DNA from: Patescibacteria group bacterium | GTDB taxonomy: Bacteria; Patescibacteriota; Patescibacteriia; Veblenbacterales; UBA10138 | NCBI GenBank assembly: GCA_041648575.1 | Contig: JBAZOT010000003.1 | Coordinates: forward strand, 14,895 to 78,894 | DNA: 64,000 nucleotides | Direction: 5' to 3' | In this document: positions 1 through 64,000 of the stretch, in pieces | How positions within the stretch are numbered: position 1 is the stretch's first letter | Layout: every line of letters starts with the position of its first letter | The notes under the pieces: model-generated | The model's database searches: none | What the model saw: the letters and a program-made list of their open reading frames with translations, nothing else | What the model was told of the DNA's origin: nothing | Translations under genes and position numbers: made by a program

Positions 1-250
1 TGAATCCACTATCAATGACTCCAGCTAAAACTGTAATACCGTGCTTAGCAGCCAAGCCTGATTTATCCCAACATAAACCAACGAAACCCTCTGGAATGGC
101 TATAGCCACGCCGGTTCTAATTCCAGAGACATACTTACCTGCCGGAGCAATATAATCCTCCAAAGCAAACAAATCCAACGCAGCATCACCCGGTAAGGCA
201 TAGCTTGGCAATTTTGCGCGCGGATCAACTTTTTTTACTTGCAGTTGCAT
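1..250 (-). CDS. dut: dUTP diphosphatase, first ~83 codons; gene runs off the window start
   Basis: Not in the ORF track. My reverse-strand translation from ATG 248-250 gives MQLQVKKVDPRAKLPSYALPGDAALDLFA...GIRTGVAIAIPEGFVGLCWDKSGLAAKHGITVLAGVIDSGF, which matches trimeric dUTPase motifs. Confidence 0.85.
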   Translation of the reverse strand, partial: MQLQVKKVDPRAKLPSYALPGDAALDLFALEDYIAPAGKYVSGIRTGVAIAIPEGFVGLCWDKSGLAAKHGITVLAGVIDSGF

Positions 251-261
251 AAATATCATAT

Positions 262-1272
262 TTACTTATTAGTAATCTTTTCTTTATTAGCCAGATTAGC
301 CAGTTTTTCTTTAGCCCTAACAATACCAGCGGGACAACGATTACCCCAACCATCTAGAAATTTACCTTCTTTTAATACACATATCACTTCACAATTATTT
401 GGACAACCACCACATTCAATACTAACAGTTTTAAATTCAATATCCTGAACATTAAAACTAAAAAGTTTTTCAGATTGTGTATCACGAGCCAACATGGCCA
501 CTCCAATCGCTCCCATTAAATGACCAATTTCATCAACAATGATTTTATGACCTGTAATATTACCGAAAGACCTTACTACTCCAACATTTTTACTAACACC
601 ACCTTGAAAAACAACTGGCGGTTCAATATTTTTTCCTTTGCCAACATTATTTAAATAATTATAAACGATGGAATTACATAACCCAGCAATAATATCCTCT
701 TTAGAATAACCCATCTGCGCTTTATGAACCAAATCCGATTCAGCAAATACAGTACAACGGCCAGCAATTTTAGTTGGCGTATTGGATCTTAAAGCGTAAG
801 TACCAAACTCCTCCACGGGGATGTTTAAACGTCTAGCCTGTGAGGCTAAAAATGAACCGGTACCAGCTGCGCACAGTGTATTCATCGCATAATCAACCAC
901 TACTCCATTATCAATAATAATAAGTTTGCTGTCTTGTCCACCAATTTCAAAAATTGTTCTGACTTCAGGATGGAACGCTAAAGTGCCAATCGCATGAGCA
1001 GTAATCTCATTCTTAATTACAGTAGCCTCTAAAATTGTACCAATCAATTCACGAGCTGAACCAGTGGTACCTACGCCAACTATTGTAAGATTATTACCAT
1101 TAATTTGCTTCTTAACCTCTTTTAGTACCAGTCGAACTGCCCCAATCGGATCACCTTCGGTCCATAGATATGATTGAGCATAAATCCTATTATTATGATC
1201 GATCACTACAGCTTTAGTAGAAATCGAACCAATATCAAACCCTAAATATACTTTAATGGGCGCTGGTAGCAT
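262..1272 (-). CDS. HgdC/BcrA/BadF-type ATPase (activase of the 2-hydroxyacyl-CoA dehydratase/benzoyl-CoA reductase family) with extra C-terminal Cys cluster
   Basis: Actin-fold motifs GFDIGSISTK and EIGGQDSK. Cys contexts NTLCAAGTGSF and GRCTVFAESD match [4Fe-4S]-bridging activators. C-terminal CGGCPNNCEVIC. Overlaps the upstream ORF by 20 nt. Confidence 0.8.
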   Translation of the reverse strand: MLPAPIKVYLGFDIGSISTKAVVIDHNNRIYAQSYLWTEGDPIGAVRLVLKEVKKQINGNNLTIVGVGTTGSARELIGTILEATVIKNEITAHAIGTLAFHPEVRTIFEIGGQDSKLIIIDNGVVVDYAMNTLCAAGTGSFLASQARRLNIPVEEFGTYALRSNTPTKIAGRCTVFAESDLVHKAQMGYSKEDIIAGLCNSIVYNYLNNVGKGKNIEPPVVFQGGVSKNVGVVRSFGNITGHKIIVDEIGHLMGAIGVAMLARDTQSEKLFSFNVQDIEFKTVSIECGGCPNNCEVICVLKEGKFLDGWGNRCPAGIVRAKEKLANLANKEKITNK

Positions 1273-2371
1273 AATTGATTTTAGTGGTATTAGAATTTAA
1301 TTTATCTCTTTTCATAATCAACATATCATAAAAAGCCTCTAAACGTGTTTTAATTCCCGTCTCTGAAGTTTGGGCGTCAAAGCTAAAATAAATAATGGGC
1401 ACTTTATAATCCTTTGATAAACGGTAAAGTGCAGACATCGCATTAACCTCGGGCATACAACCAAAAGGCTTTAAATGAATAATGCCATCAAAACCCTGTT
1501 TAATCAACTTATGGGCTAACGCTACACTTTCTGTACCATGCGCACCTATATGATATTTTAAATATGGACTGGCTAATCTTAACAATTTAGTAATATGCGT
1601 GCCAAAAGAAAAGATATCATGAAGAATACTAGAAACGCTGCAAAAACGGTAAACTTCAATTCCCTTCTTAGCTAATTCCATTTCAATATTAAAATTTGAA
1701 AAAGGTTCCATTAAAACATATAATTCACCAACAATACCAACCCTTACTGGCTTGGTTGGTTTAACTACCTCAATTTCCTTAAATAATTCTTCATACTTTT
1801 TTCTTAATTGATTGATATCTTTTTTTGTACGCACACGCCCCAACTCGGATAAAAAAATTTTAAATAGCCGTTCATATTGACCTGGGTTTTTTTCAAAACC
1901 AATATTTTTTCTGATATAATCCTCTATTTCATCAATAACCTTAACTTTAAAATATGAAAGATAATATGTTTTAAAAAAACGCCAATATGTTAACTCTGAA
2001 TTATAGCTTCTAAAAATTTTAGCCAATGAAATGGGGTTGTAAGTATTAGTTAATTTAATCAGTGTGAATTTATATCCCATATTTTTTAAAATCGCTTCCT
2101 GTACTTCGCCGTAATAACCAAAGCGGCACCCACCACCAGCTTGAATAAGTAAATTAGCGCCACGCTCTAACACCTCAATGTAATTCCCTAAATTATATTT
2201 AAAAGGGACACAAACAGCCTCGGGGCTATATTTAAAACCAAGATCAACGGTCTTCCTGGTAATTGGCGGCGGCGGCACTAATTCTCCACCCAACATTTCT
2301 GCAAATGGTTTAATAGCTACATAATAATTTCCCATTAACGGGAAACTAATTTTTCTGTGTATTTGCTTCAT
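1253..2371 (-). CDS. HgdA/B-like (HGD-D type) component of a HAD/BCR-family enzyme
   Basis: Cys motifs EAVCVPFKYNLG, AGGGCRFGYYG and LKPFGCMPE resemble the C-terminal half of large CoA-substrate-specific enzyme activase proteins. Family assigned from memory. Confidence 0.55.
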   Translation of the reverse strand: MKQIHRKISFPLMGNYYVAIKPFAEMLGGELVPPPPITRKTVDLGFKYSPEAVCVPFKYNLGNYIEVLERGANLLIQAGGGCRFGYYGEVQEAILKNMGYKFTLIKLTNTYNPISLAKIFRSYNSELTYWRFFKTYYLSYFKVKVIDEIEDYIRKNIGFEKNPGQYERLFKIFLSELGRVRTKKDINQLRKKYEELFKEIEVVKPTKPVRVGIVGELYVLMEPFSNFNIEMELAKKGIEVYRFCSVSSILHDIFSFGTHITKLLRLASPYLKYHIGAHGTESVALAHKLIKQGFDGIIHLKPFGCMPEVNAMSALYRLSKDYKVPIIYFSFDAQTSETGIKTRLEAFYDMLIMKRDKLNSNTTKINYATSAH

Positions 2372-3302
2372 ATTTCAATTTACTTGCCTTTATTTTTAAA
2401 ATATCAACAAAACTCTCCAAGCGTGTTTTTAATCCAGCTTCTGACTGCAGCTCATCTAAAGTTATTACCACAATCGGAATATCTTTTATTTTATTCTGAC
2501 AAAGATTAATAACTAAAGAATCGGGTCCGCAGGGAAAAGTCATTAAAAATATAATGCCATCAAGATGCGGACGGTAAAGTTCAATAGCACCTAAAAAGTA
2601 TTTATGATAAGTCCAATATAAATCACGAGATAAATTAGTTGCCAATTGACGCGCCTGATCTTCATCAACAATGTTAGAATAAACTAAATCAACACCTTGT
2701 GATTCTAAAAACTTAACAATTGGTACACCCAAAAACGCATCATGTGTAGTGTAGGGGTGTGAAACAATTAATACCAGTGGATTGCTATTATCCCTGTCTT
2801 TAAATTTATTTACCTGATCGTTTACTAATTTTTGGTGATGTTGCTTATATTTTTTCTTTGCCTGAATATAAGCCAAGGCACGAGTAAAGGGATTACTATT
2901 TAATTGTTTTGCCATTAAAAATAAACCTATGCTCTCCCCTTTAAACTTCCCAGCATCTATTGTATAAGTTAAAATATTGATTTTATCAAAGCTATTACGG
3001 ACAATATCAACTAAGGCCATAAACTTAGTACACAAAAATTCACCATGCCGTAACGAAACAATGCGTGGTATAAAAATATAATCAACCTTATCCTTTAAAT
3101 AATCTACATGGCCTAAAAAAATTTTTACTGACAAACAACTTTCATCAACTGCTATATTAATACCCCGAGCCATTATTTCCTTATTAGTCGGCGGACTAAC
3201 AACCAACTGGCAACCTAATCTACTAAAATACTCATGCCAAAAAACAGAATATTTATGATAAAGCAAGGCACGCGGCAAACCAATTTTCTTCATAACGAAC
3301 AT
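2346..3302 (-). CDS. DUF2229-like component of a HAD/BCR-family enzyme
   Basis: IGLPRALLYHKYSVFWHEYFSRLGCQLVVSPPTNKEI, AVDESCLSVK and MTFPCGPD resemble the DUF2229 region of fused activase proteins. The likely true start is MKKIG (ATG 3291-3293). Confidence 0.6.
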   Translation of the reverse strand: MFVMKKIGLPRALLYHKYSVFWHEYFSRLGCQLVVSPPTNKEIMARGINIAVDESCLSVKIFLGHVDYLKDKVDYIFIPRIVSLRHGEFLCTKFMALVDIVRNSFDKINILTYTIDAGKFKGESIGLFLMAKQLNSNPFTRALAYIQAKKKYKQHHQKLVNDQVNKFKDRDNSNPLVLIVSHPYTTHDAFLGVPIVKFLESQGVDLVYSNIVDEDQARQLATNLSRDLYWTYHKYFLGAIELYRPHLDGIIFLMTFPCGPDSLVINLCQNKIKDIPIVVITLDELQSEAGLKTRLESFVDILKIKASKLKYEANTQKN

Positions 3303-3305
3303 GAT

Positions 3306-3878
3306 TTATTTAATATATCTACTAATAATCTTATTCTCAATTTGCTTATATAATTCTCCCAATGTATTTTCATTTATCAACTTAATACTAGCTTTCTTTC
3401 CCAAACGCTTAATATAAACCTCGGTTGGTAAATTTTCTTCGCGTTTAAATTGTTCAATGTTAAAATGCGCTTCGCCAACTTTTTCACTCCTGGCTTTAGC
3501 CCGCTTAAAACGTGTCGCTAAACTCGCAGTAACATAAACTAGTAAAAATCCAGGTATTTTGCTTAAAATCTCATATTCTCCAAGATGTCGTAAACCATCA
3601 ATCACAAATTTATTACCAGTTGTTCCTTCTAACCTAAATTTTAACACCTCGGCCAGTATTCCACCGCCAAATCGCTCACGTAATCCTCCCATCAAATTCA
3701 TCTCATTAACTCTGGTAATGGGTAAATGAAGCCTGTTTAAAATATCTACCACAATTTTAGAAAAACGAAAACTCTTAAACCGGTATCGTTTAACCAAATA
3801 TTTGCTAACCATTTCTTTACCGGAAAGTTTTTCTCCTACCAAAACTGATATTATTTTCTTGGTCTTAATTGTTTTCAT
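3306..3878 (-). CDS. small P-loop nucleotide-kinase-like protein with atypical Walker A
   Basis: GEKLSGKE replaces GxxxxGK[ST]. VIDGLRHLGE and LVYVTASLATRFKRAKAR resemble UPF0200/dephospho-CoA-kinase-like small kinases. Lies 3 nt from the next gene. Confidence 0.4.
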   Translation of the reverse strand: MKTIKTKKIISVLVGEKLSGKEMVSKYLVKRYRFKSFRFSKIVVDILNRLHLPITRVNEMNLMGGLRERFGGGILAEVLKFRLEGTTGNKFVIDGLRHLGEYEILSKIPGFLLVYVTASLATRFKRAKARSEKVGEAHFNIEQFKREENLPTEVYIKRLGKKASIKLINENTLGELYKQIENKIISRYIK

Positions 3879-3897
3879 AAAATAAACCTAGATTACT

Positions 3898-4464
3898 CTA
3901 GGTTTTAAAATTCTCATAAATTTTACTAGCCTGTGGAACATCGGCACCATAATACTTGGAACGAAGCTCCTTGCTTCCATAAGGCCGTTCGCAAGGAGAA
4001 GACAGTGGCATAAAAGCAATCTGCGCTATAGCCATTTTGTAATATAGCTTTACTGGCAAGTTACCAATATTATGTAGTTCTAAAGTCGGCTTTAATGAAT
4101 TTCCTGGATCAATAAAACCGGCCGTAGCATGAATGATAATTCCAATCCTGCCCAAAGAAGATTTTCCTTCTAAACGCCCTACCATATCATTAGACAAAGT
4201 TATTCTTTCTATAGTAACACCAAGAGCAAATTCGCCTGGGTGTAGAACAAACGGTTGATCTTCTTTAATTTCTACTTTATCCATTAAATCTGGTGTCTTC
4301 TCTCTAACATCAATGCAAACATGACCGGTGTTTTTAAATATCAAAAATTGATTATCCAAATGCAAATCAACAGATGCCGGTTGAATAGATTCATCAAACA
4401 ATGGCTCAATTTTTATTCTACCTTCAGCTAATATTTTTTTAATATCTTTGTCTGATAAAATCAT
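3898..4464 (-). CDS. dcd: dCTP deaminase
   Basis: MILSDKDIKKIL, ASVDLHL, GRLEGKSSLGRIG and HATAGFIDPG are motifs of the dCTP deaminase family. Confidence 0.9.
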   Translation of the reverse strand: MILSDKDIKKILAEGRIKIEPLFDESIQPASVDLHLDNQFLIFKNTGHVCIDVREKTPDLMDKVEIKEDQPFVLHPGEFALGVTIERITLSNDMVGRLEGKSSLGRIGIIIHATAGFIDPGNSLKPTLELHNIGNLPVKLYYKMAIAQIAFMPLSSPCERPYGSKELRSKYYGADVPQASKIYENFKT

Positions 4465-4537
4465 ATAATTGGATAAATAATTTTCAATCTACGGCTCATA
4501 ATTTTTTACACTAACCACTGTATTAGTGATCTTTAAA

Positions 4538-5221
4538 CTAAATTACCAAGGGAATGGCTGGCCCCATAGAACAAGTCAATACAGCATTTTTAAGATAAGT
4601 ACCCTTAACGCCTGTAGGTTTAGCCTTGCGTATCGCCTGCAACAGATTTTCAGCGTTTTCCTGTAATTTTATTGCGTCAAATGACATTTTACCAATCATC
4701 TGATGCACATTACCAGATTCATCCACTTTAAAACTAATTTTACCAGAATTAAGTGCTTGCACAACTTTTCCCACATCTGGAGTAATAGTCTCGGTTTTAG
4801 GATTAGGCATTAAACCTTTTTGCCCCAGAATTTTAGCAATCGGTGCCATTTTCTTCATCATACCTGGTGTAGCAACCGCAACATCAAAATCACATTTCCC
4901 AGTGGTGGCTATTATTTTTATTAACTCGTCTCCACCCACAATCGTCGCTCCAGCTGCCTTAGCTTCTTTTTCATTAGCTTCTTCACAAAAAACCGCCACT
5001 TTTTTTAACTTACCTAAACCGTGTGGCAAAGTTGTGAAACCACGCACTTGTTGATTAGCTTGTTTAGTGTCAACTCCCAGTTTGAAATGAATTTCCACCG
5101 ATTGATCAAACTTAGTGGCTGGCATTTGTTTTAAAAGCTCTACTGCTTCTTTAATATTATAACGCTTGCCCGGCTCAATTTTAGAACGGGCAGCTGTATA
5201 TCGTTTACCTGATTTTGACAT
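4538..5221 (-). CDS. rplA: 50S ribosomal protein L1
   Basis: 227 aa with typical L1 sequence (KFDQSVEIHFKLGVD, GATIVGGDELI). Lies downstream of rplK. Confidence 0.95.
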   Translation of the reverse strand: MSKSGKRYTAARSKIEPGKRYNIKEAVELLKQMPATKFDQSVEIHFKLGVDTKQANQQVRGFTTLPHGLGKLKKVAVFCEEANEKEAKAAGATIVGGDELIKIIATTGKCDFDVAVATPGMMKKMAPIAKILGQKGLMPNPKTETITPDVGKVVQALNSGKISFKVDESGNVHQMIGKMSFDAIKLQENAENLLQAIRKAKPTGVKGTYLKNAVLTCSMGPAIPLVI

Positions 5222-5323
5222 AAATTTTTCCTTTCTTTACTCTCTCGTCCTGCCTATTGGCAGATACAAGATTAGTGGTTCAAACTCCCGATATTAATCA
5301 GGATCCCACCCATATTAATTAAA

Positions 5324-5752
5324 TTATCCTTCTACTGTTAAACCCATTTGCCTGGCAGTACCTTCAATAATTTTCATTGCGGCATTGATATCGTTGGCAT
5401 TTAAATCCGACATCTTTATCTTAGCAATTTCTTCAATTTGTTTCTTAGTAACTTTACCTACTTTCTCTTGCAAAGGCTTACCCGAACCCTTGGTAATACC
5501 AGCGGCTTTTTTAAGCAGCTCGGCTGCCGGCGGAGTTTTTAAAATAAAAGTATAACTGCGATCCTCAAAGACAGTTATTTCACAAGGAATAATATCATTA
5601 CCCTTGTCTTTGGTGGCGGCATTAAATTTAGTGCAGAATTCCTGCAAATTTAATCCATGTTGCCCCAAAGCTGGCCCCACCGGCGGCGCTGGAGTGGCTT
5701 TACCTGCTGATATTTGAAGTTTGATAACTGTTTTTACTTTTTTACCTGCCAT
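5324..5752 (-). CDS. rplK: 50S ribosomal protein L11
   Basis: 142 aa with the [15 protein letters not shown] motif. Sits in the canonical nusG-rplK-rplA order. Confidence 0.95.
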
Positions 5753-5786
5753 ACAAAAATATAAAATTTAAAAATAAAATGCAAAA

Positions 5787-6332
5787 TTAGATCTTTTGAA
5801 TTTGTAAAAAATCCAACTCTACTGGCGTTTCCCGTCCAAACATTGAAACCAATACTTTTACTTTACCCCGACCTTCGTCTACCTCGGATACCTTACCGTC
5901 AAAATCCTTAAAAGGCCCATCACTAATTTTTACTGCCATACCAACAGTCACATCCATTTTATAAGTTGGCTCTTCAATGCCCATTCTTTTTTGCAACGCC
6001 TTCATTTCTTCTTCTGAAACTGGAGTTGGAGTGGTGCCGCTACCAATAAATCCAGTAACATTTGGGGTATTACGCACCACATACCATGAATCATCAGTCA
6101 CCATCATTTCCACTAATACGTATCCTGGAAAAATTTTCTCTTCAACCACTTTACGCTTGCCATTTTTAATGCGAATCTTTTTTTCAGTGGGAATTAAAAT
6201 ATTAAAAATCTTATCACCCATATCCATTGATTCAATACGCTGCTTTAAATTGCGGGTAACATTTTCCTCATAACCAGAATAGGTATGTAGGGCATACCAA
6301 CGTCTACCTTGTTGTATTATCTGTCGCGGCAT
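5787..6332 (-). CDS. nusG: transcription termination/antitermination factor NusG
   Basis: RWYALHTYSGYEENV (NGN domain) and a C-terminal KOW domain. I prefer ATG 6330-6332 (MPRQ) over the TTG at 6344 in the ORF track, because that TTG lies inside the repeat element. Confidence 0.9.
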   Translation of the reverse strand: MPRQIIQQGRRWYALHTYSGYEENVTRNLKQRIESMDMGDKIFNILIPTEKKIRIKNGKRKVVEEKIFPGYVLVEMMVTDDSWYVVRNTPNVTGFIGSGTTPTPVSEEEMKALQKRMGIEEPTYKMDVTVGMAVKISDGPFKDFDGKVSEVDEGRGKVKVLVSMFGRETPVELDFLQIQKI

Positions 6333-6333
6333 A

Positions 6334-6481
6334 TCCAGTAACAATAACTTGACCTGCTAAAAATTAAGCGAGTCAAAAGTTTATTTAATAGTTAGATCGG
6401 TCTTGTTTAAAAAAGATAACATAGATTAATAGTATAGATAATTTCTATCAGCACGAGCTTAAGTCAAGTTTTGTTACTGGA
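6334..6481 (-). mobile_element. MITE-like element copy 1 (148 bp) with about 20-bp terminal inverted repeats and CATA flanking duplication
   Basis: The ends are TCCAGTAACAATAACTTGAC ... GTCAAGTTTTGTTACTGGA. CATA occurs at 6330-6333 and 6482-6485. A second copy lies at 51634-51774. Confidence 0.75.
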
Positions 6482-6487
6482 CATAAT

Positions 6488-6676
6488 TTATTTATATAAT
6501 AATTGCTGCAACCCTATATTAAAAATATAATCTAAGGCGCCTAAAAAAATAGCTACCCCCAAAGAAATACCAATCACCAACAAAGTATGTTGGGTAGTTT
6601 CTTTTTTGGTAGGCCAAACAACCCTTTTAAGTTCTTCAATTGATTGTTTAAAATAATTGGTTAATTTATTAGGCAT
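6488..6676 (-). CDS. secE: preprotein translocase subunit SecE
   Basis: 62 aa with VVWPTKKET followed by a single TM helix. Lies upstream of nusG. Confidence 0.8.
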   Translation of the reverse strand: MPNKLTNYFKQSIEELKRVVWPTKKETTQHTLLVIGISLGVAIFLGALDYIFNIGLQQLLYK

Positions 6677-6725
6677 AACGATCTTAAAATCAATTATTCA
6701 TTAAAATAAAACCCAGTTTTTAAAG

Positions 6726-6752
6726 TCTTTTAAAAGGCCCCTTGCTGGGCCT
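6726..6752 (-). terminator. hairpin plus U-tract (terminator or attenuator) upstream of secE
   Basis: The minus strand reads GGCCCAGCAAGGGGCC followed by UUUUAAAAG (stem 6736-6740 with 6747-6751). Confidence 0.4.
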
Positions 6753-6846
6753 CTATTAAAAAGAATAGCACGAAGTTAAAATGCTGGCAAGTGCCTAAAA
6801 CACTATTGAAAATTAATAAAAAGCCCTAAATACCGTAGTAGTTGGG

Positions 6847-7039
6847 AGATAGTGGTGAAGATTATTAAGAATTAATGTTTTGTAGAGAAGATGTGCAGAT
6901 GCACAAGGGGCGAGTTTTTTAGTAGGAGTTTGGGGATACAATTTAAACCTCTAAGTTATAAAGATTTAAATTGTATCCCTGTCACCACGCTACCAACCTG
7001 CCTGTTTTTCCTCTTGTTAATCCTTCTCCACCACCATCT
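6847..7039 (-). ncRNA. candidate 193-nt rod-shaped RNA (6S-like architecture), or a structured leader of the secE operon
   Basis: It starts at the predicted TSS of a consensus promoter. There is a 15-bp closing stem (7039-7025 with 6847-6861, including 2 G.U pairs that form only on the minus-strand RNA), a loosely paired centre, and a perfect 15-bp apical stem (6933-6947 with 6965-6979). No ORF. Confidence 0.45.
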
Positions 7040-7045
7040 ATCTTA

Positions 7046-7074
7046 ATTTTACTCCTAAATTAACAATTTGTCAA
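7046..7074 (-). promoter_or_regulatory. sigma70-type promoter TTGACA-17-TAAAAT
   Basis: Reverse complement: TTGACA (7074-7069), the 17-nt spacer AATTGTTAATTTAGGAG, then TAAAAT (7051-7046). Predicted start is A at 7039. Confidence 0.6.
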
Positions 7075-7105
7075 ATCAACCAAATTTGGATTGCGTATAA
7101 CGTAT

Positions 7106-7170
7106 GCGGATATGAGAAGTTGCGAAGCAATTTGGGATGAGACTCTGCAAGAGCCGAGACTCATATCCGC
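7106..7170. repeat. 65-bp GC-rich palindromic element
   Basis: Perfect 11-bp arms GCGGATATGAG / CTCATATCCGC with inner mini-hairpins TTGC-GAA-GCAA and CTCT-GCA-AGAG. It shares GCGGAT and CGAAGCAAT with the pheT insert. Confidence 0.6.
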
Positions 7171-7171
7171 T

Positions 7172-7237
7172 GTTAGGCGAGGGTGAGCGACCAACGGGAG
7201 CGAAAGTGCAACGCCCCCTTGAGTTCAAACCTGAGCC
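7172..7237. repeat. left terminal inverted repeat of the SDR cassette, interrupted by a 41-bp GC-rich insert (7181-7221)
   Basis: GTTAGGCGA[41 nt]AGTTCAAACCTGAGCC matches the reverse complement of 8032-8056 (GTTAGGCGAAATTCAAACCTGAGCC) at 24/25 once the insert is removed. Confidence 0.65.
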
Positions 7238-7247
7238 GTCCCTCAAT

Positions 7248-7982
7248 TTAGTTTTTAACATTCTTTTGCTTGATTACAATAATTTGTCCAGTAATATGAT
7301 CTGCCTCTTTTGAAGCTAAAAACAAAGTCAAGCTTGCGACATCTTCGGATTGAAGTGCGTTATCTGGTGTAGCATCATCTGGGAAAAATTTTTTGTACGC
7401 TTCAGTTGCTACATCAGAAGGCGAAATGCAATTAACTTGAATTTGATGATTTCTAAGTTCGTGAGAAAGTCCAACCGTTAAATCTTCAATCGCTTTTTTG
7501 GACACGAAATAAGGAAGCCAACCTTTTGCGCCACTCTCGAAAGTTCCTGAAATGTTGATGATTTTACTACCTTGTTTCATTAAGGAAACGAGTTCGTGTG
7601 ATAAAATGGTTGGCGCAGTTAAACCCACTGCGTAAGTATCCAAAATTTCATCGGTTGAATAATCAGCAAATTCAATCCCTGAAAACGCTTTGTCTTTAGA
7701 GTGCCAAATACCAGCAACATTGACGAGAATATCTATTTCGCCTTCTGACTCCTTGATATTTTGAGCAAACTTTTTTATCTCATCAACACTTCTTAAGTCA
7801 ACACAAAAAATTTTTCCTTCGCTACCTGCTTCTTTAACAAGCTCAAGTGTTTTTTCTAAACCATCTTTGGAGCGAGCCAAAAGCATAGTTTTCGCACCTT
7901 CCGAAGCGAGCTTGACGGATATAGCACGACCAATGCCAATACTTGCACCTGTGATGACGGCAATTTTGTTTTTTAGCTTCAT
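7248..7982 (-). CDS. short-chain dehydrogenase/reductase (SDR) family oxidoreductase
   Basis: Contains TGASIGIGRA (TGxxxGxG), NVAG and the catalytic YFVSK (YxxxK). 244 aa. Confidence 0.85.
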   Translation of the reverse strand: MKLKNKIAVITGASIGIGRAISVKLASEGAKTMLLARSKDGLEKTLELVKEAGSEGKIFCVDLRSVDEIKKFAQNIKESEGEIDILVNVAGIWHSKDKAFSGIEFADYSTDEILDTYAVGLTAPTILSHELVSLMKQGSKIINISGTFESGAKGWLPYFVSKKAIEDLTVGLSHELRNHQIQVNCISPSDVATEAYKKFFPDDATPDNALQSEDVASLTLFLASKEADHITGQIIVIKQKNVKN

Positions 7983-7988
7983 AAAATT

Positions 7989-8017
7989 ATTGTAATCATT
8001 AAGGATTTATAAAACAA
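7989..8017 (-). promoter_or_regulatory. promoter TTGTTT-17-TACAAT, with the -10 box 6 nt from the SDR ATG (leaderless)
   Basis: Reverse complement reads TTGTTT TATAAATCCTTAATGAT TACAAT AATTTT ATG. Confidence 0.5.
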
Positions 8018-8031
8018 TCGATAGCTTGATA

Positions 8032-8056
8032 GGCTCAGGTTTGAATTTCGCCTAAC
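8032..8056. repeat. right terminal inverted repeat of the SDR cassette
   Basis: GGCTCAGGTTTGAATTTCGCCTAAC. Its 14-bp core is a perfect inverted copy of 7224-7237. Confidence 0.65.
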
Positions 8057-8149
8057 TGGTTTATATGTGGAGTAAATGTTTAATATATGCATAAATTTGT
8101 ATGATATGTGGAATAAACTTACAAAATTATTAAATATCTAAATTCTTAA

Positions 8150-8310
8150 CCCACCTCCGCCCTGGCTGCAGGTAAATTTTCCAACCATTTTCTTATTCGC
8201 ACGAATAAGAAAGTAGTAATCCAGGGATAACCACTTAAATACCCAACTTCTTTACCCGCCTCCGCTAAAGCTTCTGGCTTCGCTCTAGCTTAGGCGGACA
8301 ACTCGGTGGG
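8150..8310. other. GC-rich multi-hairpin element between the gyrB stop and the SDR cassette
   Basis: Long-range pairs are CCCACC/GGTGGG, TCCGCC/GGCGGA and CCCTGG/CCAGGG. There is a perfect 10-bp hairpin at 8190-8211 and a local hairpin CCGCCT-AAGCT...AGCTT-AGGCGG. Confidence 0.4.
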
Positions 8311-8318
8311 CAGGCATT

Positions 8319-10373
<2,055 letters not shown>

Positions 10374-12881
10374 TTAATGATCTCTAACTTCTGCGTTAAA
10401 TTTTTTAATTAATATTTGCTTAATCTTTTCTATTACCTTGTCCACTTCTTCTGATGTTAATGTCCTATCCGAGGCACGTAAAGTCACGGTAAAGGCGATA
10501 CTGTGTTTAGGGGCGTAAACATCAAATAGTTCAATTGATTCTAATAAATCCATATTCTCAATTTCTTTTTGAATTTGAGACCAAGTTACCCTTTCTGGCA
10601 AAATAATTGATAGATCTCTCGCAGCTTCGGGGTACTCTGGTGGCGGTTCCGATGGGCTGGTCGGCCCTATTTCCAACATATCAAGTGACAACTCAATTAC
10701 TGCAGTAAATTCAGGCAAATCTAACTCCCGTCGTAATTTTTCTTGCAATATCCCGATGTGCCCAACTGTCTCGTTATTAATAATAATATCGGCTGCCATA
10801 TTTTCATTAAACCAGTCATGCTTAATTTTTTGCACTTCCACTAACTTAAAATCATTTTCCAGTTCATGGCCGATCTGTACGAGAACCCCAACCATATCAC
10901 GGTAACACCGGAGGAGGTCATCTCGTTCGTCACGTTTATTTCTACCAAGAACTATACCCAAATGAAACGGCTGTTTGGGTAAATTGCCACCCCCAGGTCT
11001 TCGTAAATACTCCTTACCGGATTCCGCCACAAAGACCCGGCCAATTTCAAACATTTTAACATTTTTATGTTTCTGACTATTTAAACCGGCTTGCCCTAAA
11101 AAGTTGGGTAATAAAGTTGGTCGTAAATAAGGCTTGCCCTGATCTGTTGGGTTTTCTAATTCAATACTTAAATCGCTTGTTATATGTTTACCTCTAATAG
11201 TCAGCCCAAAGTTTTGTAAATCTTTTTCACCCACAAATGAATGACTTAAAGTCTCTGTAAACCCAGCACCAATCAAGCACTCACGAATTTTTTGCATTAA
11301 CAATTGCTTTTCATCGGCCAATGGTTTAGTAATGGTAAAACTCGGCAGACTCGGCGTAATTTTTCCATAACCATAAATCCGTGCTACTTCCTCCAACAAA
11401 TCTTCACGAATTGTTACGTCTCTAGTGGCCCGCCATGAAGGCACGGTTACTTGCCATTTGACCACGCTGTCATCGCGATCCGCCCTGATCGGAGTGGCGA
11501 TCTTATGAGATTGCTTCGATCCGCTCGCAATGACTTTTATTTTAAAACCCAAATTCTCCAATATATTTTTAATCTGGCTATATTTTATTTTCGTACCCAA
11601 ACGCTCATTAATCCAATCGGGATTTACATTAATTTCAACCGGTTTAAATTTTTTAGGATATTCATCAACTAGGTCGCTGGCAACTTTTACGCCTGTAATT
11701 ATTTGTTGCATTATAGCCACAAAGCGCTTAATGCCAATTTCTGCTAGTTCTGGATCCAAAGCTTTTTCAAAACGAACAGATGCTTCGCTGCGTAAACCAA
11801 GTTTGCTGGCTGTTTGTCTTATACTAATCGGATTAAAAGTCGCAGATTCTACCACCAAGTTAGTTGTGCTAGATGAAACCTCACTAAACTCGCCACCCAT
11901 TACGCCAGCCACAGCAATCGCACTTTTATCATCAGCAATAACCAACATCTCACTGGATAATTTTCTGGATTCTCCATCTAGTGTTTTTATTACCTCTCCG
12001 GAGTTTGCTGTTCTGACAACAATTTTTGGAGAAGATAATTTTTGTAGATCAAAAGTGTGCAGTGGTTGGCCAGTTTCCAACATTACATAATTAGCAGCGT
12101 CCACCACATTATTTATTGATCTCATACCCAGGGCTTCTAATCTATTCTTTAACCATGTTGGTGATGAGGTAATCTTAATTCCAGCCAGCACCACCCCCAT
12201 ATACCTGTGGCATAAATCAGAGTTTTTAATTTCAACTTTAAACCCATTAGAGCCTTTTGGCAAATCAGCCAATTCCGGTAGTTTTAATTTTGTATTCCAC
12301 AAAGCTGCTAACTCCCTAGCCACACCCAAATGACTCCACAAATCAGGTCGATGAGTAATTGATTTATTATCAACTTCAATAACCAAATCATCTTTACCTA
12401 AAGCTTTGGCTAATAGTGTTCCAGGTTTAGCATCCAAATACGATAAATCCATAATGCCGTGCTCTGGTTCGTTATCATCAACCAAACCTAATTCTGCGGC
12501 CGAACAAGCCATACCATTACTTTTAACTCCACGAATAGTAGCAGCTTCCAATGACGCAAATTCACCCTCTCCATGCCATTTGACCAACGCGCCAGGTTGA
12601 GCCAGCGCGACTTTCATTCCTTCTTTTAAATTAATTCCTCCGCATACTATTTCCACTGTTTTGCCACCAATATCAACTGTAGCTAACTTTAATTTATCAG
12701 CATTAAGATGTGTTGATACTTTTATAACTAAGCCTACCGTGACTTTATTCAACTTTTCTGCCTCGCTGGTAACTGATTCTACCTCCATAACTGACATAGT
12801 CAAAAGCTCGCCCAACTCGCGCGCACTGATCCGCTTGGGTTTAACTATTAACTCTGCTAATGTTTTGTAAGAAAGATGCAT
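10374..12881 (-). CDS. pheT: phenylalanine--tRNA ligase beta subunit
   Basis: 835 aa with an N-terminal tRNA-binding domain, B3/4 and B5 domains, WQVTVPSWRATRDVTIREDLLEEVARIYGY, and a C-terminal FDX-ACB domain. Confidence 0.95.
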   Translation of the reverse strand: MHLSYKTLAELIVKPKRISARELGELLTMSVMEVESVTSEAEKLNKVTVGLVIKVSTHLNADKLKLATVDIGGKTVEIVCGGINLKEGMKVALAQPGALVKWHGEGEFASLEAATIRGVKSNGMACSAAELGLVDDNEPEHGIMDLSYLDAKPGTLLAKALGKDDLVIEVDNKSITHRPDLWSHLGVARELAALWNTKLKLPELADLPKGSNGFKVEIKNSDLCHRYMGVVLAGIKITSSPTWLKNRLEALGMRSINNVVDAANYVMLETGQPLHTFDLQKLSSPKIVVRTANSGEVIKTLDGESRKLSSEMLVIADDKSAIAVAGVMGGEFSEVSSSTTNLVVESATFNPISIRQTASKLGLRSEASVRFEKALDPELAEIGIKRFVAIMQQIITGVKVASDLVDEYPKKFKPVEINVNPDWINERLGTKIKYSQIKNILENLGFKIKVIASGSKQSHKIATPIRADRDDSVVKWQVTVPSWRATRDVTIREDLLEEVARIYGYGKITPSLPSFTITKPLADEKQLLMQKIRECLIGAGFTETLSHSFVGEKDLQNFGLTIRGKHITSDLSIELENPTDQGKPYLRPTLLPNFLGQAGLNSQKHKNVKMFEIGRVFVAESGKEYLRRPGGGNLPKQPFHLGIVLGRNKRDERDDLLRCYRDMVGVLVQIGHELENDFKLVEVQKIKHDWFNENMAADIIINNETVGHIGILQEKLRRELDLPEFTAVIELSLDMLEIGPTSPSEPPPEYPEAARDLSIILPERVTWSQIQKEIENMDLLESIELFDVYAPKHSIAFTVTLRASDRTLTSEEVDKVIEKIKQILIKKFNAEVRDH
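11469..11534. repeat. 66-nt palindromic element inserted in frame in pheT
   Basis: GTCATCGCGA...TCGCAATGAC termini. On the coding strand it is exactly 22 codons (VIASGSKQSHKIATPIRADRDD) in the loop before WQVTVPS. Confidence 0.7.
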
Positions 12882-12977
12882 GTAATTTCAAAATGTAAAA
12901 ATCAAAATGCAAAATGACAGATTAAACTTTAAAATTAATAAATAATTTTGATTTTTGATTTTTTAATTTTAAATTAA

Positions 12978-13025
12978 CTAAAATTGCTCTAAAAATCTTA
13001 AATTTACTGACAGAAGAAGAAATGA
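12978..13025 (-). pseudogene. orphan duplicate of the pheS 3' end
   Basis: Reads LSFLLLSVNLRFLEQF-stop versus the pheS tail IRLFLSGDLRFLEQF-stop. 12978-13003 matches 13899-13924 at 24/26 nt. Confidence 0.65.
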
Positions 13026-13034
13026 TAAATAACC

Positions 13035-13880
13035 CTACTTAATATTTCTTGATGAAGCCTCGTGTAATCCAGTAGATAAATCGCCCTTTGGTTGACTTAG
13101 ACAAAACAATAACACATAATCTTGATCATTATTCTTTGAGGTGTAAGTATAATCTTGATCGGGACAACCTCCTTCCATCCATGGCTGAGGATTACTGGGT
13201 ATCTGCCCCATATACACGGTTTCAAGTTTAGCATCGCAGTGACTCATAAAACCTTTTGAACTTAAACACAACCCACCCACAGCCAACGGTGCGGTGACTT
13301 TTGGATAATAATTTAACTCATCAAAATAAAACTCTAGCACCGTTTGTATTTGCCTTACGTCTGACAATCGTTTACCATCTCGTGATTTTTCTAATTTAGA
13401 ACTACCTGCGGGTAATACGCCAAGTAGAATCACTGCGATAATTATGTAACTCACCACATTAAACAAAACAGTCAATAGTGCGGTTTGACGACGAGTAAAT
13501 CCAAGCTTAAACAACCTACTTTTTACTACCCAGTACTCAATAAAAACAGTCGCGGGGAATAAAAATATGATGAAATAGGCAACATCAGTACCATAACCGT
13601 TTATTGGTAAAATTCCACCAATTATAGAAGTAACAAGATTGGCGATTAAGGATACTAAAATACTTTGCTTCCACGAAATTTCTTTTTTAAAAATCCAGCG
13701 CGAGAAATAGTAAATAGCTAGTGTCTCTGAAATAAAAATTATTGGGTAAATATACCAAACCGGAAGTAATGTATAGATAATTGGGGCTGCTAAATCCGCG
13801 TGGGCTATACCAGGCATCAACAACATGATTCCAATAACAAACAAGAGTCTATTAATTTTTATAATTATAAGTCGATTCAT
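13035..13880 (-). CDS. polytopic membrane protein with a C-terminal type IV pilin-like globular domain
   Basis: Signal-like N-terminus and about 5 TM helices, followed by SRDGKRLSDVRQIQTVLEFYFDELNYYP (the post-helix motif of pilin-like proteins) and paired Cys. It has no G/FTLIE prepilin site. Confidence 0.5.
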   Translation of the reverse strand: MNRLIIIKINRLLFVIGIMLLMPGIAHADLAAPIIYTLLPVWYIYPIIFISETLAIYYFSRWIFKKEISWKQSILVSLIANLVTSIIGGILPINGYGTDVAYFIIFLFPATVFIEYWVVKSRLFKLGFTRRQTALLTVLFNVVSYIIIAVILLGVLPAGSSKLEKSRDGKRLSDVRQIQTVLEFYFDELNYYPKVTAPLAVGGLCLSSKGFMSHCDAKLETVYMGQIPSNPQPWMEGGCPDQDYTYTSKNNDQDYVLLFCLSQPKGDLSTGLHEASSRNIK

Positions 13881-13898
13881 AATAGAGTAAATAAAAAA

Positions 13899-14921
13899 TT
13901 AAAATTGTTCTAAAAATCTTAAATCACCCGATAAAAATAGACGGATGTCATCAATCTGATATTTCATCATAACCAAACGAGACAGGCCTAAGCCAAAGGC
14001 AAAACCAGAAAATTTTTCAGGATTTACACCTCCAGCTTTTAATACGTTGGGATGCACTAAACCACAAGGCATCAATTCCACCCAACCAGATTGCTTACAA
14101 ACACTGCAACCTTTACCACCGCAAATAAAGCATTTTACATCCAGCTCAAATCCCGGCTCCACAAATGGAAAATAACCAGGTCGCAATCGAATCTCCACCT
14201 CTTTTTTAAATATTCCTTTTAACAACTCATTCATTACCCCGATCAAATGAGCTACGGTTATACCCTCTGCCACTACCAAACCTTCTAAGTGCCAAAAAGT
14301 ATTATCATGAGAAGCGTCAGTTGCTTCATAACGAAAGACTTTTCCCGGCACTACTGCGCGCAAAGGTGCGCCATATTTTTCCAGAGCCCTTACTTGCACG
14401 GACGAAGTATGAGTACGAAGCAACATCCTGTTGCCACTAATTGGCTTTTTTTCTTTAATATAAAAAGTGTCTTGAATATCTCGTGCTGGATGCCAGGAGG
14501 GAATATTTAAAGCCTCAAAATTATAATACTCGCTTTCCAATTCTGGTCCATCGAGTACCATAAAACCCATAGAGCGAAACAAATCTTCTAGTTCTTTTTG
14601 TACAATGGTTATGGGATGATAATGCCCGCGCGCGGGTTTAATACCAGGCAAAGTAACATCAAAAAATTCATCTAACTCTTTATTATTAGAAATATTTTTT
14701 TGCGTAAAAGCATTTTCTAAATCAACCTTCAACTCATTGGCTAACTTACCTAAACGTGGCCTCTGTTCTATACTAGATGCTTTAACCAATTGCATGACAG
14801 CGGCTAACTCTCCCTTACGGCCTAAATACTTAATCTGCCAATTTCGTAATTCGGCAGTCGAACGTAAAGATGACAATTCAGTCAGCGCTTGTTTTTTTAC
14901 ATTATTAATCTTATCAATCAT
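13899..14921 (-). CDS. pheS: phenylalanine--tRNA ligase alpha subunit
   Basis: 340 aa with class II motifs (HPARDIQDTFY, FRYEATDASH, GFAFGLGLSRL). Confidence 0.95.
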   Translation of the reverse strand: MIDKINNVKKQALTELSSLRSTAELRNWQIKYLGRKGELAAVMQLVKASSIEQRPRLGKLANELKVDLENAFTQKNISNNKELDEFFDVTLPGIKPARGHYHPITIVQKELEDLFRSMGFMVLDGPELESEYYNFEALNIPSWHPARDIQDTFYIKEKKPISGNRMLLRTHTSSVQVRALEKYGAPLRAVVPGKVFRYEATDASHDNTFWHLEGLVVAEGITVAHLIGVMNELLKGIFKKEVEIRLRPGYFPFVEPGFELDVKCFICGGKGCSVCKQSGWVELMPCGLVHPNVLKAGGVNPEKFSGFAFGLGLSRLVMMKYQIDDIRLFLSGDLRFLEQF

Positions 14922-14924
14922 AAA

Positions 14925-15320
14925 TCAATCTTGTTCAGGCGGAACCTGTCGCCGCATTGATAAAAAGAAAAATTCAATTATTGTTAAAGCCAAAATTAAA
15001 ATAACTAAATTCCACCATGTTAATAATTTTTGATCTTGAAGTAATAAGGCTAACACAATTACGATTCCTAAAGATATTCCTTGACGAAAAGATATAGAAA
15101 CTTGCCTAAACACCACTTCATCTTTGCGCAACCAATAGCGAATTGCAAACCCTATCAATGTGGTAGTGCCAATAATGGCAATAAACAAGGCCAGGTAAAA
15201 AAACACAAACCCCATTGTTCCAGCTGATTCTGGTGCTAAATAATTAATTACCAATAACCAAGCTGCCCAAGCACCACAGGTACTTAACAGCATTAAAAGA
15301 ATATACTGGCGTAATGTCAT
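14925..15320 (-). CDS. hypothetical membrane protein (about 4 TM helices)
   Basis: 131-aa hydrophobic ORF lying 3 nt upstream of pheS and downstream of a good promoter. Confidence 0.5.
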   Translation of the reverse strand: MTLRQYILLMLLSTCGAWAAWLLVINYLAPESAGTMGFVFFYLALFIAIIGTTTLIGFAIRYWLRKDEVVFRQVSISFRQGISLGIVIVLALLLQDQKLLTWWNLVILILALTIIEFFFLSMRRQVPPEQD

Positions 15321-15363
15321 GAAAATTATTAAAAATTAAAAAAGGGGTTTTATTTACCCATTT

Positions 15364-15392
15364 ATTTTAGCATATTTTCAGCATTTCTACAA
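15364..15392 (-). promoter_or_regulatory. promoter TTGTAG-17-TAAAAT with TGC extended -10
   Basis: Reverse complement reads TTGTAG AAATGCTGAAAATATGC TAAAAT, about 38 nt upstream of ATG 15320. Confidence 0.5.
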
Positions 15393-15434
15393 GTCTAAAA
15401 TGTTAATGAAATTATGCCAATTCTACTGCTAACA

Positions 15435-15725
15435 TTAGCCAAAAATTCTCAATCTTTTAACCTTTCCAGGAAACCGTGTTTCCAGGATTTTTAAAATCTC
15501 TTTTTCTGACAATTTTATCTCCTGCCCCAAGACCGAAGAAGAGACTTGAATATGTAAAGTATCATCCTTAAAAAATACGTTGCGAACAATATCTAAAGCA
15601 GAATTTCCCCAACGTTTTGATAAATAACTATTAAATTCTTCAACCATTTGGGCAATAATTGCTTGTTTTAACACCCCGTGATCCAACAACCGCGATGGTA
15701 AAATGCTTTTTAATGATTGGAACAT
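15435..15725 (-). CDS. DUF721/DciA-like small protein
   Basis: 96 aa. The overall pattern (LHIQVSSSVLGQEIKL..EKEILKIL) resembles DUF721 proteins, which are usually found near gyrB/recF. Assigned from memory only. Confidence 0.5.
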   Translation of the reverse strand: MFQSLKSILPSRLLDHGVLKQAIIAQMVEEFNSYLSKRWGNSALDIVRNVFFKDDTLHIQVSSSVLGQEIKLSEKEILKILETRFPGKVKRLRIFG

Positions 15726-15727
15726 AG

Positions 15728-17170
15728 TTATTTAATTTTCTTAACTATACCTTTATTAGCGTCTACTTCCACCAAATCGCCATCTTTAAATAATAAAGTG
15801 GCATTATTAGTACCAACTATACAAGGAATCTTTAATTCCCTGGCAGTAATGGCAGCGTGACAAATCAAGCCGCCTTTATTAGTAACAATAGCCGCTGCTT
15901 TTCTCATAGCTGGTAATAAATCAGGACTAGTAGCTTGCGAAAGCAAAATATTACCGCGATTCATCTTTATCATATCTTTAGGTATTTGTATAATCTTTAC
16001 CACCCCTTTGACTTTTCCGGTATAAGCACATTGCCCCCTAGTTTCTTTGGATAAAGACTGTTCTTGTTGAATAATTAAGGAAGAAACATACTTTTTAGCT
16101 TGAGAATCAATCATCATCTGATTGCCTTGCTTATTAACTAAAAAACATGAAAAATGACGTCGTCTTTCTAACGCAGAAATATCTAGCTTCTTTTCCAGAA
16201 TAAACCCAGGCACCTCCCAAGGAAGAAGGAAAGTAAATATTTTCCAGTCATTCACACCTTGTTGTTTTGCAAGCAATCTCCACAGTGCCTCATATGAATA
16301 AAAGCTATGAGTCAAAAGGTCTTTACGTAAACCTTTCTGCCAAATTACGGTCTGGGCTAACTGAACCAGAAATCTCGCTCGATTAGTATAATTTAACTTA
16401 GCCATTAACTCCTGCTGTTGTTTTTTTATTTTATTAAGTTGCAGAGGTAAAGACAAATTAACATTTCCCCTACAGACAGTACCGAACTCTTTCTTAAATT
16501 CTTCAAATAAAATAACTGGACCTAAATATAAATAATCAAGCCAACAATAATTCCTATATAATTTTTTTAAAATTAAGGTGAGCCGATTTTTACTTAATGC
16601 TTTACGGCGGCTAGCTAATAAAGCTAACTTGTAATCTTTTTTTTGATGAAGACTTAATTTGGTAACTTGGCTCAATAATGTCCAATGTTTATTAAAATCC
16701 TTAGCAGAAGAGAATCCTCTCAATTCTTCCATGATTTTATTCGATAGATGATTTTTACCATCAATAATTAAACCGTTTACTATTACTCCACTCACTTGAT
16801 AGAGGTGTTGAAGATTACTAACTTTCATAAACTCCTTCGCTAAACTTGATCTGGATAATTTATCTAACGGTAAATTCCTAAACAACTTAGCGCTCTTAAA
16901 AAATTTATCAGCATAAAGGTTAATCTTATCGTATATCTTGGTACGCCATTTGTTATCATTTAACAAGCGATTAGCGGCAAAGTTGGCTGATTTATTAAAC
17001 TCTTGATCATCAAAAAAATAAGTGCACACACCTTTGTCCATCACTGCTATAACTTTGGTGATATAACTACCACCCCCTAATCGAGGAAAATCATGAACAA
17101 AGCCACGTCCATGGTACCCTAACAATAACCAATGGCCACTAAATATCCTGTCATAAATTAACAGAGCCAT
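15728..17170 (-). CDS. protein with a C-terminal PEP-utilising-enzyme mobile (swivelling phosphohistidine) domain
   Basis: Matches GKVKGVVKII...ATSPDLLPAMRKAAAIVTNKGGLICHAAITARELKIPCIVG. The N-terminal ~370 aa are unassigned. Confidence 0.6.
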   Translation of the reverse strand: MALLIYDRIFSGHWLLLGYHGRGFVHDFPRLGGGSYITKVIAVMDKGVCTYFFDDQEFNKSANFAANRLLNDNKWRTKIYDKINLYADKFFKSAKLFRNLPLDKLSRSSLAKEFMKVSNLQHLYQVSGVIVNGLIIDGKNHLSNKIMEELRGFSSAKDFNKHWTLLSQVTKLSLHQKKDYKLALLASRRKALSKNRLTLILKKLYRNYCWLDYLYLGPVILFEEFKKEFGTVCRGNVNLSLPLQLNKIKKQQQELMAKLNYTNRARFLVQLAQTVIWQKGLRKDLLTHSFYSYEALWRLLAKQQGVNDWKIFTFLLPWEVPGFILEKKLDISALERRRHFSCFLVNKQGNQMMIDSQAKKYVSSLIIQQEQSLSKETRGQCAYTGKVKGVVKIIQIPKDMIKMNRGNILLSQATSPDLLPAMRKAAAIVTNKGGLICHAAITARELKIPCIVGTNNATLLFKDGDLVEVDANKGIVKKIK

Positions 17171-17175
17171 ATTAT

Positions 17176-17889
17176 TTAAATAATGCTAATAATATTAGTA
17201 TTTTCAGAGGAAGAAAGTAAACGGAAACCGCCTAATGGTTTGGGTCTTTTTGTTTGGGTAAATTCTTTCCTCATTAACTCTGCTATTTGTTCGTCTGTAA
17301 ATTTCTCATCCTGGTAGCTAATAGCCAAATCCAAAGTACGGGCAAAAAAGCCATGTGAAATGAATAGCGGCTGACGATTGGTATACTTATTTATTCTCCT
17401 TAAATATGTCAAAAAATTATTAGCTCTTTTATAAACATCAACAGGCCCCTCATCAATGATGTTGCCGTTTAAGAATGAATCGATGAATTTATTCCTCACC
17501 TCACTCATATCCTTAGCTTGTTCATAATATTCTGGAGTTATGTCGTCCATAGGAAATTTTACTTCTTTCAAATAATCGGAGGGGTGTACCTCTATATCAG
17601 CATCTACCAACCCTCTGACTAATTCAGCTGTCTGTCTACCTCGCAAAGCTGATGAACAAATAATGATATCAAAATCACCTTTCTTAATTTCTCCACTGCT
17701 TATCTTTTCTTGAATCAATTTAGTACTACTTTCTTTGTCTATGGGCGGATCCGTTTCTCCCCTCATAAATTTCACCAGTAACTCATAAGGAGGTTTTTCA
17801 CCTTTCTCAATATAAGTACTAATATCTAACACGTCGCCATGCCGTAAAAATAGTGATTCTAAATTCTCTCTACTAGACTTTGTGAACAT
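17176..17889 (-). CDS. histidine phosphatase (PGAM-like) family protein
   Basis: Carries LRHGDV (RHG motif), CSSALRGRQTAE and ISHGFFAR (second catalytic His context). Confidence 0.65.
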   Translation of the reverse strand: MFTKSSRENLESLFLRHGDVLDISTYIEKGEKPPYELLVKFMRGETDPPIDKESSTKLIQEKISSGEIKKGDFDIIICSSALRGRQTAELVRGLVDADIEVHPSDYLKEVKFPMDDITPEYYEQAKDMSEVRNKFIDSFLNGNIIDEGPVDVYKRANNFLTYLRRINKYTNRQPLFISHGFFARTLDLAISYQDEKFTDEQIAELMRKEFTQTKRPKPLGGFRLLSSSENTNIISII

Positions 17890-17896
17890 ATATTTA

Positions 17897-20800
17897 TTAT
17901 ATCAAAAATTTATACTGACAATCGTGACCGCCGTCTTTGTGAATCTCACTAAAATTATCCTGCTTTATAGATTCTATTATTTGCTCAATAACTTCTAAAT
18001 AGCGCGCTTGTAAATCTTCTAATTCTTCAGCCGCGCCCAAAAACGGATCAGACCAAACATTTTTATTTAAATACCAATATTGGCAATTAACCACTTTCTC
18101 CTGAAGAAACTCCTGCGCTGCTAATTGATAAATTAATAACTGGTCCTTGTCCACTTTAGCTAAATTTTTTGGCGGATTTTCACCAGTTTTATAATCAATA
18201 ATATTTACACCACCGACAGTAACATCCATCCGATCTATTTTGCCGACAAATTTATAATCACCAAAACGTATTTTAAAAAACTGCTCAATATATTTCGGTT
18301 GGGGTGGGTTATTTTTAATGGCATCGTAAAAAGTCTTAATTTGCTCCAATCCCCGCTTTTTAAAATTCTCGCGCTCTTGTTTGCTTTCGTACCAATCATC
18401 CAACCACACCTCTTGATAAATATTTTCCAGCTCTTTAATAGTTGGTAATTGAATCTTGCCTTTAGTTTTGCTGCCGGCAGTAAACAATCCCAACTGTTCT
18501 GAAGACAGGCGGCTTTGCCAAAGTTTCATAAAATGCTCCAAGGCTTTGTGCATGCTAGAACCAAAGCTTAAATAAGCATTACCCGGGGTAGGAATTTTTA
18601 GTAAATAACGGTATTTAAATTCCAACGGACATTTTAAATAACTGGAAATCGAAGAAAAAGAAAAATGTTCTGGTATTGAATAACTAACTTTTCTAGTTTT
18701 TACGCTGGTTTCTTTTTTATCCAACATTGATTCATCTTTCACTGTTGATTTGTCATAAACATTTTTATCAGCTAACCCAAGCTCATAAAGAAATTGCGAC
18801 GGCTTCCTTTTTTGCTTGCCAAAATAATCTAAAGCATAAGTAAAATATAAGCTGCGTTTGGCTCGCGTCATAGCTACATAAAACAGCCGACGCTCTTCTT
18901 GTAAATGAACATCACCTTCGGGTAAAATTTCCTTAATTAATTCCGTAGGCAAAACAATGGCTTCACGCCGCTCTGTGGATGGAAATCGGCGATCCACTAA
19001 CTGCACAATAAATACATATTTAAATTCCAAACCCTTGGCCGAGTGCACAGTAATTACTTTTACCATTTCCGGACCTTCTTCCCAAGCTGGCGGCAACTCG
19101 CCCTCTTCTCCAGCTTCCAGCTCTAAGGCAAACAAATTTAAAAAATTATTTAAACTTTTGTCAGTATTATCCAATTCAAACTCCTGGGTTTTTTTGAAAA
19201 AAGCCGTTAAATAATTAGCTTGTTTAATAACTTCGTAATTATCTTGATTTTGCACTAGCCAATCGCTCACGCCAATATCGCGTATCACGCGCAAATATGT
19301 TTCACTGGCTGTTTTTTCGCGGGCAAAACTAGAATGTTTAGTAATAAAATTTAATAAATTTTCAACTATTTTTTGGCCCTCGGTTGATAAAGGAATAGTT
19401 TTGGACTGATTTATAGCTTCGTACAAAGACAATGCTTTGCGATTGGCAAAATAAAGCAAGCTAGACAGGTCACTATTAGGCAATTTGAACCAGGGTGTGG
19501 TTAAAATGCGGTATAGGGCTTGAGACTCGTGATAATTGTCTAACAGCTTAAAATAAGCCATTAAATCAAGAATAATGGCCTCCTGGTAAAGCCCACGGCT
19601 AGCTACATACTCAAAAGGTATGCTGGCCTTGCGCAAACCCTGCAAAAACGGTTCAGCCGAAGCATTAGCCCTAACTAAGATAGCAAAATCATCCCAAGTA
19701 GCTTCTGAATCTATCTTTTTTAATTCAACAATTTTATTTATTACTCCAAACGATTCCTGATGAAGATTACTATAAGTCAGCAGTTCAATATTACCTGACT
19801 CACAACTGACTGCTTTTAATTTCTTAGATAATTTTTTTGCGCCTTGGCTCAACTTTATTTCTAATCGGTAAGGATTGTTTTGTTGGATAAATTTATAAGA
19901 CAAATCCAGAATGTCTTGCGTGCTGCGATAATTGGTAATTAACAAAATTTCTTTGGCCTGCGGATAATCTTTTTTAAATTCCAAAATATTAGAAATGGAA
20001 GCACCGCGGAATTTAAAAATTGACTGATCGTCATCCCCTACTACCGTAACATTATTAGCTGGAGCTGCTAAAATTTTTATTAATTCGTATTGCGCATAAT
20101 TAGTATCTTGAAACTCATCAATTAAAATGTATTTGAATTGTTTCTGAAAATGTTTTAAAACCCCAAGCCTAGTACGAAAAAGTTTCAAGCAATAATTAAT
20201 TAAATCACCAAAATCCAAAGCATTGTTATCTAACAGCAATTTTTGATAAACATGATAAGCCCGCGCAACTTCTTGCAAGCGTACGCTTTCATTTTCGTCT
20301 TCATTAATAATCTCGCTTTCGGTTTTTTCCACATCCTTACTTTTTCTCGTACTCTTACTCTTACTAATTTTCAAGAACTCACTTTGACCAGTGTTAAGTC
20401 TTTGTGATTCAGCTAGTTTCAAATAATCCCCCGGATACACTTCTTCATCTTTTGCTCGGGAAAAATGCTTAATTAAAGCATGCACAAATTTAGTGGAATT
20501 ACCCAAAGGCCGATAATAATCCAAATCAAATTTATCTAAATTCTGTTTAACCAATAGCCACTGTTCAGTAGTATTTAACAATTTAAAATCTCCGGGTAAG
20601 CCAATGTCCAGGCCATAATCTTTTAACACGCGCTCGGCAAAGGAGTGGAAAGTAGAAACCCATAAATTTACATAACCTAAAGGAAGTAGCTTATCCACCC
20701 GCTCTTCCATTTCACCAGCTGCTTTATCAGTAAAAGTTAAAGCTAAAATCTCGTTCGGTTTAGCTTTTTTTTGCTCAATTAGCCAAGCAATCCGCCTGGT

Positions 20801-20929
20801 AATTACAGTAGTTTTGCCCGTGCCAGCGCCAGCCACTATAAGAAGCGGCCCATCGCCATGCGTCACCGCCACTTTTTGTTCGGGATTTAAATCTTTGAGC
20901 AAATCATTGGTTCCTAACTTTTTCACCAT
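17897..20929 (-). CDS. UvrD/PcrA-type helicase fused to a C-terminal PD-(D/E)XK (Cas4/AddB-like) nuclease
   Basis: Helicase motifs GAGTGKT, DEFQDTN, VGDDDQSIFKFRGA and TVHSAKGLEF. The C-terminus carries CPLEFKYRY...IDRMD...IDYKTG...C motifs. Confidence 0.85.
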   Translation of the reverse strand: MVKKLGTNDLLKDLNPEQKVAVTHGDGPLLIVAGAGTGKTTVITRRIAWLIEQKKAKPNEILALTFTDKAAGEMEERVDKLLPLGYVNLWVSTFHSFAERVLKDYGLDIGLPGDFKLLNTTEQWLLVKQNLDKFDLDYYRPLGNSTKFVHALIKHFSRAKDEEVYPGDYLKLAESQRLNTGQSEFLKISKSKSTRKSKDVEKTESEIINEDENESVRLQEVARAYHVYQKLLLDNNALDFGDLINYCLKLFRTRLGVLKHFQKQFKYILIDEFQDTNYAQYELIKILAAPANNVTVVGDDDQSIFKFRGASISNILEFKKDYPQAKEILLITNYRSTQDILDLSYKFIQQNNPYRLEIKLSQGAKKLSKKLKAVSCESGNIELLTYSNLHQESFGVINKIVELKKIDSEATWDDFAILVRANASAEPFLQGLRKASIPFEYVASRGLYQEAIILDLMAYFKLLDNYHESQALYRILTTPWFKLPNSDLSSLLYFANRKALSLYEAINQSKTIPLSTEGQKIVENLLNFITKHSSFAREKTASETYLRVIRDIGVSDWLVQNQDNYEVIKQANYLTAFFKKTQEFELDNTDKSLNNFLNLFALELEAGEEGELPPAWEEGPEMVKVITVHSAKGLEFKYVFIVQLVDRRFPSTERREAIVLPTELIKEILPEGDVHLQEERRLFYVAMTRAKRSLYFTYALDYFGKQKRKPSQFLYELGLADKNVYDKSTVKDESMLDKKETSVKTRKVSYSIPEHFSFSSISSYLKCPLEFKYRYLLKIPTPGNAYLSFGSSMHKALEHFMKLWQSRLSSEQLGLFTAGSKTKGKIQLPTIKELENIYQEVWLDDWYESKQERENFKKRGLEQIKTFYDAIKNNPPQPKYIEQFFKIRFGDYKFVGKIDRMDVTVGGVNIIDYKTGENPPKNLAKVDKDQLLIYQLAAQEFLQEKVVNCQYWYLNKNVWSDPFLGAAEELEDLQARYLEVIEQIIESIKQDNFSEIHKDGGHDCQYKFLI

Positions 20930-20948
20930 AACTTTAGTTTATCAATCA

Positions 20949-20977
20949 TTGACAAATTAGACTAGATGGTGTAAAAT
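20949..20977 (+). promoter_or_regulatory. promoter TTGACA-17-TAAAAT
   Basis: TTGACA (20949-54), spacer AATTAGACTAGATGGTG, TAAAAT (20972-77). It overlaps the ATG used by the ORF track, so the real start must be downstream. Confidence 0.55.
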
Positions 20978-21035
20978 GTTTTTACAAAAAACAAAGTATT
21001 ATTTACAATATCTAAATATAGAAAGGAAAACTGCA

Positions 21036-21263
21036 ATGATAAATACATCTGGTTGCTCAATGGCCGTTATTGTTGGTATATGTCTAATACTTATGGCTGA
21101 TTTTATTGCACTTATGGGTGCGATCCCACAATATAACTCCATGATTATAATACTCGCGATTGTAATAATGGCAATGGGAATTTTGACACTTAGTATTTCC
21201 GCGTATTTTTGGTTAAATAGACTTGACCATAATCAGGGGGAAATATTGAAAAAATTAAAATAA
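21036..21263 (+). CDS. small two-TM membrane protein (75 aa)
   Basis: ATG 21036 is preceded by GAAAGGA. The ORF has two hydrophobic helices, its own promoter, and a shared hairpin terminator. Confidence 0.45.
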   Translation: MINTSGCSMAVIVGICLILMADFIALMGAIPQYNSMIIILAIVIMAMGILTLSISAYFWLNRLDHNQGEILKKLK

Positions 21264-21329
21264 CTAAATTAAACACAAACGATTTGACGCTGACAAAAAA
21301 AATTGCCGGCGTTTTTTATAAAATTTAAA

Positions 21330-21358
21330 AAGTGACCCATAATATTTATGAGCCACTT
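21330..21358. terminator. hairpin between convergent genes
   Basis: AAGTGACCCATAA-TAT-TTATGAGCCACTT, with 11 of 13 positions paired. Confidence 0.4.
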
Positions 21359-21379
21359 CATGTTAGATAAATCTCTGTT

Positions 21380-21904
21380 TTACATCTTTACAATATACTG
21401 ACGCCGTTTGCTACCACTGAAAACATGTAATATTGGAATAACTTCCAATAATTCTCCTTGCTGTGGTGGAAATTTTTTTTCACTATAAGATGAAAACAAG
21501 GCTTTGGTCACAAAATATGCTTCGCGTAGCATTAATAATAACTTATCAACACTAATATCTTTAACTCTAGCCCAAGCGCAAGGGTAATGAACTCCAAGAA
21601 CAATTGTATGAATATCCTTCATTATTGCGCCATCTACTAATTGCTTTAATAAAGCAACGCGCAACGGATTATCAAGTTCATCAATACCTAGAACCGCAGC
21701 ACCACCATGATGAGAAAAAATATGAATTCGTTTGTTAAATTGATGATGGTGTGTTATCCAATCATGTGAATGATCACCGTCAGAACAGATAATAAGTTCA
21801 ATTCCGTCTGCACGAGTTAAACTTGAGGAATCAACATCAAGTAGCAGACCGGCTTTTCGCCAAGATGCAATACGTTGAATATCTTCTTTATTAATATCTA
21901 CCAT
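21380..21904 (-). CDS. hypothetical protein with a His/Cys-rich patch
   Basis: 174 aa containing CSDGDHSHDWITHHHQF, FSHHGGA and GVHYPCAWA. I recognise no family. It has its own promoter. Confidence 0.5.
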   Translation of the reverse strand: MVDINKEDIQRIASWRKAGLLLDVDSSSLTRADGIELIICSDGDHSHDWITHHHQFNKRIHIFSHHGGAAVLGIDELDNPLRVALLKQLVDGAIMKDIHTIVLGVHYPCAWARVKDISVDKLLLMLREAYFVTKALFSSYSEKKFPPQQGELLEVIPILHVFSGSKRRQYIVKM

Positions 21905-21957
21905 ATTTTTTTCCTTTGATTAATTTATTTATAAAGAACAACATTTTTTAATACTTT

Positions 21958-21986
21958 ATAATATATTAGTAATCAAAAAATGTCAA
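21958..21986 (-). promoter_or_regulatory. promoter TTGACA-17-TATTAT
   Basis: Reverse complement reads TTGACA TTTTTTGATTACTAATA TATTAT. Confidence 0.5.
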
Positions 21987-22022
21987 GAGTAAAAATATTT
22001 AACTGATTATAAATTCTATTTA

Positions 22023-22472
22023 TTATTCTTCAATTCTTGGCCCCAGTGGCTTACGGTCGCGTCTTTTGCGAACTACCTTAAGCCGAGCTAATTCTTTTTC
22101 CAACTTAGCTGCCAAAGCTGTGTAATCAACTGCCTCAACCTGTTTTTTCTCCATTAAATCCTTGGCTCTTTGTCGCGCTTCTTCTGCTCTAATTTCATCA
22201 ATTTCTTCTGCTCGTTCTGCTGTATCTGCCAGCACCACGACTTTACCAGGTCTAACCTCAATAAATCCACCAGAAACTGCCATAGAAATTTCTTCATTGC
22301 CAATCTTTACTCTGACTTCTCCAGGAACTAATGAAGATACCAAAGGAAGATGATTTGGCAAAACAGTAATCTCGCCCATTTTAGTCGGCAGAGTAATTGA
22401 TTCCACATTTGGCGCGTCAAACACCACGCGTTCGGGGGTGGCTATTTGAAAATGAAGATTTTTTTCAGACAT
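22023..22472 (-). CDS. atpC: ATP synthase F1 epsilon subunit
   Basis: 149 aa with an N-terminal beta-sandwich and a C-terminal helical hairpin. Follows atpD. Confidence 0.9.
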   Translation of the reverse strand: MSEKNLHFQIATPERVVFDAPNVESITLPTKMGEITVLPNHLPLVSSLVPGEVRVKIGNEEISMAVSGGFIEVRPGKVVVLADTAERAEEIDEIRAEEARQRAKDLMEKKQVEAVDYTALAAKLEKELARLKVVRKRRDRKPLGPRIEE

Positions 22473-22492
22473 AAATTTTAAACACTTAGAAT

Positions 22493-23899
<1,407 letters not shown>

Positions 23900-24022
23900 T
23901 TAATAGTTGATAGTTATTAGTAATAAATTTAAGCTATTGACAGATTAATAAGTTTATATTAAGGTTAGATAAAATTCAAGATAAATAATTAATTAAAATT
24001 GTAAATTTCTAAGGAGTAAAAA

Positions 24023-24220
24023 ATGATTATCTATATCTACGACATATTAACCCCTGATGACCTAACCATCACTGAACTTAGAGAATTAATGAATCATTAT
24101 GGCCAAAAAGGAATTAAAGTCAAAGTGCTACACATAGAAAAAATTCGGGGGGGAATTGTACAAAATTGCGGTAATATTATTTTACAAACAACACAAGAAG
24201 TGGCTACCATCCAAAAATAA
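24023..24220 (+). CDS. orphan 65-aa protein encoded antisense inside the atp operon
   Basis: AAGGAG lies 8 nt before the ATG, an upstream TTGACA is at 23937-42, and an intrinsic terminator follows directly. No recognisable family. Confidence 0.4.
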   Translation: MIIYIYDILTPDDLTITELRELMNHYGQKGIKVKVLHIEKIRGGIVQNCGNIILQTTQEVATIQK

Positions 24221-24256
24221 AATACTCCTGTCAAATATCAATTTATTCGTTTCTTC

Positions 24257-24295
24257 AACTCCAGCGATGAATACATCAACGGAGTTTTTTATTTT
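24257..24295 (+). terminator. intrinsic terminator of the 65-aa ORF
   Basis: AACTCC (24257-62) pairs with GGAGTT (24281-86), followed by TTTTTATTTT. Confidence 0.55.
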
Positions 24296-24320
24296 CTTAA
24301 AATTACAGTTTTTATTTTTT

Positions 24321-24388
24321 CTGGATTCCCCCACTACGCGGGGCAAGCCGCTGGAGTTTATCCCCGCGTAGGCGGGGACGGGAATGAC
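24321..24388. repeat. GC-rich palindromic element ending in GGGAATGAC
   Basis: CTACGCGGGG (24334-43) pairs with CCCCGCGTAG (24362-71). It lies in the atpG-atpD gap. Confidence 0.5.
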
Positions 24389-24427
24389 GTTTTTAAATCT
24401 TACTCTATACTCTTACTCTTACTTAAT

Positions 24428-25369
24428 TCATCCTTCCACCGCTACACGGCCGCCAGTGATATCTGCTAATTCCGTGGTAATTGAAGCTTGGCGCGCCTGG
24501 TTATAAGTTAGGGTTAATGAGGAAACCATATCGTCCGCTGCGTCAGAGGCATTGCGCATAGCCAACATTCTGGCTGAATGCTCCGAAGCATCAGATTCTA
24601 AAAGAGCTTGGTAAATTTGCACCTCAAGCAACCTGGGGAGCAAATCTTCCAGTACCTGATCTGGTGTTGGTTCAAATAAATATTCGTAATTATATAAATA
24701 CGACGGCTGGTACTTTTCTGACTGATTTGGTTTATCTTGATCCGGTATGCGCGCTTGACCTAAATCAGCATCTGCTTCAATTTCTATTGGCAGTAATTGT
24801 TTAATACGTGGTTTTTGTGCCATGGGAGAAATAAAATCCGTATATGCCATTACCACGCGATCATAATAACCACGCAAATAATCATCAATTAATAATTTGG
24901 CAATCGGAGTTACCTCGTCAATTCTGGTGGTAATGTCAGCTTTGGTAAACTCTGCCATGATAGTATGACCATGTCTAAACATAATGTCGCGACCACGCTT
25001 TCCTACAGCCACTAAATCAGCCTCTAGCTCAACCTGCTGACTGCGATGGCGTTCAATATATAAATTTGCTCTATTAGCCAACTGATGATTAAATCCACCG
25101 CATAATCCACGATTAGATGTAACTATCACCAACCCAATATGTTTGGTGGTTTCTCGACGATGCAATAACGGGTGGTGGGCAGGATCGGTGCGCCTAACTA
25201 GCTCCTGCAGCATTTCCCAGCCCAAATTAGCATAAGTACGCGTAGCTAAAACATTGGCTACTGCTTTTCTCATTTTAGCAGCCGACACCATTTCCATTGC
25301 TCGAGTTATTTGATTGGTGTTTTTTATGGAGCGTATTCGCCTTTTTATTTCGCGAGTAGCCTGGGGCAT
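24428..25369 (-). CDS. atpG: ATP synthase F1 gamma subunit
   Basis: 313 aa with N-terminal IKRRIRSIKNTNQITRAMEMVSAAKMRKA and C-terminal ITTELADITGG. Confidence 0.9.
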   Translation of the reverse strand: MPQATREIKRRIRSIKNTNQITRAMEMVSAAKMRKAVANVLATRTYANLGWEMLQELVRRTDPAHHPLLHRRETTKHIGLVIVTSNRGLCGGFNHQLANRANLYIERHRSQQVELEADLVAVGKRGRDIMFRHGHTIMAEFTKADITTRIDEVTPIAKLLIDDYLRGYYDRVVMAYTDFISPMAQKPRIKQLLPIEIEADADLGQARIPDQDKPNQSEKYQPSYLYNYEYLFEPTPDQVLEDLLPRLLEVQIYQALLESDASEHSARMLAMRNASDAADDMVSSLTLTYNQARQASITTELADITGGRVAVEG

Positions 25370-25404
25370 ATTAAAAATTTAAAATTTAAAAATCAAAATG
25401 AAAA

Positions 25405-26907
25405 CTAAACTATCATTTTTTTAACCTCTTCAACTGCTGTCTTAATTGCTTGTTCAATTTCTGGAGTTAATTCTTTTTTATCAGCAATCTGTTTTAATAC
25501 CGGCTGTCCTTTTAGATAATGATGGAATTTCTTTTCAAAATCAGAAATTTTCTCGACTGCTACATCATCCAGTAAACCATTAACTACCGAGTACAATATG
25601 GCGATTTGATTTGTAACGGACAAAGGTTCATACTGGCCTTGTTTTAAAATTTCAGTAATACGCTTACCTCGCTCTAATTGTTTCTTAGTTGTTTCGTCTA
25701 AATCAGAACCAAACTGGGCAAAAGCGGCGAGCTCTCTGTATTGGGCCACATCCAAACGCAATTTTCCAGCAACTTTTTTCATCGCCTTAACCTGTGCTTT
25801 TGAGCCAACGCGCGATACTGATAACCCCACATTAACTGCTGGCCTAATACCCTGATAAAATAAATCGCTTTCTAAATAGATCTGACCATCGGTAATGGAA
25901 ATAACATTAGTGGGAATATAAGCTGATACGTCGCCAGCTTGCGTTTCAATAATCGGCAAAGCTGTTAAACTTCCACCGCCATAATCTTTGTTGAGCTTAG
26001 CGGAACGTTCCAGTAACCGGGAATGTAAATAAAAAATATCTCCCGGATATGCCTCACGTCCTGGTGGCCTCCTTAGTAATAAAGAAATCTGCCTGTAGGC
26101 CACTGCATGTTTGGATAAATCATCATAAATCAACAACACATCTTTACCTTTATCCATAAAATATTCTCCCATTGCACATCCGGAGTATGGCGCTAAAAAC
26201 GTTAACGCCGCCGGATCCGAAGCACCAGCTACCACCACAGTGGTATAATCCATGGCGCCGAATTCCTGTAACTTGGCAACAATTTTTGCCACTTTTGATT
26301 CTTTTTGTCCAATGGCAACATAAACACAAAATACCTCCTGACCTTTTTGATTAATAATCGTATCAACCGCCAAAGCAGTTTTACCGGTTTGCCGGTCACC
26401 AATAATAAGCTCGCGCTGCCCGCGACCAATGGGAATCATTGAATCAATTGCTTTAATACCGGTTTGCAACGGGGTGTCGACTGATTGCCTAGTAATAACA
26501 CGTGGAGCAATTTTTTCTACTGGATAAAAAGTTTCAGCTTTAACTGGGCCTTTACCATCTAGTGGTTCGCCCAAGGGATCAACTACGCGACCGACAATTC
26601 CCTTGCCAGTAGGAACAGATAATATACGGCCAGTGGTTTTTACTGTGTCTCCTTGTTTAATCTCCACATAGTCCCCTAAAATCATGACTCCGACCATTGC
26701 TTCTTCTAAATTTAAAGCCACACCAAAAATTCCTTTGGGAAATTCAACCATTTCGCCTGATTGTACCGTCGCTAAACCAGAAATTTTAGCAATACCATCG
26801 CCTACCTCCACTACTGTACCGATTTTTTCGCCTGTTACCTTTCCTTCAAAATCAGCTAATTTGCTGGTTAATGATTTTAATAAACTTTCTTTGGTAATTT
26901 CAGTCAT
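25405..26907 (-). CDS. atpA: ATP synthase F1 alpha subunit
   Basis: Carries GDRQTGKTA (Walker A), [11 protein letters not shown] and the alpha signature [13 protein letters not shown]. Confidence 0.97.
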
Positions 26908-26931
26908 ATAAGCTATTTAAAAAATTAATTT

Positions 26932-27327
26932 CTAATTTGTTAATTGATAATATAATTTGTCCAGCTTTCCTTTAACGCTAAAATCGAACCGTTCGCCATC
27001 TATAACTACCACTACTCCACCCAGCAAATGTGGCTTAACCTGCCATTCAACAGTAAATTCTCCCGGAACAGATTTTTTCAAGCTACTTACTAAGCCTTTT
27101 TGCTCTTGAGTATTAAGCTCCCTGCCGGTGGTAATTAATATTTGATGTTCCTGAGTTAAAGAATGCCAAACATCGTTAACCTCCTGAACAATTCTCTTGC
27201 GCCAAACAAAATGCTTGTTTTTTAGAACTTGTTGCCATAAACAGTCAATAATTTTATCTTTATTTGCTGGCTGCCGCAAGACATCGGAGATTAATTGTTT
27301 AGCGTAATAGCGAGGACTTATTTTCAT
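26932..27327 (-). CDS. atpH: ATP synthase F1 delta (OSCP) subunit, short form
   Basis: Lies between atpF and atpA. C-terminal LLGGVVVVIDGERFDFSVKGKL. At 131 aa it is shorter than a typical delta subunit. Confidence 0.7.
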   Translation of the reverse strand: MKISPRYYAKQLISDVLRQPANKDKIIDCLWQQVLKNKHFVWRKRIVQEVNDVWHSLTQEHQILITTGRELNTQEQKGLVSSLKKSVPGEFTVEWQVKPHLLGGVVVVIDGERFDFSVKGKLDKLYYQLTN

Positions 27328-27329
27328 AA

Positions 27330-27845
27330 TTATTTTTTGTGATTACGATTAGTTATTTCTTGCATTGCTTCATCAATCACTTTTTTGTCTAAAGTAGGAG
27401 TTGTTACTTTACCTAAAACTTTAGCCACTGCTTGGACCACTAAACTAGAGGCCTGCTTTTTAACTTCATTTAACATCTCTTCTTTCTCCACTATAAATTT
27501 TTGACGTGTCTCCTGAACCACTCGTTCTGCTTCGGTACGTACTTTTTGCAACGTTTCCTGACGCTGGACTTCGCTTCTGGCTTCACCCTGGCGCTGAATT
27601 TCTTCCGACTGTTTTCTAGCCTCAGTTAAAACCTCTTCTCGAGTTATGGTTAATTGCTTCATTTCTTGTTCAATCCGTTTGGCGTCGGCTAGACTTTTTT
27701 CTATTTCCTTGGTCCGACTGTCCATAGTTTTCATTAATGGTTTAAGTGCAAATTTCCACAATACTCCTATTACAATACCGAAATTGATTAATTGGGCAAT
27801 CATTAATTTCCAATCAACGTGAAATGTATTTATAAAATCTTCCAT
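27330..27845 (-). CDS. atpF: ATP synthase Fo subunit b
   Basis: One N-terminal TM helix followed by a long charged coiled coil. The operon position fits. Confidence 0.8.
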   Translation of the reverse strand: MEDFINTFHVDWKLMIAQLINFGIVIGVLWKFALKPLMKTMDSRTKEIEKSLADAKRIEQEMKQLTITREEVLTEARKQSEEIQRQGEARSEVQRQETLQKVRTEAERVVQETRQKFIVEKEEMLNEVKKQASSLVVQAVAKVLGKVTTPTLDKKVIDEAMQEITNRNHKK

Positions 27846-27916
27846 AAATATTAATTAAAAATAATCATTTTTCGGCAGAAGGCTTGCGTTTTTCAAACCT
27901 TCTGAATGAAAAACAA

Positions 27917-28174
<258 letters not shown>

Positions 28175-28223
28175 TTATTATTTAACGTCACCAGCAAATA
28201 CTCAGTTAATTAATAAATGCAAA

Positions 28224-29153
28224 TTAATGTTCCTCTGCTGTCGAAGCAACAGAAAAATAAACTAAAGTTAGCATGGCAAAAATCAACGCCTGAACAACAC
28301 CCACTATTACTTCTAAAAACATGAAGGGTATAGGCAAGACAAAAGCAAAAATTACGGCAATTGATGCTAATAATACTTCACCTGCAAAAATATTACCAAA
28401 TAATCGAAAAGATAGTGAAGCGACTTTGGCCGCTTCTCCAATAATTTCAATCAAACCAACAAAAAATTTTACTGGACTGATAAAAATTACTGCCGGCTCT
28501 TTAATTATTTTCTTTGGTATATTTATTAATTCCTTAATGTTAATAAACTTATTAAAATATTTCCAAATGCCTACTGAAATAACGCCAAAAAGATTTGAAC
28601 CAATCACCGCCATCACTGCCAAAACAAAAGTAGTGTTGAAATCTGCGGTAGCGCCACGTAACAATGGAACAAAAACTTGGTGTCCGCTCTCAACCTCTAT
28701 AAAACCAACCGACCCAACTCCTGGTAACAATCCTAACCAATTATTCAATAGAATAAAAATAAAAATCACAAAAACAAAGGGAAAAATTTTAAGAGATTTT
28801 TTTCGATCACCGGTAACTTGGTCAGCCAACCCTAATGACCCTTCAATAATAGTTTCCAACGCAGTTTGCAACCGCGAGGGAATTCTGGTTATTCTTTTGC
28901 TAATTACCATAGCAAATAAAACCAAAATCACCACTACCAACCAAGAATTAATTAATGAATTAGTAACTGTAAAATTGCCAATGTGAAAAATCGGTTCTGA
29001 ATACAAAGTAACTTCGTGAGTTACCTGCTGTTCTATATTTTCTTCATTAATCAAGGTAGTTTCATTATTAACTGGTAATTGAAGATTATTGGTTTCTTCT
29101 GCTAACATCATTAGTGGTCTTTCTTTGACGCGCTTCTTTGTCTGCTTCCGCAA
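28224..29153 (-). CDS. atpB: ATP synthase Fo subunit a
   Basis: Polytopic protein with LSFRLFGNIFAGE (the conserved Arg helix). The real start may be the internal MMLAEE (about 29111). Confidence 0.85.
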   Translation of the reverse strand: MRKQTKKRVKERPLMMLAEETNNLQLPVNNETTLINEENIEQQVTHEVTLYSEPIFHIGNFTVTNSLINSWLVVVILVLFAMVISKRITRIPSRLQTALETIIEGSLGLADQVTGDRKKSLKIFPFVFVIFIFILLNNWLGLLPGVGSVGFIEVESGHQVFVPLLRGATADFNTTFVLAVMAVIGSNLFGVISVGIWKYFNKFINIKELINIPKKIIKEPAVIFISPVKFFVGLIEIIGEAAKVASLSFRLFGNIFAGEVLLASIAVIFAFVLPIPFMFLEVIVGVVQALIFAMLTLVYFSVASTAEEH

Positions 29154-29367
29154 TATATCTGGAAGCGATGCGAGTTATAGACAAGGTAGCAACAACAATT
29201 CCTAAACTTAATAAAATTAAAGTATACAGAGGTTCGCTATTATATATTTTATCCAAAATCCTGCCGCCATAAAGCGCCGCGATTATAGGCACCACAATTA
29301 ACCCAGTTACTTCCGAAAAAAGCGCCAGGGCTTGGTGCCACCACTGGTTATTTTTTTGCTCAATCAT
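29086..29367 (-). CDS. AtpZ/AtpI-like small membrane protein
   Basis: 93 aa with two TM helices. It is the first gene of the atp operon. Confidence 0.55.
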   Translation of the reverse strand: MIEQKNNQWWHQALALFSEVTGLIVVPIIAALYGGRILDKIYNSEPLYTLILLSLGIVVATLSITRIASRYIAEADKEARQRKTTNDVSRRNQ

Positions 29368-29493
29368 AGCTTTATTTTACCCCTAGACGCTCCTTTTGGA
29401 CAGCGCAATCTAAAGCATTGATTATTAACTCGCTCGGACTAAATAAACTTATGATGATAAATAAAAAGGGCAGTGGTAAAACCTCAAGCGAGT

Positions 29494-29522
29494 ATTATAA
29501 CCATTTTTTATGATTACGTCAA
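29494..29522 (-). promoter_or_regulatory. atp operon promoter TTGACG-17-TATAAT
   Basis: Reverse complement reads TTGACG TAATCATAAAAAATGGT TATAAT, about 120 nt upstream of ATG 29367. Confidence 0.65.
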
Positions 29523-29602
29523 TGGTTAATAAATTTTTTGGCTAAAATTAGATAAAAAACAAATATAACTCTAATTTTTAAGAGTTTTTTATCTATTATA
29601 AT

Positions 29603-30649
29603 TTATTCATCCTCGTTCTTCGGCTTATCTAAAACTAATGGTTCAATCTCGGCCGCCGTTCCAGAAATTCTTAGCACATCCTTATCTATCTTCCCCAATT
29701 CTTTATAAGCAATATTGTAAGTACTAACAGTTGTTCCTAAATGCCCACCCAACTTTTTCATATACTCTTCGTAACTGGCAATATGTCTCCCTAACGCTTC
29801 TACGTTTTTTCTAATCTCTTTAGCCGATTCTTCTATTTGTAAAGCTTTCAAACCCTGCAGCACAGTTTGTAAATATGCCAAAAAAGAAGTTGGCGAAACT
29901 ATAATCACATGTTTTTCTTTAAACGCATACTCAATTAAATCACGGGTATTAACTTTTACCGCGCCAACCTGTGTCACTAACAAATCATAATAAATTGCCT
30001 CATGCGGAATAAACATAAAAGCAAACTCCATGGTTTTTTCAGCTGGTTTTACGTATTTTGAAGTTTCATCAATTCGCGCCTTTAAATCAGCTTTAAAGGT
30101 TTTTTCTAACCGCTCGCGTTCTACTGGATCTCTTTCTTCAGCTAAACGATTATAATTTTCCAGAGAAAACTTAGAATCAATGGGAATAATTTTGTCTTTT
30201 ACAAAAACTACTGCGTCTACAATCGTACCGTCTTTAAATTCATATTGCATCTGGTAACTGCCAGTTGGTAAAACATTTTTTAATAAAGTCTCTAAATAAT
30301 ATTCACCCAATATTCCCCGCTGCTTTGGATTTTTCAAAATATCTTGTAAACTTTGCAGCTGATCAGCAAAATTAACCACCTGCTTGTTGGTTTCATCCAG
30401 CTTAGTCAGACGCTCGGTTACATCCCGTATTATTTTAGCTGACTCCCCAAACTGCTGTTGCATAGCCTTGGTTGATTCGCCCAATTTATTATCCAAAGTT
30501 CTGGTAATCTCATTTAGCTGGTTTTGGAGCATTAATAAACTATTTGCATCGGGTGCTGAACCAGTAGAAATGCGCGATTTCAATAATAAAAACAAGACGA
30601 CAAACCCTACTAGCACGACAATTAAAAGTATAATAAATTCTATACTCAT
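29603..30649 (-). CDS. rmuC: DNA recombination protein RmuC
   Basis: N-terminal TM helix and coiled coil, then the nuclease-like core FAFMFIPHEAIYYDL...VIIVSPTSFLAYL. Confidence 0.85.
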   Translation of the reverse strand: MSIEFIILLIVVLVGFVVLFLLLKSRISTGSAPDANSLLMLQNQLNEITRTLDNKLGESTKAMQQQFGESAKIIRDVTERLTKLDETNKQVVNFADQLQSLQDILKNPKQRGILGEYYLETLLKNVLPTGSYQMQYEFKDGTIVDAVVFVKDKIIPIDSKFSLENYNRLAEERDPVERERLEKTFKADLKARIDETSKYVKPAEKTMEFAFMFIPHEAIYYDLLVTQVGAVKVNTRDLIEYAFKEKHVIIVSPTSFLAYLQTVLQGLKALQIEESAKEIRKNVEALGRHIASYEEYMKKLGGHLGTTVSTYNIAYKELGKIDKDVLRISGTAAEIEPLVLDKPKNEDE

Positions 30650-30655
30650 AGAATT

Positions 30656-30683
30656 ATTATAACAGAACTTCGTTCTTTTGCCA
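30656..30683 (-). promoter_or_regulatory. promoter TGGCAA-16-TATAAT (TGT extended), with the -10 box 6 nt from the rmuC ATG (leaderless)
   Basis: Reverse complement reads TGGCAA AAGAACGAAGTTCTGT TATAAT AATTCT ATG. Confidence 0.5.
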
Positions 30684-30688
30684 GGATC

Positions 30689-30716
30689 TTATTTACTATA
30701 AAAATTGTGTTATACT
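30689..30716 (+). promoter_or_regulatory. extended -10 promoter (TGT TATACT) for the TonB-like gene
   Basis: TTATTT-16-TGTTATACT. The RBS AAGGAG lies 8 nt before ATG 30778. Confidence 0.4.
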
Positions 30717-30777
30717 TAAAGTAAATCTAACAAAAAGTGCCATTTTACAAATCAATACCCCTGAAAGGAGTAACGCC

Positions 30778-31488
30778 ATGACTAAAGCTCTGACTTTTAA
30801 TCGTACTACTTTTCCCCTTCTTTACCGTCGCTATTTAAGTATTGCTTTAACTATAGCAATCTTTGTACATCTTGCGGTAATTGCTGTTTATTATATTGTC
30901 TCGTCATTTACCGTTGAAGAGTCAATAGTAATGGTCAGACTAACAAAATATATCGACCTACCACCTCCACCATCAATAGATCAGGCTAATAATCCACCAA
31001 TAGTTAACTTTAATATACAAGCAACAATTGGAAAAGGGATACCCGTCCCTGTGCTTGACGCAGAAGTCAATCCCGATCAAACCATTGCTTCACAAACAGA
31101 ACTATCACAGCAAGCTAACGCCACCAGTAATATTTTAAATACTCAATCAAATGTAGAATTTATTCTTGACCAAAAAATTAATATTGAAGACGAGGAACCT
31201 CCTGATTTTGTGCCAGTAGAGAAACAACCTGTGCCTGTTAAGACTCAACAACCAGCATATCCTGAAATTGCCAGACGAGCTGGTGTGGAAGGAACTGTTT
31301 GGGTAAAAATTCTTATAGATAAAGAAGGTAAAGCTAAGAAAGCGGTAATTATTAAAAGCGATGCAGAGATATTTAATGAAGCGGCAATTCAGGCTGCACT
31401 GCAATGGGTGTTTACGCCCGCTATGATGAATAATGGTCCAGTTCAAGTATGGGCCGCTGTTCCTTTTCGTTTTAAATTAAATAAATAA
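30778..31488 (+). CDS. TonB-like protein (N-terminal TM, Pro-rich linker, TonB C-terminal domain)
   Basis: Carries LPPPPSIDQANNPP, and a C-terminus PAYPEIARRAGVEGTVWVKILIDKEGKAKKAVIIKSD...ALQWVFTPAMMNNGPVQVW. Confidence 0.65.
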   Translation: MTKALTFNRTTFPLLYRRYLSIALTIAIFVHLAVIAVYYIVSSFTVEESIVMVRLTKYIDLPPPPSIDQANNPPIVNFNIQATIGKGIPVPVLDAEVNPDQTIASQTELSQQANATSNILNTQSNVEFILDQKINIEDEEPPDFVPVEKQPVPVKTQQPAYPEIARRAGVEGTVWVKILIDKEGKAKKAVIIKSDAEIFNEAAIQAALQWVFTPAMMNNGPVQVWAAVPFRFKLNK

Positions 31489-31526
31489 AAAAACTGCTTT
31501 GACAACATCAACTCAATAAACAAAAC

Positions 31527-31556
31527 AATCCCGTGTATTCCATCACGGGATTTTAA
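31527..31556 (+). terminator. intrinsic terminator of the TonB-like gene
   Basis: AATCCCGTG pairs with CACGGGATT, followed by TTTTAATTT. Confidence 0.6.
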
Positions 31557-31591
31557 TTTACCAAATAAATGTAATAATCCGAGTCGACAAC

Positions 31592-31629
31592 TAGTCATTT
31601 TTATGTCTGGCCAGACATAAAAATGACTA
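31592..31629. repeat. 38-bp perfect palindrome TAGTCATTTTTATGTCTGG|CCAGACATAAAAATGACTA
   Basis: Read directly from the sequence. It shares the outer arms CAACTAGTCATTT...AAATGACTA with 32712-32749. Confidence 0.8.
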
Positions 31630-31764
31630 TCCCAATTTAAAGGGGAAATGGAGAAAATTTTTGGAATAAAATACATTCGAACCGCCACGCGATTTTAAAT
31701 ACCAAAAAAGGGCCACAAAACCAACTAAAACTATTATGATTAAAAATATAAATTCCGTATTCAT
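31627..31764 (-). CDS. possible 45-aa hydrophobic peptide (leaderless)
   Basis: My translation is MNTEFIFLIIIVLVGFVALFWYLKSRGGSNVFYSKNFLHFPFKLG. TGC-TAGAAT (31771-76) lies 6 nt before the ATG. It is below the ORF-track size cutoff. Confidence 0.3.
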   Translation of the reverse strand: MNTEFIFLIIIVLVGFVALFWYLKSRGGSNVFYSKNFLHFPFKLG

Positions 31765-31778
31765 AACACCATTCTAGC

Positions 31779-31815
31779 AAAAAAGAAAGGGTCTGGAAAT
31801 ACAATCCCAGACCCC
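31779..31815 (-). terminator. intrinsic terminator of the 240-aa gene
   Basis: The minus strand reads GGGTCTGG...CCAGACCC followed by TTTCTTTTTT. Confidence 0.6.
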
Positions 31816-31843
31816 ATGAAACTACTATCTAATGGCCTTAGTG

Positions 31844-32566
31844 CTAAAACGATTGAAATGATCGGACAATCTTATCCACCCAGCTAGCCCTACGCATTAA
31901 CTCGTTAGCTATCTGCGGTGCTTGACCCTCCATTACCTTCGCCTCCTCAATCAGTATATTCCTCATCTCAACATTGGTGAGACCAGAAACATCATACCAA
32001 GCCAACGCGGTATCCAGATAAGAAATATTACCTGGTTCCATGTATCGTTCTCCAGTAACAACACTACGCATACCGTCGCTATAGAAACTGAGATACAAAT
32101 TACCAACCATCACCGCCGAGCGCGAAGCTGATACCGTATCACCGCACTTGATGTATAAGTGATAAGCATACTCTGGAAAACTCTTTCTCCCATAACCATC
32201 ATCACAATGTGGTATCCCATAGTATGTTAAGTCTGCTAGGAGTAAGCCCCACCCCTGACGTCTCTTGAACCAGTATGGATCATCACAGGAACTATCACAT
32301 ATCTGATAAATCCTTCTCACTGTGTTTACAAACTCCCAACCACAATAAAATGGGTCATCGGTCCCTGAATAACCCCCTACATCAGTCCATGAATAATTAT
32401 CTGGGTTATATCTCATACCCTCCACAATCTTATACTCGACCAGATTCTTGACCAAAGTGCGATAAGACTGTTCAGGGGACTCTTGCTTTTCCTTGGCAGG
32501 TAAAGTGTTATTTATGACTAAACCAGCCACAGCCAAAAAGATAATGATTGTAAAGTACTTTTTCAT
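31844..32566 (-). CDS. secreted Cys-rich hypothetical protein
   Basis: 240 aa with signal peptide MKKYFTIIIFLAVAGLV and 8 Cys. By eye it is more GC-rich at codon third positions than its neighbours. It has its own promoter and terminator. Confidence 0.55.
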   Translation of the reverse strand: MKKYFTIIIFLAVAGLVINNTLPAKEKQESPEQSYRTLVKNLVEYKIVEGMRYNPDNYSWTDVGGYSGTDDPFYCGWEFVNTVRRIYQICDSSCDDPYWFKRRQGWGLLLADLTYYGIPHCDDGYGRKSFPEYAYHLYIKCGDTVSASRSAVMVGNLYLSFYSDGMRSVVTGERYMEPGNISYLDTALAWYDVSGLTNVEMRNILIEEAKVMEGQAPQIANELMRRASWVDKIVRSFQSF

Positions 32567-32651
32567 ATAACACCTGTTTATTTTTGTTTAATAAATTCCC
32601 CATTATTTGGGACTTTTTTAAAGATCTTTACTGTTTTTACAATAACAATAC

Positions 32652-32680
32652 ATAATACGGCAAACTACTTTATTTGTCAA
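32652..32680 (-). promoter_or_regulatory. promoter TTGACA-17-TATTAT for the 240-aa gene
   Basis: Reverse complement reads TTGACA AATAAAGTAGTTTGCCG TATTAT. AGGTG lies 6 nt before the ATG. Confidence 0.6.
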
Positions 32681-32711
32681 TATCCATACTAAACTAGATT
32701 AAATCACCAAC

Positions 32712-32749
32712 TAGTCATTTACCCTTTCGCGCGAAAGGGTAAATGACTA
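32712..32749. repeat. 38-bp perfect palindrome TAGTCATTTACCCTTTCGC|GCGAAAGGGTAAATGACTA
   Basis: Read directly from the sequence. It lies between the arsR-like stop and the promoter of the 240-aa gene. Confidence 0.8.
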
Positions 32750-32777
32750 AAGAAATAATTTATGCATAAACAGTTAA

Positions 32778-33056
32778 TTAGCTAGTCTGACGGACTTGCT
32801 TAAGAAGCTGCTGCAACAAACTACTTAACCCCTCATCTAAACTATATAGACCTACGTATCCAAATTGCCTGCGTTCTAAAAACCCCACTTGCCGCAATAG
32901 CACTAAGTGTTTAGAGGTGGACTTAAATGATAGATGAATCGCCGTCGCAACGTCACCTACTGTCCGCTCTTTACCATCGGACAACAACCTTAGTATCTCC
33001 AGCCGCTTTCTCGCACCCAGCGCCCGGTAAACCTTTTCTAACTCTCGTAGACGCAT
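32778..33056 (-). CDS. ArsR/SmtB-family transcriptional regulator
   Basis: 92 aa with a winged HTH: LGARKRLEILRLLSDGKERTVGDVATAIHLSFKSTSKHLVLLRQVGFLERR. I see no obvious metal-binding Cys. Confidence 0.8.
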   Translation of the reverse strand: MRLRELEKVYRALGARKRLEILRLLSDGKERTVGDVATAIHLSFKSTSKHLVLLRQVGFLERRQFGYVGLYSLDEGLSSLLQQLLKQVRQTS

Positions 33057-33062
33057 GTTGGT

Positions 33063-33100
33063 AGTATATCATATTTACTGATTCGCGCGAAAGGGTAAAT
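33063..33100 (-). promoter_or_regulatory. leaderless arsR promoter (TGA TATACT, 6 nt from the ATG) overlapped by a degenerate copy of the TTTACCC..GGGTAAA palindrome
   Basis: ATTTACTGATTCGCGCGAAAGGGTAAAT (33073-33100) covers the -35 position and may be an operator. Confidence 0.45.
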
Positions 33101-33120
33101 AATCATATAAACCAACACAT

Positions 33121-33960
33121 TTACAAACTAAATAAATTTCTCGCATTTTGAGTTGTAACCCTAGCCAGCTCGTCTAAACTTATATTTTTCAATTCAGCTA
33201 TTTTCTTTGCCACCTCCACTATATACGCCGGCTCGTTGCGGGTGCCCCGATAAGCTTGGGGGGCCAGATACGGCGCGTCTGTTTCTACCATTATCCTATC
33301 AATTGGAGTTTCTTTTACTACTTTTAACAATCCCGGACTGGCATTTTTAAAAGTAATAATTCCGGTAAACGATAATAAAAATCCTAAATCTAAAAATTGT
33401 TTAGCTTGCTCTTGGGTACCTAAAAAACAATGAGCCACGCCCTTTTTTGATAATCTACCTTTGTCTAATTCTTGTTTTAAAATCATCAACAAATCATCAT
33501 AAGCTTCACGGCAATGAATAATAACAGGTAAATTAAGTTCGTCGGCTAAAGTAATATGCTGCCTAAACAATTCTTGTTGCTTTGTTTTAACTTCTGTCTT
33601 ATCAACGCCATCTGGAAAACGATAATAATCCAATCCACACTCCCCTATGGCTACCACTTTACTACCAGAACCACGTGCTAAAGCAGAATATCTTGATGGA
33701 TTAAAAACCTCGGCCCGAGTTTTAAAATAAATTTCTTCCTCATCCACTTCTTGCTCAAATAAATGAATGGGATGAAGCCCAATCGCGGCATATAAATTAT
33801 CATGTTCCTGTGCTAATTTTACTGCCCGCTCCGATGTGTCCCATTGACTGCCAAGATTAATAATACAAGTCACACCAGCACGATGAGCTCGTTTAATTAC
33901 CTCATCAGTATCATTCTTAAACGCATTAAAATTCAAATGGCAGTGAGTATCAATCAACAT
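33121..33960 (-). CDS. tatD: TatD-family metal-dependent hydrolase/DNase
   Basis: Carries MLIDTHCHL, GECGLDY, PVIIHCREA and VETDAPYLAP. Confidence 0.9.
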   Translation of the reverse strand: MLIDTHCHLNFNAFKNDTDEVIKRAHRAGVTCIINLGSQWDTSERAVKLAQEHDNLYAAIGLHPIHLFEQEVDEEEIYFKTRAEVFNPSRYSALARGSGSKVVAIGECGLDYYRFPDGVDKTEVKTKQQELFRQHITLADELNLPVIIHCREAYDDLLMILKQELDKGRLSKKGVAHCFLGTQEQAKQFLDLGFLLSFTGIITFKNASPGLLKVVKETPIDRIMVETDAPYLAPQAYRGTRNEPAYIVEVAKKIAELKNISLDELARVTTQNARNLFSL

Positions 33961-33963
33961 TTA

Positions 33964-34497
33964 TTAAATAGACAAATTAACATTAGGAATGTATGGTTGT
34001 ATTTTTTCGAGAACTTCCGGTAATAATGGGATTAAAACTCCGGCAAACATAATTAAATCTTGGGCAATATCAGAATTAGCTATAGCTTGAGTAATTGATA
34101 ATGGCAAGTCAACTGATCCGGAAAAATATAAAACTAAGCCCAAGGTTAAACCACCCTCTACCAACCCCAGCACCGCACCACCTAAATGATTAATAGTTTT
34201 TAAAAATGGAATAAAGCTGACAAAACGAAAAGTACGATCCAAAATATAAAAACCAAAACCAACCAAGCGATTAATCACTATAAATAATATAAGAAAAATT
34301 ATAATTTTAATCCATCCTGAATCATAACCAATCCAATTGACAACTAAATCAAAAATTGGCAGATAAAGTCGTCCAGCAATAAACGCACCAGCAATTGTCC
34401 CCACTAAAGCTCCGAGTGTATGAATAAAACCAAACCAAAATCCAAACCAAACAAAACCAAACAAAATAAGAAGTAAAAATGCATCAAAAATTCCCAT
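33964..34497 (-). CDS. CvpA-family membrane protein
   Basis: 177 aa with 4 TM helices. The N-terminus DAFLLLILFGFVWFGFWFGFI resembles colicin V production protein family members. Confidence 0.7.
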   Translation of the reverse strand: MGIFDAFLLLILFGFVWFGFWFGFIHTLGALVGTIAGAFIAGRLYLPIFDLVVNWIGYDSGWIKIIIFLILFIVINRLVGFGFYILDRTFRFVSFIPFLKTINHLGGAVLGLVEGGLTLGLVLYFSGSVDLPLSITQAIANSDIAQDLIMFAGVLIPLLPEVLEKIQPYIPNVNLSI

Positions 34498-34508
34498 AAA
34501 TGTTATTA

Positions 34509-35915
34509 TTAGTTAGTTAATCGCGGAAATAATGGCTCCGCTTTAGTAATTTTATCAGCAAATAGCGCCCGTTGAATAGTCTTGGCAGTTTCGGGCATAA
34601 AGGGTAATAACAATTCGGCTACCAATTGTAATTTTGCAACACTTTCTCCTAAAAATATTTTAACTTCATCAATTTTACCCGCTTTAAAAAGTAGCCATGG
34701 CTTGTGGTTGTCAATTGATTGATCAATTTCCCTACTTAAACCAAAAATATAATTAAGCGCCCCATTAAAATTTAGTGAATTAATATAATCATCTATACTA
34801 CCCCTAACCGGTGAAGATTTTTTTATACCATACTGTTCCACCATATTAGTAACTCGAGAAAAAGTATTGCCCAGACCATTAGCCAAATTGCTATCGTAAC
34901 GCTCTCGAAAACGAGCTAAAGAAATATCGCTATCATTTGCAAAAGATAATTGCGATAAAATAAGATACCTAGTGGCATCAAGGCCAAATTGCTTAATCAA
35001 ATCAGCAGGATCAATAACATTGCCTAAAGATTTGGACATCTTCTGGCCATCAACAGTAAAAAAACCATGTGCGGCCACTACTTTGGGTAAATCTAATCCA
35101 GCTGCCAATAAAAAAGCTTCCCAAATAACTGCATGAAACCATAAAATATCTTTTCCTAATAAATGAACCTGAGCAGGCCAAAAACCTTTTGCTTTCTGGA
35201 TAAATTGAGTTGCCGAATAATAATTAACTAGAGCATCTATCCATACATAAACCGTTTGTGTTTTGTCCCAGGGTATTGGTACACCCCAACTTACTTCGGA
35301 TCGTGAAATTGAAACATCATCTAATCCTTTTTTTAATTTTCCTACTATTTCATTTTTTCGTTCTTCAGGAACAATCTGGTATTTACCTTGGTTTATGGCA
35401 TTAAGTAACTCTTCTCTAAAAGCCGATAGTTTGAAAAAATAATTTTTTTCCTTTTGCTTAACTGGTTTATCTTTGGGATGTAATGGACATACATTGTTAA
35501 TCAAATCATCAATCTGTAAAAATTTCTCACAACCGATACAATAAAGCCCTTCATATTCCCCATCATAAATAAATCCGCGATCATAAATTTTCTGCAATAA
35601 TTCCTGCACTATTTGTTGGTGTTCCGGTTGAGAGGTACGAATAAAATCATCATGAGACAACCCGAGGATTTTCCAAGCCTGTTTAAAAGTTTGGGAAATT
35701 TTATCTGTAAATTCTTCAGGTGTTAAACCAGCAGCCTCGGCCGCCTGTTGAACCTTGGCGCCATGCTCATCAGTTCCAGTTAAAAAAAATACTTCATCCC
35801 CCCTATCTCGATGCCAACGCGCTAAAACGTCAGCACATAAAGTGGTATAAGCATGCCCCAGGTGTGGTTTATCATTCACATAATAAATAGGAGTGGTGAT
35901 ATAATATTTACTCAT
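34509..35915 (-). CDS. metG: methionine--tRNA ligase
   Basis: Carries PIYYVNDKPHLGHAYT (HIGH) and KMSKSLGN. I prefer the MSKYY start at 35913-35915, which removes the overlap with rsmI. Confidence 0.95.
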   Translation of the reverse strand: MSKYYITTPIYYVNDKPHLGHAYTTLCADVLARWHRDRGDEVFFLTGTDEHGAKVQQAAEAAGLTPEEFTDKISQTFKQAWKILGLSHDDFIRTSQPEHQQIVQELLQKIYDRGFIYDGEYEGLYCIGCEKFLQIDDLINNVCPLHPKDKPVKQKEKNYFFKLSAFREELLNAINQGKYQIVPEERKNEIVGKLKKGLDDVSISRSEVSWGVPIPWDKTQTVYVWIDALVNYYSATQFIQKAKGFWPAQVHLLGKDILWFHAVIWEAFLLAAGLDLPKVVAAHGFFTVDGQKMSKSLGNVIDPADLIKQFGLDATRYLILSQLSFANDSDISLARFRERYDSNLANGLGNTFSRVTNMVEQYGIKKSSPVRGSIDDYINSLNFNGALNYIFGLSREIDQSIDNHKPWLLFKAGKIDEVKIFLGESVAKLQLVAELLLPFMPETAKTIQRALFADKITKAEPLFPRLTN

Positions 35916-35919
35916 ATTT

Positions 35920-36594
35920 TTATTTACCTTCTGTATTAACAATAACAACGAATTCGCCCTTGGTCGAGCTGGCCTGCAGTTGTTTTAAAATTTCCGTCGC
36001 AGTTCCACGATAAATAGTCTCAAATTTTTTTGTTAATTCCCGCGCCACAATTAAGCTTCGGGCGGGTATAATTTCGGATAATACTTCAAGCGTTTTAACT
36101 ATCCGATAAGTTGATTCATAAAAAATAACTGGCGAAGAACTAGCAGCTACTCGTTTAAAAAAAGTTTGCCGGCCTTTTTTGTGAGGCGGCCAACCAAAAA
36201 AATAAAATTCCTGTAAATTTATACCAGCAATGGAAATGGCACAAGTTAAAGCCGATACCCCAGGTATAGGCACAATAGTAATTCCCTGTTTAACCGCTTG
36301 TTCAACCAATTTACCACCCGGATCAGCCAACCCTGGCGTACCAGCATCTGTAACATAAGCGAATACGCTGCCCTTTATTAATTTATTAACAAATACATCT
36401 AACTCCGCTTGTTTTGAGTGTTGATGTAAACTAAATAACTGTTTATGAATATCAAAACGCTCGAGTAATTTACTGGTTACTCTTTTATCTTCACAAATTA
36501 TTGCATCAACCTGTTTTAAAACATCCCTAGCCCTAAAAGTCAGGTCAGCTAAATTACCAATAGGTGTTGCTACGACATACAAAACTCCAGCCAT
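35920..36594 (-). CDS. rsmI: 16S rRNA (cytidine1402-2'-O)-methyltransferase
   Basis: Carries LYVVATPIGNLADLT and TDAGTPGLADPG, the tetrapyrrole-methylase fold typical of RsmI. Confidence 0.9.
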   Translation of the reverse strand: MAGVLYVVATPIGNLADLTFRARDVLKQVDAIICEDKRVTSKLLERFDIHKQLFSLHQHSKQAELDVFVNKLIKGSVFAYVTDAGTPGLADPGGKLVEQAVKQGITIVPIPGVSALTCAISIAGINLQEFYFFGWPPHKKGRQTFFKRVAASSSPVIFYESTYRIVKTLEVLSEIIPARSLIVARELTKKFETIYRGTATEILKQLQASSTKGEFVVIVNTEGK

Positions 36595-36603
36595 GATATT
36601 AAC

Positions 36604-37686
36604 TTAAGGTATTTTATCAGAAGTTGTCTCCTCGGTTTCCAATTTTTGATCACTAGTTTGCCAACCTTCAAAAAAATCAGAAACAAATACCGCAATAGCA
36701 GTGGCTAAAGGAATAGACAAAATCGCGCCCATAATTCCACCTAATTTTACGCCAACCAATATCACTACTATTGATATTATTGGGTTTAAACCAACCGCTT
36801 TCCTCATAATAGTCGGCACAATAATATTGTTCTCTAATTGCTGCACTACTACATAAAGAACAACAATTAATAAACCTTGAATTGGTGAAATAGTAAAAGC
36901 AAGAAAAACAGCTGGTATGGCTCCAATTATTGGACCGACAAAGGGAATAATTTCTGTTAAACCAGCCCACAACGCCAACACTAAGGCATATTCCATACCA
37001 AATAATTTTAGACCAATATAAGTCAACGCTCCAATAATTAACATTAATAACAATTGCGCCCGAAACCACAAACCCAGCTTGATATTTATCCTGCTCATCA
37101 ACTGCATAATGTATGGCTGATACTTAGCTGGTGTAATGGACCGTAAAAATCGTTTAAGACCGTTTTCTTGCACAATCAAATAAAAACTAATTACTAAAAT
37201 TACCACCAACTGAATCAATCCGCCAAAAATAGAAGTGACAGTAGAAAAAATTGAGTTAGCAGTACTGGCCAGTGTTGCGCCGATATTTTCTAAAAATGAT
37301 CTGATGGTTGCGGCCGACTCTATATCACTAGAATGTTGTATGGCTGATAGTCCACTAACTGCTTTAATATAATAATTGGGCAAAGCAGAAGCCAACTGCT
37401 GTATTTGCTGAACCAGTGGCGGTATTAATAAAAAAACTACCAATGAAATTATTAAAAAAATTGCCAAATAAATAGCAATCAATGATACGGCACGAGGTAT
37501 TCGATGTCGTTGTAATGAATCTACCCAAGGCCCCAAGGCAGCCGCTACCACAACTGATACAAATAACAGCCCTAAAATATCCAGGATCATATATAACAAA
37601 TAGATTAACAGAATAACTAAGGCCACTTTTACTATGGAGCCAATAGAAATGGTTAATGATGAAGTGTTAGATAATGGTCTTTGCAT
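36604..37686 (-). CDS. AI-2E family transporter (PerM-like)
   Basis: 360 aa with about 8 TM helices and the motif TEIIPFVGPIIGAIPA. Confidence 0.8.
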   Translation of the reverse strand: MQRPLSNTSSLTISIGSIVKVALVILLIYLLYMILDILGLLFVSVVVAAALGPWVDSLQRHRIPRAVSLIAIYLAIFLIISLVVFLLIPPLVQQIQQLASALPNYYIKAVSGLSAIQHSSDIESAATIRSFLENIGATLASTANSIFSTVTSIFGGLIQLVVILVISFYLIVQENGLKRFLRSITPAKYQPYIMQLMSRINIKLGLWFRAQLLLMLIIGALTYIGLKLFGMEYALVLALWAGLTEIIPFVGPIIGAIPAVFLAFTISPIQGLLIVVLYVVVQQLENNIIVPTIMRKAVGLNPIISIVVILVGVKLGGIMGAILSIPLATAIAVFVSDFFEGWQTSDQKLETEETTSDKIP

Positions 37687-37701
37687 AAGTGTTTAATTAA
37701 A

Positions 37702-38970
37702 TTATTTTAACCAAGAAACAAATTTTTTAGCCTCTTTAAAAGGCCCAATCATAGCTAAAGTATAACATTTGGGATCAATAATTGCACGCGCCACCCGCTG
37801 TAAATCTAATGCAGTGATTTTTTGAATCCTATTGATTAATTCAGCTGGCAGCTCTAATTTATGCTCCAGTAGTATTTGTCTACCTATCAATTCAGCCACA
37901 CTAGCCGAATCTTCCAATGAGAGTAATAATTTTCCTTTAACAAAATCCTTGGCCTTGGTTATTTCTGTTAATGGAATTTTTTCTATTCGCAGTCGCTCTA
38001 ATTCTTGACGGATTAAAGTTACAGCCCTGGATAACCTGTCTTTATCCAACCCAGCTTGAATAGCCAAAACACCAATACCTTCATAGGCAGATAATGATGC
38101 TCTTATAAAATAACACAAACCTTCTTGCTCTCTTAATCGAGAAAATAAACGCGAACTCATGTTGCCGCCTAGAATCACTGCTAATAATTCAGCAATTAAA
38201 ATGTCGGGGTGACGTAATGATAAAGCCGGTAATCCTAATGATAGCTGTATTTGTTTGGTATCTTTGTATTTTACAACTACCTTTGGCTGCCTAATCTTAA
38301 TAATTTGTTTGCCAAATTTTGGTTTTATACCAACACCAGTATTTTTTCCAAAATATTTATTTATCAACTGAAGTGCCTGTGAATTACTTTTTCCCGATAC
38401 AACTAGTAGCATATTTGAGGGGTGATAATATTTTTTCAAATAATCATGAACCGCTGGCTTGGTTAAAGACCGTACTGATTCTCGCGAACCGCTTATTAAT
38501 CGTCCCAAGGTTTGGCCTTTAAACATTTCGCCCTCAAGTAAATCTTCTACATACAATATTGGATTGTCTTCATACATATTTATTTCCTGAACAATAACTT
38601 CTTTTTCTCGCGCCATTTCTTGTTTATCTATCAATGGCTGCCAAACCAATTCCGATAACACTTTAAGTATAGTTTCAAAATGTTCAGCCGCTGCTTTAAT
38701 ATATAAACCTGTAACCTCTTTACCGGTATAAGCATTAAAATCTGCCCCTAAACCATCAATTAAATGAGTAAGCTCTTTTGAGGTTGGCCAGGTTTTAGTA
38801 CCTTTAAAAACCATGTGCTCTAAAAAATGTGAGACACCTGCTTGATTATTTTTTTCTAGACGCGATCCGGTATGTACCAAAACCAAAACCGTCACCGCTT
38901 CGGTTGAACCAAGATCAGCGATGACTACTGGCAGCTTATTTGCCAAACTATAACGTTTTTTTATTTTCAT
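37702..38970 (-). CDS. M16-family zinc peptidase (insulinase-like)
   Basis: Carries HFLEHMVFKGT (inverted zinc motif HxxEH). 422 aa. Confidence 0.8.
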   Translation of the reverse strand: MKIKKRYSLANKLPVVIADLGSTEAVTVLVLVHTGSRLEKNNQAGVSHFLEHMVFKGTKTWPTSKELTHLIDGLGADFNAYTGKEVTGLYIKAAAEHFETILKVLSELVWQPLIDKQEMAREKEVIVQEINMYEDNPILYVEDLLEGEMFKGQTLGRLISGSRESVRSLTKPAVHDYLKKYYHPSNMLLVVSGKSNSQALQLINKYFGKNTGVGIKPKFGKQIIKIRQPKVVVKYKDTKQIQLSLGLPALSLRHPDILIAELLAVILGGNMSSRLFSRLREQEGLCYFIRASLSAYEGIGVLAIQAGLDKDRLSRAVTLIRQELERLRIEKIPLTEITKAKDFVKGKLLLSLEDSASVAELIGRQILLEHKLELPAELINRIQKITALDLQRVARAIIDPKCYTLAMIGPFKEAKKFVSWLK

Positions 38971-40392
38971 TTAAATAAAAGAATATTTTTCATTAAAGTA
39001 GCCTAACAGGTCGCTAATTACCACCCGCTCCTGCTTCATGGTGTCGCGATCGCGTACCGTTACTTTATTGTCGGTTAAACTTTCAAAGTCAACCGTGACA
39101 CAATAAGGCGTACCAATTTCATCTTGCCGGCGATAACGACGCCCGATAGAGGATATTTCATCGTAATCAACCATAAAACTAGAGGATAAAACCTGCCAGA
39201 TTGATTGAGCAACTTTACTAAGTTCTGGTTTTTTGGAAAGTGGTAAAACTGCAGCCTTATAAGGCGCTAAGTCTTTATGAAGTTTAAGTACTACTTCGGT
39301 CTCTTTGGTAGATTCAGTAGTAGTAGTACGCCCGCCCTCAATTTCAGTATAAGCGTCAACTAAAAACGCTAAAGTTGCCCGATCAGCCCCACCCGAAGTT
39401 TCAATTACCCAAGGAGTATATTTCTCACCTGTTTCTGTATTATGATATTTTAATTCCTTGCCGGAAAATTTCTCATGTCGTGAAAGGTCCCAATCGCCCC
39501 GATTATGAACTCCTTCTAATTCCTTAAATTCCGCATCGCCAGCAAAAGGAAATCTATAATCAATATCTACAGCGCGTTTGGCATAATGAGCTAACTCATC
39601 CTTTTTGTGTTCTCGAATATTAAGGTGCTCTGATTTAATGCCATAAGCCTTATACCACTCTTGTCTTTGTTTTAACCAATACTCAAACCACTTATCAGCG
39701 TCTTTAGAATTTATAAACCACTGCATTTCCATTTGTTCAAACTCCCGCGTACGAAAGATAAAATTTCCTGGCGTGATTTCATTGCGAAAAGCCTTGCCAA
39801 TTTGAGCAATACCAAAAGGAATTTTCTGTCGCGTGGTATTAACCACGCTATCATAATCAACATAAATACCCTGAGCTGTTTCTGGCCGCAAATAAAGCTG
39901 CGCTGCATCTCCCTCCACTGGACCCATAAAAGTCTTGAACATTAAATTAAAATCGCGTTTACCAGTTAATTCTCCATTGCATTCAGGACATTTTAATTCA
40001 CTAACGTCGCGTGGTATTTCTTTATCCCATTTAGGATAAAGGCTACGGAAATCTTCTAATAAATGATCAGCGCGAAACCTTTTTTTACATGATTTACAAT
40101 CCACCAGTGGGTCGGTAAAACTTTGAATATGACCCGATGCCTCCCAAACCTTGGGGTGCATTAAAATTGCTGAATCTAACCCCACAATATCCTGATGTTG
40201 TTGCACCATCGTTTTCCACCAAGCTTTTTTAATATTGTTTTTCAGCTCCACCCCCAGCGGCCCGTAATCATAACAAGAATTAAGCCCGCCATAAATTTCT
40301 GATGAAGGAAAAATAAATCCCCGCCTTTTTGCGAGGCTGACAATTTTCTCCATTTTATCTTGAACTGAAGATGTTTTATTGACTTTAACCAT
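38971..40392 (-). CDS. glyQS: glycine--tRNA ligase (homodimeric type)
   Basis: 473 aa with RGFIFPSSEIYGGL, FRNEITPGNFIFRTREFEQMEMQ and a C-terminal anticodon-binding domain. Confidence 0.95.
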   Translation of the reverse strand: MVKVNKTSSVQDKMEKIVSLAKRRGFIFPSSEIYGGLNSCYDYGPLGVELKNNIKKAWWKTMVQQHQDIVGLDSAILMHPKVWEASGHIQSFTDPLVDCKSCKKRFRADHLLEDFRSLYPKWDKEIPRDVSELKCPECNGELTGKRDFNLMFKTFMGPVEGDAAQLYLRPETAQGIYVDYDSVVNTTRQKIPFGIAQIGKAFRNEITPGNFIFRTREFEQMEMQWFINSKDADKWFEYWLKQRQEWYKAYGIKSEHLNIREHKKDELAHYAKRAVDIDYRFPFAGDAEFKELEGVHNRGDWDLSRHEKFSGKELKYHNTETGEKYTPWVIETSGGADRATLAFLVDAYTEIEGGRTTTTESTKETEVVLKLHKDLAPYKAAVLPLSKKPELSKVAQSIWQVLSSSFMVDYDEISSIGRRYRRQDEIGTPYCVTVDFESLTDNKVTVRDRDTMKQERVVISDLLGYFNEKYSFI

Positions 40393-40476
40393 AGTGTCTT
40401 TACTTTAATAAATTTTATGGTTTTTGGCAAATAAAAAACTCTTTAACAATATATGACAATTGCCCATTATCTATTA

Positions 40477-41445
40477 TTACTCAATTAACTTCTTAAACTT
40501 TTCCACCATTGGCACTTGTTCTGCTTCTACTCCATAAGATTGTGCTAAATAATATGCTGTCCAGTCTGCTAACAATAACGAGGAAAATACCTTTTGTAAG
40601 TGTGAATCACCTTGTAATTTAATTATTTTAACAGGAAACTTTCTATCTTTATATAACTTTTCTAATACTTCCATTCTGGTTTGAATACGTTCATTATCAT
40701 CATCATCTAGTAAAAAAATAAAAAAATACTTTTTGGATAAAGCACGTGTAGAGCCAACCGCATCAAAACCCGTCATCTCATTATGATTCATTTCCGGCAA
40801 AATATTATAAAAAGCAGGAATTTTTCCTGTCTCATTTAATTTTATTTTCCAGCTATAAGCAATTATTTGATTACGAAATGAACTGTAAATAACTGGCACA
40901 TATTCATGGAGTGTTTGTGCCAATTCTTTTCCTACTGGTTCCAACGCTTCGGGATTAAGCAAACGCAACAATGAATTGGATTGTTTAATTAACTGATCTT
41001 CACCCATTGCTTTCAATATCGCTCGGTAATTAAAACCTAATGCCATGCGCGGTTGAATGCCGGTGTTGGGAATGATAATTCTAGGAACTTTGTATTCCTC
41101 AGCTAATTCATGCAACTTGCCATTAATAGATATTGCCAAACGCTGGTATTTTAATTGTCCAGCGCAATTAAAACCGTCCAACGGCTCTTCCGTATTTCCA
41201 GAGTAAGATACAAATATAGTTAGGGTTTTTGACTGTTTATTTTTAGGAATAAAAGGCAACCCGTAATCAGGATGGGTGACGAGTGGTAATTCGGGATTTA
41301 AGGACTTTACTAAATTAGCAGCCAACAGTGACCCCCCAATACCACAGGCCACAAAATTGTTAAAATTTTTGGTATTACAAACAGGATCTATTCGCGGATT
41401 AAACAAAAACTGTTTGGGAAAATTTAAAATAGCTTCGCGCATCAT
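40477..41445 (-). CDS. bifunctional phosphoglucose/phosphomannose isomerase (SIS domain)
   Basis: Carries FVSYSGNTEE and LPEMNHNEMTGF, motifs of the PGI/PMI family. Confidence 0.75.
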   Translation of the reverse strand: MMREAILNFPKQFLFNPRIDPVCNTKNFNNFVACGIGGSLLAANLVKSLNPELPLVTHPDYGLPFIPKNKQSKTLTIFVSYSGNTEEPLDGFNCAGQLKYQRLAISINGKLHELAEEYKVPRIIIPNTGIQPRMALGFNYRAILKAMGEDQLIKQSNSLLRLLNPEALEPVGKELAQTLHEYVPVIYSSFRNQIIAYSWKIKLNETGKIPAFYNILPEMNHNEMTGFDAVGSTRALSKKYFFIFLLDDDDNERIQTRMEVLEKLYKDRKFPVKIIKLQGDSHLQKVFSSLLLADWTAYYLAQSYGVEAEQVPMVEKFKKLIE

Positions 41446-41449
41446 AAAT

Positions 41450-42358
41450 TTATGAATTAAAAATATTATAAAAATAATGATATTGGTCTGCGATGCTATC
41501 TATTGCTTGCTGGTCAGTAAGTTTATTATTCAAATATTGCTTTAATGATTCTAAAAAAATAGTACGACCAATGGCAAAACCAATAACGCCAGTGATCCCC
41601 TTACCAGCCATTAGCCACCTTTCCATATTTTGCGGATTTTCTCCCCTACCTAAAATAATTAAATTAACATTATCCCGTCCACCAGCTTTAATTTGTTTAA
41701 TCGTTGTTTGATAATGATCTGATTTAGTCATGCCCTCAATTTTCCAAACATCTGGCTCTACTCCAGCAGTTTGTAATTCAGCTATCATTTTTACTACCAA
41801 AGAAGGGCGAATTTCTTGATCATATTTATTAATATCACCAGCTTGTGCTAATTGTTCCGCTGTTGCCGGCACTAAAGTTTCAATTAAAAATTTATAACCG
41901 CTCTTATGGCACCAATCACTAAACTCTTTTAATTTTTTTTGCTGCCGCAAATTTGATTCTTGATCACCCCGCGGATTGTAGCGAATTAAAGCTTTAATAA
42001 AAGTTGGCTGATATTTTTCTATATGTTGATCAAATTCCTTACCGTATTCTAGAGTAAATTCTGTTTGTCCACTTTTTTCTACTGACAAACAAACTAAATA
42101 ACCAGCGTGCTTAGCTTCGTGTAATATTTTATCGCAAAACTGTTCATCTACCAAAATCGCAGCTCGTTCTTTCGGCACTAAATTACTTTCTATCGCTTTA
42201 ACAAAACCCTGATAAATTAGATGTTTTAAATCACAAATCTTATGTGAATCTTCATTACCTAACTCACCACTAATATGCAGTAAATCACGAATAAACGAAG
42301 ACCGATGGTCAAAAGCCAAGATAAACAAGGGTTTAGTATAACCTAAATTTGCTACCAT
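41450..42358 (-). CDS. DUF2090-type class I aldolase-like TIM-barrel protein
   Basis: N-terminal PLFILAFDHRSSF and WKIEG, as in DUF2090/LacD-like aldolase domains. Adjacent to PGI/PMI. Family assigned from memory. Confidence 0.55.
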   Translation of the reverse strand: MVANLGYTKPLFILAFDHRSSFIRDLLHISGELGNEDSHKICDLKHLIYQGFVKAIESNLVPKERAAILVDEQFCDKILHEAKHAGYLVCLSVEKSGQTEFTLEYGKEFDQHIEKYQPTFIKALIRYNPRGDQESNLRQQKKLKEFSDWCHKSGYKFLIETLVPATAEQLAQAGDINKYDQEIRPSLVVKMIAELQTAGVEPDVWKIEGMTKSDHYQTTIKQIKAGGRDNVNLIILGRGENPQNMERWLMAGKGITGVIGFAIGRTIFLESLKQYLNNKLTDQQAIDSIADQYHYFYNIFNS

Positions 42359-42411
42359 AGTTAAAGTTTACCAAGTTTTACTGATAAATTAAACCCGCCG
42401 TTACCTTGTAT

Positions 42412-43095
42412 CTATTGTTCTTTAAATTCATCCAAGCAAGTTTCCAAATCTGGGGTTTTGGTCCAACCACATTGGTTATCTTCCTGGCGCTCGCAAACCG
42501 CCCGAGTATAACACACGTATTCGGGTTTAAAGTCGCAAGTCGTAATAACTTCTTCATCAGCGCAAATCTGTTTACTACAACCAGTTATAATACACGGTTT
42601 GGTGAGTAGTTGATTATCTTCACCAAATAATACCGGGATATTAATTTGTGCGTCGTACTCTGGTAAACCAGAAGGATTGTCTTTTTGTAAAACCAAAACC
42701 CCAGCATCGCTAGATGGTTTGGTAAAAGTTAAACTGGCAACAAATGGCACAAAATTTTCTGTCATCCAATCACTTTGCGCTTGGGCAATACCTTGGGCTA
42801 ATATATTTCCTTGGTCATCTAAAAGTCTAATCGGAAACGATGCTTCAAAAAACCAGGTTCCGCGCGCCTCTCCAGTAACTTGTAACGGACTGGCTACTAA
42901 CTGCTGCTTCTGCGGTTTAACAACTTTAATTAAATTCTCAACTTCTTGATCAACATCAACTGGACTATTGTTAACTATAGGCGAATTATTATTTAAGTTA
43001 TCACTGGTCTCAAACTGCTGCCAAATTATAAATCCCATCCAACCCAAAGCTAAAATGATTACCAGACTGATTATTATTCTTATAATTTTAGTCAT
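42412..43095 (-). CDS. Gmad2 Ig-like domain protein with a Cys-rich C-terminal module
   Basis: N-terminal TM helix, then LQVTGEARGTWFFEASFPIRLLDDQGNILAQG...FVPFVASLTF, and a C-terminus with 8 Cys. Confidence 0.6.
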   Translation of the reverse strand: MTKIIRIIISLVIILALGWMGFIIWQQFETSDNLNNNSPIVNNSPVDVDQEVENLIKVVKPQKQQLVASPLQVTGEARGTWFFEASFPIRLLDDQGNILAQGIAQAQSDWMTENFVPFVASLTFTKPSSDAGVLVLQKDNPSGLPEYDAQINIPVLFGEDNQLLTKPCIITGCSKQICADEEVITTCDFKPEYVCYTRAVCERQEDNQCGWTKTPDLETCLDEFKEQ

Positions 43096-43103
43096 AGATT
43101 TTG

Positions 43104-43592
43104 TTATGGTTGTAAAATATCTTCAGTACGTCCGTCAATAGAAATTATAACTTGTTTAAGTTCTGGAAATTGTTGCAGAGTGCTAATAATTTGCTGACGA
43201 ATATTGGTCACTCGGCAAGAACCGCCGACTTGATACTCTAACTGTTGATTAAAATCAACGCGTACTACACACTGTTCAATGATAAAATTTTGAATAACTA
43301 CTCCTTGATTAATACTAGTAAAATAACCTTGTTCTTTCTCGTCATCGGTTGGACCAATTAGTAGACTTTCCAGGACTACTTGCTCTTTATTAATAATGGA
43401 TACCTGCCTTAAAACTGGAAAAACCTTAGTACAGTCTAGTGCTTGTGGATCAAGCTTGCTATTGCCAAAAAATAATTCCACTGTATTCATTTGCTCTAGT
43501 GGCGCTTTGGCTTCTTGAATAGTTAATATAAAAAATATTAATGCTATGATTAAAAACAGTACAATAATCAACAATACATAACGGCGGGTCAT
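43104..43592 (-). CDS. GerMN-domain envelope protein
   Basis: N-terminal TM helix, then LLIGPTDDEKEQGYFTSI, VRVDFNQQ and QIISTLQQFPELKQVIISIDG. Confidence 0.6.
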   Translation of the reverse strand: MTRRYVLLIIVLFLIIALIFFILTIQEAKAPLEQMNTVELFFGNSKLDPQALDCTKVFPVLRQVSIINKEQVVLESLLIGPTDDEKEQGYFTSINQGVVIQNFIIEQCVVRVDFNQQLEYQVGGSCRVTNIRQQIISTLQQFPELKQVIISIDGRTEDILQP

Positions 43593-43598
43593 AAAATA

Positions 43599-44177
43599 TT
43601 AATTGATTTCTAATAATTCAATTTCAAAAATAAGTGTGGCTTTGGCGGGTATCGCTCCATTGCCCACGCCTTGATCACCATAAGCAAGGTTAGAGGGAAT
43701 AATCAATTTGCGCTGTTCGCCTGGCTTCATTCCCACTAATCCCTGATCCCAACCCTTAATAACTTGCCCCTCGCCAAGGGAAAACACAAATGGTTCACCA
43801 CGATCCCGACTGGAATCAAATTTTGTACCATTGGTAAGCCAACCGGTATAGTGGACTGCTAGCTCGTCGCCTGTTACTGCTTCGCGCCCCTGGCCTGGTT
43901 TAATTATTTCAATTAACAAATTATCTGACTGACTAGTAGCAGTATTAGTTGGTAAATTTGTTCCTGTATTTCCAGATGATTCTTCGGTTGTTTTTAAACT
44001 ATCCCTAAATTCAATGGCCTGCTCATTGTTATTATTAATAATTTCCATATCATTATTCTTAAAAAAAATAAAATAAATTCCAATCAAAACTGCTAAACCA
44101 ACTAAAGTGCCAATAATTATGCCAATTGTCTGACTGGTATAAGTACGCTCACTTCTATTAGATAAATCTAGATACAT
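43599..44177 (-). CDS. membrane-anchored FKBP-type peptidyl-prolyl isomerase
   Basis: Matches [60 protein letters not shown]. Confidence 0.85.
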
Positions 44178-44201
44178 AAGATGAAACTATTTTAATATTT
44201 A

Positions 44202-44816
44202 CTACTTTACATTCTGGTTATTAAATCGCCGATTAATGATTTCTATTTGTTGCTTTAATAAATTATCATCAGTTACCAGTTTTATTTTCTCTTGTTTAAG
44301 AGCAGGTGGTAATTTATCAAATTTCTCTACTATATTTTTGATGGTAACTAACTGTTCGTGATTATAACTCTGCTCATTAATTTTACTTTGCTTGTTAATA
44401 TAAGGCCAGATTTCCTCTAATGCTTCGTGTTCAGCAATAATTCTAGTTAAGGTTTTCTCCCGACTAGTGGCTAATTGGTAATGTTTTTGATCATACCATG
44501 ATACGCTAATGCCTTGCTTATATAACAACTCTCCCAGTTGAACTAAATAAGAGGCTACATTATGACTTTCTTTTAAATCATGCGAACGCTGTTGGTCTTG
44601 ATCATCTAGTAAAATGCTAAATTCCCATTCTAATTGATGTAACATACTAGTGCATAAACCCTCCATAACTGCATGATACTGCGATTTTTCAAATTTTTCA
44701 GTAATATTATTTTCAAAATCACCCAAACGATCAATGATTTTTTCATCAAAATTAGATAATTGTTCTGTAACTAATTCTGGATTTTTTTCACTGGTGGTTA
44801 ATGTCTCGCGAAACAT
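44202..44816 (-). CDS. hypothetical cytoplasmic protein
   Basis: 204-aa acidic helical ORF lying 3 nt downstream of the Clp-like gene. Confidence 0.5.
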   Translation of the reverse strand: MFRETLTTSEKNPELVTEQLSNFDEKIIDRLGDFENNITEKFEKSQYHAVMEGLCTSMLHQLEWEFSILLDDQDQQRSHDLKESHNVASYLVQLGELLYKQGISVSWYDQKHYQLATSREKTLTRIIAEHEALEEIWPYINKQSKINEQSYNHEQLVTIKNIVEKFDKLPPALKQEKIKLVTDDNLLKQQIEIINRRFNNQNVK

Positions 44817-44819
44817 AAA

Positions 44820-47393
44820 TTATAATTTACTGGCTTTTTCTACCCTCACCACGCTCCCCGGCTCTAGCACTACCACATCTCTACGGGTCAATTTACCAGT
44901 TAATAAATAATTTGCCAAAGCATTATCAACTTTATCTTGAATTACCCGTTGCAAAGGTCGTGCTCCGTATAATGGATCAAATCCTTCGCGTGCTAATTCT
45001 TCAATTGCCGTTGCTGAAGCTTGCAAAGTTATTCCTTTGGTTAATAAATTTCGCGCCAATTTATCTAGCAATAATTTAGTTATAGCAATTACGTTTTGAA
45101 AATCTAACGGTTTAAAAACTACCACGCCATCAAATCTATTAATCAATTCCGGTCTAAAATACTGTTTTAATTCATTTTGTAATAAGTATTGATGAATTTG
45201 TATAATGGTCTTGCCTTGACGCATGCTGTCCTGAATAAATTGCGTGCCAGCATTAGAAGTGGCAATGATAATCGTGTTAGTGAAATCAACAGTTCGTCCA
45301 GTTGAATCAGTTAACCGACCGTCATCGAATAACTGTAAAAAGACATTTAAAATATCAGGATGAGACTTTTCAAATTCATCAAGTAAAATTAAAGCGTAGG
45401 GAGCTTGCCTTACTGCTTCGGTTAAGTAACCAGCTTCCCGACCCATCCCTGGCGGCGCGCCTATTAGTCGATAAATGCTCTCGGCAGTTTGATATTCTGA
45501 CATATCCAAACGAATCATCTTGTTTTCGCCGCCAAAATATTCAGCTGCCACGGTTTTTGCTAATTCTGTTTTACCAACACCTGTCGGGCCTAAAAATAAA
45601 AAAGTGGCAATTGGCCGTGATGCTGTCCGTAACTCAACGCGTGCCCGCCTTAAAGCTGCTGCCACCAACCGCACAGCTTCGTCTTGGCCAATAATGCGCT
45701 GATGTAAAATATCCTCCAAATTAAGCAACCTTTCGCCCTCGGCCTTGCTGATTTTGGTAACTGGCACATTTACTTTTCCCGACACCAGTTGAGCAATATC
45801 TTCAGCGGTAATAGTTGTATTCTCTTTATTTTTTTGCCTGACAAATACTGCAGCTTCTTCACAAATCTTAATGGCTTTCTCTGGTAAAAAACGATCAGGA
45901 ATAAAACGCCGTGATAAATCCACCGCTTGTGCTAAGGCCCCATAAGAAAAATAAACTTTATGCTGATATTCAAGCTGCCCCACTGTTGCCTCTAAAATTT
46001 GTATGGCCACATCGTTTGTTGGCTCTTCTATTTTTACTTTTTCCAAAGCATTACCCAAAGAAGTACGATCCAAATAACTGCGCTGGTCGCTGGGGGTAGT
46101 AGACGCTAAAGTAATAATCCCTGACTTACCAATAAAATTGGCGATCATTTCTGACACATCTAAATTTTCCTTGCCACCAGTACTTTGACCCACTAAATTA
46201 TGAATGTCATCAATATATAAAATAATATTGCTAGCTCGCGATATCTCATTCATGATTTGCAGTAACTTATGTTCAACTTCATTAGCATTGTTAGCGCCGC
46301 CAACTAATGCGGGTACTGATAACTGAATCAATTTTTTGTCTTTCATTGTCTCTGGTACTTCTTCGGCCACCATAGCTTGGGCAATACCCTCGACAATTGC
46401 TGTTTTACCGACGCCCGATTCACCAACTAAAACCACGCTGGAATGACCACCTTCAATAATGCGGAAAATTTCCTGAATTTCCTTATCGCGTCCAATACAA
46501 GGCTTCAGATATCCATGAGCTGCCAAATAGGTTAATTCATGACTAATTTGATCTAATAAAGGCGTAGCTACGGCTAAATAGGCTCGATCTAAAGCATGGC
46601 GCGGGCGCCAGGCTGCTTTTCGCGCACGACGCGATACTTCTTGCCGTAAACGGCGCCTAACAGCAAACCAAATAGTAATATTTTCTATCATCACTGGTTC
46701 AATAGCCAACTCATCTAAAACTTCCCGCGCTAAAGATTCATTTTTAGCTATGGCTAAAAGCATTTCTCCAACTTCAACTTGCTGACTTCGCTGGACTAAA
46801 GCCAATTCAGTCGCCTTAACAAAAATTCCTTGCACTGAATTGCTTAATTGTGGATTAGTACCAGTGGTTACTTTAGTCAACGCGTTTGATAAAGTATTAA
46901 ATAACTTATCTGGATCAACACCTAATCTGGAAAAAACCGCTTGTCCACTTCTGGTTTTTAAAGAGGCAGCCAATAAATGAATTTCCTTAATTTCATTATG
47001 CGAAAATTTATGGGCATATCGAAACGCCTCTTCCAGTAACTGCCAAACTTCGGGTGACAAATAATTCTCAACTTTAATAGCTTGATCTTTAGCGTCAATT
47101 AAAATTTTATGAGCAGTCCGTTCCTGTTCTAAGCGATAAAAAGTATAACCAAAAAAGAAAACTGCCAACCAAAATAATCGATGTAGCTCGGCTGGCGGCA
47201 TAATTGACTCCCACCAAAATCCTCCTTGTTCAATAAATAAAAATAATCGCCAGAAATAAAATACCAAAAAAATTATCGCTAACAACAATGAACAACCACC
47301 CACTAAGCGATACATTAACTGGCGAAATTTGCGCGCCAATAACGACGGTAAAGTTGGTTTTATTGTCCAGGCAATGACCGACATTTTAAACAA
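44820..47393 (-). CDS. ClpC/ClpB-like double AAA+ ATPase with N-terminal transmembrane helices
   Basis: Two hydrophobic helices lie in residues about 30-95, followed by Clp_N-like repeats. Also present are GESGVGKTA and GPTGVGKTE Walker A motifs, and sensor GARPLQRVI. No long M-domain is evident. Confidence 0.85.
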   Translation of the reverse strand: MFKMSVIAWTIKPTLPSLLARKFRQLMYRLVGGCSLLLAIIFLVFYFWRLFLFIEQGGFWWESIMPPAELHRLFWLAVFFFGYTFYRLEQERTAHKILIDAKDQAIKVENYLSPEVWQLLEEAFRYAHKFSHNEIKEIHLLAASLKTRSGQAVFSRLGVDPDKLFNTLSNALTKVTTGTNPQLSNSVQGIFVKATELALVQRSQQVEVGEMLLAIAKNESLAREVLDELAIEPVMIENITIWFAVRRRLRQEVSRRARKAAWRPRHALDRAYLAVATPLLDQISHELTYLAAHGYLKPCIGRDKEIQEIFRIIEGGHSSVVLVGESGVGKTAIVEGIAQAMVAEEVPETMKDKKLIQLSVPALVGGANNANEVEHKLLQIMNEISRASNIILYIDDIHNLVGQSTGGKENLDVSEMIANFIGKSGIITLASTTPSDQRSYLDRTSLGNALEKVKIEEPTNDVAIQILEATVGQLEYQHKVYFSYGALAQAVDLSRRFIPDRFLPEKAIKICEEAAVFVRQKNKENTTITAEDIAQLVSGKVNVPVTKISKAEGERLLNLEDILHQRIIGQDEAVRLVAAALRRARVELRTASRPIATFLFLGPTGVGKTELAKTVAAEYFGGENKMIRLDMSEYQTAESIYRLIGAPPGMGREAGYLTEAVRQAPYALILLDEFEKSHPDILNVFLQLFDDGRLTDSTGRTVDFTNTIIIATSNAGTQFIQDSMRQGKTIIQIHQYLLQNELKQYFRPELINRFDGVVVFKPLDFQNVIAITKLLLDKLARNLLTKGITLQASATAIEELAREGFDPLYGARPLQRVIQDKVDNALANYLLTGKLTRRDVVVLEPGSVVRVEKASKL

Positions 47394-47736
47394 AAATTAA
47401 AATTAATGACACTGGTAACAATGCCAGCCAAATTAAAAAAATCGCCGTGTACCACAACACCCAAAAAACCAAACGAATAAATTTATAGATCACCAAAACC
47501 GTGCGCATCAATAAACTAATGGCGCGCCCCGAAATGGTGTAATCGCCATACATTGGCTTAAAAAAGTATTTTAAAAATAACCCCAGAGCCAACCGTTCCC
47601 AGGTATTATGAAGACTTTCTAAGCAATACTGGCCAACCATTTTTAACCCACCAGTATACCACCACCAAGGGAACCGCCACAGGTCGCCAATAACATTTAA
47701 AGCTAATTTACTAACTTCTTCCCGCGCATATGTCAT
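47386..47736 (-). CDS. hypothetical membrane protein
   Basis: 116 aa with WRFPWWWYTGG and 2 C-terminal TM helices. Overlaps the Clp-like gene by 8 nt. Confidence 0.5.
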   Translation of the reverse strand: MTYAREEVSKLALNVIGDLWRFPWWWYTGGLKMVGQYCLESLHNTWERLALGLFLKYFFKPMYGDYTISGRAISLLMRTVLVIYKFIRLVFWVLWYTAIFLIWLALLPVSLILIFV

Positions 47737-47789
47737 ACGCTTATATTATACTTTATTTTATGCAGGGAGAAAAGAAAATATCTTTGCTT

Positions 47790-48920
47790 CTATAACTTAC
47801 CTTTTTTAATAGCTAAACGAATAATCTTCATCAATTCCAAATAAAAATGCAGATTGTGAATAGTGGCCAGGCGCAAGGCCAGGGTTTCTTGGATATCAAA
47901 CAAATGTCTTAAATAAGCGCGGGTGGTTTTTAATTGGGCGCAGGTAAAACACAAACAACCTTGCTCCAAAATAGAAAAATCTTTTTTATAAACCGCGCTT
48001 TTAATATTTATTGCTTCATAAAACTTTTTACCGCTGGCTAGTAATTTTACTTTATCCTGCTGGCCTGATTTTAACCACAGATAAATTCGTCCATGCCGCG
48101 CCTCTCGAGTCGGAATTACACAATCAAAACAATCCACTCCTCGCTTTACCGCCTCCACAATATTTTCTGGATACCCCACGCCCATTAAATAATGTAATTT
48201 ATCCTGCGGCAATAACGGAACAGTATAATCTAAAACTTGGTACATTTGTTTTGGTTCTTCGCCAACAGCTAATCCACCAATAGCATAACCATCAAAGGGT
48301 AATTGTTTTAATTCTCCGCAACTTTGCTGACGCAAATCTTTAAAAACTGAACCTTGAGCAATTCCAAACAATGCCTGACCCGGTTTTTTAATTTTTGGCC
48401 AATACTTTATTGCTTGCTTAGCCCATGATGAAGTTCGCTCTACTGCCGCACCTGCTTCTTGCTTAGTACAAGGATAACCAACACATTCATCTAACACCAT
48501 TACTATATCTGATCCTAATTCAACTTGTATGGCTAAAGCTAATTTAGGAGTTAAAAAATATTTATTACCATTTTCCGGTACTCTAAATTCCACTCCATCT
48601 GGTTTTACTTTACGTACCTTACTTAAACTAAAAACTTGAAACCCGCCTGAATCAGTTAAAACTGGACCTGACCAACCCATAAATTTATGCAAACCACCGG
48701 CCTGGCGAATAACCTCACGTCCAGGCTTTAGCCATAAATGATAGGTGTTAGACAAAATAATTTGGGCACCCAGCGCCTTAATATCTGCCACAGACAAACT
48801 CTTTACTGCCCCACGGGTAGCAATTGGTAAAAAAAACGGCGTTTCGATTTTACCGTGCCGAGTTTTAAAAACCCCAACCCGGGCTTGACTTTTAGGTGAC
48901 TTTTGTTCTAAAGTAAACAC
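47790..48920 (-). CDS. tgt: queuine tRNA-ribosyltransferase
   Basis: Carries LTDSGGFQV, DGYAIGGLAVGE and zinc site CxCxxC...H (CLCFTC). GTG start. Confidence 0.95.
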   Translation of the reverse strand: MFTLEQKSPKSQARVGVFKTRHGKIETPFFLPIATRGAVKSLSVADIKALGAQIILSNTYHLWLKPGREVIRQAGGLHKFMGWSGPVLTDSGGFQVFSLSKVRKVKPDGVEFRVPENGNKYFLTPKLALAIQVELGSDIVMVLDECVGYPCTKQEAGAAVERTSSWAKQAIKYWPKIKKPGQALFGIAQGSVFKDLRQQSCGELKQLPFDGYAIGGLAVGEEPKQMYQVLDYTVPLLPQDKLHYLMGVGYPENIVEAVKRGVDCFDCVIPTREARHGRIYLWLKSGQQDKVKLLASGKKFYEAINIKSAVYKKDFSILEQGCLCFTCAQLKTTRAYLRHLFDIQETLALRLATIHNLHFYLELMKIIRLAIKKGKL

Positions 48921-48974
48921 AATTAAAAAATATCACAAATCAAATCAAATTAAAAATAAAAGGAGGGTAATGTC

Positions 48975-49721
48975 TTGTTCCTTAATAAAATGTTAATAAA
49001 GGCAGAGATTATAGCCTCTGTGATAATAAGGGTAAAAGATATAACAATAGATTATATTATTGATCCATTTGTTCCGATTCAAACAAATCGCCGTAAAATC
49101 AGAAACGCCTTAGTTTCTTTTGCAAAATATCTATCACGTCCGCTATCGGAAAAAGTTGACTTGTGGATTGAGCAAGATATAATCTCAACCGCTAATATTA
49201 TCTCCCTAAGCAGGGCACTAATGGCTGGCCCGCTATTCTTAATATTTACCCATTTTGACTTGGGTATTACCTACCAAATGGGACCCTTGATATGGGCTTT
49301 CGTTTCTGACTATATAGATGGAGTTTTAGCTAGAAAAATGTCTCAGGTGACTGATTTAGGCGCTGGATTAGATGCGGCTTGCGACAAAATATTTGCCTTT
49401 TTTGTTGCAATATCTTATTTAGATCAACTTTTTTACTCGCCGTTCAACGCCGTGGCGTTTATAATATTAGATGGATTCCTGCTAACTTTAGGTATTATGT
49501 TGTATTTAGCCAGAAAAAAAGGACATTATCAAGGTAAGGCCGAAGTTAGAGCTAATTGGTTAGGTAAAATTAAATTCAACCTTCAAGCTGGAGCATGTTT
49601 CTGTTGGATGAATTACTGGACAACAGAGGGCCACTACTTTTTACTTGGCGCCAATTTGTTTGCACTTGGTAGCCTGATACGGCACCTTTCTCCTAAAATA
49701 AAAAATAATGAGACCGGATAA
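48975..49721 (+). CDS. CDP-alcohol phosphatidyltransferase family protein
   Basis: SDYIDGVLARKMSQVTDLGAGLDAACDK fits D(x2)DG(x2)AR(x8)G(x3)D(x3)D. TTG start 6-7 nt after AAGGAGG. Confidence 0.75.
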   Translation: MFLNKMLIKAEIIASVIIRVKDITIDYIIDPFVPIQTNRRKIRNALVSFAKYLSRPLSEKVDLWIEQDIISTANIISLSRALMAGPLFLIFTHFDLGITYQMGPLIWAFVSDYIDGVLARKMSQVTDLGAGLDAACDKIFAFFVAISYLDQLFYSPFNAVAFIILDGFLLTLGIMLYLARKKGHYQGKAEVRANWLGKIKFNLQAGACFCWMNYWTTEGHYFLLGANLFALGSLIRHLSPKIKNNETG

Positions 49722-49739
49722 GCAACTTCTGGTCTTTTT

Positions 49740-51632
49740 TTATCTAACAACCACTCCTTTGCCTTGCGCGCCTAAATCATTATCCAGTTCTGTGGTAACT
49801 AATTTATCTGTAGCAATTAAATCTGCACCGCTATAAGCATCCCGAGCTGTGGCAGTGGTGGTTTTTACCAACACTAAAATTTTATCCGCATCTTGCTCTG
49901 CCGGTGTAATAGCTACTTCAAAAGACGCTTCTGGTTTATCAAATTTAAACCCTACGCCCGCAGGCAGACGATTTAATTCCCAACGCACTTCGCGAGTATT
50001 GGGATTATATGTTAATGGCTGGCCATGCGATACTGTCGTTTGTCCGGTCCAGGTTACATCTTGGGGTAAAGTAGTAGTAACTTCAACGTTGCTAGCCTCA
50101 TTAATAGTATTGGCTAATCTCCAAAAAATATTATAAGTGGTAGTGTTGCCTACTCGCGGCGGCAACTGTCCCGAGCCAATTTTTATCAACTGATCTGTGT
50201 AATACCTACCTTCTGTTTGAACTAATAATTGTGTATTAATCTTGGTAATTATAATATTTGATTCAGTAGTAACCGGCTGTAATTTACCACCAATCAATTG
50301 CTCGGCACTCGCCTTAACGCTGGTATTAAAACTATAAGGCGACATATTGTTAGGAGCAACACTTACAACTTTCAAGCGAAAATTAATACTGCCTTTGGTA
50401 CCAGGAGCAACTCTAGCTAAACTGGGCAACTCATTTTTTGTCCAAACCACTGCGTTTTCTGTCTCTTTAACATTAGTTGGCGTATCTGTTTGCCAAGAGG
50501 TCCAATCTAATAACTCGGAATTTAATTTGGTCTCTAACACTAAATTAGTTAAAGCAATTTCCCCTTCATTAGCATAACGCAATTCAAAATCAATTTGTTC
50601 CCCCCAATCAGCATAGCTTTTTAAAACTACCTGATTCGCAGTTAATGACAATGTTAAATGAGACTCAATTAACGTTACAGATATTTTCTTTTCTTCTTGA
50701 ATAGTAAAAGTATTATCGTCATTAATCACACCAATGGCTACAGAAAAATCCTGAATACCAGCACTAGCTGAAGTGGTAAACCTGCCGGTAAATTCCAGCT
50801 CGCCAACACTTTTGGCAGATAGGTCATCCAATTTCCATAAATTTATTTCGCCAATTACTGATTCTAATTTTGGAAGATCCAATTCGAAGCCGCTGGGGCT
50901 AATGAATTTTAATGCTAAATTCGGCAACGCCGCAGTAGAAGTATTATTATACTTAATTTTTAATGCCAAATCTTGATCAAAAGGTAATTGTGCAGGAGCT
51001 TCTAAATCTATGGTTACTACCGAAGCAATTAATTCTGTGGAAAAAACTGTCGTCTTGGCAAACTGTGCTTTAAAATTTTCCGGCTCATATGTAAAAACCG
51101 CGGCCATTTCCTTAATCTCGCCAACCTCACCAACCATTTGCCCGGTTATTACCAACTCTCCACTACCTTTGGCGTCAACTTGACCTAAGAGAAATCTAGT
51201 CTTGGCTTCATCATCAGCTGGTTTACTGGTTTCAGTTACGACAAAACCAGTCGGATAGCGAAAATTAACTTCCAAAAAATTTAAACCAACTCCCTGATCA
51301 TTATTCCAAGACAAAGTATAATTAATCATTTGCCCCGATGGCGCACTGACTGGACCAGATAATTTCACCTTAACCGCTTCTTCGCCAAATTTTGTATTCT
51401 GACCACTAAAAAAAACAAACCAAATGCCACCGACAATAATTACCACTAATAAAGTGGTCGTTAACCATAACCAACCACGCTGACGTGAAGCTTTTTTTCT
51501 TAGCACGCGAAAATCTTCAGGTGGATCTTGGCGATACATGCGCGCCAATTCACGCTCGGCAACTTCTGCAGTTAAAGGTGTTTTTTTTGATTTTGATAAA
51601 GTATCAAGAGGTGGCCTAGAAATATTAGACAT
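49740..51632 (-). CDS. large membrane-anchored surface protein with repeated beta-sandwich (DUF11/CARDB-like) modules
   Basis: N-terminal cytoplasmic tail, one TM helix (LWLTTTLLVVIIVGGIWFVFF), then about 550 aa rich in T/V/N. I prefer ATG 51630-51632 over the TTG inside the repeat. Confidence 0.6.
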   Translation of the reverse strand: MSNISRPPLDTLSKSKKTPLTAEVAERELARMYRQDPPEDFRVLRKKASRQRGWLWLTTTLLVVIIVGGIWFVFFSGQNTKFGEEAVKVKLSGPVSAPSGQMINYTLSWNNDQGVGLNFLEVNFRYPTGFVVTETSKPADDEAKTRFLLGQVDAKGSGELVITGQMVGEVGEIKEMAAVFTYEPENFKAQFAKTTVFSTELIASVVTIDLEAPAQLPFDQDLALKIKYNNTSTAALPNLALKFISPSGFELDLPKLESVIGEINLWKLDDLSAKSVGELEFTGRFTTSASAGIQDFSVAIGVINDDNTFTIQEEKKISVTLIESHLTLSLTANQVVLKSYADWGEQIDFELRYANEGEIALTNLVLETKLNSELLDWTSWQTDTPTNVKETENAVVWTKNELPSLARVAPGTKGSINFRLKVVSVAPNNMSPYSFNTSVKASAEQLIGGKLQPVTTESNIIITKINTQLLVQTEGRYYTDQLIKIGSGQLPPRVGNTTTYNIFWRLANTINEASNVEVTTTLPQDVTWTGQTTVSHGQPLTYNPNTREVRWELNRLPAGVGFKFDKPEASFEVAITPAEQDADKILVLVKTTTATARDAYSGADLIATDKLVTTELDNDLGAQGKGVVVR

Positions 51633-51633
51633 A

Positions 51634-51774
51634 CCCAGTAACAAAAACTTGACCTGCTAAAAATTAAGCGAGTCGAGATAATTAATAATAAAAGTTGGTT
51701 GGTTTATAAAAGCTGACATAAATTGATAATATAGATGATTTTTACCAGAGCTTAAGTCAAGTTTTGTTACTAGG
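51634..51774 (-). mobile_element. MITE-like element copy 2 (141 bp)
   Basis: The ends are CCCAGTAACAAAAACTTGAC ... GTCAAGTTTTGTTACTAGG. CATA occurs at 51630-33 and 51775-78. It has the same orientation relative to transcription as copy 1. Confidence 0.75.
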
Positions 51775-51779
51775 CATAT

Positions 51780-52529
51780 TTATAGAATACTACGTAAAAG
51801 TTTTAATGTATAGAGTTGTCGTCCTGCCTGTCCTTGGACATAATCAACCAAAAATCCTAAAAGTTCAGCTGGTAATTGACGATTATACGGTGGTTCCGCT
51901 CGTGTCGCTAGGGTGTGTAAATAACTTAAAGCGTCATCAGTTAATAAAAACAAACCACTGCTATCGATGATACAATTTTTATGATAAAAACCATGTTCTC
52001 TAAAACTAAACACCACGGGCGCTGCTAATTCACCTTGGCATTTTGGACACCTAGTAACTTGAATTGCTAGACCAGTAATTTTTAATATTTTATAAATAAA
52101 TCTGCCCAGATATGTTCTGGCTCGCTCACGCCAAGCCGGCTCATCTTTGGGAATATCTTTTAATTGGCTTAAATAATACCTTAGCGATTTTAATAATTCC
52201 GGTTCAGGCGCGCCTAAAGAAGTTAGCACATCAGTTATTTCCAAAAACGAAGTGCCTAAAATGGCGGTATTTAAATGATAAGGTGTTTTTAAAAAAATTC
52301 TTTTAAGTTCCGCGCCTGCTAATTTATCATATTTTTTCCCCGGTGCCACCTGTACCTGAACTTCACCAAAAATCACCAAATGTGGAGCTAATTTAGATAA
52401 AATTTTTCGCGAACTAGTAGCTACCGCCTCAACCTTACCCCGTCGCTCTGTAAAAATAGTATAAAGCCGATCATTTTGCCTATGACTTCTAGCGCGTAAA
52501 ACAATACCGGTAGTGGTATAAGTAGACAT
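51780..52529 (-). CDS. recO: DNA repair protein RecO
   Basis: N-terminal OB fold (TTGIVLRARSHRQNDRLYTIFT) and zinc finger CPKCQG...HKNC. Confidence 0.8.
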   Translation of the reverse strand: MSTYTTTGIVLRARSHRQNDRLYTIFTERRGKVEAVATSSRKILSKLAPHLVIFGEVQVQVAPGKKYDKLAGAELKRIFLKTPYHLNTAILGTSFLEITDVLTSLGAPEPELLKSLRYYLSQLKDIPKDEPAWRERARTYLGRFIYKILKITGLAIQVTRCPKCQGELAAPVVFSFREHGFYHKNCIIDSSGLFLLTDDALSYLHTLATRAEPPYNRQLPAELLGFLVDYVQGQAGRQLYTLKLLRSIL

Positions 52530-52539
52530 GTTTAAAAAG

Positions 52540-53022
52540 CTATTTTTTTTCTTCTCTTTCCTTTAATATTTCTTTAAGAGTGGCTAAAAGTAATTGTTCC
52601 CGATTAACCTGCTCTAATAGAGAAAACTCATAATTAGCTTTATCAGCTATATTTCTCCTCCGACCATGTTCTAGATCTTTTATTTCTTTTTTTATAAATT
52701 CATTAGAAGCGTTAATATATCTACCTTTAATATTTTTAATAAAGTTATCCCATTCTAATCTGATATTATCAATTTGTTTAGTAGTCGGCTCTAACCTTGT
52801 AGATCCATCTTCGGAAAATACTAATTTGGCGCCATCAGCTAATAATTCTTTGGTTTCTATTTCTTGTTCGATCACTATTTGTTCTTCGTCGGTGAATCCC
52901 TTACCTATTCCTTTTTCTTTAACGACCTCATCTCTTAATTCTTTCCAACTCCTTTTCTTATCTTTTGAAGTGTTTTGGACCAATTCTGGCGCCGGCGACA
53001 TTTCTCTTGAATTCATAAACAT
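52540..53022 (-). CDS. hypothetical charged protein
   Basis: 160 aa. Its start codon abuts the ileS stop (TGAATG). Confidence 0.5.
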   Translation of the reverse strand: MFMNSREMSPAPELVQNTSKDKKRSWKELRDEVVKEKGIGKGFTDEEQIVIEQEIETKELLADGAKLVFSEDGSTRLEPTTKQIDNIRLEWDNFIKNIKGRYINASNEFIKKEIKDLEHGRRRNIADKANYEFSLLEQVNREQLLLATLKEILKEREEKK

Positions 53023-55983
53023 TCAATTAATTATTAAATTTATTGTTATAATTACACCATCGATTTCTATTTTTTCTGGCAAAGTCTCTTTAGTATAATC
53101 AATTTTAGATGCAATAGTACTTTTAATAACTTGTTTTTCGTTGGATTGCAGAGCTTTAACAATATTATCTGGTGCTGATACTTTTAGATTAACTTTATCT
53201 TTCACAGTTAATTTTTTCTCTTTTCTTAAAGCGTTTACTTGCCTAATAAATTCACGCACCAAGCCCATATCCTTTAGTTCTTCGTCTAATTTTATGTCCA
53301 ATTCGCAAGACAAACTATCGTCTTTGATAGTGGTCACTTCTAAAACATTAACCTCTTCTGCTAAAATCTTTTTTAAATCATCAGTCAAATCTAAACCAGT
53401 AACTTTTAATAACCGTAGTGGCTGTCGCACTTTAATTTTACTTTCTGCTCGCTTTGCCAAAGCCAGTTCTACTGCTTGCCTTAAGTTAGACATATTAGAC
53501 AATAAGATATTCTGATCCTTAGATAAATCATTGCTCGTAGGCCAATTATCTAAATGAACAGATTCTTGTCCACCCTGAAGGCGCCGATACAATTCTTCTG
53601 CTATAAAAGGTGTAAATGGAGCAAGTAAAATTGCCAGCTTATAAAGCACAAATCCCAAAGTGGAGCGGGCTAAATTTTTATCTTCACCGTCTTCTTTAAA
53701 CCGCTCTCGACTGCGCCTGACATACCAAGTTGATAATTCAGTAATAAATTCAGTAATTTTTCTACCCGCTTCAGTAATCTCATATTTTTCTAAATGTTCA
53801 GTTATTTCATTAATTAATTTTTGTAACAAAGCTAAAATCCACTGGTCTAATATATTTGGTGATTTAGATACCGCCGTTGGCACCGGATCATCTTGTTTAT
53901 ACAATTCATAAAATGTTAAAACATTCATTAAAATTAATAAAGTCCGCTTAACCACTTCTTCAACTGCTTGGGGGTCAAAATTCTTTGGCTCGCCAGGCTG
54001 ATTAGCAGTATAAAAATGGAAACGCAGGGCATCAGCTCCATATTTAGCAAAAATTTCCCAAGGATCAACAATATTGCCTTTAGATTTAGACATTTTTTGC
54101 CCGTGTTTATCATTTATATGCCCCAAGCAAATCACATTTTTATAAGGTGGAATTTCTTTAATCGCTCCTGATTTTTTAAGTAAAGTAGCCACAGCTAAAA
54201 GCGTATAAAACCAACCGCGGGTTTGATCAATGGCCTCTGATATAAAATCAGCCGGATAACTATTTGCTATTTGCTCCGAGCTTCCAGTTAAGTATGGGTA
54301 TCCCCATTGAGCAAAAGGCATACTCCCTGAATCAAACCAGCAATCAGCCACTTCTGGCACACGCTTCATTGTTCCGCCACACTTACAAGACCAGGTTATT
54401 TCATCAATAAATGGGCGATGAATATCAAATTCATGATTCATTATTCTTGATTCATGATTCGATGCTAATTTTGCAAGCTCTTCCAAACTGCCAACGCACA
54501 TTATTTCCTTACACTTATCACACACCCAGATTGGTAATGGCGTTCCCCAATAGCGCTCCCGAGAAATAGCCCAATCTTTAGCACCATCTAACCACTCGCC
54601 AAATCGCCCATGTTTGATATGCTCCGGATACCAATTTATTTTCTCATTAGCAGCTTTCATTTCCTCGCGAAGCTCTGACATTTTTATAAACCACGACGGC
54701 TTAGCATAATAAAGCAGTGGCGTGGAACAACGCCAACAAAACGGATAATCATGAGTATACATTTCTTGCTTAAACAAAAGCTCACGTTTTTTTAAATCCT
54801 CAACTATTCCTGCTTCCACTTCTTTATCCTTAACAAATTTGCCAGCCCATTGGACTACGTCTTTAGTAAAATGACCGTCTTCACTAACCGTATGATATTT
54901 AGGTAAACCAACTTGTGTCCCCAAATCAAAATCATCTTCGCCATACATCACTGCCGCATGCACTACACCACTACCTTCGGTCGTGGTAACAAAATCAGCT
55001 GCGTACACGCGGTAGGATTTGTCGTTCTGAAGGGGTTTGATGTCAAATAATGGTTCATATTCAAGGCCAACTAGGTCTTTTCCTTTGAAAACTTCTTCCA
55101 CTTCCAAAGCGCAACCCATAAAAATCCTGCCTCCAAGAGCCGACTCCGAACTCTTTTCAAAAATATCTTTTGCTAAAATAAGGTAGCCACTCCCATGCTC
55201 GTTCGGAATAGAATCAACGAACTCCGCTTCGGGAAGAATTCGTGCCTTCACGTATTCAATGTTTTTCCCAACTGCCAACGCTACATTTCCAGGCAAGGTC
55301 CAAGGAGTAGTCGTCCAAGACAAAATATAAGTATCATTATCAATTTTGATTTTTGCCTGCCCCGGCTTCACTTTAAACTTAATGTACACCGACGGTTCGG
55401 TAATACTTTTATAACCCAATGCTACTTCGTGACTAGAAAGCGCGGTTTCACAGCGCGGACAGTGGGGCAAAACTTTATAATCTTTATACAATAAACCGGA
55501 CTCGTAAACTTTTTTCAAAATCCACCACAAACTTTCAATATAATAATTTTCATAAGTTACATAGGGGTGTTCCAAATCCAACCAATAACCCATGCGCTCG
55601 GTTAATTTTTCCCAATCAGCTTTGTATTTCCACACATCCTCGCGACAATGAGCATTAAATTTAGCCACGCCGTATTTTTCAATATCTGGCTTGCCTTGGA
55701 ATTTTAATTCTTTTTCCACTTGTAATTCCACTGGCAAACCTTGAGTATCCCACCCGGCTTTACGCTCCACTTGGAACCCGCGCATAGTTTTATAACGTGG
55801 GATTAAATCCTTAAAAGCCCGCGCTAACACATGATGCAAACCGGGCTTGCCGTTAGCCGTGGGCGGGCCTTCAAAAAAAACAAAGCGTCCTTGAGGTGCT
55901 TCTTTCTCCAGTGATTTTTGAAAAATATTATTCTTTTTCCAAAAATCAAGAATCTTTTGTTCCAGCTCGGGAAATTTAATCAT
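53023..55983 (-). CDS. ileS: isoleucine--tRNA ligase
   Basis: Carries PPTANGKPGLHHVLARA (HIGH), KMSKSKGN, a CP1 editing domain and Zn-type Cys clusters. Confidence 0.97.
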   Translation of the reverse strand: MIKFPELEQKILDFWKKNNIFQKSLEKEAPQGRFVFFEGPPTANGKPGLHHVLARAFKDLIPRYKTMRGFQVERKAGWDTQGLPVELQVEKELKFQGKPDIEKYGVAKFNAHCREDVWKYKADWEKLTERMGYWLDLEHPYVTYENYYIESLWWILKKVYESGLLYKDYKVLPHCPRCETALSSHEVALGYKSITEPSVYIKFKVKPGQAKIKIDNDTYILSWTTTPWTLPGNVALAVGKNIEYVKARILPEAEFVDSIPNEHGSGYLILAKDIFEKSSESALGGRIFMGCALEVEEVFKGKDLVGLEYEPLFDIKPLQNDKSYRVYAADFVTTTEGSGVVHAAVMYGEDDFDLGTQVGLPKYHTVSEDGHFTKDVVQWAGKFVKDKEVEAGIVEDLKKRELLFKQEMYTHDYPFCWRCSTPLLYYAKPSWFIKMSELREEMKAANEKINWYPEHIKHGRFGEWLDGAKDWAISRERYWGTPLPIWVCDKCKEIMCVGSLEELAKLASNHESRIMNHEFDIHRPFIDEITWSCKCGGTMKRVPEVADCWFDSGSMPFAQWGYPYLTGSSEQIANSYPADFISEAIDQTRGWFYTLLAVATLLKKSGAIKEIPPYKNVICLGHINDKHGQKMSKSKGNIVDPWEIFAKYGADALRFHFYTANQPGEPKNFDPQAVEEVVKRTLLILMNVLTFYELYKQDDPVPTAVSKSPNILDQWILALLQKLINEITEHLEKYEITEAGRKITEFITELSTWYVRRSRERFKEDGEDKNLARSTLGFVLYKLAILLAPFTPFIAEELYRRLQGGQESVHLDNWPTSNDLSKDQNILLSNMSNLRQAVELALAKRAESKIKVRQPLRLLKVTGLDLTDDLKKILAEEVNVLEVTTIKDDSLSCELDIKLDEELKDMGLVREFIRQVNALRKEKKLTVKDKVNLKVSAPDNIVKALQSNEKQVIKSTIASKIDYTKETLPEKIEIDGVIITINLIIN

Positions 55984-55992
55984 AATGTTTTT

Positions 55993-56021
55993 ATTATAGT
56001 AAAAATATTACCAAAAAACAA
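55993..56021 (-). promoter_or_regulatory. promoter TTGTTT-17-TATAAT, 9 nt from the ileS ATG
   Basis: Reverse complement reads TTGTTT TTTGGTAATATTTTTAC TATAAT AAAAACATT ATG. Confidence 0.55.
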
Positions 56022-56071
56022 GGCTCGAGGTTTAAAAAATATTAGCTATTGGCTACAAGCTATTAGCCAAT

Positions 56072-57781
56072 TTACATCCTTTCCACTGTTTCTATACCTA
56101 AAATTGCCAAACCTTGCTTTAAAATCAGCGCTGATTTTTGCACCAGGTCTAAGCGCAAAAAACGCAACGGTCCGCTGGCTTTTAATACTGGCGACTCATG
56201 ATAATAAAAATTCACCGTATTAGCTAACTCATAAAGATAATTGGCCAGCAGGTGCGGAAAATTTTCTTGTGCCGAACGGGTTAAGGCGTCCTGATATTGC
56301 ACTAACTTTCTTAATAACTGCAAATCGTTATCTTCCAAATAATGAGAATCAAATTTAATCGTAGTTATTTTTCCAGCTTTAGCTAAAATACTTTTTAAAC
56401 GAACATAAGTATATTGTAAATACGGCCCGCTGTTACCGGAAAACGATAACATTTTATTCCAATTAAAGACAATATCGGTTAAACGATTTTGTGATAGATC
56501 ATTATATTTAATAGCGCCAACGCCAATTGCTTCAGCCGCCGTGGTTTTTTCCACTGGTGATAATTTGGGATTTTTCTTTTGTACTACTCGCCAAGCCAAA
56601 TCCACTGACTTGTTAAATAATTCTTCCAATTTAACAATTTTTCCTTCGCGTGTAGCCATTTTTTTACCATCTTCGCCAAAAATAAAACCAAACTTAATAT
56701 GCTGTGGCTTCGTTTTGCCAGCATATCTTGCTAATTCTGCCGTAGCAAATAATTGATCAAAATATAAAGATTGTTCGCTTCCCACCACATAAAGCATTAA
56801 CCAAGGTTTATATTTACTAACCCGTGATCGTAAAGCGGACAAATCGCGAGTTGAATAAAGAGAAGCGCCGTCGGATTTTTGTACTAGCATGGCAGGCAAC
56901 TTTTCATTGTCAAAAATTACCACAATGGAACCATCTGGATTCTTAGTAACAATTTTTTGCTTAATTAAATCTTTAAGTACACCAATTAAGGCTTTTTGGT
57001 ATAAACTTTCACTTTCAAAGTGATCGAATTTTATTCCCAACCGTTGATATAACTTATTAAACTCCTTGAGTGAAAAAGTTTTAAACAGACGCCAAATGGA
57101 CTGCAGTTTAGGATTGCCATCTTCTAATTTTCTAAAAGCAATTTGGGCTTCTTTTTCTAATTCCGGATGTTTGGTAACTTGCTCATGAAAATAAACATAA
57201 ACCCGTAACATTTCATTAATAGGATTTTTTTTCAAATTAACCTTACTACCCCATTTTTGATAAGCCACCAATAATTTACCAAATTGTGTACCCCAATCAC
57301 CCAAATAATTCAAGCTAACCACTTTGGCTCCCAACGCTTTATAAATATTAACCAGAGCCTGACCAATAATAGTCGAACGCAAATGACCAATATGCATTGG
57401 CTTGGCAATATTGGGTGATGAATATTCAATCACAATTTTTTTACCACGATATAATGGAAAAACTGCTGTTTTGCTTTGATTTATTAATTCGTGATATAAC
57501 GCTTCTGATGACAAGAAAAAATTAACAAAACCTGGGCCAGCCGGTTCAACTTTGGCAAAATGCTGACGAATAAATTTACTTTGCACTAACTCACCCACCA
57601 GAGTATCGGTAATTTGACTGGTGGGAACACCCCAACGCGCGGCTACTTTAAGCGCCACATTAGTAGTGAAGTCCCCTTGCCACAATTCCTTAGGTGCGGT
57701 TATTTCTACATCTTCAGCTGCCAATTGCCAGTGCGCCTTAACTACTTTGCCAATTTCTTGTTGTAACTTTTTTATTAACAT
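56072..57781 (-). CDS. argS: arginine--tRNA ligase
   Basis: Carries SSPNIAKPMHIGHLRST (HIGH) and a C-terminal DALR anticodon-binding domain. I prefer ATG 57779-81 over the TTG at 57787. TGCTATAAT lies 10 nt upstream. Confidence 0.95.
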   Translation of the reverse strand: MLIKKLQQEIGKVVKAHWQLAAEDVEITAPKELWQGDFTTNVALKVAARWGVPTSQITDTLVGELVQSKFIRQHFAKVEPAGPGFVNFFLSSEALYHELINQSKTAVFPLYRGKKIVIEYSSPNIAKPMHIGHLRSTIIGQALVNIYKALGAKVVSLNYLGDWGTQFGKLLVAYQKWGSKVNLKKNPINEMLRVYVYFHEQVTKHPELEKEAQIAFRKLEDGNPKLQSIWRLFKTFSLKEFNKLYQRLGIKFDHFESESLYQKALIGVLKDLIKQKIVTKNPDGSIVVIFDNEKLPAMLVQKSDGASLYSTRDLSALRSRVSKYKPWLMLYVVGSEQSLYFDQLFATAELARYAGKTKPQHIKFGFIFGEDGKKMATREGKIVKLEELFNKSVDLAWRVVQKKNPKLSPVEKTTAAEAIGVGAIKYNDLSQNRLTDIVFNWNKMLSFSGNSGPYLQYTYVRLKSILAKAGKITTIKFDSHYLEDNDLQLLRKLVQYQDALTRSAQENFPHLLANYLYELANTVNFYYHESPVLKASGPLRFLRLDLVQKSALILKQGLAILGIETVERM

Positions 57782-57840
57782 AAGCAACTTTATTATAGCA
57801 GAAATTTTAGTTTATCACTTCATAATGATAAATTTTCAAA

Positions 57841-57871
57841 ATAAAAACCCTAGTCTATTTCAAAACTAGGG
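57841..57871 (-). terminator. intrinsic terminator of the 254-aa gene
   Basis: The minus strand reads CCCTAGT-TTTGAAATAG-ACTAGGG followed by TTTTTATTTT. Confidence 0.6.
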
Positions 57872-57913
57872 TAATTTATACATTTCTATTGATTTAACAC
57901 CTAATTGATCCTT

Positions 57914-58678
57914 TTAAATCCTTTTGCGTTTTTCCATCACAGAAAGTGTTAAATATACATTAACAAGCCCCCTCATTCTATTATTGGGAGATCCATCTTT
58001 ACCAAGCACTGCATCAGTTATAGAATCACAACCACATCCATAATCTTTTTTATACTGGTCATGAATATACTTTTCTAACACGGGAATAGCTAAAAATTCC
58101 TCAGTAAAAATAAAGTGCTCGTCTTGCTCCGCCAAAATCATTGGTAAAATAATACGCTGATGAATTTGAGAAACCTCTGGTAAGTTGGCTAAAATTGCTG
58201 CTTCATATGTAGTTAATCTACTCTCGTTGATACTACGATTACGACTGACAGCATAATACACGATGTACAAAAAATCTTTTAAATGCTTTTTGTCCTGCTC
58301 CCGATGAGAAATATTCTCATTGCTTGAAAAAAAATTTAAAATATTAAGTACAAATTTACCAATATTTGGATTTTTGTCCTGTGCCAAAAGGCTAAAGTCA
58401 AGACAAGCGCAAAGAACCGAACGTGCCTTTTCCGCTACACTATCGTTATAACAATTCAATTGACTACCTTTATAACTCCTGCCGGGTGACATATCAGCGA
58501 ACTCTATAAGCAAGTTAAAAGCCTGTTCCACCTCAATATATGACTTTTTTACGCCAAAGTACTGACCCACCGCATGGAGCAACCCGATCGCCTCATCTGT
58601 ATTTGTCAAGTTGGGGTTATACAACTTCTCTTCAATTTCTTTGAATGAAGTGGTTGGTGTAAAATCTCGTTGTATCAT
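57914..58678 (-). CDS. hypothetical cytoplasmic protein (orphan)
   Basis: 254 aa with TAGGAG 8 nt before the ATG. I recognise no family. Confidence 0.5.
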   Translation of the reverse strand: MIQRDFTPTTSFKEIEEKLYNPNLTNTDEAIGLLHAVGQYFGVKKSYIEVEQAFNLLIEFADMSPGRSYKGSQLNCYNDSVAEKARSVLCACLDFSLLAQDKNPNIGKFVLNILNFFSSNENISHREQDKKHLKDFLYIVYYAVSRNRSINESRLTTYEAAILANLPEVSQIHQRIILPMILAEQDEHFIFTEEFLAIPVLEKYIHDQYKKDYGCGCDSITDAVLGKDGSPNNRMRGLVNVYLTLSVMEKRKRI

Positions 58679-58836
58679 TGTTAAAACTCCTATATTATTT
58701 TTGTATTTCGCCCGCCTATTTTAGGCCGGCTTGGTTAGTTATTTTTCTCAGGCTTAACCCGAGTATATTACCTTAATACTTTGAGTATTTTAAGTCAAAT
58801 TCTTATTGCCTCGCTAGGGCGTTTGATTTAAATATT

Positions 58837-58967
58837 GCCACCATAGCGAGGGTAAGGTAACGGCGTGGAACCGGAGCGAGCGAAATGGTAGCCGCGTGTT
58901 GTGTCCTTGCGGCATAGCGGCTACCGTGAGCTACGGTAACGCCGTCTTGCCCGAAGCTCTAGGTGGC
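58837..58967 (+). ncRNA. candidate structured RNA or long imperfect palindrome (131 nt)
   Basis: Nested pairs GCCACC/GGTGGC, GGGTAAG/CTTGCCC (a U.G pair only on the plus-strand RNA), ACGGCGT/ACGCCGT and GGTAGCCGC/GCGGCTACC. Possible promoter TTGCCT-17-TAAATA upstream and GGTGG..CCACC-ACTTTTTTT downstream. Confidence 0.3.
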
Positions 58968-58976
58968 GCTTTTTCC

Positions 58977-59001
58977 CACCACTTTTTTTAAAAAAGTGGT
59001 G
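58977..59001. terminator. perfect palindrome CACCACTTTTTT-T-AAAAAAGTGGTG (bidirectional terminator-like)
   Basis: Read directly from the sequence. It lies between the rplT terminator and the GC-rich palindrome. Confidence 0.45.
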
Positions 59002-59021
59002 AAAGACAATTTTTTAATAAA

Positions 59022-59052
59022 AAATCAAAAAACCCCGAACTTAATCGGGGCT
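59022..59052 (-). terminator. intrinsic terminator of the infC-rpmI-rplT operon
   Basis: The minus strand reads CCCCGA-TTAAGT-TCGGGG followed by TTTTTTGATTTTTT. Confidence 0.7.
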
Positions 59053-59073
59053 TGATAAAAAATTTACAGACTA

Positions 59074-59427
59074 TTAAGTTTTGGGTTTAACCATTTCTAC
59101 CACTTTGGAAAAAATAATAGGATGTTCAGCAGCTAATTCAGATAATACTTTTCGGTTCAAAGTAACTTTGGCTTTTTTTAATAAATTAATAAATTGACTA
59201 TAGGTTAACCCATGCTCCCTAACCGCGGCATTTAATCTAATAGTCCAAAGTTTGCGGAACTCCCGCTTACGGTTGCGGCGATCACGATAAGCATAAACAC
59301 CAGCTTTACGAGACGCCACTTTAGCTAGTTTAATCTTACTCTTGCGACCCCAACGGTAACCTTTGGTCCGTTTTAAAATATTTCTTACTCTTTTAGCGTG
59401 CATTACGCCGCGTTTTACTCTAGACAT
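59074..59427 (-). CDS. rplT: 50S ribosomal protein L20
   Basis: MSRVKRGVMHAKRVRNILKRTKGYRWGR is a typical L20 sequence. Confidence 0.95.
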   Translation of the reverse strand: MSRVKRGVMHAKRVRNILKRTKGYRWGRKSKIKLAKVASRKAGVYAYRDRRNRKREFRKLWTIRLNAAVREHGLTYSQFINLLKKAKVTLNRKVLSELAAEHPIIFSKVVEMVKPKT

Positions 59428-59475
59428 AAATTTATAAATCCTAAATTCTAATCCGCCGGTAGGCGGCTAAATTAA

Positions 59476-59673
59476 TTAACTTCCAGGAATTAATTTTCTC
59501 AACGCCCTAACATTAACATCAGCAATAGTTGAATCGCGTCGTTTCGCCATGCTGGTTTTTCCTGACTCTCTAGCATTAAAATGATCCTGACCAGCAGTTC
59601 GTTTTAAAAATTTACCACGAGCGGAAATTTTAAATCGCTTGCTAGATGCTTTATGTGTCTTCTTTTTTGGCAT
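59476..59673 (-). CDS. rpmI: 50S ribosomal protein L35
   Basis: MPKKKTHKASSKRFKISARGKFLKR is a typical L35 sequence. Confidence 0.9.
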   Translation of the reverse strand: MPKKKTHKASSKRFKISARGKFLKRTAGQDHFNARESGKTSMAKRRDSTIADVNVRALRKLIPGS

Positions 59674-59758
59674 AATTATAAATAAAGGGATAAAACAAAA
59701 GCCTTAAAACAGGCTTGCTATATGGCTGATATATTTATACAGTATTTTCAAAAAATAT

Positions 59759-60274
59759 TCAAGTTTTACGCGTAATTTGCATGGACAACCGCCCTCCCTG
59801 CCTAGAAAACGCCGCCTGTACTACTATATTGTCGCCTAATGAAGATATAAAATTATTAAACACCTGCTGGGCTAAATCGCCTCGTGCTTTTTCCCTACCC
59901 CTTAAAATCATTTCCAATTTTATCTGATTTCCTTCTATTAAAAATTTTTCTGCCTGCTTTTTTCTTATTTCCAAATCATGCTTACCAATGTTTAAAGTTA
60001 ATCTTAAACCTTTAACCTCAATTTTCTTAAGTTTCGCTTTTTGCTGCTTTTCCAATTTTTGCTGCTTATACTGAAACTGACCAAAATCCATTATTTTACA
60101 AATTGATGGCCGAACCGTAGGGTTTACTTCTACCAAATCCAAACCAGCCTCTTGCGCCAGCTGTAAGGCAGTATAAGTTGCTACCACGCCCCTGGGCTTG
60201 CCAGTTTCATCTATTAACTGAACCTCGGGTAGACGTATATATTGATTAACTCGATAACGAAATTTATTACTCAA
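59759..60274 (-). CDS. infC: translation initiation factor IF-3
   Basis: Carries INQYIRLPEVQLIDETGKPRGV and C-terminal domain motifs. It has a non-ATG (TTG) start, as is usual for infC. Confidence 0.9.
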   Translation of the reverse strand: MSNKFRYRVNQYIRLPEVQLIDETGKPRGVVATYTALQLAQEAGLDLVEVNPTVRPSICKIMDFGQFQYKQQKLEKQQKAKLKKIEVKGLRLTLNIGKHDLEIRKKQAEKFLIEGNQIKLEMILRGREKARGDLAQQVFNNFISSLGDNIVVQAAFSRQGGRLSMQITRKT

Positions 60275-60292
60275 GTCTTTTTGATTAAATAG

Positions 60293-60550
60293 TTAAATTA
60301 GACTTAATGTTTCTCTTAATATTAGATGTAAAGATTTTTTCCCAGGATTAGTTTTAAAATATTTCTCGCGCCTTAGGGCGTCACCCTTAGCTAAAAAACC
60401 TTCATAAAAAATTAATTTACACGGGCGTCTATTCTTGGTAGCGGGTGCCCCTCCTGCGTTATGTGTTTTAACTCTGTCCTTTAAATTCGAAGTAAAACCA
60501 ATATAAAACTTTTTATCTTTCAAACTATATAATAGGTAAACGTAATACAT
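60293..60550 (-). CDS. GIY-YIG nuclease family protein (small stand-alone type)
   Basis: Matches MYYVYLLYSLKDKKFYIGFTSNLKDRVKTHN...ALRREKYFK. I prefer ATG 60548-50 over the upstream start in the ORF track. Confidence 0.8.
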   Translation of the reverse strand: MYYVYLLYSLKDKKFYIGFTSNLKDRVKTHNAGGAPATKNRRPCKLIFYEGFLAKGDALRREKYFKTNPGKKSLHLILRETLSLI

Positions 60551-60593
60551 TTGTCTACTGCCCTTAAAGTACGCGCTTCGCTTGACTTTAGGG

Positions 60594-60700
60594 CATGAAG
60601 TATATGCTAGCAAATTAATACGCCATGAAGTTGTATAAAGAAGTAAATACTTCTTGGCTCGCCATGAAGTTATGCGAATAAAATGAGCATATACTTCATG
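60594..60700. repeat. cluster of CATGAAGT/ACTTCATG repeats abutting the tmRNA 3' end
   Basis: A 15-bp inverted repeat CATGAAGTATATGCT (60594-608) pairs with AGCATATACTTCATG (60686-700). The direct repeat CGCCATGAAGTT occurs twice, and there is an inner hairpin AGAAGTA-AA-TACTTCT. Confidence 0.6.
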
Positions 60701-61081
60701 GTGGAGATGGCGGGAATTACACCCGCGTCTAAGACAATTAACTTTACCCTTCTACAAACTTAGTCTGATTAATTTTGACAGAAGTCAAATCAGACCAAAG
60801 CCCCTGTCAATCTGTCCTAAGTAATGTCGGCCTAAGCACTAGAACAATACTTAAACCCTGCTCGATAAATGACGCTCTATAAGACTATCGAGATCGTCTA
60901 ATAGAACGGCCTCTGCTTAAATTAAGCAAAAGCTGGTGCTAGTGTCAAAGTGCTAAAAGCAGCTTTGGCGCGAGCTACAAATGATTTGGCATTTGTGAAG
61001 TGTGATGCTTTTATTACGCAGACACATCAACTGCGGTCTGCCAGACAAAGATCACTGCCTTATCGATTGTTAAACATCCCC
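60699..61081 (-). ncRNA. ssrA: tmRNA (transfer-messenger RNA)
   Basis: The 5' GGGGATG pairs with the 3' CATCTCC-A-CCA, including a G3.U pair. T-arm GCGGG-TGTAATT-CCCGC. An internal tag frame ends ...LAPAFA-TAA with the stop inside hairpin GCTTAA-TT-TAAGC. Adjacent to smpB. Confidence 0.85.
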
Positions 61082-61167
61082 CAAAGTCAAGCAAGAGTCT
61101 TGGATAAGTGTAAAAAAACTAACCTCTTTTCTCTATCTCTTACTCTTTACTCATCGTTGGCGAAAGT

Positions 61168-61614
61168 TTAATATTTTAACGAGCGTCTAATTTCTCTATT
61201 AACTTCTCTTTTTTTAATAGCTACTCTTTTATCATATTTATTCTTGCCCACAGCCACAGCAATCTCTACCTTTACCATACCGTGAGTAGTATACACTGAA
61301 ATTGGAACAATTGTCAAGCCTTTAACCCTGCCTTTACCTAATAAATAAGAAAGTTCTTTTTGATGCAAAAGTAATTTGCGATCACGCTTTGGCTCGTAAT
61401 TTTTTTGCACACCTCGGGCTGGTGCATAAGGCGCAATATGAGCGCCCACCAACCATAATTCACCCTGTTTGGGAATAACATAACTGCCTTGCAAATTAAT
61501 GCTACCGCGTTTAGCAGATTTCACTTCTGCGCCCTGCAATACCAAACCAGCTTCAAATTTCTCCTGAATATTGAAGTTAAATAGAGCTTTTTTATTGTCA
61601 GCTAAATGAGGCAT
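61168..61614 (-). CDS. smpB: SsrA-binding protein SmpB
   Basis: 148 aa with KFEAGLVLQGAEVKS and RKLLLHQKEL motifs. Confidence 0.95.
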   Translation of the reverse strand: MPHLADNKKALFNFNIQEKFEAGLVLQGAEVKSAKRGSINLQGSYVIPKQGELWLVGAHIAPYAPARGVQKNYEPKRDRKLLLHQKELSYLLGKGRVKGLTIVPISVYTTHGMVKVEIAVAVGKNKYDKRVAIKKREVNREIRRSLKY

Positions 61615-61634
61615 AGATTAATAATAACTTTTTA

Positions 61635-61676
61635 ATAAAAAAATGGCCATCCCGTAAAAATTACTAGGAGATGGCC
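61635..61676 (-). terminator. intrinsic terminator of the 107-aa gene
   Basis: The minus strand reads GGCCATC...GATGGCC followed by ATTTTTTTATT. Confidence 0.5.
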
Positions 61677-61687
61677 TTCTAACTTGT

Positions 61688-62011
61688 TTATTCTTTTTCT
61701 TCGCGTTCGCACCGTTCAATGAATCTTCGGATTCGTTCCGAACCGCTATATGCATCATTACTAAATAATATGACACCAATGCCCACGTGTCTAACATCAA
61801 TGGCAGTGGCGGTTATTATCTTAGTAACAACCAGAAGGCCACGAAGATAAATTCTTCGCATCCTAGGTATCAACCAGGTGAAAGGAATAATAATGCAAAC
61901 AACATCAAATGGTGTTGGTAAATTAATGAAACGAGTAGCTGCCACTAATAATAAAATTGAAGAAATGACAGCAACTAGCACGAGGATAAAACGTACAATT
62001 TTATGCGACAT
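61688..62011 (-). CDS. hypothetical membrane protein
   Basis: 107 aa with two N-terminal TM helices. It is the last minus-strand gene before the strand switch. Confidence 0.5.
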   Translation of the reverse strand: MSHKIVRFILVLVAVISSILLLVAATRFINLPTPFDVVCIIIPFTWLIPRMRRIYLRGLLVVTKIITATAIDVRHVGIGVILFSNDAYSGSERIRRFIERCEREEKE

Positions 62012-62111
62012 TATATGTCCCTTTAATTAAGTTGAACATTTATTTTTTTATTTTTTATTTAAAAGTACAGCTATTTATACTATATCAAATCCCTAATTTT
62101 GTCAATGGTAA

Positions 62112-62148
62112 TTATCCACAAGCTGGCCTTGACAAATTCTGTGGATAT
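62112..62148. promoter_or_regulatory. pair of inverted DnaA-box-like sites flanking a -35 element
   Basis: TTATCCACA (62112-20, perfect consensus) and TGTGGATAT (62140-48, 8/9). An AT-rich tract lies at about 62040-62065. Confidence 0.4.
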
Positions 62149-62156
62149 GCTATCAT
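62129..62156 (+). promoter_or_regulatory. promoter TTGACA-16-TATCAT with TGC extended -10
   Basis: TTGACA (62129-34) and TGC TATCAT (62148-56), about 200 nt upstream of ATG 62363. A second TTGACA-17-TAAAGT is at 62185-62213. Confidence 0.5.
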
Positions 62157-62362
62157 ATAATGTTTTGAAGGTTTTGATTGAATTTTGACAATTGAAAAGC
62201 TCGGTAGTAAAGTCTTGCCTGTGCACGGACAAGGTAACCCCTTTATTATCGGGCCCAATTAGGTGCTAATAATTACTAAAACCAAAAACCCGTTTTTGTG
62301 TTGTCAGTCTTGTGGGTTACAAGATTGAAACAAACAAAAACATATAGGAAGGAAATATTCCT

Positions 62363-63250
62363 ATGGAAAAAAATAACATAAATAACGCAGTAGTTGATGA
62401 GGCGTTGAATGATACAGCGCCGATAACAACTGTGGAACCGGAATCAACGTCGCCTACTCCGGATCCGACACTAGCAATAGATGATCGACCAGAGCCAGAT
62501 CTTGCTCCAACAGGAGACGATCAATCGTGGTTCCAAAAAAATATTCTTTTAATCGGCCTGATTGTCGGGGTCGTGTTGGTGGCACTCATACTATTTGCGT
62601 TTAAGTCATGTGGCGGAGACGATAAGGGCACAAAAAAAACGACAAAGATCGTTGACTCAACAGCCGTAGCTGATTCAACTGCGAGGGCTAAAGCCGACTC
62701 GCTCGTGAAGGCTAAAGAACTCGGCTATCAAAATCTTATTGATTCACTAAATAAGATGCAGCCAATGAATCTATTGGACGTTATTTCTCAACTCGACGTT
62801 CAAGGAAAAATCTGGAAAAGCCAGGTTAAGGCAGTACAAACAGTGACTGGTAATCTTCACCAGAAAGCGCTGGCACTCGACGGCCAATCTAGAGTTGGAG
62901 TATGGGGTCAAATTACCCAAATGTCATCAACACTACCCAGTGTTTCCACTATTCCCGAGATCCTCAACACTATCTCAGCAGATGTTGTTGAGATAAAAAA
63001 GGACATAAAGGAACATCGGAAAGGTGCTCGTGCCTCTCATAATCAAGCGGTTGCCCAGCGCAATGAAATCCAGAACCAACTAGACGATCTGGATACTCAA
63101 ATAACTATGGCTCGTGGTGCACTTACTACTGCCAAAGAAGAGCTCAAAAAAGCTCTTCAATCTGGTGAGCAATCAAAAATTGATAACCAGATGATAAATC
63201 TCCAGCTTCGTCTTGAAGCTCTGGAAAGATTACAGAAAATACATAAGTAA
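62363..63250 (+). CDS. membrane-anchored coiled-coil protein
   Basis: 295 aa with a Pro/Thr/Asp-rich N-terminus, one TM helix (ILLIGLIVGVVLVALILFAF) and a long C-terminal coiled coil. RBS AGGAAGGA. Confidence 0.55.
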   Translation: MEKNNINNAVVDEALNDTAPITTVEPESTSPTPDPTLAIDDRPEPDLAPTGDDQSWFQKNILLIGLIVGVVLVALILFAFKSCGGDDKGTKKTTKIVDSTAVADSTARAKADSLVKAKELGYQNLIDSLNKMQPMNLLDVISQLDVQGKIWKSQVKAVQTVTGNLHQKALALDGQSRVGVWGQITQMSSTLPSVSTIPEILNTISADVVEIKKDIKEHRKGARASHNQAVAQRNEIQNQLDDLDTQITMARGALTTAKEELKKALQSGEQSKIDNQMINLQLRLEALERLQKIHK

Positions 63251-63274
63251 CCATCAATAAACATTGAGGTTACG

Positions 63275-63310
63275 AAGGAGTTATCAACGCATAACTCCTT
63301 TTTTATTTTT
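63275..63310 (+). terminator. intrinsic terminator
   Basis: AAGGAGTTAT-CAACGC-ATAACTCCTT followed by TTTTATTTTT. Confidence 0.7.
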
Positions 63311-63327
63311 AAGCCTTAGTGTTTGCC

Positions 63328-63398
63328 GTCATTGCGATTGTCACCCTACGGGTGATCTCCCGAAGGGACGACTTCGTCACGTTGTTCCTCGCAATGAC
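63328..63398. repeat. 71-bp palindromic element with GTCATTGCGA/TCGCAATGAC termini
   Basis: Perfect 10-bp terminal inverted repeat. Inner hairpins are TCACCC-TAC-GGGTGA, TCCC-GAA-GGGA and GACGA-CT-TCGTC. The termini match those of the pheT insert. Confidence 0.7.
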
Positions 63399-63407
63399 AA
63401 AAAAATG

Positions 63408-63425
63408 GTTGTTCCTCACAATGAC
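63408..63425. repeat. solo right-end copy GTTGTTCCTCACAATGAC
   Basis: Matches 63381-63398 at 17/18, lying 27 nt downstream of it. Confidence 0.55.
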
Positions 63426-63450
63426 CAAAAAACGACCAAACGCGTAGGTC

Positions 63451-64000
63451 CTATTTATTTAATATCTGCTCGGCTTTACCGATTAAGTTCTGAGCTTGAA
63501 ATTGCTTTTCTATCAACTCCGCTTTTCCAATCAATGCTTGAGCATTGGTTTTGCTTACCACCAACTTTTCCAAATTCTCGCCAATAGTACCAGAAAGCTT
63601 GCCTTGAGATAATTTATGCCCCAAAGTAGTATCTAATTCTTGGTACAATTTATCAATCATCGCTTGCTGTTCCCCGCCGTAACTGCCCTTAAAACTCGCT
63701 AATGCTGTTTTGGTATCAAGCGACAATACTTTATTTACTAAATTATGATCTTGAGCAGCAGGAATTATTTCAAATCTGCTTTTTAATATTCTCACATAAT
63801 CAGCCAGCTCGGTTTGCGCGTTTTTAGCCAGCTCATAAGTATGTGTCACAGTTTCAGCATCAAATTTATTTTTATCAATAAATTCCACTGCTAAATTTTT
63901 ATTAGTAGCAGGCGACAATAACTTGGTCTGTAATTTTACACCGTCAGTGACGCGATTATGCTTTACCATCTCGTCTACATAATTATAATCAACTTCTTTC
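63451..64000 (-). CDS. hypothetical helical protein; the 5' end probably lies beyond the window
   Basis: The frame stays open upstream of the M at 63969 (KEVDYNYVDEMVKHN...). The C-terminus has the internal repeat LIGKAE. No family recognised. Confidence 0.5.
   Translation of the reverse strand, partial: KEVDYNYVDEMVKHNRVTDGVKLQTKLLSPATNKNLAVEFIDKNKFDAETVTHTYELAKNAQTELADYVRILKSRFEIIPAAQDHNLVNKVLSLDTKTALASFKGSYGGEQQAMIDKLYQELDTTLGHKLSQGKLSGTIGENLEKLVVSKTNAQALIGKAELIEKQFQAQNLIGKAEQILNK

What the first reader, a model, noticed from the sequence alone, without database searches (positions are those of the whole stretch)
262..4464. Split HgdC-activase / HgdB-like / DUF2229 radical-enzyme module co-transcribed between dcd and dut
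What the sequence shows: three overlapping minus-strand genes (overlaps of 26 and 20 nt) encode a DUF2229-like protein, an HgdA/B-like Cys-motif protein and a single HgdC/BcrA-type ATPase. The ATPase carries both cluster-bridging Cys contexts plus an extra CGGCPNNC motif. They sit in one tight transcription unit: dcd, kinase-like gene, these three genes, then dut (gaps of 19, 3 and 11 nt). Established background: this superfamily uses an ATP-driven [4Fe-4S] activator to inject low-potential electrons. Members include 2-hydroxyacyl-CoA dehydratases, benzoyl-CoA reductase, double-cubane cluster proteins and, as I recall, the anaerobic plasmalogen synthase PlsA/PlsR of Clostridium perfringens. 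The usual bacterial form is one giant fusion (two ATPase domains, then DUF2229, then HGD-D). Here it is split, reordered and has only one ATPase. Inference: in a reduced genome this is either a minimal PlsAR-like lipid-remodelling enzyme or, given the flanking deoxynucleotide genes, a radical enzyme acting on a nucleotide-related substrate. The second idea is highly speculative.
Basis: partly seen in the sequence, partly recalled or inferred. Interest (0 to 1): 0.6.

Follow-up and report, generated by a model that had tools for sequence, protein, structure and literature searches.

The report
Split PlsA/Ger-like iron-sulfur reductase cassette
Three overlapping genes in a tiny-genome (Patescibacteria) bacterium encode an unfused, one-ATPase version of the oxygen-sensitive iron-sulfur enzymes that make bacterial ether lipids. 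The cassette is common in anaerobes, and its position between two deoxynucleotide genes comes from a local insertion, not a functional link.

Summary
The minus strand reads dcd (3898-4464), a P-loop kinase-like gene (3306-3878), Red1 (2346-3302; full DUF2229), Red2 (1253-2371; DUF2229 N-terminus plus HGD-D), Act (262-1272; BcrAD_BadFG ATPase) and dut (1-250, cut by the window edge). Overlaps and gaps are as stated.

Models of Red1 and Red2 match only catalytic subunits of 2-hydroxyacyl-CoA dehydratase, benzoyl-CoA reductase and double-cubane proteins.

The closest relatives of Act among 1.8 billion representatives are about 1,400-residue fused proteins with the PlsA/Ger domain layout. The match covers the "extra" CGGCPNNC motif, so that motif is a family feature. 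All 12 conserved cysteines are shared by split and fused forms.

The split cassette is not rare: relatives of Red1 occur in at least 473 species genomes, nearly always in the order Red1, Red2, Act.

The dcd/dut linkage is not conserved:
- 0 of 80 loci from other species carry it.
- Three syntenic relatives have dcd-kinase-dut-thyA-folA-tmk with kinase directly followed by dut.

The cassette is therefore a roughly 3 kb insertion into a dTTP operon.

Best reading: an ATP-driven [4Fe-4S] reductase of the PlsA/Ger clade. A lipid-ester substrate is plausible but unproven, because Red1 and Red2 are only 20-27% identical to the fused forms.

The parts
2346..3302 (-). Red1: catalytic subunit, 318 aa (315 aa if it starts at Met4, window 3293). 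Full DUF2229 domain. Invariant Cys56, Cys91, Cys258.
   Evidence: Pfam DUF2229 1.7e-44. AF2 model pLDDT 92.6. Best PDB folds are HadC 3o3n_B, then DCCP. Cys invariant in 83 of 83 homologues and in 6 fused proteins.
1253..2371 (-). Red2: paralogous catalytic subunit, 372 aa. DUF2229 N-terminus plus HGD-D C-terminal half. Invariant Cys54, Cys82, Cys305.
487..1245 (-). Act ATPase core (residues 10-262 of the 336-aa protein encoded at 262-1272). HgdC/BcrAD-type activator with cluster-bridging Cys134 and Cys173.
   Evidence: BcrAD_BadFG 2.6e-46; TIGR00241 185 bits. PDB matches: MbdQ, HadI, HgdC, 1e-33 to 1e-39. Cys134/173 align with HgdC Cys127/166.
265..468 (-). Act C-terminal extension (residues about 269-336) with invariant Cys287, Cys290, Cys294, Cys313 (C-x2-C-x3-C...C). 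Probable extra metal or Fe-S site.
   Evidence: Absent from solved activators, whose matches end at residues 264-268. Invariant in 61 of 61 split homologues. Present after Act2 of the fused ~1400-aa proteins.
251..3305 (.). About 3.05 kb interval present here but absent from the same site in syntenic relatives. This is the inserted Red1-Red2-Act cassette.
   Evidence: L090, L091 and L092 have dcd-kinase-dut with 2, 2 and 48 nt between kinase and dut. Junction sequences.
3306..3878 (-). P-loop kinase-like gene of the flanking deoxynucleotide operon. Not part of the cassette.
   Evidence: Weak AAA_18 and DNMK hits; PRK08356 8.6e-13. Always sits between dcd and dut in relatives.
3898..4464 (-). 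dcd (dCTP deaminase). Flanking operon gene.
   Evidence: TIGR02274 199 bits. 86% identical to the L090 dcd.
1..250 (-). dut (dUTPase), N-terminal 83 codons. Cut by the window edge.
   Evidence: Translation. Full 141-aa dUTPase on the parent contig.

Best explanation
The three genes encode a self-contained, unfused member of the PlsA/PlsR/Ger clade of the benzoyl-CoA reductase / 2-hydroxyacyl-CoA dehydratase (BCR/HAD) superfamily.

Shown here:
- Act is an HgdC-type ATPase with the two cluster-bridging cysteines plus the clade-specific 4-Cys C-terminal extension.
- Red1 and Red2 are paralogous HAD-fold subunits, each with three invariant cysteines.
- All 12 cysteine positions, the DUF2229 domain and the order of the modules match the ~1400-residue fused Act1-Act2-Red1-Red2 proteins.

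Inferred mechanism:
- Because there is a single Act gene, Act probably homodimerises around one bridging [4Fe-4S] cluster, as HgdC and HadI do.
- It would accept a low-potential electron from ferredoxin or flavodoxin.
- ATP hydrolysis would drive that electron into the 3-Cys [4Fe-4S] clusters of a Red1/Red2 heterodimer.
- There a carbonyl group would be reduced through a ketyl-type radical and dehydrated.

Most likely substrate, by homology only: the sn-1 acyl ester of a glycerophospholipid, giving a vinyl-ether (plasmalogen) or alkyl-ether lipid. Such an enzyme would let a bacterium that cannot make its own lipids remodel scavenged ones.

Location: the cassette moves as a unit. In this genome it was inserted between the kinase-like gene and dut of a conserved dTTP operon (dcd-kinase-dut-thyA-folA-tmk-tdk). 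It has no demonstrable functional tie to that operon.
For: - Family placement.
- Closest relatives of Act among 1.84 billion representatives are ~1400-aa proteins with two ATPase stretches. The best stretch is query 6-319 against Act2 plus the Cys-rich linker.
- blastp identities: Act to Act2 45-47%, Act to Act1 38-45%, Red1 25-27% (E about 1e-30), Red2 20-23% (E 1e-19 to 1e-9), collinear with the fused proteins.
- The fused proteins are BcrAD_BadFG x2 plus DUF2229. This is the BBD... architecture reported for Ger and PlsA (PMC13159169; PMC12838417).
- All 12 Cys columns are conserved in split and fused forms.
- HgdC Cys127/166 are equivalent to Act C134/C173.
- The cassette is autonomous. Red1-Red2-Act order with short overlaps holds in almost all of 89 loci from Patescibacteria, Actinomycetota, Chloroflexota and Bacillota, with no neighbour conserved across the family.
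- Insertion.
- Patescibacteria generally lack lipid biosynthesis (PMC12281837, PMC13293708).
Against: - Red1 and Red2 are only 20-27% identical to the fused proteins I could retrieve. Characterised plasmalogen synthases are 41-55% identical to one another. Substrate identity cannot be transferred with confidence.
- I could not obtain the characterised sequences (Q8XL48, Q8XL47, Q835P9, Tmari_0479), so orthology is untested.
- No lipid gene is linked to the cassette in any locus or elsewhere in the window.
- Some cassette carriers are Clostridia and Coriobacteriia, groups reported to have fused plsA. If both forms sit in one genome, the split form may act on a different substrate.
- The metal content of the 4-Cys extension is unknown.
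Confidence: 0.6

Rival explanations
1. The cassette is an ATP-dependent Fe-S reductase or dehydratase of the same clade, but it acts on a non-lipid, still unknown substrate such as a small carbonyl or hydroxy-acid compound. It would be a functionally distinct sister family of PlsA/Ger.
For: - Low identity of the catalytic subunits to fused forms: 20-27%.
- The ATPase is far better conserved than the catalytic subunits: 63-79% across phyla against 43-64% for Red1 and Red2.
- The cassette occurs in Clostridia and Coriobacteriia, groups reported to carry fused plsA.
- No lipid genes lie nearby.
Against: - The only experimentally assigned functions for DUF2229-containing enzymes that I found are ester-to-ether lipid reductions.
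- No alternative substrate is suggested by any conserved neighbour.
- Patescibacteria have very few small-molecule pathways that would need such an enzyme.
Confidence: 0.3
2. The cassette is a classical 2-hydroxyacyl-CoA dehydratase (HgdAB/HadBC-type) with its activator, used in amino-acid fermentation. NCBI names Red2 this way.
For: - HGD-D Pfam hits.
- HadC and HadB are among the best fold matches.
- The NCBI name for Red2 is '2-hydroxyacyl-CoA dehydratase'.
Against: - HGD-D matches are partial and at threshold. Red1 is a full DUF2229 domain, which classical HAD subunits are not filed under.
- Act carries the 4-Cys extension that is absent from HgdC and HadI.
- The nearest sequence relatives are fused PlsA/Ger-type proteins, not HgdC.
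- No CoA-transferase or any other conserved partner gene is found in 89 loci.
- From my own knowledge: gene order has the activator last, whereas classical HAD operons have it first.
Confidence: 0.05
3. The cassette is a radical enzyme acting on a nucleotide-related substrate, functionally coupled to dcd and dut.
For: No ribonucleotide reductase was found among the window ORFs scanned.
Against: - 0 of 80 other species, and none of the extra loci, have dcd, dut, kinase, thyA or tmk within up to 10 kb of the cassette at E < 1e-3. Positive controls were detected.
- Three syntenic relatives keep the whole dTTP operon with kinase directly abutting dut and no cassette. The closest has dcd 86% and dut 81% identical to the window's.
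- Tight co-directional packing is general in this window.
Confidence: 0.03

Closest known systems
PlsA/PlsR plasmalogen synthase (C. perfringens CPE1194/1195, UniProt Q8XL48/Q8XL47; single-gene PlsA in E. faecalis, L. cremoris, B. longum) and Ger glycerol ester reductase (T. maritima Tmari_0479)
   Same: - Same module set: HgdC-type ATPase, DUF2229 'Red1' and HGD-D-like 'Red2'.
- Same 4-Cys extension after the ATPase that precedes Red1.
- Same 2+4+3+3 conserved cysteines.
- Found in anaerobes.
- Act is 45-47% identical to Act2 of fused proteins with this architecture.
- C. perfringens already shows that the enzyme can work as two polypeptides.
   Different: - Three separate genes in the order Red1-Red2-Act, instead of Act1-Act2-Red1(-Red2).
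- One ATPase gene, so presumably a homodimer, instead of two fused ATPase domains.
- Red1 and Red2 are only 20-27% identical to the fused forms compared here.
- No activity data, and no direct comparison with the characterised proteins was possible.
2-hydroxyacyl-CoA dehydratases with their activators (HgdAB/HgdC; HadBC/HadI)
   Same: - Homodimeric-type activator with Cys127/Cys166-equivalent ligands.
- Two paralogous catalytic subunits, each with three conserved Cys.
- HadC and HadB are among the top fold matches.
   Different: - Act has an extra 4-Cys C-terminal domain.
- Red1 is a DUF2229 domain.
- Sequence similarity to HadC is marginal, E about 2e-3 by profile.
- No CoA-transferase partner gene.
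- From my own knowledge: gene order differs, with the activator last here and first in classical HAD operons.
Class I benzoyl-CoA reductases (BcrABCD, BzdNOPQ, MbdONQP)
   Different: BCRs have two different ATPase subunits and larger catalytic subunits that bind aromatic CoA esters. Here there is one ATPase with a Cys-rich tail, and DUF2229.
Double-cubane cluster protein DCCP with its reductase DCCP-R (6eno, 7yyl)
   Same: Same fold family for Red1 and Red2. ATP-dependent reductase partner (7yyl_E, 5.5e-22).
   Different: Only three invariant Cys per Red subunit. From my own knowledge, that is too few for the [8Fe-9S] double cubane, which uses about six Cys.

Membership tests
BCR/HAD/DCCP superfamily (ATP-driven [4Fe-4S] activator plus catalytic subunits) | ASKHA-fold BcrAD_BadFG ATPase with two cysteines that bridge a [4Fe-4S] cluster at the dimer interface | tested here: met
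   PF01869 2.6e-46; TIGR00241 185 bits. C134 and C173 align with HgdC Cys127/166 and are invariant in 61 of 61 homologues. The cluster itself cannot be tested here.
BCR/HAD/DCCP superfamily (ATP-driven [4Fe-4S] activator plus catalytic subunits) | Catalytic subunits with the HAD alpha/beta fold | tested here: met
BCR/HAD/DCCP superfamily (ATP-driven [4Fe-4S] activator plus catalytic subunits) | Three conserved Cys per catalytic subunit for a [4Fe-4S] cluster | tested here: met
   Red1 C56/C91/C258 in 83 of 83 homologues; Red2 C54/C82/C305 in 77 of 77. Actual cluster binding cannot be tested here.
PlsA/PlsR/Ger ether-lipid synthases | DUF2229 (PF09989) reduction domain | tested here: met
   Red1 matches 1-215 of 218 profile positions, 1.7e-44. 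Red2 matches the N-terminal 60 residues.
PlsA/PlsR/Ger ether-lipid synthases | Two BcrAD_BadFG activation domains fused upstream of DUF2229 (the 'BBD' core conserved in all alkyl-ether producers, PMC13159169) | tested here: not met
   There is one ATPase gene, separate and downstream of Red1 and Red2. No second BcrAD-type ATPase occurs in any of 89 loci.
PlsA/PlsR/Ger ether-lipid synthases | 4-Cys (C-x2-C-x3-C...C) segment between the ATPase and Red1 | tested here: met
   Act C287/C290/C294/C313 align with the linker after Act2 in six fused proteins. This feature was defined by me from the fused relatives, not taken from the literature.
PlsA/PlsR/Ger ether-lipid synthases | Close sequence relationship or orthology to a characterised PlsA, PlsR or Ger | not testable with these tools
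   The sequences Q8XL48, Q8XL47, Q835P9 and Tmari_0479 could not be obtained. Against uncharacterised fused relatives, Red1 is 25-27% and Red2 20-23% identical.
PlsA/PlsR/Ger ether-lipid synthases | Converts the sn-1 acyl ester to a vinyl or alkyl ether under anoxic conditions | not testable with these tools
   Needs heterologous expression and lipid analysis.
2-hydroxyacyl-CoA dehydratase systems | Full-length HGD-D (PF06050) catalytic subunits and a partner CoA-transferase in the operon | tested here: not met
   HGD-D matches only Red2 residues 183-351, at threshold, and is below threshold in Red1. No neighbour is conserved across the family in 85 loci.
Double-cubane cluster proteins | About six Cys ligands for an [8Fe-9S] cluster (from my own knowledge of DCCP) | tested here: not met
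   Only three invariant Cys in each of Red1 and Red2.
Deoxynucleotide (dcd/dut) operon as a functional unit that includes the cassette | Conserved linkage of the cassette to dcd/dut in other genomes | tested here: not met
   0 of 80 species loci carry the linkage. Three syntenic relatives have dcd-kinase-dut without the cassette.

The most novel reading that the evidence does not exclude
The split Red1-Red2-Act cassette is a minimal three-subunit ether-lipid (plasmalogen or alkyl-ether) synthase. Patescibacteria and other reduced-genome anaerobes cannot make fatty acids or phospholipids. They would use it to convert diacyl phospholipids scavenged from hosts into ether lipids. This would be a concrete enzymatic step in how these episymbionts build or modify their membranes.
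Probability: 0.3. Interest if true: 0.6.

Novelty: new variant of a known kind. Interest (0 to 1): 0.35.

Why it matters
If the split cassette is a working ester-to-ether lipid reductase, three things follow:
- It would be the smallest and most tractable form of the PlsA/Ger enzymes: three proteins of about 320-370 residues instead of one of about 1,400 residues. That suits structural and mechanistic work.
- It would extend predicted ether-lipid capacity to hundreds of anaerobic lineages that searches for fused proteins may miss or misread.
- It would give a testable handle on how Patescibacteria, which lack lipid biosynthesis, tailor scavenged membranes.

If it is not a lipid enzyme, it is a widespread uncharacterised ATP-driven Fe-S reductase family of unknown substrate.

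In either case the dcd/dut context is an accident of insertion. It should not be used for functional inference.

Tried and rejected
- Nucleotide hypothesis: tested by tblastn of dcd, kinase, dut, thyA and tmk against all module loci and by synteny. Rejected.
- Conserved-neighbour search: all-against-all clustering of 2,078 flanking ORFs. It found only lineage-specific synteny. No lipid, CoA-transferase or ferredoxin gene is conserved across the family. POR plus ferredoxin follows the cassette in one actinobacterial lineage only.
- The afdb50 fold library would have shown whether Q8XL48, Q8XL47 or Q835P9 are the nearest models. It was not available.
- The Jackson et al. 2021 PlsAR paper is not held.
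- The listing of cluster members on ten fused relatives gave only generic names ('acyl-CoA dehydratase activase', 'CoA activase') from environmental MAGs, with no characterised protein.
- NCBIfam has no model for Red1 or Red2.
- Sequence searches of the PDB with Red1 and Red2, alone or as profiles, gave only marginal HadC hits, E about 2e-3.
- Literature searches for this cassette in Patescibacteria found nothing.
- The promoter/terminator scan is at background level and does not define the transcription unit.
- A Pfam inventory of 30 further window ORFs found only housekeeping genes, with no ribonucleotide reductase and no lipid genes. The complete genome could not be inventoried.

Full report
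**1. What is in the sequence**

The minus strand of window 1-4464 carries six genes in this order:

| Gene | Coordinates | Length |
|---|---|---|
| dcd | 3898-4464 | 188 aa |
| P-loop kinase-like gene | 3306-3878 | 190 aa |
| Red1 | 2346-3302 | 318 aa |
| Red2 | 1253-2371 | 372 aa |
| Act | 262-1272 | 336 aa |
| dut | 1-250 | first 83 codons (cut by the window edge) |

The public gene call for Red1 starts three codons later, at window 3293.

Domain matches:
- Act matches BcrAD_BadFG (2.6e-46) and NCBIfam TIGR00241 'acyl-CoA dehydratase activase' (185 bits; cut-off 125).
- Red1 matches DUF2229 over its full length (1.7e-44) and has a sub-threshold HGD-D C-terminus.
- Red2 matches the first 60 residues of DUF2229 and the C-terminal half of HGD-D, both just above Pfam's gathering score.
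- dcd matches TIGR02274 (199 bits).

The organism is a Patescibacteria (CPR) MAG. The identical Red1 protein is on a 101-kb contig named 'Patescibacteria group bacterium'.

**2. Family placement holds**

- Act hits the solved activators MbdQ, HadI and HgdC at 1e-33 to 1e-39.
- In the HgdC alignment, Act C134 and C173 fall on Cys127 and Cys166. From my own knowledge, these are the cluster-bridging ligands of HgdC.
- An AlphaFold2 model of Red1 (24-sequence alignment, pLDDT 92.6) finds HadC first (TM 0.60) and the double-cubane protein next.
- Red1 and Red2 are paralogues: hhalign probability 98.3%, E 1.3e-14 over 306 columns.

Both ORFs belong to the HAD/BCR superfamily.

**3. Relation to the giant fused enzymes**

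I searched Act against 1.84 billion 50%-identity representatives. The top of the list is filled with proteins of about 1,400 residues (some shorter, several truncated) that each match twice. The better stretch is typically query residues 6-319 against residues of about 330-650 of the target. That stretch is the second ATPase domain together with what follows it.

- The retrieved fused proteins carry, right after Act2, a segment such as 'FECKSCSNACTINK...GSRCDKY'. It aligns with the window's 'IECGGCPNNCEVIC...GNRCPAG'.
- Solved stand-alone activators stop before this segment: their matches end at residues 264-268.
- The 'extra CGGCPNNC motif' is therefore a signature shared with the fused family, not a peculiarity of this gene.

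blastp maps all three window proteins collinearly onto the fused proteins:

| Window protein | Region of fused protein | Identity | E-value |
|---|---|---|---|
| Act | Act2 | 45-47% | not tabulated here |
| Act | Act1 | 38-45% | not tabulated here |
| Red1 | residues about 685-1005 | 25-27% | about 1e-30 |
| Red2 | residues about 1010-1410 | 20-23% | 1e-19 to 1e-9 |

Pfam sees the fused proteins as two BcrAD_BadFG domains plus DUF2229. This is the 'BBD...' architecture described for the glycerol ester reductase Ger and for PlsA (PMC13159169). It is also described as Act1-Act2-Red1-Red2 (PMC12838417).

Twelve cysteine columns are invariant in the split family and also conserved in six fused proteins:
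- Act C134, C173, C287, C290, C294, C313
- Red1 C56, C91, C258
- Red2 C54, C82, C305

**4. The split form is common**

- Red1 has 1,172 database relatives at E <= 1e-3. The best 120 are 269-346 residues, mostly about 310.
- Red2 has 2,895 relatives, and the best 120 are 330-382 residues.
- A pattern-limited scan of one genome per GTDB species found 473 genomes. They span Patescibacteria, Actinomycetota (mostly Coriobacteriia), Chloroflexota (Anaerolineae) and Bacillota (Clostridium, Desulfitobacterium, Romboutsia, Erysipelotrichia and uncultured gut Bacilli).
- Cultured carriers include Minisyncoccus archaeiphilus, Metaclostridioides mangenotii, Clostridium paridis and C. polyendosporum.
- In almost every locus the order is Red1, Red2, Act, with overlaps of a few bases.
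- Act is 63-79% identical across phyla, against 43-64% for Red1 and Red2.
- A group of gut Bacilli loci has no Act within the stretch fetched.
- No locus carries a second ATPase. I therefore infer that a homodimeric Act replaces the Act1/Act2 pair.

**5. The dcd/dut context is an insertion**

secE-nusG-rplK-rplA-dcd-kinase-[Red1-Red2-Act]-dut-M23 peptidase-(PNP_UDP_1, opposite strand)-thyA-HTH-folA-tmk-tdk-gatB.

At first sight that strengthens the nucleotide idea. Comparative data remove it:
- None of the 80 GTDB loci has a dcd, dut, kinase, thyA or tmk homologue near the cassette at E < 1e-3. Of these, 51 have at least 3 kb on both sides. None of the extra loci has one either. All positive controls were detected.
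- Clustering 2,078 flanking ORFs gave only lineage-specific synteny.
- Homologues of the kinase-like protein led to three syntenic Patescibacteria contigs, L090, L091 and L092. All three have secE-nusG-rplK-rplA-dcd-kinase-dut-...-thyA-...-folA-tmk-...-gatB.
- In those contigs kinase is followed by dut after 2, 2 and 48 nt, with no cassette.
- L090 is a close relative: its dcd is 86% and its dut 81% identical to the window's.

The cassette, about window 251-3305, was therefore inserted between the kinase stop codon and the dut start codon of a pre-existing dTTP operon.

At the junction, the window reads AAATAA-ATC-ATG-TTC-GTT-ATG-AAG. L091 reads AAATAG-TC-ATG-AAA (the dut start). The first ATG of the Red1 ORF might be a leftover of the old dut start codon. 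This is a guess.

Tight co-directional packing is general here: 38 of the 43 ORFs of at least 150 aa between 8 and 64 kb are on the minus strand, often 0-20 nt apart. Promoter-like sites are at the level of shuffled sequence.

**6. How it most likely works**

Shown: the module set, the folds and the twelve conserved cysteines.

Inferred from established knowledge of HgdC/HadI-HadBC and of the BCR family:
- An Act homodimer holds one bridging [4Fe-4S] cluster and takes an electron from reduced ferredoxin or flavodoxin.
- ATP binding and hydrolysis drive that electron into the 3-Cys [4Fe-4S] clusters of a Red1/Red2 heterodimer.
- There a carbonyl is reduced to a ketyl-type radical.
- The 4-Cys extension may bind a further cluster or zinc and dock Act onto Red1. 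In the fused proteins it is the physical link between Act2 and Red1.

Substrate:
- The only DUF2229 enzymes with assigned functions that I found convert the sn-1 acyl ester of glycerophospholipids to a vinyl ether (PlsA/PlsR) or an alkyl ether (Ger).
- Patescibacteria generally lack fatty-acid and phospholipid synthesis. Remodelling of scavenged lipids is therefore an attractive role.
- This step rests on homology alone. Red1 and Red2 are only 20-27% identical to the fused proteins I could compare.
- I could not obtain the characterised sequences.
- No lipid gene is linked to the cassette anywhere.
- Some carriers belong to groups reported to have fused plsA. That would fit a different substrate.

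**7. Verdict**

- The family assignment and the 'split PlsAR-like' reading are supported as the best available explanation.
- The 'extra motif', the rarity of the split form and the nucleotide hypothesis are not supported.
- In the databases the cassette appears only under generic names ('acyl-CoA dehydratase activase-related protein', '2-hydroxyacyl-CoA dehydratase'). I found no paper that describes it.
- I rate it a new architectural variant of a known kind of enzyme, of moderate interest.

Noticed in passing
Parent contig, L087:8830-18286 (window 4464 leftwards and about 5 kb beyond window position 1): A compact pyrimidine deoxynucleotide supercluster: dcd, kinase-like gene, dut, PNP_UDP_1, thyA, HTH regulator, folA, tmk, tdk. 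It lies directly downstream of secE-nusG-rplK-rplA and is conserved in three related Patescibacteria (L090-L092). The uncharacterised 190-aa P-loop protein always sits between dcd and dut, so it is probably a dNMP kinase-type enzyme.
   Followed up: partly
window 3884-3905 (minus strand): A 9-bp hairpin (AAACCTAGA-GTAA-TCTAGGTTT) followed by ATTTTATG spans the dcd stop codon and the 19-nt gap before the kinase start. It could be an attenuator or RNA-stability element. It could also be a chance match (7 terminator-like sites found, 4.7 expected).
   Followed up: no
window 3293-3302: The Red1 ORF has two in-frame ATG codons, at 3302 and 3293. The public gene call uses the second. The first lies where dut's start codon lies in syntenic relatives, so it may be a relic of the insertion junction.
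   Followed up: partly
window 60699-61081 (minus strand): Full-length tmRNA gene (Rfam RF00023, 97.5 bits). It is the only Rfam match in the window.
   Followed up: no
L005/L006:11068-14637: In one actinobacterial lineage the cassette is followed directly by a CO_dh-domain gene, a four-gene 2-oxoacid:ferredoxin oxidoreductase set and a ferredoxin. These are a plausible low-potential electron supply. The arrangement is not general across the family.
   Followed up: partly
L038, L041, L055, L065-L067, L074, L077, L079, L084, L086: A group of uncultured gut 'Bacilli' (one labelled Muribaculaceae) has Red1 and Red2 but no Act-type ATPase in the stretch fetched (up to 10 kb on each side, less in short contigs). 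Two small membrane proteins follow instead, one of them Vut_1 family. The ATPase may be encoded elsewhere.
   Followed up: partly
L003/L023:10008-10867; L016:7691-8501; L034:10939-13063: In a Berkelbacteria MAG and in UBA6102 the Act gene is hit in two pieces and was not called as a gene in L003. This may be a frameshift, a pseudogene or an assembly error. L034 carries two tandem Red2 copies.
   Followed up: no
L088:1201-3166: A bAvd-like gene plus a reverse transcriptase (RVT_1) lie about 5-7 kb upstream of the cassette in Patescibacteria UBA6220. The pair resembles a diversity-generating retroelement.
   Followed up: no
window 1-64000: GC skew is negative in every 2-kb bin, and 38 of the 43 ORFs of at least 150 aa between 8 and 64 kb are on the minus strand. 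The whole window appears to lie on one replichore with strong co-orientation of genes.
   Followed up: no

What the first reader, a model, noticed from the sequence alone, without database searches (positions are those of the whole stretch)
6330..6485. MITE-like element inserted exactly between the secE stop and the nusG start, duplicating the start codon
What the sequence shows: a 148-bp AT-rich segment (6334-6481) has terminal inverted repeats TCCAGTAACAATAACTTGAC / TCCAGTAACAAAACTTGAC (reverse complement of the right end). It is flanked by the direct repeat CATA (6330-6333 and 6482-6485). A second copy at 51634-51774 shares 39/40 nt at one end and 24 nt at the other, has an alignable but diverged centre, and has the same CATA flanks. 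Deleting the element plus one CATA restores a tight junction, TAA-ATT-ATG. CATA is the reverse complement of TATG, so the insertion duplicated the downstream gene's ATG. The upstream copy now opens a 6-codon mini-ORF (MSSNKT-stop) that ends inside the 5' arm. The downstream copy is the nusG start. Inference: in the mRNA the arms form a 19-bp stem (one bulge) plus 6 more pairs, which places the mini-ORF next to the real ATG. Ribosomes translating the mini-ORF could then unmask the nusG start and preserve translational coupling. No transposase is present in the window.
Basis: partly seen in the sequence, partly recalled or inferred. Interest (0 to 1): 0.7.

Follow-up and report, generated by a model that had tools for sequence, protein, structure and literature searches.

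The report
Start-codon-hopping mini transposon in Patescibacteria
A 148-bp hairpin-forming mobile element with no transposase gene has inserted exactly at the nusG start codon of a tiny-genome (Patescibacteria) bacterium, and it belongs to an undescribed family whose copies sit almost only at start codons of genes, many of them core housekeeping genes.

Summary
A 148-bp element (6334-6481) with 19/20-nt terminal inverted repeats and TATG (plus-strand CATA) flanks lies between the secE stop and the nusG ATG. A second copy lies at 51634-51774.

Relatives with 91-93% identical NusG have the predicted empty junction TAA-NNT-ATG. Copy 2 is filled in one relative and empty in another. So this is an insertion, not a conserved leader.

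Pattern scans of public genomes and metagenomes, plus look-ups of contigs from relatives, found about 20 distinct copies at 16 loci. All are in Patescibacteria-type gene contexts, and they fall into five subfamilies, some in tandem arrays that share one TATG.
- Flanking duplications are 3-5 bp, usually TATG.
- 12 of 14 scorable sites are exactly at a gene's start codon.
- 16 of 16 are in the sense orientation.
- Two copies at different loci are 98% identical, which points to recent movement.
- Orthologous copies are far better conserved than synonymous sites.

No transposase partner was found, no Rfam family matches, and no paper describing the family was found.

Verdict: a real MITE-like element and a new variant of a known kind.

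The parts
6482..6485 (-). Upstream copy of the 4-bp target-site duplication (TATG on the transcribed strand). Its ATG (6484..6482) opens the mini-ORF. It lies 3 nt after the secE stop.
   Evidence: Empty sites in relatives carry a single TATG.
6464..6484 (-). Mini-ORF ATG TCC AGT AAC AAA ACT TGA (MSSNKT*), which ends inside the 5' arm.
   Evidence: The same 6-codon ORF (MPSNKT, MLSNKT or MSSNKT) is found in all TATG-type copies of subfamily A. Copies with a shifted duplication have 3-codon ORFs.
6463..6481 (-). 5' terminal inverted repeat on the transcribed strand: TCCAGTAACAAAACTTGAC (19 nt).
6354..6462 (-). AT-rich centre with no long ORF. Subterminal conserved blocks lie next to each arm (TTAAGCTCG near the 5' arm, GACTCGCTTAATTTTTAGCAGG near the 3' arm).
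6334..6353 (-). 3' terminal inverted repeat on the transcribed strand: GTCAAGTTATTGTTACTGGA (20 nt). It has one extra base, giving a bulge that is conserved in the family.
6330..6333 (-). Downstream copy of the duplication (TATG). Its ATG (6332..6330) is the nusG start codon.
   Evidence: (all homologues are 181 aa).
6488..6676 (-). secE, the upstream gene of the disrupted tight junction.
   Evidence: Pfam SecE, E=2e-19.
5787..6332 (-). nusG, the downstream gene whose start codon abuts the element.
   Evidence: The exact protein is P0134 on a 101-kb contig.
51630..51778 (-). Second copy (element 51634-51774 plus TATG flanks). It lies between the recO stop (TAA-AT-ATG junction) and the ATG of a 630-aa DUF11 protein. 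Mini-ORF is MPSNKT*.
   Evidence: The orthologous site is filled in L077 and empty in L078.

Best explanation
The segment is a non-autonomous terminal-inverted-repeat transposon (a MITE) of a previously undescribed Patescibacteria family.

It inserted into the tight secE-TAA-ATT-ATG-nusG junction with a 4-bp staggered cut at TATG. The start codon was therefore duplicated: one copy sits at each end of the element.

Family-wide, the element goes preferentially to (T)ATG at gene starts, always in the orientation of the gene. It can stack in tandem by re-using the regenerated TATG.

The following steps are inferred, not shown:
- It is mobilised in trans by an unidentified, probably DDE-type transposase.
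- It is transcribed by read-through as part of the operon.
- Its arms fold into a hairpin of about 25 bp that puts the two ATGs side by side at the base.
- The host's unchanged initiation or coupling signals now drive the upstream ATG and its 6-codon mini-ORF. Ribosomes on the 5' arm melt the stem and free the real nusG ATG for (re)initiation, so nusG expression survives.

I put the MITE identity at about 0.9. I put a real start-codon and sense-orientation preference at about 0.75. I put the mini-ORF unmasking step at about 0.35. The overall confidence of 0.7 refers to the identity and insertion history plus a real placement bias, not to the unmasking step.
For: - Anatomy: inverted repeats, TATG flanks and a second copy are all present.
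- Empty sites: found in close relatives for both copies.
- Family: about 20 distinct copies at 16 loci, found with element-internal patterns and an HMM, so the flanks were not preselected.
- Duplications: the flanks co-vary with the site (TATG at 10 loci, plus ATGA, TATGA, C/TATG, TTGG/TTGA, CTTA and TAT).
- Recent movement: L056c and L049b are 98% identical at different loci.
- Tandem arrays share one TATG, and contigs break at copies.
- Start codons: 12 of 14 scorable sites abut the start codon of a real gene (nusG, secE, rpsE, rplB, rplX twice, greA, ruvA, an RmlC-like gene, a DUF11 gene and two others). In the window, 42% of non-disruptive TATG sites are sense start codons (binomial P=1.1e-3). 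For ATG alone the figure is 25% (P=3e-6).
- Orientation: 16 of 16 loci are sense (P=3e-5).
- Host context: the host has almost no Shine-Dalgarno sites and many -10 boxes 6-9 nt before the ATG, so the start codon itself is where ribosomes are delivered.
- Conservation of retained copies: element identity is 82% against 56% at 4-fold sites (L018/L053), and 83% against 47% (window copy 2/L077).
- Stem mismatches: single-sided changes in the stem are mostly G.U in the sense RNA (7 G.U against 2 C.A).
- Mini-ORF: present in every copy that has an upstream ATG. In subfamily B it runs 40-43 codons and stops 10-19 nt before the downstream ATG.
Against: - No autonomous element or transposase with matching ends was found in the one genome-collection scan, the one metagenome scan, the window or the fetched flanks.
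- 71% of the host's genes start with TATG. A plain TATG target combined with selection against coding insertions explains much of the start-codon bias; the excess is only P of about 1e-3.
- Two copies are not at start codons: L049a sits in a -35 box and L061-D sits 46 nt upstream of rpsH.
- One copy (L083) lacks the upstream ATG.
- In L077 the last three stem pairs have decayed, so the full stem is not indispensable.
- The repeats are nearly invariant within a subfamily, so covariation cannot separate an RNA stem from protein-bound DNA repeats.
- Orientation relative to transcription is confounded with orientation relative to replication. 58 of the 62 ORFs called in the window are on one strand.
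- There are no expression data of any kind.
Confidence: 0.7

Rival explanations
1. This rival accepts the same mobile element but gives the start-codon pattern no functional meaning. The transposase simply prefers TATG. In an AT-rich genome without Shine-Dalgarno sites, TATG is the usual start context, and selection removes insertions inside genes. The mini-ORF and the juxtaposed ATGs are accidental consequences.
For: - 44 of 62 window genes start with TATG.
- 41 of 97 non-disruptive TATG sites are sense start codons.
- Two copies with other duplications sit in roomy intergenic DNA.
- The upstream ATG is missing in L083.
Against: - There is still an excess: 12 of 14 against 42% expected (P=1.1e-3).
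- The duplication shifts register (ATGA, TATGA, C/TATG) yet keeps the ATG.
- Absolute sense orientation is not expected for a symmetric transposase complex.
- Retained copies are much better conserved than synonymous sites.
Confidence: 0.3
2. Correia-like processing. The read-through transcript folds into the long hairpin and RNase III cuts it. This separates secE and nusG messages and leaves nusG with a leader of about 10 nt, which a ribosome adapted to leaderless mRNAs can use. The mini-ORF is irrelevant.
For: - The stem is 22-26 bp with a bulge at a conserved position in all copies.
- The host genome shows many leaderless-type starts.
- Correia elements of Neisseria are bound and cut by RNase III (PMC2649163, PMC10969869).
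Against: - It does not explain why the duplication must contain the ATG, or why copies are absent a few bases upstream of start codons.
- No RNase III data exist.
- rnc was not looked for in this genome.
Confidence: 0.2
3. Mobile promoter. The element carries an outward- or inward-facing promoter (TTGACA in the 5' arm followed by an A/T-rich box) that transcribes the downstream gene. This would explain the orientation bias.
For: - TTGAC(A/T) is invariant in subfamily A. The scan finds TTGACT-18-AATTAT at 6467..6438 (9 of 12 matches).
- Correia elements can create promoters (PMC2649163).
Against: - No promoter-like site is found in copy 2.
- The putative -10 box (AAATTT or AATTAT) is poor beside the host's clear TATAAT/TACAAT boxes.
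- TTGAC is replaced by TTTGC, TTTGG or TTTGT in subfamilies B to E.
Confidence: 0.08
4. A conserved, non-mobile cis-regulatory leader RNA of nusG, such as an attenuator or protein-binding leader, with CATA as part of the conserved sequence.
For: - The fold is stable (z = -5.2).
- Retained orthologous copies are conserved above the synonymous rate.
Against: - It is absent from the secE-nusG junction of all five related genomes examined.
- It is present upstream of at least 12 unrelated genes.
- The flanks are duplicated target DNA.
- Rfam gives no match.
Confidence: 0.02
5. A single-strand (IS200/IS605- or REP-type) element that inserts 3' of a TATG and carries its own terminal TATG, so that the apparent duplication is not a real one.
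For: - Orientation is strictly uniform.
- Copies lie next to a fixed tetranucleotide in most cases.
- Hairpin-forming ends are present.
Against: - The left and right flanks change together at non-TATG sites (ATGA/ATGA, CTTA/CTTA, TTGG/TTGA).
- The 19-22-bp terminal inverted repeats are not a feature of that family (my own knowledge of IS200/IS605).
Confidence: 0.04

Closest known systems
Correia repeat enclosed elements (CREE/NEMIS) of Neisseria
   Same: Both are 100-155-bp elements with no transposase gene. Both have long terminal inverted repeats and lie next to or between genes. In Correia elements, co-transcription, long RNA hairpins and effects on neighbouring gene expression are documented (PMC2649163, PMC10969869). 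For the element here, the hairpin is predicted and co-transcription is inferred.
   Different: - Correia elements duplicate TA. This family duplicates 3-5 bp, usually TATG.
- The sequences are unrelated and the phylum is different.
- Correia elements are not reported to sit at start codons or to have a fixed orientation.
- An IHF site, promoter creation and RNase III cutting were not shown here.
Chunjie MITE of Geobacter uraniireducens
   Same: Both are MITEs found inside an operon, with conserved inverted repeats and direct repeats and many intergenic copies. The title of the original paper says that Chunjie left the operon structure undisturbed (cited in PMC3184786 and PMC10969869).
   Different: - Chunjie is 178-235 bp.
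- No start-codon duplication or mini-ORF is reported for it.
- I could not read the original paper.
MIRU (mycobacterial interspersed repetitive units)
   Same: Both are intercistronic repeats inside operons and can be tandem. MIRUs have small ORFs whose ends overlap the flanking stop and start codons, which is thought to keep translational coupling (my own knowledge of Supply et al. 1997; the reference is listed in PMC3184786). Subfamily B here has a 40-43-codon ORF that starts at the duplicated ATG and stops 10-19 nt before the next gene.
   Different: - MIRUs have no terminal inverted repeats and no target-site duplication, and they are minisatellites.
- The window copies have only a 6-codon ORF that ends in the 5' arm.
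Nezha (cyanobacterial MITE with a known IS partner)
   Same: Both were recognised by inverted repeats, direct repeats, a stable fold, and empty versus filled sites in related genomes (PMC3184786).
   Different: Nezha shares its repeats with ISNpu3. No partner was found here.
Translational coupling by unmasking (for example coat to replicase in RNA phage MS2) and shunting over a hairpin after a short ORF (cauliflower mosaic virus)
   Same: This is a functional analogy only. In those systems a ribosome on an upstream ORF opens or bypasses a long-range structure that hides the next start codon (my own knowledge).
   Different: These are not mobile elements and there is no homology. Nothing of this kind has been demonstrated for the element studied here.

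Membership tests
Bacterial MITE (non-autonomous TIR transposon) | Terminal inverted repeats | tested here: met
   19/20-nt arms with one bulge. 17 consensus pairs across 20 copies, 6 of them with compensatory changes between subfamilies.
Bacterial MITE (non-autonomous TIR transposon) | Flanking target-site duplication | tested here: met
   TATG on both sides here, with one TATG in empty sites. The flanks co-vary at other sites.
Bacterial MITE (non-autonomous TIR transposon) | Small size and no transposase gene | tested here: met
   137-150 bp between the flanking repeats (141 and 148 bp in the window). The longest ORF from the duplicated ATG in the window copies is 6 codons.
Bacterial MITE (non-autonomous TIR transposon) | Several dispersed copies per genome | tested here: met
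   2 copies in the window. At least 10 copies at 8 sites on contigs from two related samples (Ga0209541/Ga0209542), probably one population. At least 8 copies at 5 sites in GCA_041645215.1.
Bacterial MITE (non-autonomous TIR transposon) | Presence/absence polymorphism at orthologous sites | tested here: met
   Near-identical copies (98%) at different loci.
Bacterial MITE (non-autonomous TIR transposon) | An autonomous IS with the same terminal repeats | tested here: inconclusive
   None was found among exact-match hits in 596 Gb of genomes or in the JGI metagenomes. No arm pairs 0.2-4 kb apart were found, although that ad hoc pattern search also missed most known copies. Diverged ends would have been missed.
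Correia/NEMIS elements | TA duplication and the Correia 26-bp repeat sequence | tested here: not met
   The duplication is 3-5 bp and the arm sequence is CCAGTAACAAAACTTGAC.
Correia/NEMIS elements | RNase III cleavage of the transcribed hairpin | not testable with these tools
   Only the predicted hairpin is available.
IS200/IS605-derived or REP-type palindromic elements | No duplication; insertion next to a fixed tetranucleotide; subterminal hairpins instead of terminal inverted repeats | tested here: not met
   True duplications of varying sequence, and long terminal inverted repeats.
Conserved cis-regulatory leader RNA (Rfam-type family) | Present at the orthologous position in related genomes; matches a curated model | tested here: not met
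   Absent from five related secE-nusG junctions. No Rfam hit.
MIRU-like intercistronic repeats | Unit ORF that overlaps the flanking stop and start codons; tandem minisatellite without inverted repeats | tested here: not met
   The window copies have a 6-codon ORF that ends in the 5' arm, and inverted repeats are present. Only subfamily B approaches the ORF layout.

The most novel reading that the evidence does not exclude
These elements are start-codon-homing transposons with a built-in device that makes the insertion harmless. By duplicating the ATG they hand the host's own initiation or coupling signal to a mini-ORF in the 5' arm. Translation of that mini-ORF opens the hairpin and passes ribosomes to the true start codon. 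This would let the element colonise junctions in front of core housekeeping genes (secE-nusG and the ribosomal protein operons) in the most compact bacterial genomes. Once inserted, the element is kept under purifying selection as part of the gene's initiation region.
Probability: 0.3. Interest if true: 0.85.

Novelty: new variant of a known kind. Interest (0 to 1): 0.62.

Why it matters
Patescibacteria (CPR) genomes are very small and tightly packed. I found no paper describing MITEs in them; two full-text searches returned nothing relevant.

This family sits inside the secE-nusG and ribosomal-protein operons, exactly on start codons and always in the sense orientation. Retained copies evolve several times more slowly than synonymous sites.

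If the preference and the conservation reflect function, two things follow:
- It would be a natural example of a transposon that neutralises its own insertion through translation, using a short upstream ORF plus a hairpin.
- It would offer a handle on how genes are initiated in organisms that largely lack Shine-Dalgarno sites.

There are also practical consequences. Open-reading-frame calls extend downstream proteins into the element: the ORF listing gives a TTG start (MLLDM...) for nusG, although the public annotation uses the ATG start. Assemblies also break at these repeats.

Tried and rejected
- Viral-contig scan with the repeat pattern: 7 solitary matches, all chance.
- Genome-collection scan: 32 loci, of which only 2 were real.
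- Metagenome scan: 30 loci, of which 12 were real. The rest were single 18-mers inside unrelated DNA with no partner arm.
- Search for arm pairs 0.2-4 kb apart, which would indicate an autonomous element: none found. The pattern I used was too strict and also missed most known copies.
- Rfam at gathering and permissive thresholds: nothing.
- Internal promoter: not conserved between copies or subfamilies.
- Internal secondary structure: a small 3' subterminal hairpin and possible alternative pairings (CTTG/CAAG in subfamily A, AACCAC/GTGGTT in B) were seen by eye. There is no convincing covariation, and RNAalifold supports only the terminal stem.
- Protein search with the subfamily B 43-codon ORF: only two hits, both further copies in the same genome.
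- Literature: no paper on MITEs in Patescibacteria. A 2024 review of prokaryotic MITEs never mentions start codons.
- The Chunjie paper could not be read.
- I did not run Pfam on all 62 window ORFs.

Full report
**What is in the window**

All genes around the finding are on the minus strand. secE is 6676..6488 and nusG is 6332..5787, followed by rplK and rplA. Between the secE stop and the nusG ATG the transcribed strand reads TAA-ATT-[TATG]-TCCAGTAACAAAACTTGAC...(109 nt)...GTCAAGTTATTGTTACTGGA-[TATG]-CCG.

A second copy lies at 51634-51774 with the same flanks. It sits between the recO stop and the ATG of a 630-aa DUF11 protein. The two copies share 43/45 nt at one end and 31/34 nt at the other. 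MAFFT reports 86% mean column identity and a gapped blastn alignment gives 81%. The arm sequence matches twice against 0.05 expected by chance. Both copies fold into a terminal stem of about 25 pairs (-41 and -38 kcal/mol; z = -5.2 and -6.1). The window comes from a 101-kb Patescibacteria contig, and the same element sequence is present in an independent assembly of another sample.

**It is an insertion**

NusG proteins 91-93% identical to the window's were traced to their contigs.
- Two genomes have secE-TAA-ACT-ATG-nusG and secE-TAA-TTT-ATG-nusG. This is the junction obtained by deleting the element plus one TATG.
- A third genome has a 13-nt spacer.
- Two further relatives have unrelated spacers of 42 and 135 nt.

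For copy 2, a genome with 89% identical RecO has the empty site TAG-TTAT-ATG. A genome with 90% identical RecO carries an orthologous filled site. A conserved nusG leader is therefore excluded. Rfam has no match at either threshold.

**It is a family**

I scanned the collections with patterns taken from inside the element, so the flanks were not preselected.
- The genome collection gave two real loci among 32.
- The metagenome collection gave 12 real loci among 30. All the others were solitary chance 18-mers.
- An HMM built from these copies found diverged relatives.

In all there are about 20 distinct copies at 16 loci, in five subfamilies. The arms differ between subfamilies by compensatory changes: TTGAC/GTCAA, TTTGC/GCAAA, TTTGG/CCAAA and TTTGT/ACAAA. 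All copies lie in Patescibacteria-type contexts.

Contigs from two related samples (Ga0209541/Ga0209542), probably one population, carry at least ten copies at eight sites. One MAG has at least eight copies, two of them at contig ends, where assemblies typically break at repeats. Tandem arrays of two or three units share a single TATG between units. Two copies at different loci are 98% identical, which indicates recent movement.

**Target and orientation**

The flanking repeats are TATG at ten loci. The others are ATGA, TATGA, C/TATG, TAT(G), TTGG/TTGA and CTTA. Left and right flanks change together, so these are true duplications of 3-5 bp. That fits a staggered cut by a DDE-type transposase and argues against an IS200/IS605-type mechanism.

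At 12 of the 14 sites where the downstream sequence is known, the 3' end of the element abuts the start codon of a real gene. These genes are nusG, secE, rpsE, rplB, rplX (in two genomes), greA, ruvA, an RmlC-like epimerase, the DUF11 protein and two others. Some sites are tight operon junctions with a stop codon 1-3 nt upstream or overlapping as ATGA. Others lie 6-9 nt after a -10 box, that is, at leaderless starts. The two exceptions lie in roomier intergenic DNA: one in a -35 box and one 46 nt before rpsH. All 16 loci have the element in the orientation of the genes (P=3e-5).

**How much of this is chance?**

In the window, the 62 ORFs of at least 90 codons that I called cover 88% of the sequence. 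Shine-Dalgarno motifs are nearly absent, and 44 of the 62 starts read TATG. Of 97 TATG sites where an insertion would not break a coding sequence, 41 (42%) are sense start codons. Twelve of 14 is therefore an excess, but a modest one (P=1.1e-3). If only ATG is taken as the target, the expectation is 25% and P=3e-6. A simple TATG preference plus purifying selection thus explains much of the pattern, though not all of it, and it does not explain the uniform orientation. Orientation relative to transcription cannot be separated here from orientation relative to replication, because nearly all genes are on one strand.

**Retained copies are constrained**

Two orthologous pairs could be compared.
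- L018 and L053 (an RmlC-like gene downstream): the element is 82% identical, with both arms identical and one mismatch in the last 45 nt. By comparison, 4-fold sites of the flanking gene are 56% identical.
- Window copy 2 and L077: 83% identical with gaps, or 88% at aligned bases. By comparison, RecO 4-fold sites are 47% identical.

Both differences are highly significant. A neutral relic would have decayed as far as the synonymous sites. Either the host now needs the sequence, or the copies are homogenised by conversion. In L077 the last three stem pairs next to the ATG have been lost, so the full stem is not strictly required. Single-sided changes in the stem are mostly G.U in the sense RNA (7 against 2 C.A). 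This is suggestive but not significant.

**How it most likely works**

Shown: insertion, duplication of the start codon, mobility, start-codon bias, sense bias, conservation, hairpin potential, and a mini-ORF in every copy that has an upstream ATG. The mini-ORF is MPSNKT* or a close variant in the usual register and 3 codons in the shifted registers. In subfamily B it is a 40-43-codon ORF that ends 10-19 nt before the next gene.

Inferred: mobilisation in trans by an unknown transposase, read-through transcription, and formation of the hairpin with the two ATGs at its base. In this model the unchanged upstream signals (a terminating ribosome or a leaderless 5' end) start the mini-ORF. Ribosomes on the 5' arm melt the stem and expose the real ATG. 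It is the only model considered that gives a reason for the ATG itself to be duplicated. I rate it at about 0.35.

The alternatives are RNase III cutting of the hairpin as in Correia elements (about 0.2), no function at all (about 0.3) and an internal promoter (below 0.1, because the candidate boxes are not conserved).

**Comparison with known systems, and novelty**

The element meets every structural criterion of a bacterial MITE except a matching autonomous IS, which I did not find. It is not a Correia element (different duplication and sequence), not a MIRU (it has inverted repeats and duplications) and not an IS200/IS605 derivative. Two MITE reviews and three full-text searches gave no description of MITEs in Patescibacteria or of start-codon-specific MITE insertion.

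I therefore class it as a new variant of a known kind. It is an ordinary MITE in structure. Its placement is unusual (on start codons, in the sense orientation, in front of core housekeeping genes), and retained copies are unusually well conserved.

Noticed in passing
window 6677-7247 (minus strand): About 570 nt without an ORF lie between the short-chain dehydrogenase gene and secE. A near-consensus promoter (TTGACA-17-TAAAAT, 7074..7046) is followed by about 300 nt that are 84% identical to a relative (L001 3965-4248) and 70% identical to L083. The stretch contains internal hairpins, and a GC hairpin with a T run lies near its end. Rfam gives no hit. This is a candidate unannotated small RNA.
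   Followed up: partly
L083 547-686: In a relative with 91% identical NusG, a diverged member of the same family sits exactly at the secE start codon (flanks TTAT / TATG, so the upstream ATG is missing). Its secE-nusG spacer is an unrelated 135 nt.
   Followed up: partly
whole window (62 ORFs of at least 90 codons): The host genome shows almost no Shine-Dalgarno motifs. Many TATAAT/TACAAT boxes lie 6-9 nt before the ATG, which suggests leaderless starts, and 71% of starts read TATG.
   Followed up: partly
L056 2709-3175; L075 9857-10145; L076 9193-9362; L037 6190-6483: Tandem arrays of two or three units, sometimes of different subfamilies, share a single TATG between units. Two arrays end at contig ends, so these repeats break assemblies.
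   Followed up: partly
alignment A5 columns about 29-34 and about 131-136 (in the window: AGCTCG at about 6454-6459 and CTCGCT at about 6369-6374, minus strand): A short motif, GCTCGC (GCAAGC or GCTTGC in some copies), occurs near both ends in the same direct orientation in four of the five subfamilies (not in the single C copy). It could be a protein-binding site. Possible mutually exclusive pairings (CTTG/CAAG; AACCAC/GTGGTT) were seen by eye only.
   Followed up: no
window 32717-32744 and 33073-33100; also L083 1-26: Palindromic hairpins are built around TTCGCGCGAA (ATTTACCCTTTCGCGCGAAAGGGTAAAT). They flank a 92-codon ORF in the window, and a similar hairpin occurs in a relative. This may be a second small repeat family or a set of terminators.
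   Followed up: no
window 5787-6344 and 49740-51644: Mechanical ORF listing extends nusG and the DUF11 gene by four codons into the element (TTG start; MLLDM... and MLLGM...), because the 3' arm carries an in-frame TTG.
   Followed up: yes
window 60293-60550 (minus), next to the tmRNA at 60699-61081: A small 85-aa GIY-YIG nuclease-family ORF (precomputed Pfam hit) lies between the tmRNA/smpB region and infC. Beyond the right end of the window, the contig encodes two very large proteins (1305 aa and more than 1554 aa) without Pfam hits.
   Followed up: no

What the first reader, a model, noticed from the sequence alone, without database searches (positions are those of the whole stretch)
6847..7074. 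Consensus promoter driving a 193-nt rod-shaped RNA (6S-like candidate) upstream of secE
What the sequence shows: on the minus strand, TTGACA-17 nt-TAAAAT (7074-7046) predicts a start at A7039. From that exact base the RNA folds as a rod. It has 15 consecutive closing pairs (7039-7025 with 6847-6861); two of them are G.U on the minus-strand RNA but would be C.A on the other strand, which supports the orientation. The centre is poorly paired, with a small 3'-side hairpin (UGUGC-AUCU-GCACA). The apical stem is a perfect 15 bp (6933-6947 with 6965-6979). There is no credible ORF. Established background: 6S RNA is a roughly 180-200 nt, largely double-stranded RNA with a central bubble. Inference: the size, shape and own sigma70 promoter fit 6S RNA, but nothing at the sequence level proves it. 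The alternative is a long structured leader for secE-nusG-rplKA, because the next terminator-like hairpin lies at 6736-6751.
Basis: partly seen in the sequence, partly recalled or inferred. Interest (0 to 1): 0.6.

Follow-up and report, generated by a model that had tools for sequence, protein, structure and literature searches.

The report
Rod-shaped small RNA gene before secE
A real, separately transcribed, roughly 190-nucleotide hairpin-shaped RNA gene sits upstream of secE in a small group of Patescibacteria (ultra-small, uncultured bacteria); its shape is kept by compensating mutations and recalls the polymerase-binding 6S RNA, but it fails the tests for 6S membership and its function is unproven.

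Summary
A near-consensus promoter (7074-7046, minus strand) precedes a 193-nt RNA (7039-6847) that folds as a rod (-73.7 kcal/mol, z = -8.9).

Five distinct homologues, plus one 3' fragment, occur in close Patescibacteria relatives. Each folds alone into the same architecture. On a hand-made structural alignment 88% of cells pair, and 31 of 83 pairs change on both sides (0 of 500 shuffles reach this). All five complete variants keep TTGAC-N-17-TAWWAT, with the predicted start within 2 nt of the first base of the closing stem.

It is not the secE leader. secE has its own promoter and a leader hairpin plus U-tract, present in most of 86 related loci with or without the rod. It is not a multicopy repeat element, has no conserved ORF and is not at a replication origin.

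The 6S reading is only partly supported. Size, rod shape, closing and apical stems, and a 3' hairpin opposite a 5' A-rich linker all fit. But no Rfam 6S model matches any homologue even at E <= 10. Only 2-6 nt are predicted open where 6S has a large bubble. Two very close relatives lack the RNA at this site. The G.U orientation argument does not hold across the family.

Verdict: a new structured ncRNA class, 6S-like in form, function open.

The parts
7046..7074 (-). Promoter of the RNA: -35 TTGACA (7074-7069), 17-nt spacer, -10 TAAAAT (7051-7046). Predicted start is A7039.
   Evidence: 11 of 12 matches. (5 such sites in 64 kb against 0.48 expected); the same promoter sits at the same offset in 5 of 5 homologues (TTGAC[A/T/G]-17-TA[A/T][A/T]AT).
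6847..7039 (-). The 193-nt rod-shaped RNA (whole gene body).
   Evidence: MFE -73.7, z -8.9; homologues fold alone to the same architecture; 83 pairs, 88.4% of cells paired, 31 pairs with changes on both sides, 0 of 500 shuffles.
7025..7039 (-). P1 closing stem, 5' strand. Pairs with 6847-6861 (15 bp, two G.U).
   Evidence: helix 1: 96% of cells paired, 5 pairs with changes on both sides. UGGU/ACCA is invariant.
6847..6861 (-). P1 closing stem, 3' strand.
7017..7024 (-). P1b, 5' strand. Pairs with 6868-6875. Separated from P1 by a 3'-side A-rich bulge (6862-6867, UAAUAA).
   Evidence: helix 2: 6 of 8 pairs with changes on both sides.
7009..7014 (-). P2, 5' strand (AGAGGA). Pairs with 6884-6889 (UUCUCU). 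This is the weak helix next to the junction.
   Evidence: helix 3: two invariant G-C pairs, 2 pairs with changes on both sides, 68% of cells paired.
7003..7008 (-). 5' A-rich single-stranded linker (AAAACA). It occupies the position of a 6S 5' central bulge but is short (2-6 nt across homologues).
   Evidence: unpaired probability 0.95-1.0.
6892..6905 (-). P3, a small hairpin on the 3' strand opposite the linker (UGUGC-AUCU-GCACA).
   Evidence: helix 7: 2 pairs with changes on both sides. Variants are GAUC/GAUC, GAC/GUC and GCAC/GUGC.
6995..7002 (-). P4, 5' strand (GGCAGGUU). Pairs with 6909-6916, with an AAAA bulge at 6917-6920.
   Evidence: helix 4: 5 of 10 pairs with changes on both sides.
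6980..6994 (-). Most conserved core, 5' strand: GGUAGCGUGG (with two bulged bases) plus internal-loop bases UGACA.
   Evidence: invariant columns. helix 5: 100% of cells paired, no covariation because the sequence is conserved.
6921..6932 (-). Most conserved core, 3' strand: CAAA loop bases plus CUCCUACU.
6933..6979 (-). P5 apical stem-loop (21 bp plus a 5-nt loop). The sequence is almost entirely replaced between homologues while pairing is kept.
   Evidence: helix 6: 11 of 24 pairs with changes on both sides.
6818..6846 (-). Weak terminator-like hairpin (6846-6824) followed by a U5 run (6822-6818). A possible 3' end about 30 nt beyond the rod.
   Evidence: -5.1 kcal/mol, no better than shuffles. 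Similar CCC..GGG-U5-6 elements occur in L002 and L086 and are absent in L001 and L084. Weak evidence.
6762..6790 (-). secE's own promoter (TTGCCA-17-TATTCT). Not part of the RNA; it marks where the next transcription unit begins.
   Evidence: 9 of 12 matches. TTGCCA-17-TA...T lies downstream of the rod in all five homologues; it is also present in loci without the rod.
6726..6751 (-). secE leader hairpin GGCCCAGCAAGGGGCC plus UUUUAAAAGA.
   Evidence: a GC hairpin plus U-tract occurs in 77 of 86 loci, 57 of them with a promoter-like site 5-42 nt upstream.

Best explanation
It is a stand-alone gene for a stable, rod-shaped non-coding RNA of about 190 nt, possibly up to about 225 nt with a 3' tail.

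Shown:
- A strong housekeeping-type promoter is placed so that transcription starts at (within about 2 nt of) the first base of the closing stem.
- The 5' and 3' ends pair with each other.
- Every helix (P1, P1b, P2, P3, P4, P5) is maintained by compensatory changes.
- A core next to the apical stem is conserved in sequence: GGUAGYGUGG / CYCCUACY, plus a YGAM / CAA internal loop.

Inferred: the RNA most likely acts in trans as a protein-binding decoy of the 6S type. In that model its imperfect duplex mimics promoter DNA. The junction (5' A-rich linker opposite the 3' hairpin, flanked by the weak helix P2) would play the role of the opened -10 region. The conserved core, about 16-18 bp further towards the apex, would play the role of the -35 contact. 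The RNA would thereby sequester the sigma-A RNA polymerase holoenzyme.

I do not file it as a member of the 6S family. The confidence given (0.35) is for the whole statement including the inferred mechanism; that it is a real, separately promoted, structured RNA gene I put at about 0.85-0.9.
For: Real RNA gene:
- z = -8.9 in the window; -6.8 and -10.7 in two homologues.
- Six sequences fold independently to the same helices.
- 31 of 83 pairs change on both sides, 88.4% of cells are paired, 0 of 500 shuffles reach this, and slid controls give at most 10 such pairs.
- An unsupervised MAFFT plus RNAalifold run on three sequences already gives 9 compensatory pairs.
- The promoter is conserved at the same offset in 5 of 5 homologues, and no antisense promoter is conserved.
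- Unpaired positions are 38-61% A and 2-7% G, as in sense-strand structured RNAs.
- No ORF is conserved.

Separate from secE: secE's own promoter and leader are conserved with or without the rod.

6S-like form, against the description in PMC8876501 and PMC8414754:
- About 200 nt, rod-shaped, with a closing stem and an apical stem interrupted by bulges.
- A hairpin on the 3' strand opposite a 5' bulge, as in B. subtilis 6S-1.
- A weak P2 helix next to that bulge.
- Transcribed from a housekeeping promoter.

Dispensable, as 6S is: the RNA is lost at this site in L003 and L082.
Against: - No match to Rfam 6S or any related model for the window or the homologues, even at E <= 10.
- The predicted open region on the 5' strand is only 2-6 nt. 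P2 and P4, which flank it, are supported by covariation, so the centre is a three-way junction rather than a large bubble.
- Seen only in one narrow clade (NusG at least 90% identical). The covariance model R1 found no further member in 694 kb from about 85 Patescibacteria loci. One metagenome pattern scan found only a near-duplicate.
- Always immediately upstream of, and co-oriented with, secE, with weak or no terminator. A cis role is therefore not excluded.
- Pair-level strand evidence is balanced: G.U 24 against A.C 28.
- No expression or binding data exist.
Confidence: 0.35

Rival explanations
1. A lineage-specific trans-acting structured RNA with a function unrelated to RNA polymerase. 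Examples would be a scaffold or sponge for another protein that recognises the conserved core or internal loop, or a base-pairing regulator that uses the single-stranded C-rich stretch (CCCCU / CCCACCC) before the 3' hairpin to pair with G-rich ribosome-binding sites.
For: - Same evidence for a discrete structured RNA.
- Sequence conservation is concentrated in one internal-loop and helix module, typical of a protein-binding site.
- The 6S models fail and the bubble is small.
- The distribution is narrow and patchy, as expected for an accessory RNA.
- A C-rich unpaired segment next to P3 is present in all variants.
Against: - No candidate partner gene is consistently nearby. The upstream neighbours differ: gyrB, a short-chain dehydrogenase (SDR), a nuclease-like ORF.
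- No target complementarity was tested.
- The overall architecture is most economically matched by 6S.
Confidence: 0.3
2. A cis-acting upstream module of the secE-nusG-rplK-rplA operon. The strong promoter reads through the rod and the weak terminator into the secE leader. The rod either stabilises this longer transcript or modifies the polymerase, as processive antitermination RNAs do, so that it passes the conserved terminator-like leader hairpin.
For: - In all five variants the RNA lies directly upstream of, and co-oriented with, secE, although the upstream neighbour differs.
- Downstream terminators are weak in the A-type variants and absent as separate hairpins in the B-type.
- In L084 the rod ends only about 15 nt before the secE -35 box.
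- The secE leader carries a conserved GC hairpin plus U-tract that looks like an attenuator.
Against: - secE has its own promoter in every locus. Two close relatives run the same operon and leader without the rod.
- The transcript start coincides with the first base of a closing stem that pairs the 5' end with the 3' end. That is the design of a stand-alone stable RNA, not of a leader.
- In B-type variants the closing stem is directly followed by a U-rich run that could terminate transcription.
- Synteny within so narrow a clade may simply be inherited.
Confidence: 0.2
3. A DNA-level feature that happens to carry promoter-like hexamers: a long imperfect palindrome such as a miniature inverted-repeat mobile element, a recombination site or an origin-associated cruciform.
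For: - Presence and absence are patchy among close relatives at one site.
- There is no net strand bias between G.U and A.C appositions, and the antisense strand folds better in three homologues.
- A conserved DnaA-box 9-mer lies upstream in three variants.
- Genuine small inverted-repeat elements do exist in the same genomes.
Against: - Single copy in the 64-kb window, and no other copy in 694 kb of related loci.
- The termini differ between homologues, whereas internal helices are kept by compensatory change. A transposase-recognised element shows the opposite pattern.
- GC skew is uniformly negative and there is no DnaA-box cluster, so there is no origin here.
- The promoter is conserved at a fixed offset on one strand only.
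- Unpaired positions are A-rich on that strand.
Confidence: 0.05

Closest known systems
6S RNA (SsrS; Rfam RF00013), especially the Bacillus subtilis 6S-1 type
   Same: - About 190-200 nt and rod-shaped.
- A closing stem formed by the 5' and 3' ends.
- An apical stem with bulges.
- A small hairpin on the 3' strand opposite a single-stranded 5' segment.
- A weak helix (P2) on the closing-stem side of that segment.
- Its own housekeeping promoter.
- Dispensable.

Description of 6S taken from PMC8876501 and PMC8414754. Features of this RNA.
   Different: - No covariance-model match at any threshold tried.
- The open 5' segment is 2-6 nt instead of a large bubble, and the flanking helices covary, so the centre is a three-way junction.
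- The apical stem is much longer and more regular.
- The arms are strongly asymmetric: a G-rich 5' arm and a C-rich, G-poor 3' arm.
- Known only from a very narrow clade.
Ms1 RNA of actinobacteria (6S-like RNA that binds core RNA polymerase)
   Same: It is a precedent for a rod-like, 6S-resembling RNA that standard 6S models do not detect and that is confined to one lineage (abstract of PMC9130861, listed).
   Different: From my own knowledge, not verified here: Ms1 is about 300 nt, binds core enzyme rather than holoenzyme, and has no sequence relationship to this RNA. No Rfam Ms1-type match was seen here.
Processive antitermination RNAs (phage HK022 put, Bacillus EAR)
   Same: They are structured RNAs transcribed just upstream of the operon they act on, in the same orientation. 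They work in cis on the transcribing polymerase. This fits the fixed position before secE-nusG and the weak terminator. The family descriptions come from my own knowledge.
   Different: - Those elements are shorter two-hairpin or pseudoknotted structures without a closing stem that joins the transcript's two ends.
- Here the downstream operon has its own promoter, and close relatives manage without the RNA.
Miniature inverted-repeat elements (for example the ~160-nt element at 6330-6490 and 51630-51785 of this window)
   Same: A hairpin-forming DNA segment of 150-200 bp in intergenic DNA, with patchy presence between relatives.
   Different: The true repeat element in this window has about 20-nt, nearly perfect terminal inverted repeats and two copies. 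The rod is single-copy, has variable termini and is kept as a structure by compensatory changes.

Membership tests
6S RNA | Length about 150-200 nt, with a rod-like fold made of a closing stem (5' and 3' ends paired) and an apical stem, both interrupted by small loops and bulges | tested here: met
   193 nt. Same fold in six sequences. Covariation in P1, P1b, P4 and P5.
6S RNA | Large, mostly unpaired central bubble that mimics an open promoter (5' strand of roughly 10 nt or more) | tested here: not met
   By prediction only 2-6 nt of the 5' strand are open (unpaired probability >= 0.95). The flanking P2 and P4 are mostly paired and show covariation. This is thermodynamic prediction, not structure probing.
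6S RNA | Hairpin in the 3' strand of the central region, opposite the 5' bulge (B. subtilis 6S-1 / Firmicutes type) | tested here: met
   P3 is present in all variants with compensatory changes: UGUGC/GCACA, GAUC/GAUC, GAC/GUC, GCAC/GUGC.
6S RNA | Recognised by the curated covariance model (Rfam RF00013 or related 6S models) | tested here: not met
   No 6S hit at gathering score or at E <= 10 for the window, L086/L091 or L001.
6S RNA | Binds housekeeping sigma-RNA polymerase holoenzyme and serves as a template for short product RNAs | not testable with these tools
   Needs biochemistry or small-RNA sequencing.
6S RNA | Abundant discrete transcript, widespread across a phylum (usually one or two genes per genome) | tested here: inconclusive
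   The strong promoter is conserved, but no expression data exist. The RNA was found in five variants of one narrow clade only. It is absent at the syntenic site in L003 and L082, and whole genomes could not be searched.
5' leader of secE-nusG | Continuous with the coding region, with no promoter of its own between it and the gene, and present wherever the operon's regulation is conserved | tested here: not met
   A secE promoter plus leader hairpin lies between the rod and secE in all five variants, and in most of 86 loci that lack the rod.
Miniature inverted-repeat transposable element | Multiple dispersed copies with conserved terminal inverted repeats | tested here: not met
   One copy in the 64-kb window. 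No other copy in 694 kb of related loci. The termini differ between homologues.
Signal recognition particle RNA (another rod-shaped RNA) | Conserved apical domain IV motif, and a match to the Rfam SRP models | tested here: not met
   No SRP hit. The apical loop is not conserved between homologues: UAACU, AAAC, AAAAG, ACAU, AAGA.

The most novel reading that the evidence does not exclude
This is the first representative of a Patescibacteria-specific class of polymerase-directed regulatory RNA. It would be either a highly divergent 6S analogue built around a three-way junction instead of a bubble, or a cis/trans element that couples a strong, possibly DnaA-controlled, promoter to expression of the secE-nusG-ribosomal protein operon. 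In either case it evolves so fast that only its structure and a ~20-nt core are recognisable.
Probability: 0.2. Interest if true: 0.7.

Novelty: new variant of a known kind. Interest (0 to 1): 0.5.

Why it matters
Patescibacteria (the candidate phyla radiation) have tiny genomes and almost no experimentally characterised regulatory RNAs. I found no report of a 6S RNA for them in the searchable literature.

A well-supported structured RNA that has its own consensus promoter and is not in Rfam is a concrete candidate for such a regulator. The support comes from five independently diverged variants with compensatory changes in every helix.

If it binds RNA polymerase, it would show how far 6S-type mimicry can drift, to a three-way junction instead of a bubble. 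It would also supply a model for finding the missing 6S RNAs of this large radiation.

If it instead acts on the adjacent secE-nusG operon, it would be a new cis-regulatory RNA type for a universally conserved operon.

Its narrow distribution limits its general importance until wider searches are done.

Tried and rejected
- Rfam at gathering score on the whole window, and at E <= 10 on 1.3 kb, on 211 nt and on three homologues. Only generic hairpin (microRNA precursor) noise; no 6S, SRP, Y or other family.
- tRNA scan. None in the window or in 30 loci. The tool also missed the tmRNA that Rfam found, so I did not rely on it.
- Repeat or mobile-element reading. No second copy.
- Small-protein reading. 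No conserved ORF on either strand.
- Replication-origin or cruciform reading. GC skew never changes sign and there is no DnaA-box cluster.
- Search for distant members:
  - nhmmer and blastn on 80 loci.
  - Core-motif regular expressions.
  - Covariance model R1 on 87 and then 9 further sources.
  - One metagenome pattern scan, which found only a near-duplicate of L001.
  - One viral-contig scan, which found nothing.
  - A weak R1 hit in L036, which is an artefact with many non-pairs and no core.
- Local-fold scan for rods upstream of secE in all loci. Non-homologous rods turned up in L057 and L036, but no systematic pattern, so I did not pursue it.
- Second strong promoter with similar flanks at 20949-20977. 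It drives a small membrane-protein ORF, not an RNA.
- Strand assignment from G.U pairs. Rejected as evidence because it reverses in half of the homologues.
- Separate downstream terminator. Only weak, non-significant hairpins.

Full report
**1. What is in the window**

Read on the minus strand, the gene order is gyrB (10364-8319), a short-chain dehydrogenase ORF (SDR, 7982-7248), a GC-richer 170-nt spacer, the finding, then secE (6676-6488), nusG (6344-5787), rplK and rplA.

The promoter TTGACA-17-TAAAAT at 7074-7046 is the best sigma-70-like site in the 2-kb scan (11 of 12). Sites of the form TTGAC-N18-TAWWAT occur only 5 times in 64 kb, against 0.48 expected.

From A7039 the 193-nt RNA folds as one rod:
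- MFE is -73.7 kcal/mol. Shuffles average -37.6, so z = -8.9.
- The closing stem has 15 pairs, two of them G.U.
- The apical stem has 21 pairs, 15 of them consecutive Watson-Crick.

**2. Organism and homologues**

NusG-based retrieval places the window in Patescibacteria, with Kerfeldbacteria, Veblenbacteria and Uhrbacteria-like MAGs as nearest neighbours.

Homologues of the RNA:
- L002 (89% identical).
- L001 and its near-duplicate L081.
- L084/L085 and L086.
- A 3' fragment at the start of contig L091.

These make two sequence types: A (window, L002, L086) and B (L001/L081, L084, L091). The two types are barely alignable by sequence, although their NusG proteins are about 91% identical.

Each full-length sequence, folded on its own, gives the same list of helices:
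- P1, the closing stem.
- P1b, after an A-rich 3' bulge.
- P2.
- A short A-rich 5' linker opposite a small 3' hairpin, P3.
- P4.
- A conserved core helix, GGUAGYGUGG / CYCCUACY, with two bulged bases.
- An internal loop, YGAM(A/G) / C(A/C)AA.
- A long apical stem, P5.

**3. Covariation**

An unsupervised MAFFT plus RNAalifold run on the three A-type sequences already shows 9 pairs with changes on both sides.

I then built a structural alignment of all six sequences by hand. Segments were checked to reproduce each sequence exactly. The alignment was passed through the aligner unchanged, with N as gap filler.

| Measure | Value |
|---|---|
| Pairs in the stated structure | 83 |
| Cells forming standard pairs | 88.4% |
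| Pairs with changes on both sides | 31 |
| Shuffles reaching any of these values | 0 of 500 |
| Cells paired with the 3' partner slid by 1-3 columns | 40-50% |
| Pairs with changes on both sides, slid controls | at most 10 |

Every helix except the sequence-conserved core contributes.

Caveats: the alignment was fitted to the structure, and the six rows represent only two deep lineages. The independent single-sequence folds are therefore the less biased support.

The L091 fragment adds another compensatory version of P3, GCAC-AUUA-GUGC.

**4. Which strand, and is it a separate transcript?**

It reverses in L001, L081 and L084. Over the family there are 24 G.U pairs against 28 A.C appositions. 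Pair chemistry therefore does not decide the strand.

Three other lines do:
- All five variants carry TTGAC[A/T/G]-17-TA[A/T][A/T]AT at the same offset. The predicted start falls within 2 nt of the first base of the closing stem. No antisense promoter is conserved.
- Unpaired positions on this strand are 38-61% A and only 2-7% G.
- The A-type variants have a small CCC...GGG hairpin followed by U5-6 about 30 nt downstream. In the B-type variants the closing stem runs straight into a U-rich tract. These terminators are weak: the hairpins score no better than shuffles. The 3' end, and some read-through, therefore remain open.

**5. Not the secE leader**

Downstream of the rod, every variant has a second promoter, TTGCCA-17-TA...T. 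A GC-rich hairpin and UUUU(A)n follow it within about 5-20 nt (window 6790-6726).

The same promoter-hairpin-U-tract arrangement sits in front of secE in relatives that have no rod, for example L003, L005, L011, L012 and L022 (listing). A simple scan finds the hairpin plus U-tract in 77 of 86 loci, and 57 of those have a promoter-like site 5-42 nt upstream.

secE does not need the rod as a leader.

**6. Other readings excluded**

- Repeat element: there is no second copy in the window or in 694 kb of related loci. By contrast, a genuine ~160-nt inverted-repeat element is present twice in the window.
- Peptide: no ORF is conserved.
- Origin: GC skew is negative throughout and DnaA boxes do not cluster.
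- Phage: the core pattern is absent from viral contigs.

**7. Distribution**

The RNA was found only in relatives whose NusG is at least 90% identical to the window's. It always lies immediately upstream of secE. The gene upstream of it varies: gyrB in L001, L084 and L086; the SDR in the window; a nuclease-like ORF in L002.

Two equally close relatives lack it at this site:
- L003 has gyrB directly followed by the secE promoter.
- L082/L083 have a spacer containing three copies of the gyrB 3' end.

Further SecE-guided look-ups (L087-L095) lack it too. Whole genomes could not be searched, so a copy elsewhere in those genomes cannot be excluded.

**8. Comparison with 6S RNA**

The literature describes 6S RNA as follows (PMC8876501 and PMC8414754):
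- About 200 nt and rod-shaped.
- A relatively unstructured central bubble between a closing stem and an apical stem.
- In B. subtilis 6S-1 and lactic acid bacteria, a hairpin on the 3' strand opposite the 5' bulge.
- A helix P2 that is unwound when the polymerase copies the 5' bulge into a short product RNA.

| Feature | This RNA |
|---|---|
| Size | Met |
| Rod shape | Met |
| Closing and apical stems | Met |
| 3' hairpin opposite a 5' single strand | Met |
| Weak P2 next to that single strand | Met |
| Match to a 6S covariance model | Not met |
| Large central bubble | Not met |

On the last point, only 2-6 nt of the 5' strand are predicted open, and the adjoining P2 and P4 show covariation. 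The centre is a three-way junction.

One geometric point is compatible with promoter mimicry, but it is inference only. The sequence-conserved core and internal loop lie about 16-18 bp from the junction on the apical side. That is about the spacing between the -10 and -35 elements.

I therefore describe the RNA as 6S-like in form, but I do not file it as a 6S RNA.

**9. Most likely mechanism and rivals**

It is a real, separately promoted, structured ncRNA gene; I put that at about 0.85-0.9.

| Explanation | Probability |
|---|---|
| Trans-acting decoy for sigma-A RNA polymerase holoenzyme, of the 6S type | about 0.35 |
| A different trans-acting role (protein scaffold or sponge via the conserved core, or base-pairing via the unpaired C-rich stretch before P3) | about 0.3 |
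| A cis role for the secE-nusG-rplKA operon (read-through from the strong promoter, or antitermination at the leader hairpin) | about 0.2 |
| A DNA-level palindrome | about 0.05 |

The cis model draws support from the invariable position and the weak terminators. Three observations argue against it:
- secE has its own promoter.
- Close relatives lack the rod.
- The end-to-end closing stem is typical of stand-alone stable RNAs.

**10. Novelty and interest**

The RNA matches nothing in Rfam 15. I found no report of 6S RNA in Patescibacteria, the candidate phyla radiation or Saccharibacteria in the searchable library.

It is a new structured RNA class whose closest analogue is 6S RNA. Its narrow known distribution, and the absence of any expression or binding data, keep the interest moderate.

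Noticed in passing
window 6726-6790 (-); the same position upstream of secE in most of L001-L095: secE is preceded by its own promoter. About 5-20 nt later comes a GC-rich hairpin followed by UUUU(A)n, which looks like an intrinsic terminator inside the 5' leader. The arrangement recurs across very diverse Patescibacteria: a hairpin plus U-tract in 77 of 86 loci, 57 of them with a promoter-like site just upstream. Because nusG lies downstream, it could be a feedback attenuator. It is not in Rfam at E <= 10. My scan had no chance control.
   Followed up: partly
window 6330-6490 (between secE and nusG) and 51630-51785; related pieces in L086 about 545-700, L010 and L081 1-60: A ~160-nt element is present twice in the window. 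It has ~20-nt terminal inverted repeats (CCAGTAACAAwAACTTGAC / GTCAAGTTTTGTTACTGG), its ends are 91-96% identical between copies and its centre is more diverged. It looks like a miniature inverted-repeat mobile element that inserts into the untranslated spacers of the secE-nusG region.
   Followed up: partly
L001 about 3408-3416, L081, L084 about 2446-2454, L086 about 150-158 (30-40 nt upstream of the RNA's -35 box): A perfect DnaA-box 9-mer (TGTGGATAA, the complement of TTATCCACA) is invariant in three otherwise poorly conserved gyrB-to-RNA spacers. It is absent in the window and in L002, where other DNA has been inserted upstream. The perfect 9-mer occurs only once in the whole 64-kb window (62112). 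This raises the possibility that DnaA controls the RNA's promoter.
   Followed up: partly
window 6847-7039 (-) and all homologues: The two arms of the rod differ sharply in composition in every variant. The 5' half is 31-35% G and 7-10% C. The 3' half is 31-43% C and only 4-6% G. All larger bulges lie on the 3' strand and are A-rich. I have no explanation for this.
   Followed up: no
window 7075-7250 (-); L002 about 3100-3450: A GC-richer, palindrome-containing non-coding stretch lies between the upstream ORF and the RNA's promoter. In the window it includes the 11-bp stem GCGGATATGAG...CTCATATCCGC. In L002 there are several hairpins with ATGCTTGGCAT loops. The fold z-score is only -1.8 and Rfam gives no hit. 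It may be a remnant of inserted DNA.
   Followed up: partly
L082 180-410 and L083 1-130: In the closest relative without the RNA, the gyrB-secE spacer carries three diverged copies of the last ~20 nt of gyrB (AAAGAATyTkGAyATTTAr). It also carries the palindrome TTTTCTTATTCGCGCGAATAAGAAAA, which resembles the palindromes at window 32717-32744 and 33073-33100. This suggests recombination or deletion scars where the RNA gene would be.
   Followed up: no
window 60699-61081 (-): Rfam finds a full-length tmRNA (97.5 bits). The ARAGORN tool reported no tmRNA and no tRNA in the window or in any locus, both through the tool and when run in the sandbox. Rfam also finds no tRNA in the 64 kb.
   Followed up: partly
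L057 3500-3699; L036 3535-3660: Unrelated long hairpins (a 200-nt single rod in L057, about 125 nt in L036) lie just upstream of the secE promoter in two distant Patescibacteria loci. They share no sequence similarity with the RNA studied here and have no obvious promoter. This may be coincidence, or a recurrent habit of carrying structured elements at this spot.
   Followed up: no
L087-L090 (upstream of secE): Repeated palindromic units (GAAGTTGATATACGGGGTATGCCCCGATATACAACTTCG) and a long AT-rich perfect palindrome (AAACTTAATAATAAATAATTGATTGTTAGAAAATT...) replace the usual secE leader region in these relatives.
   Followed up: no
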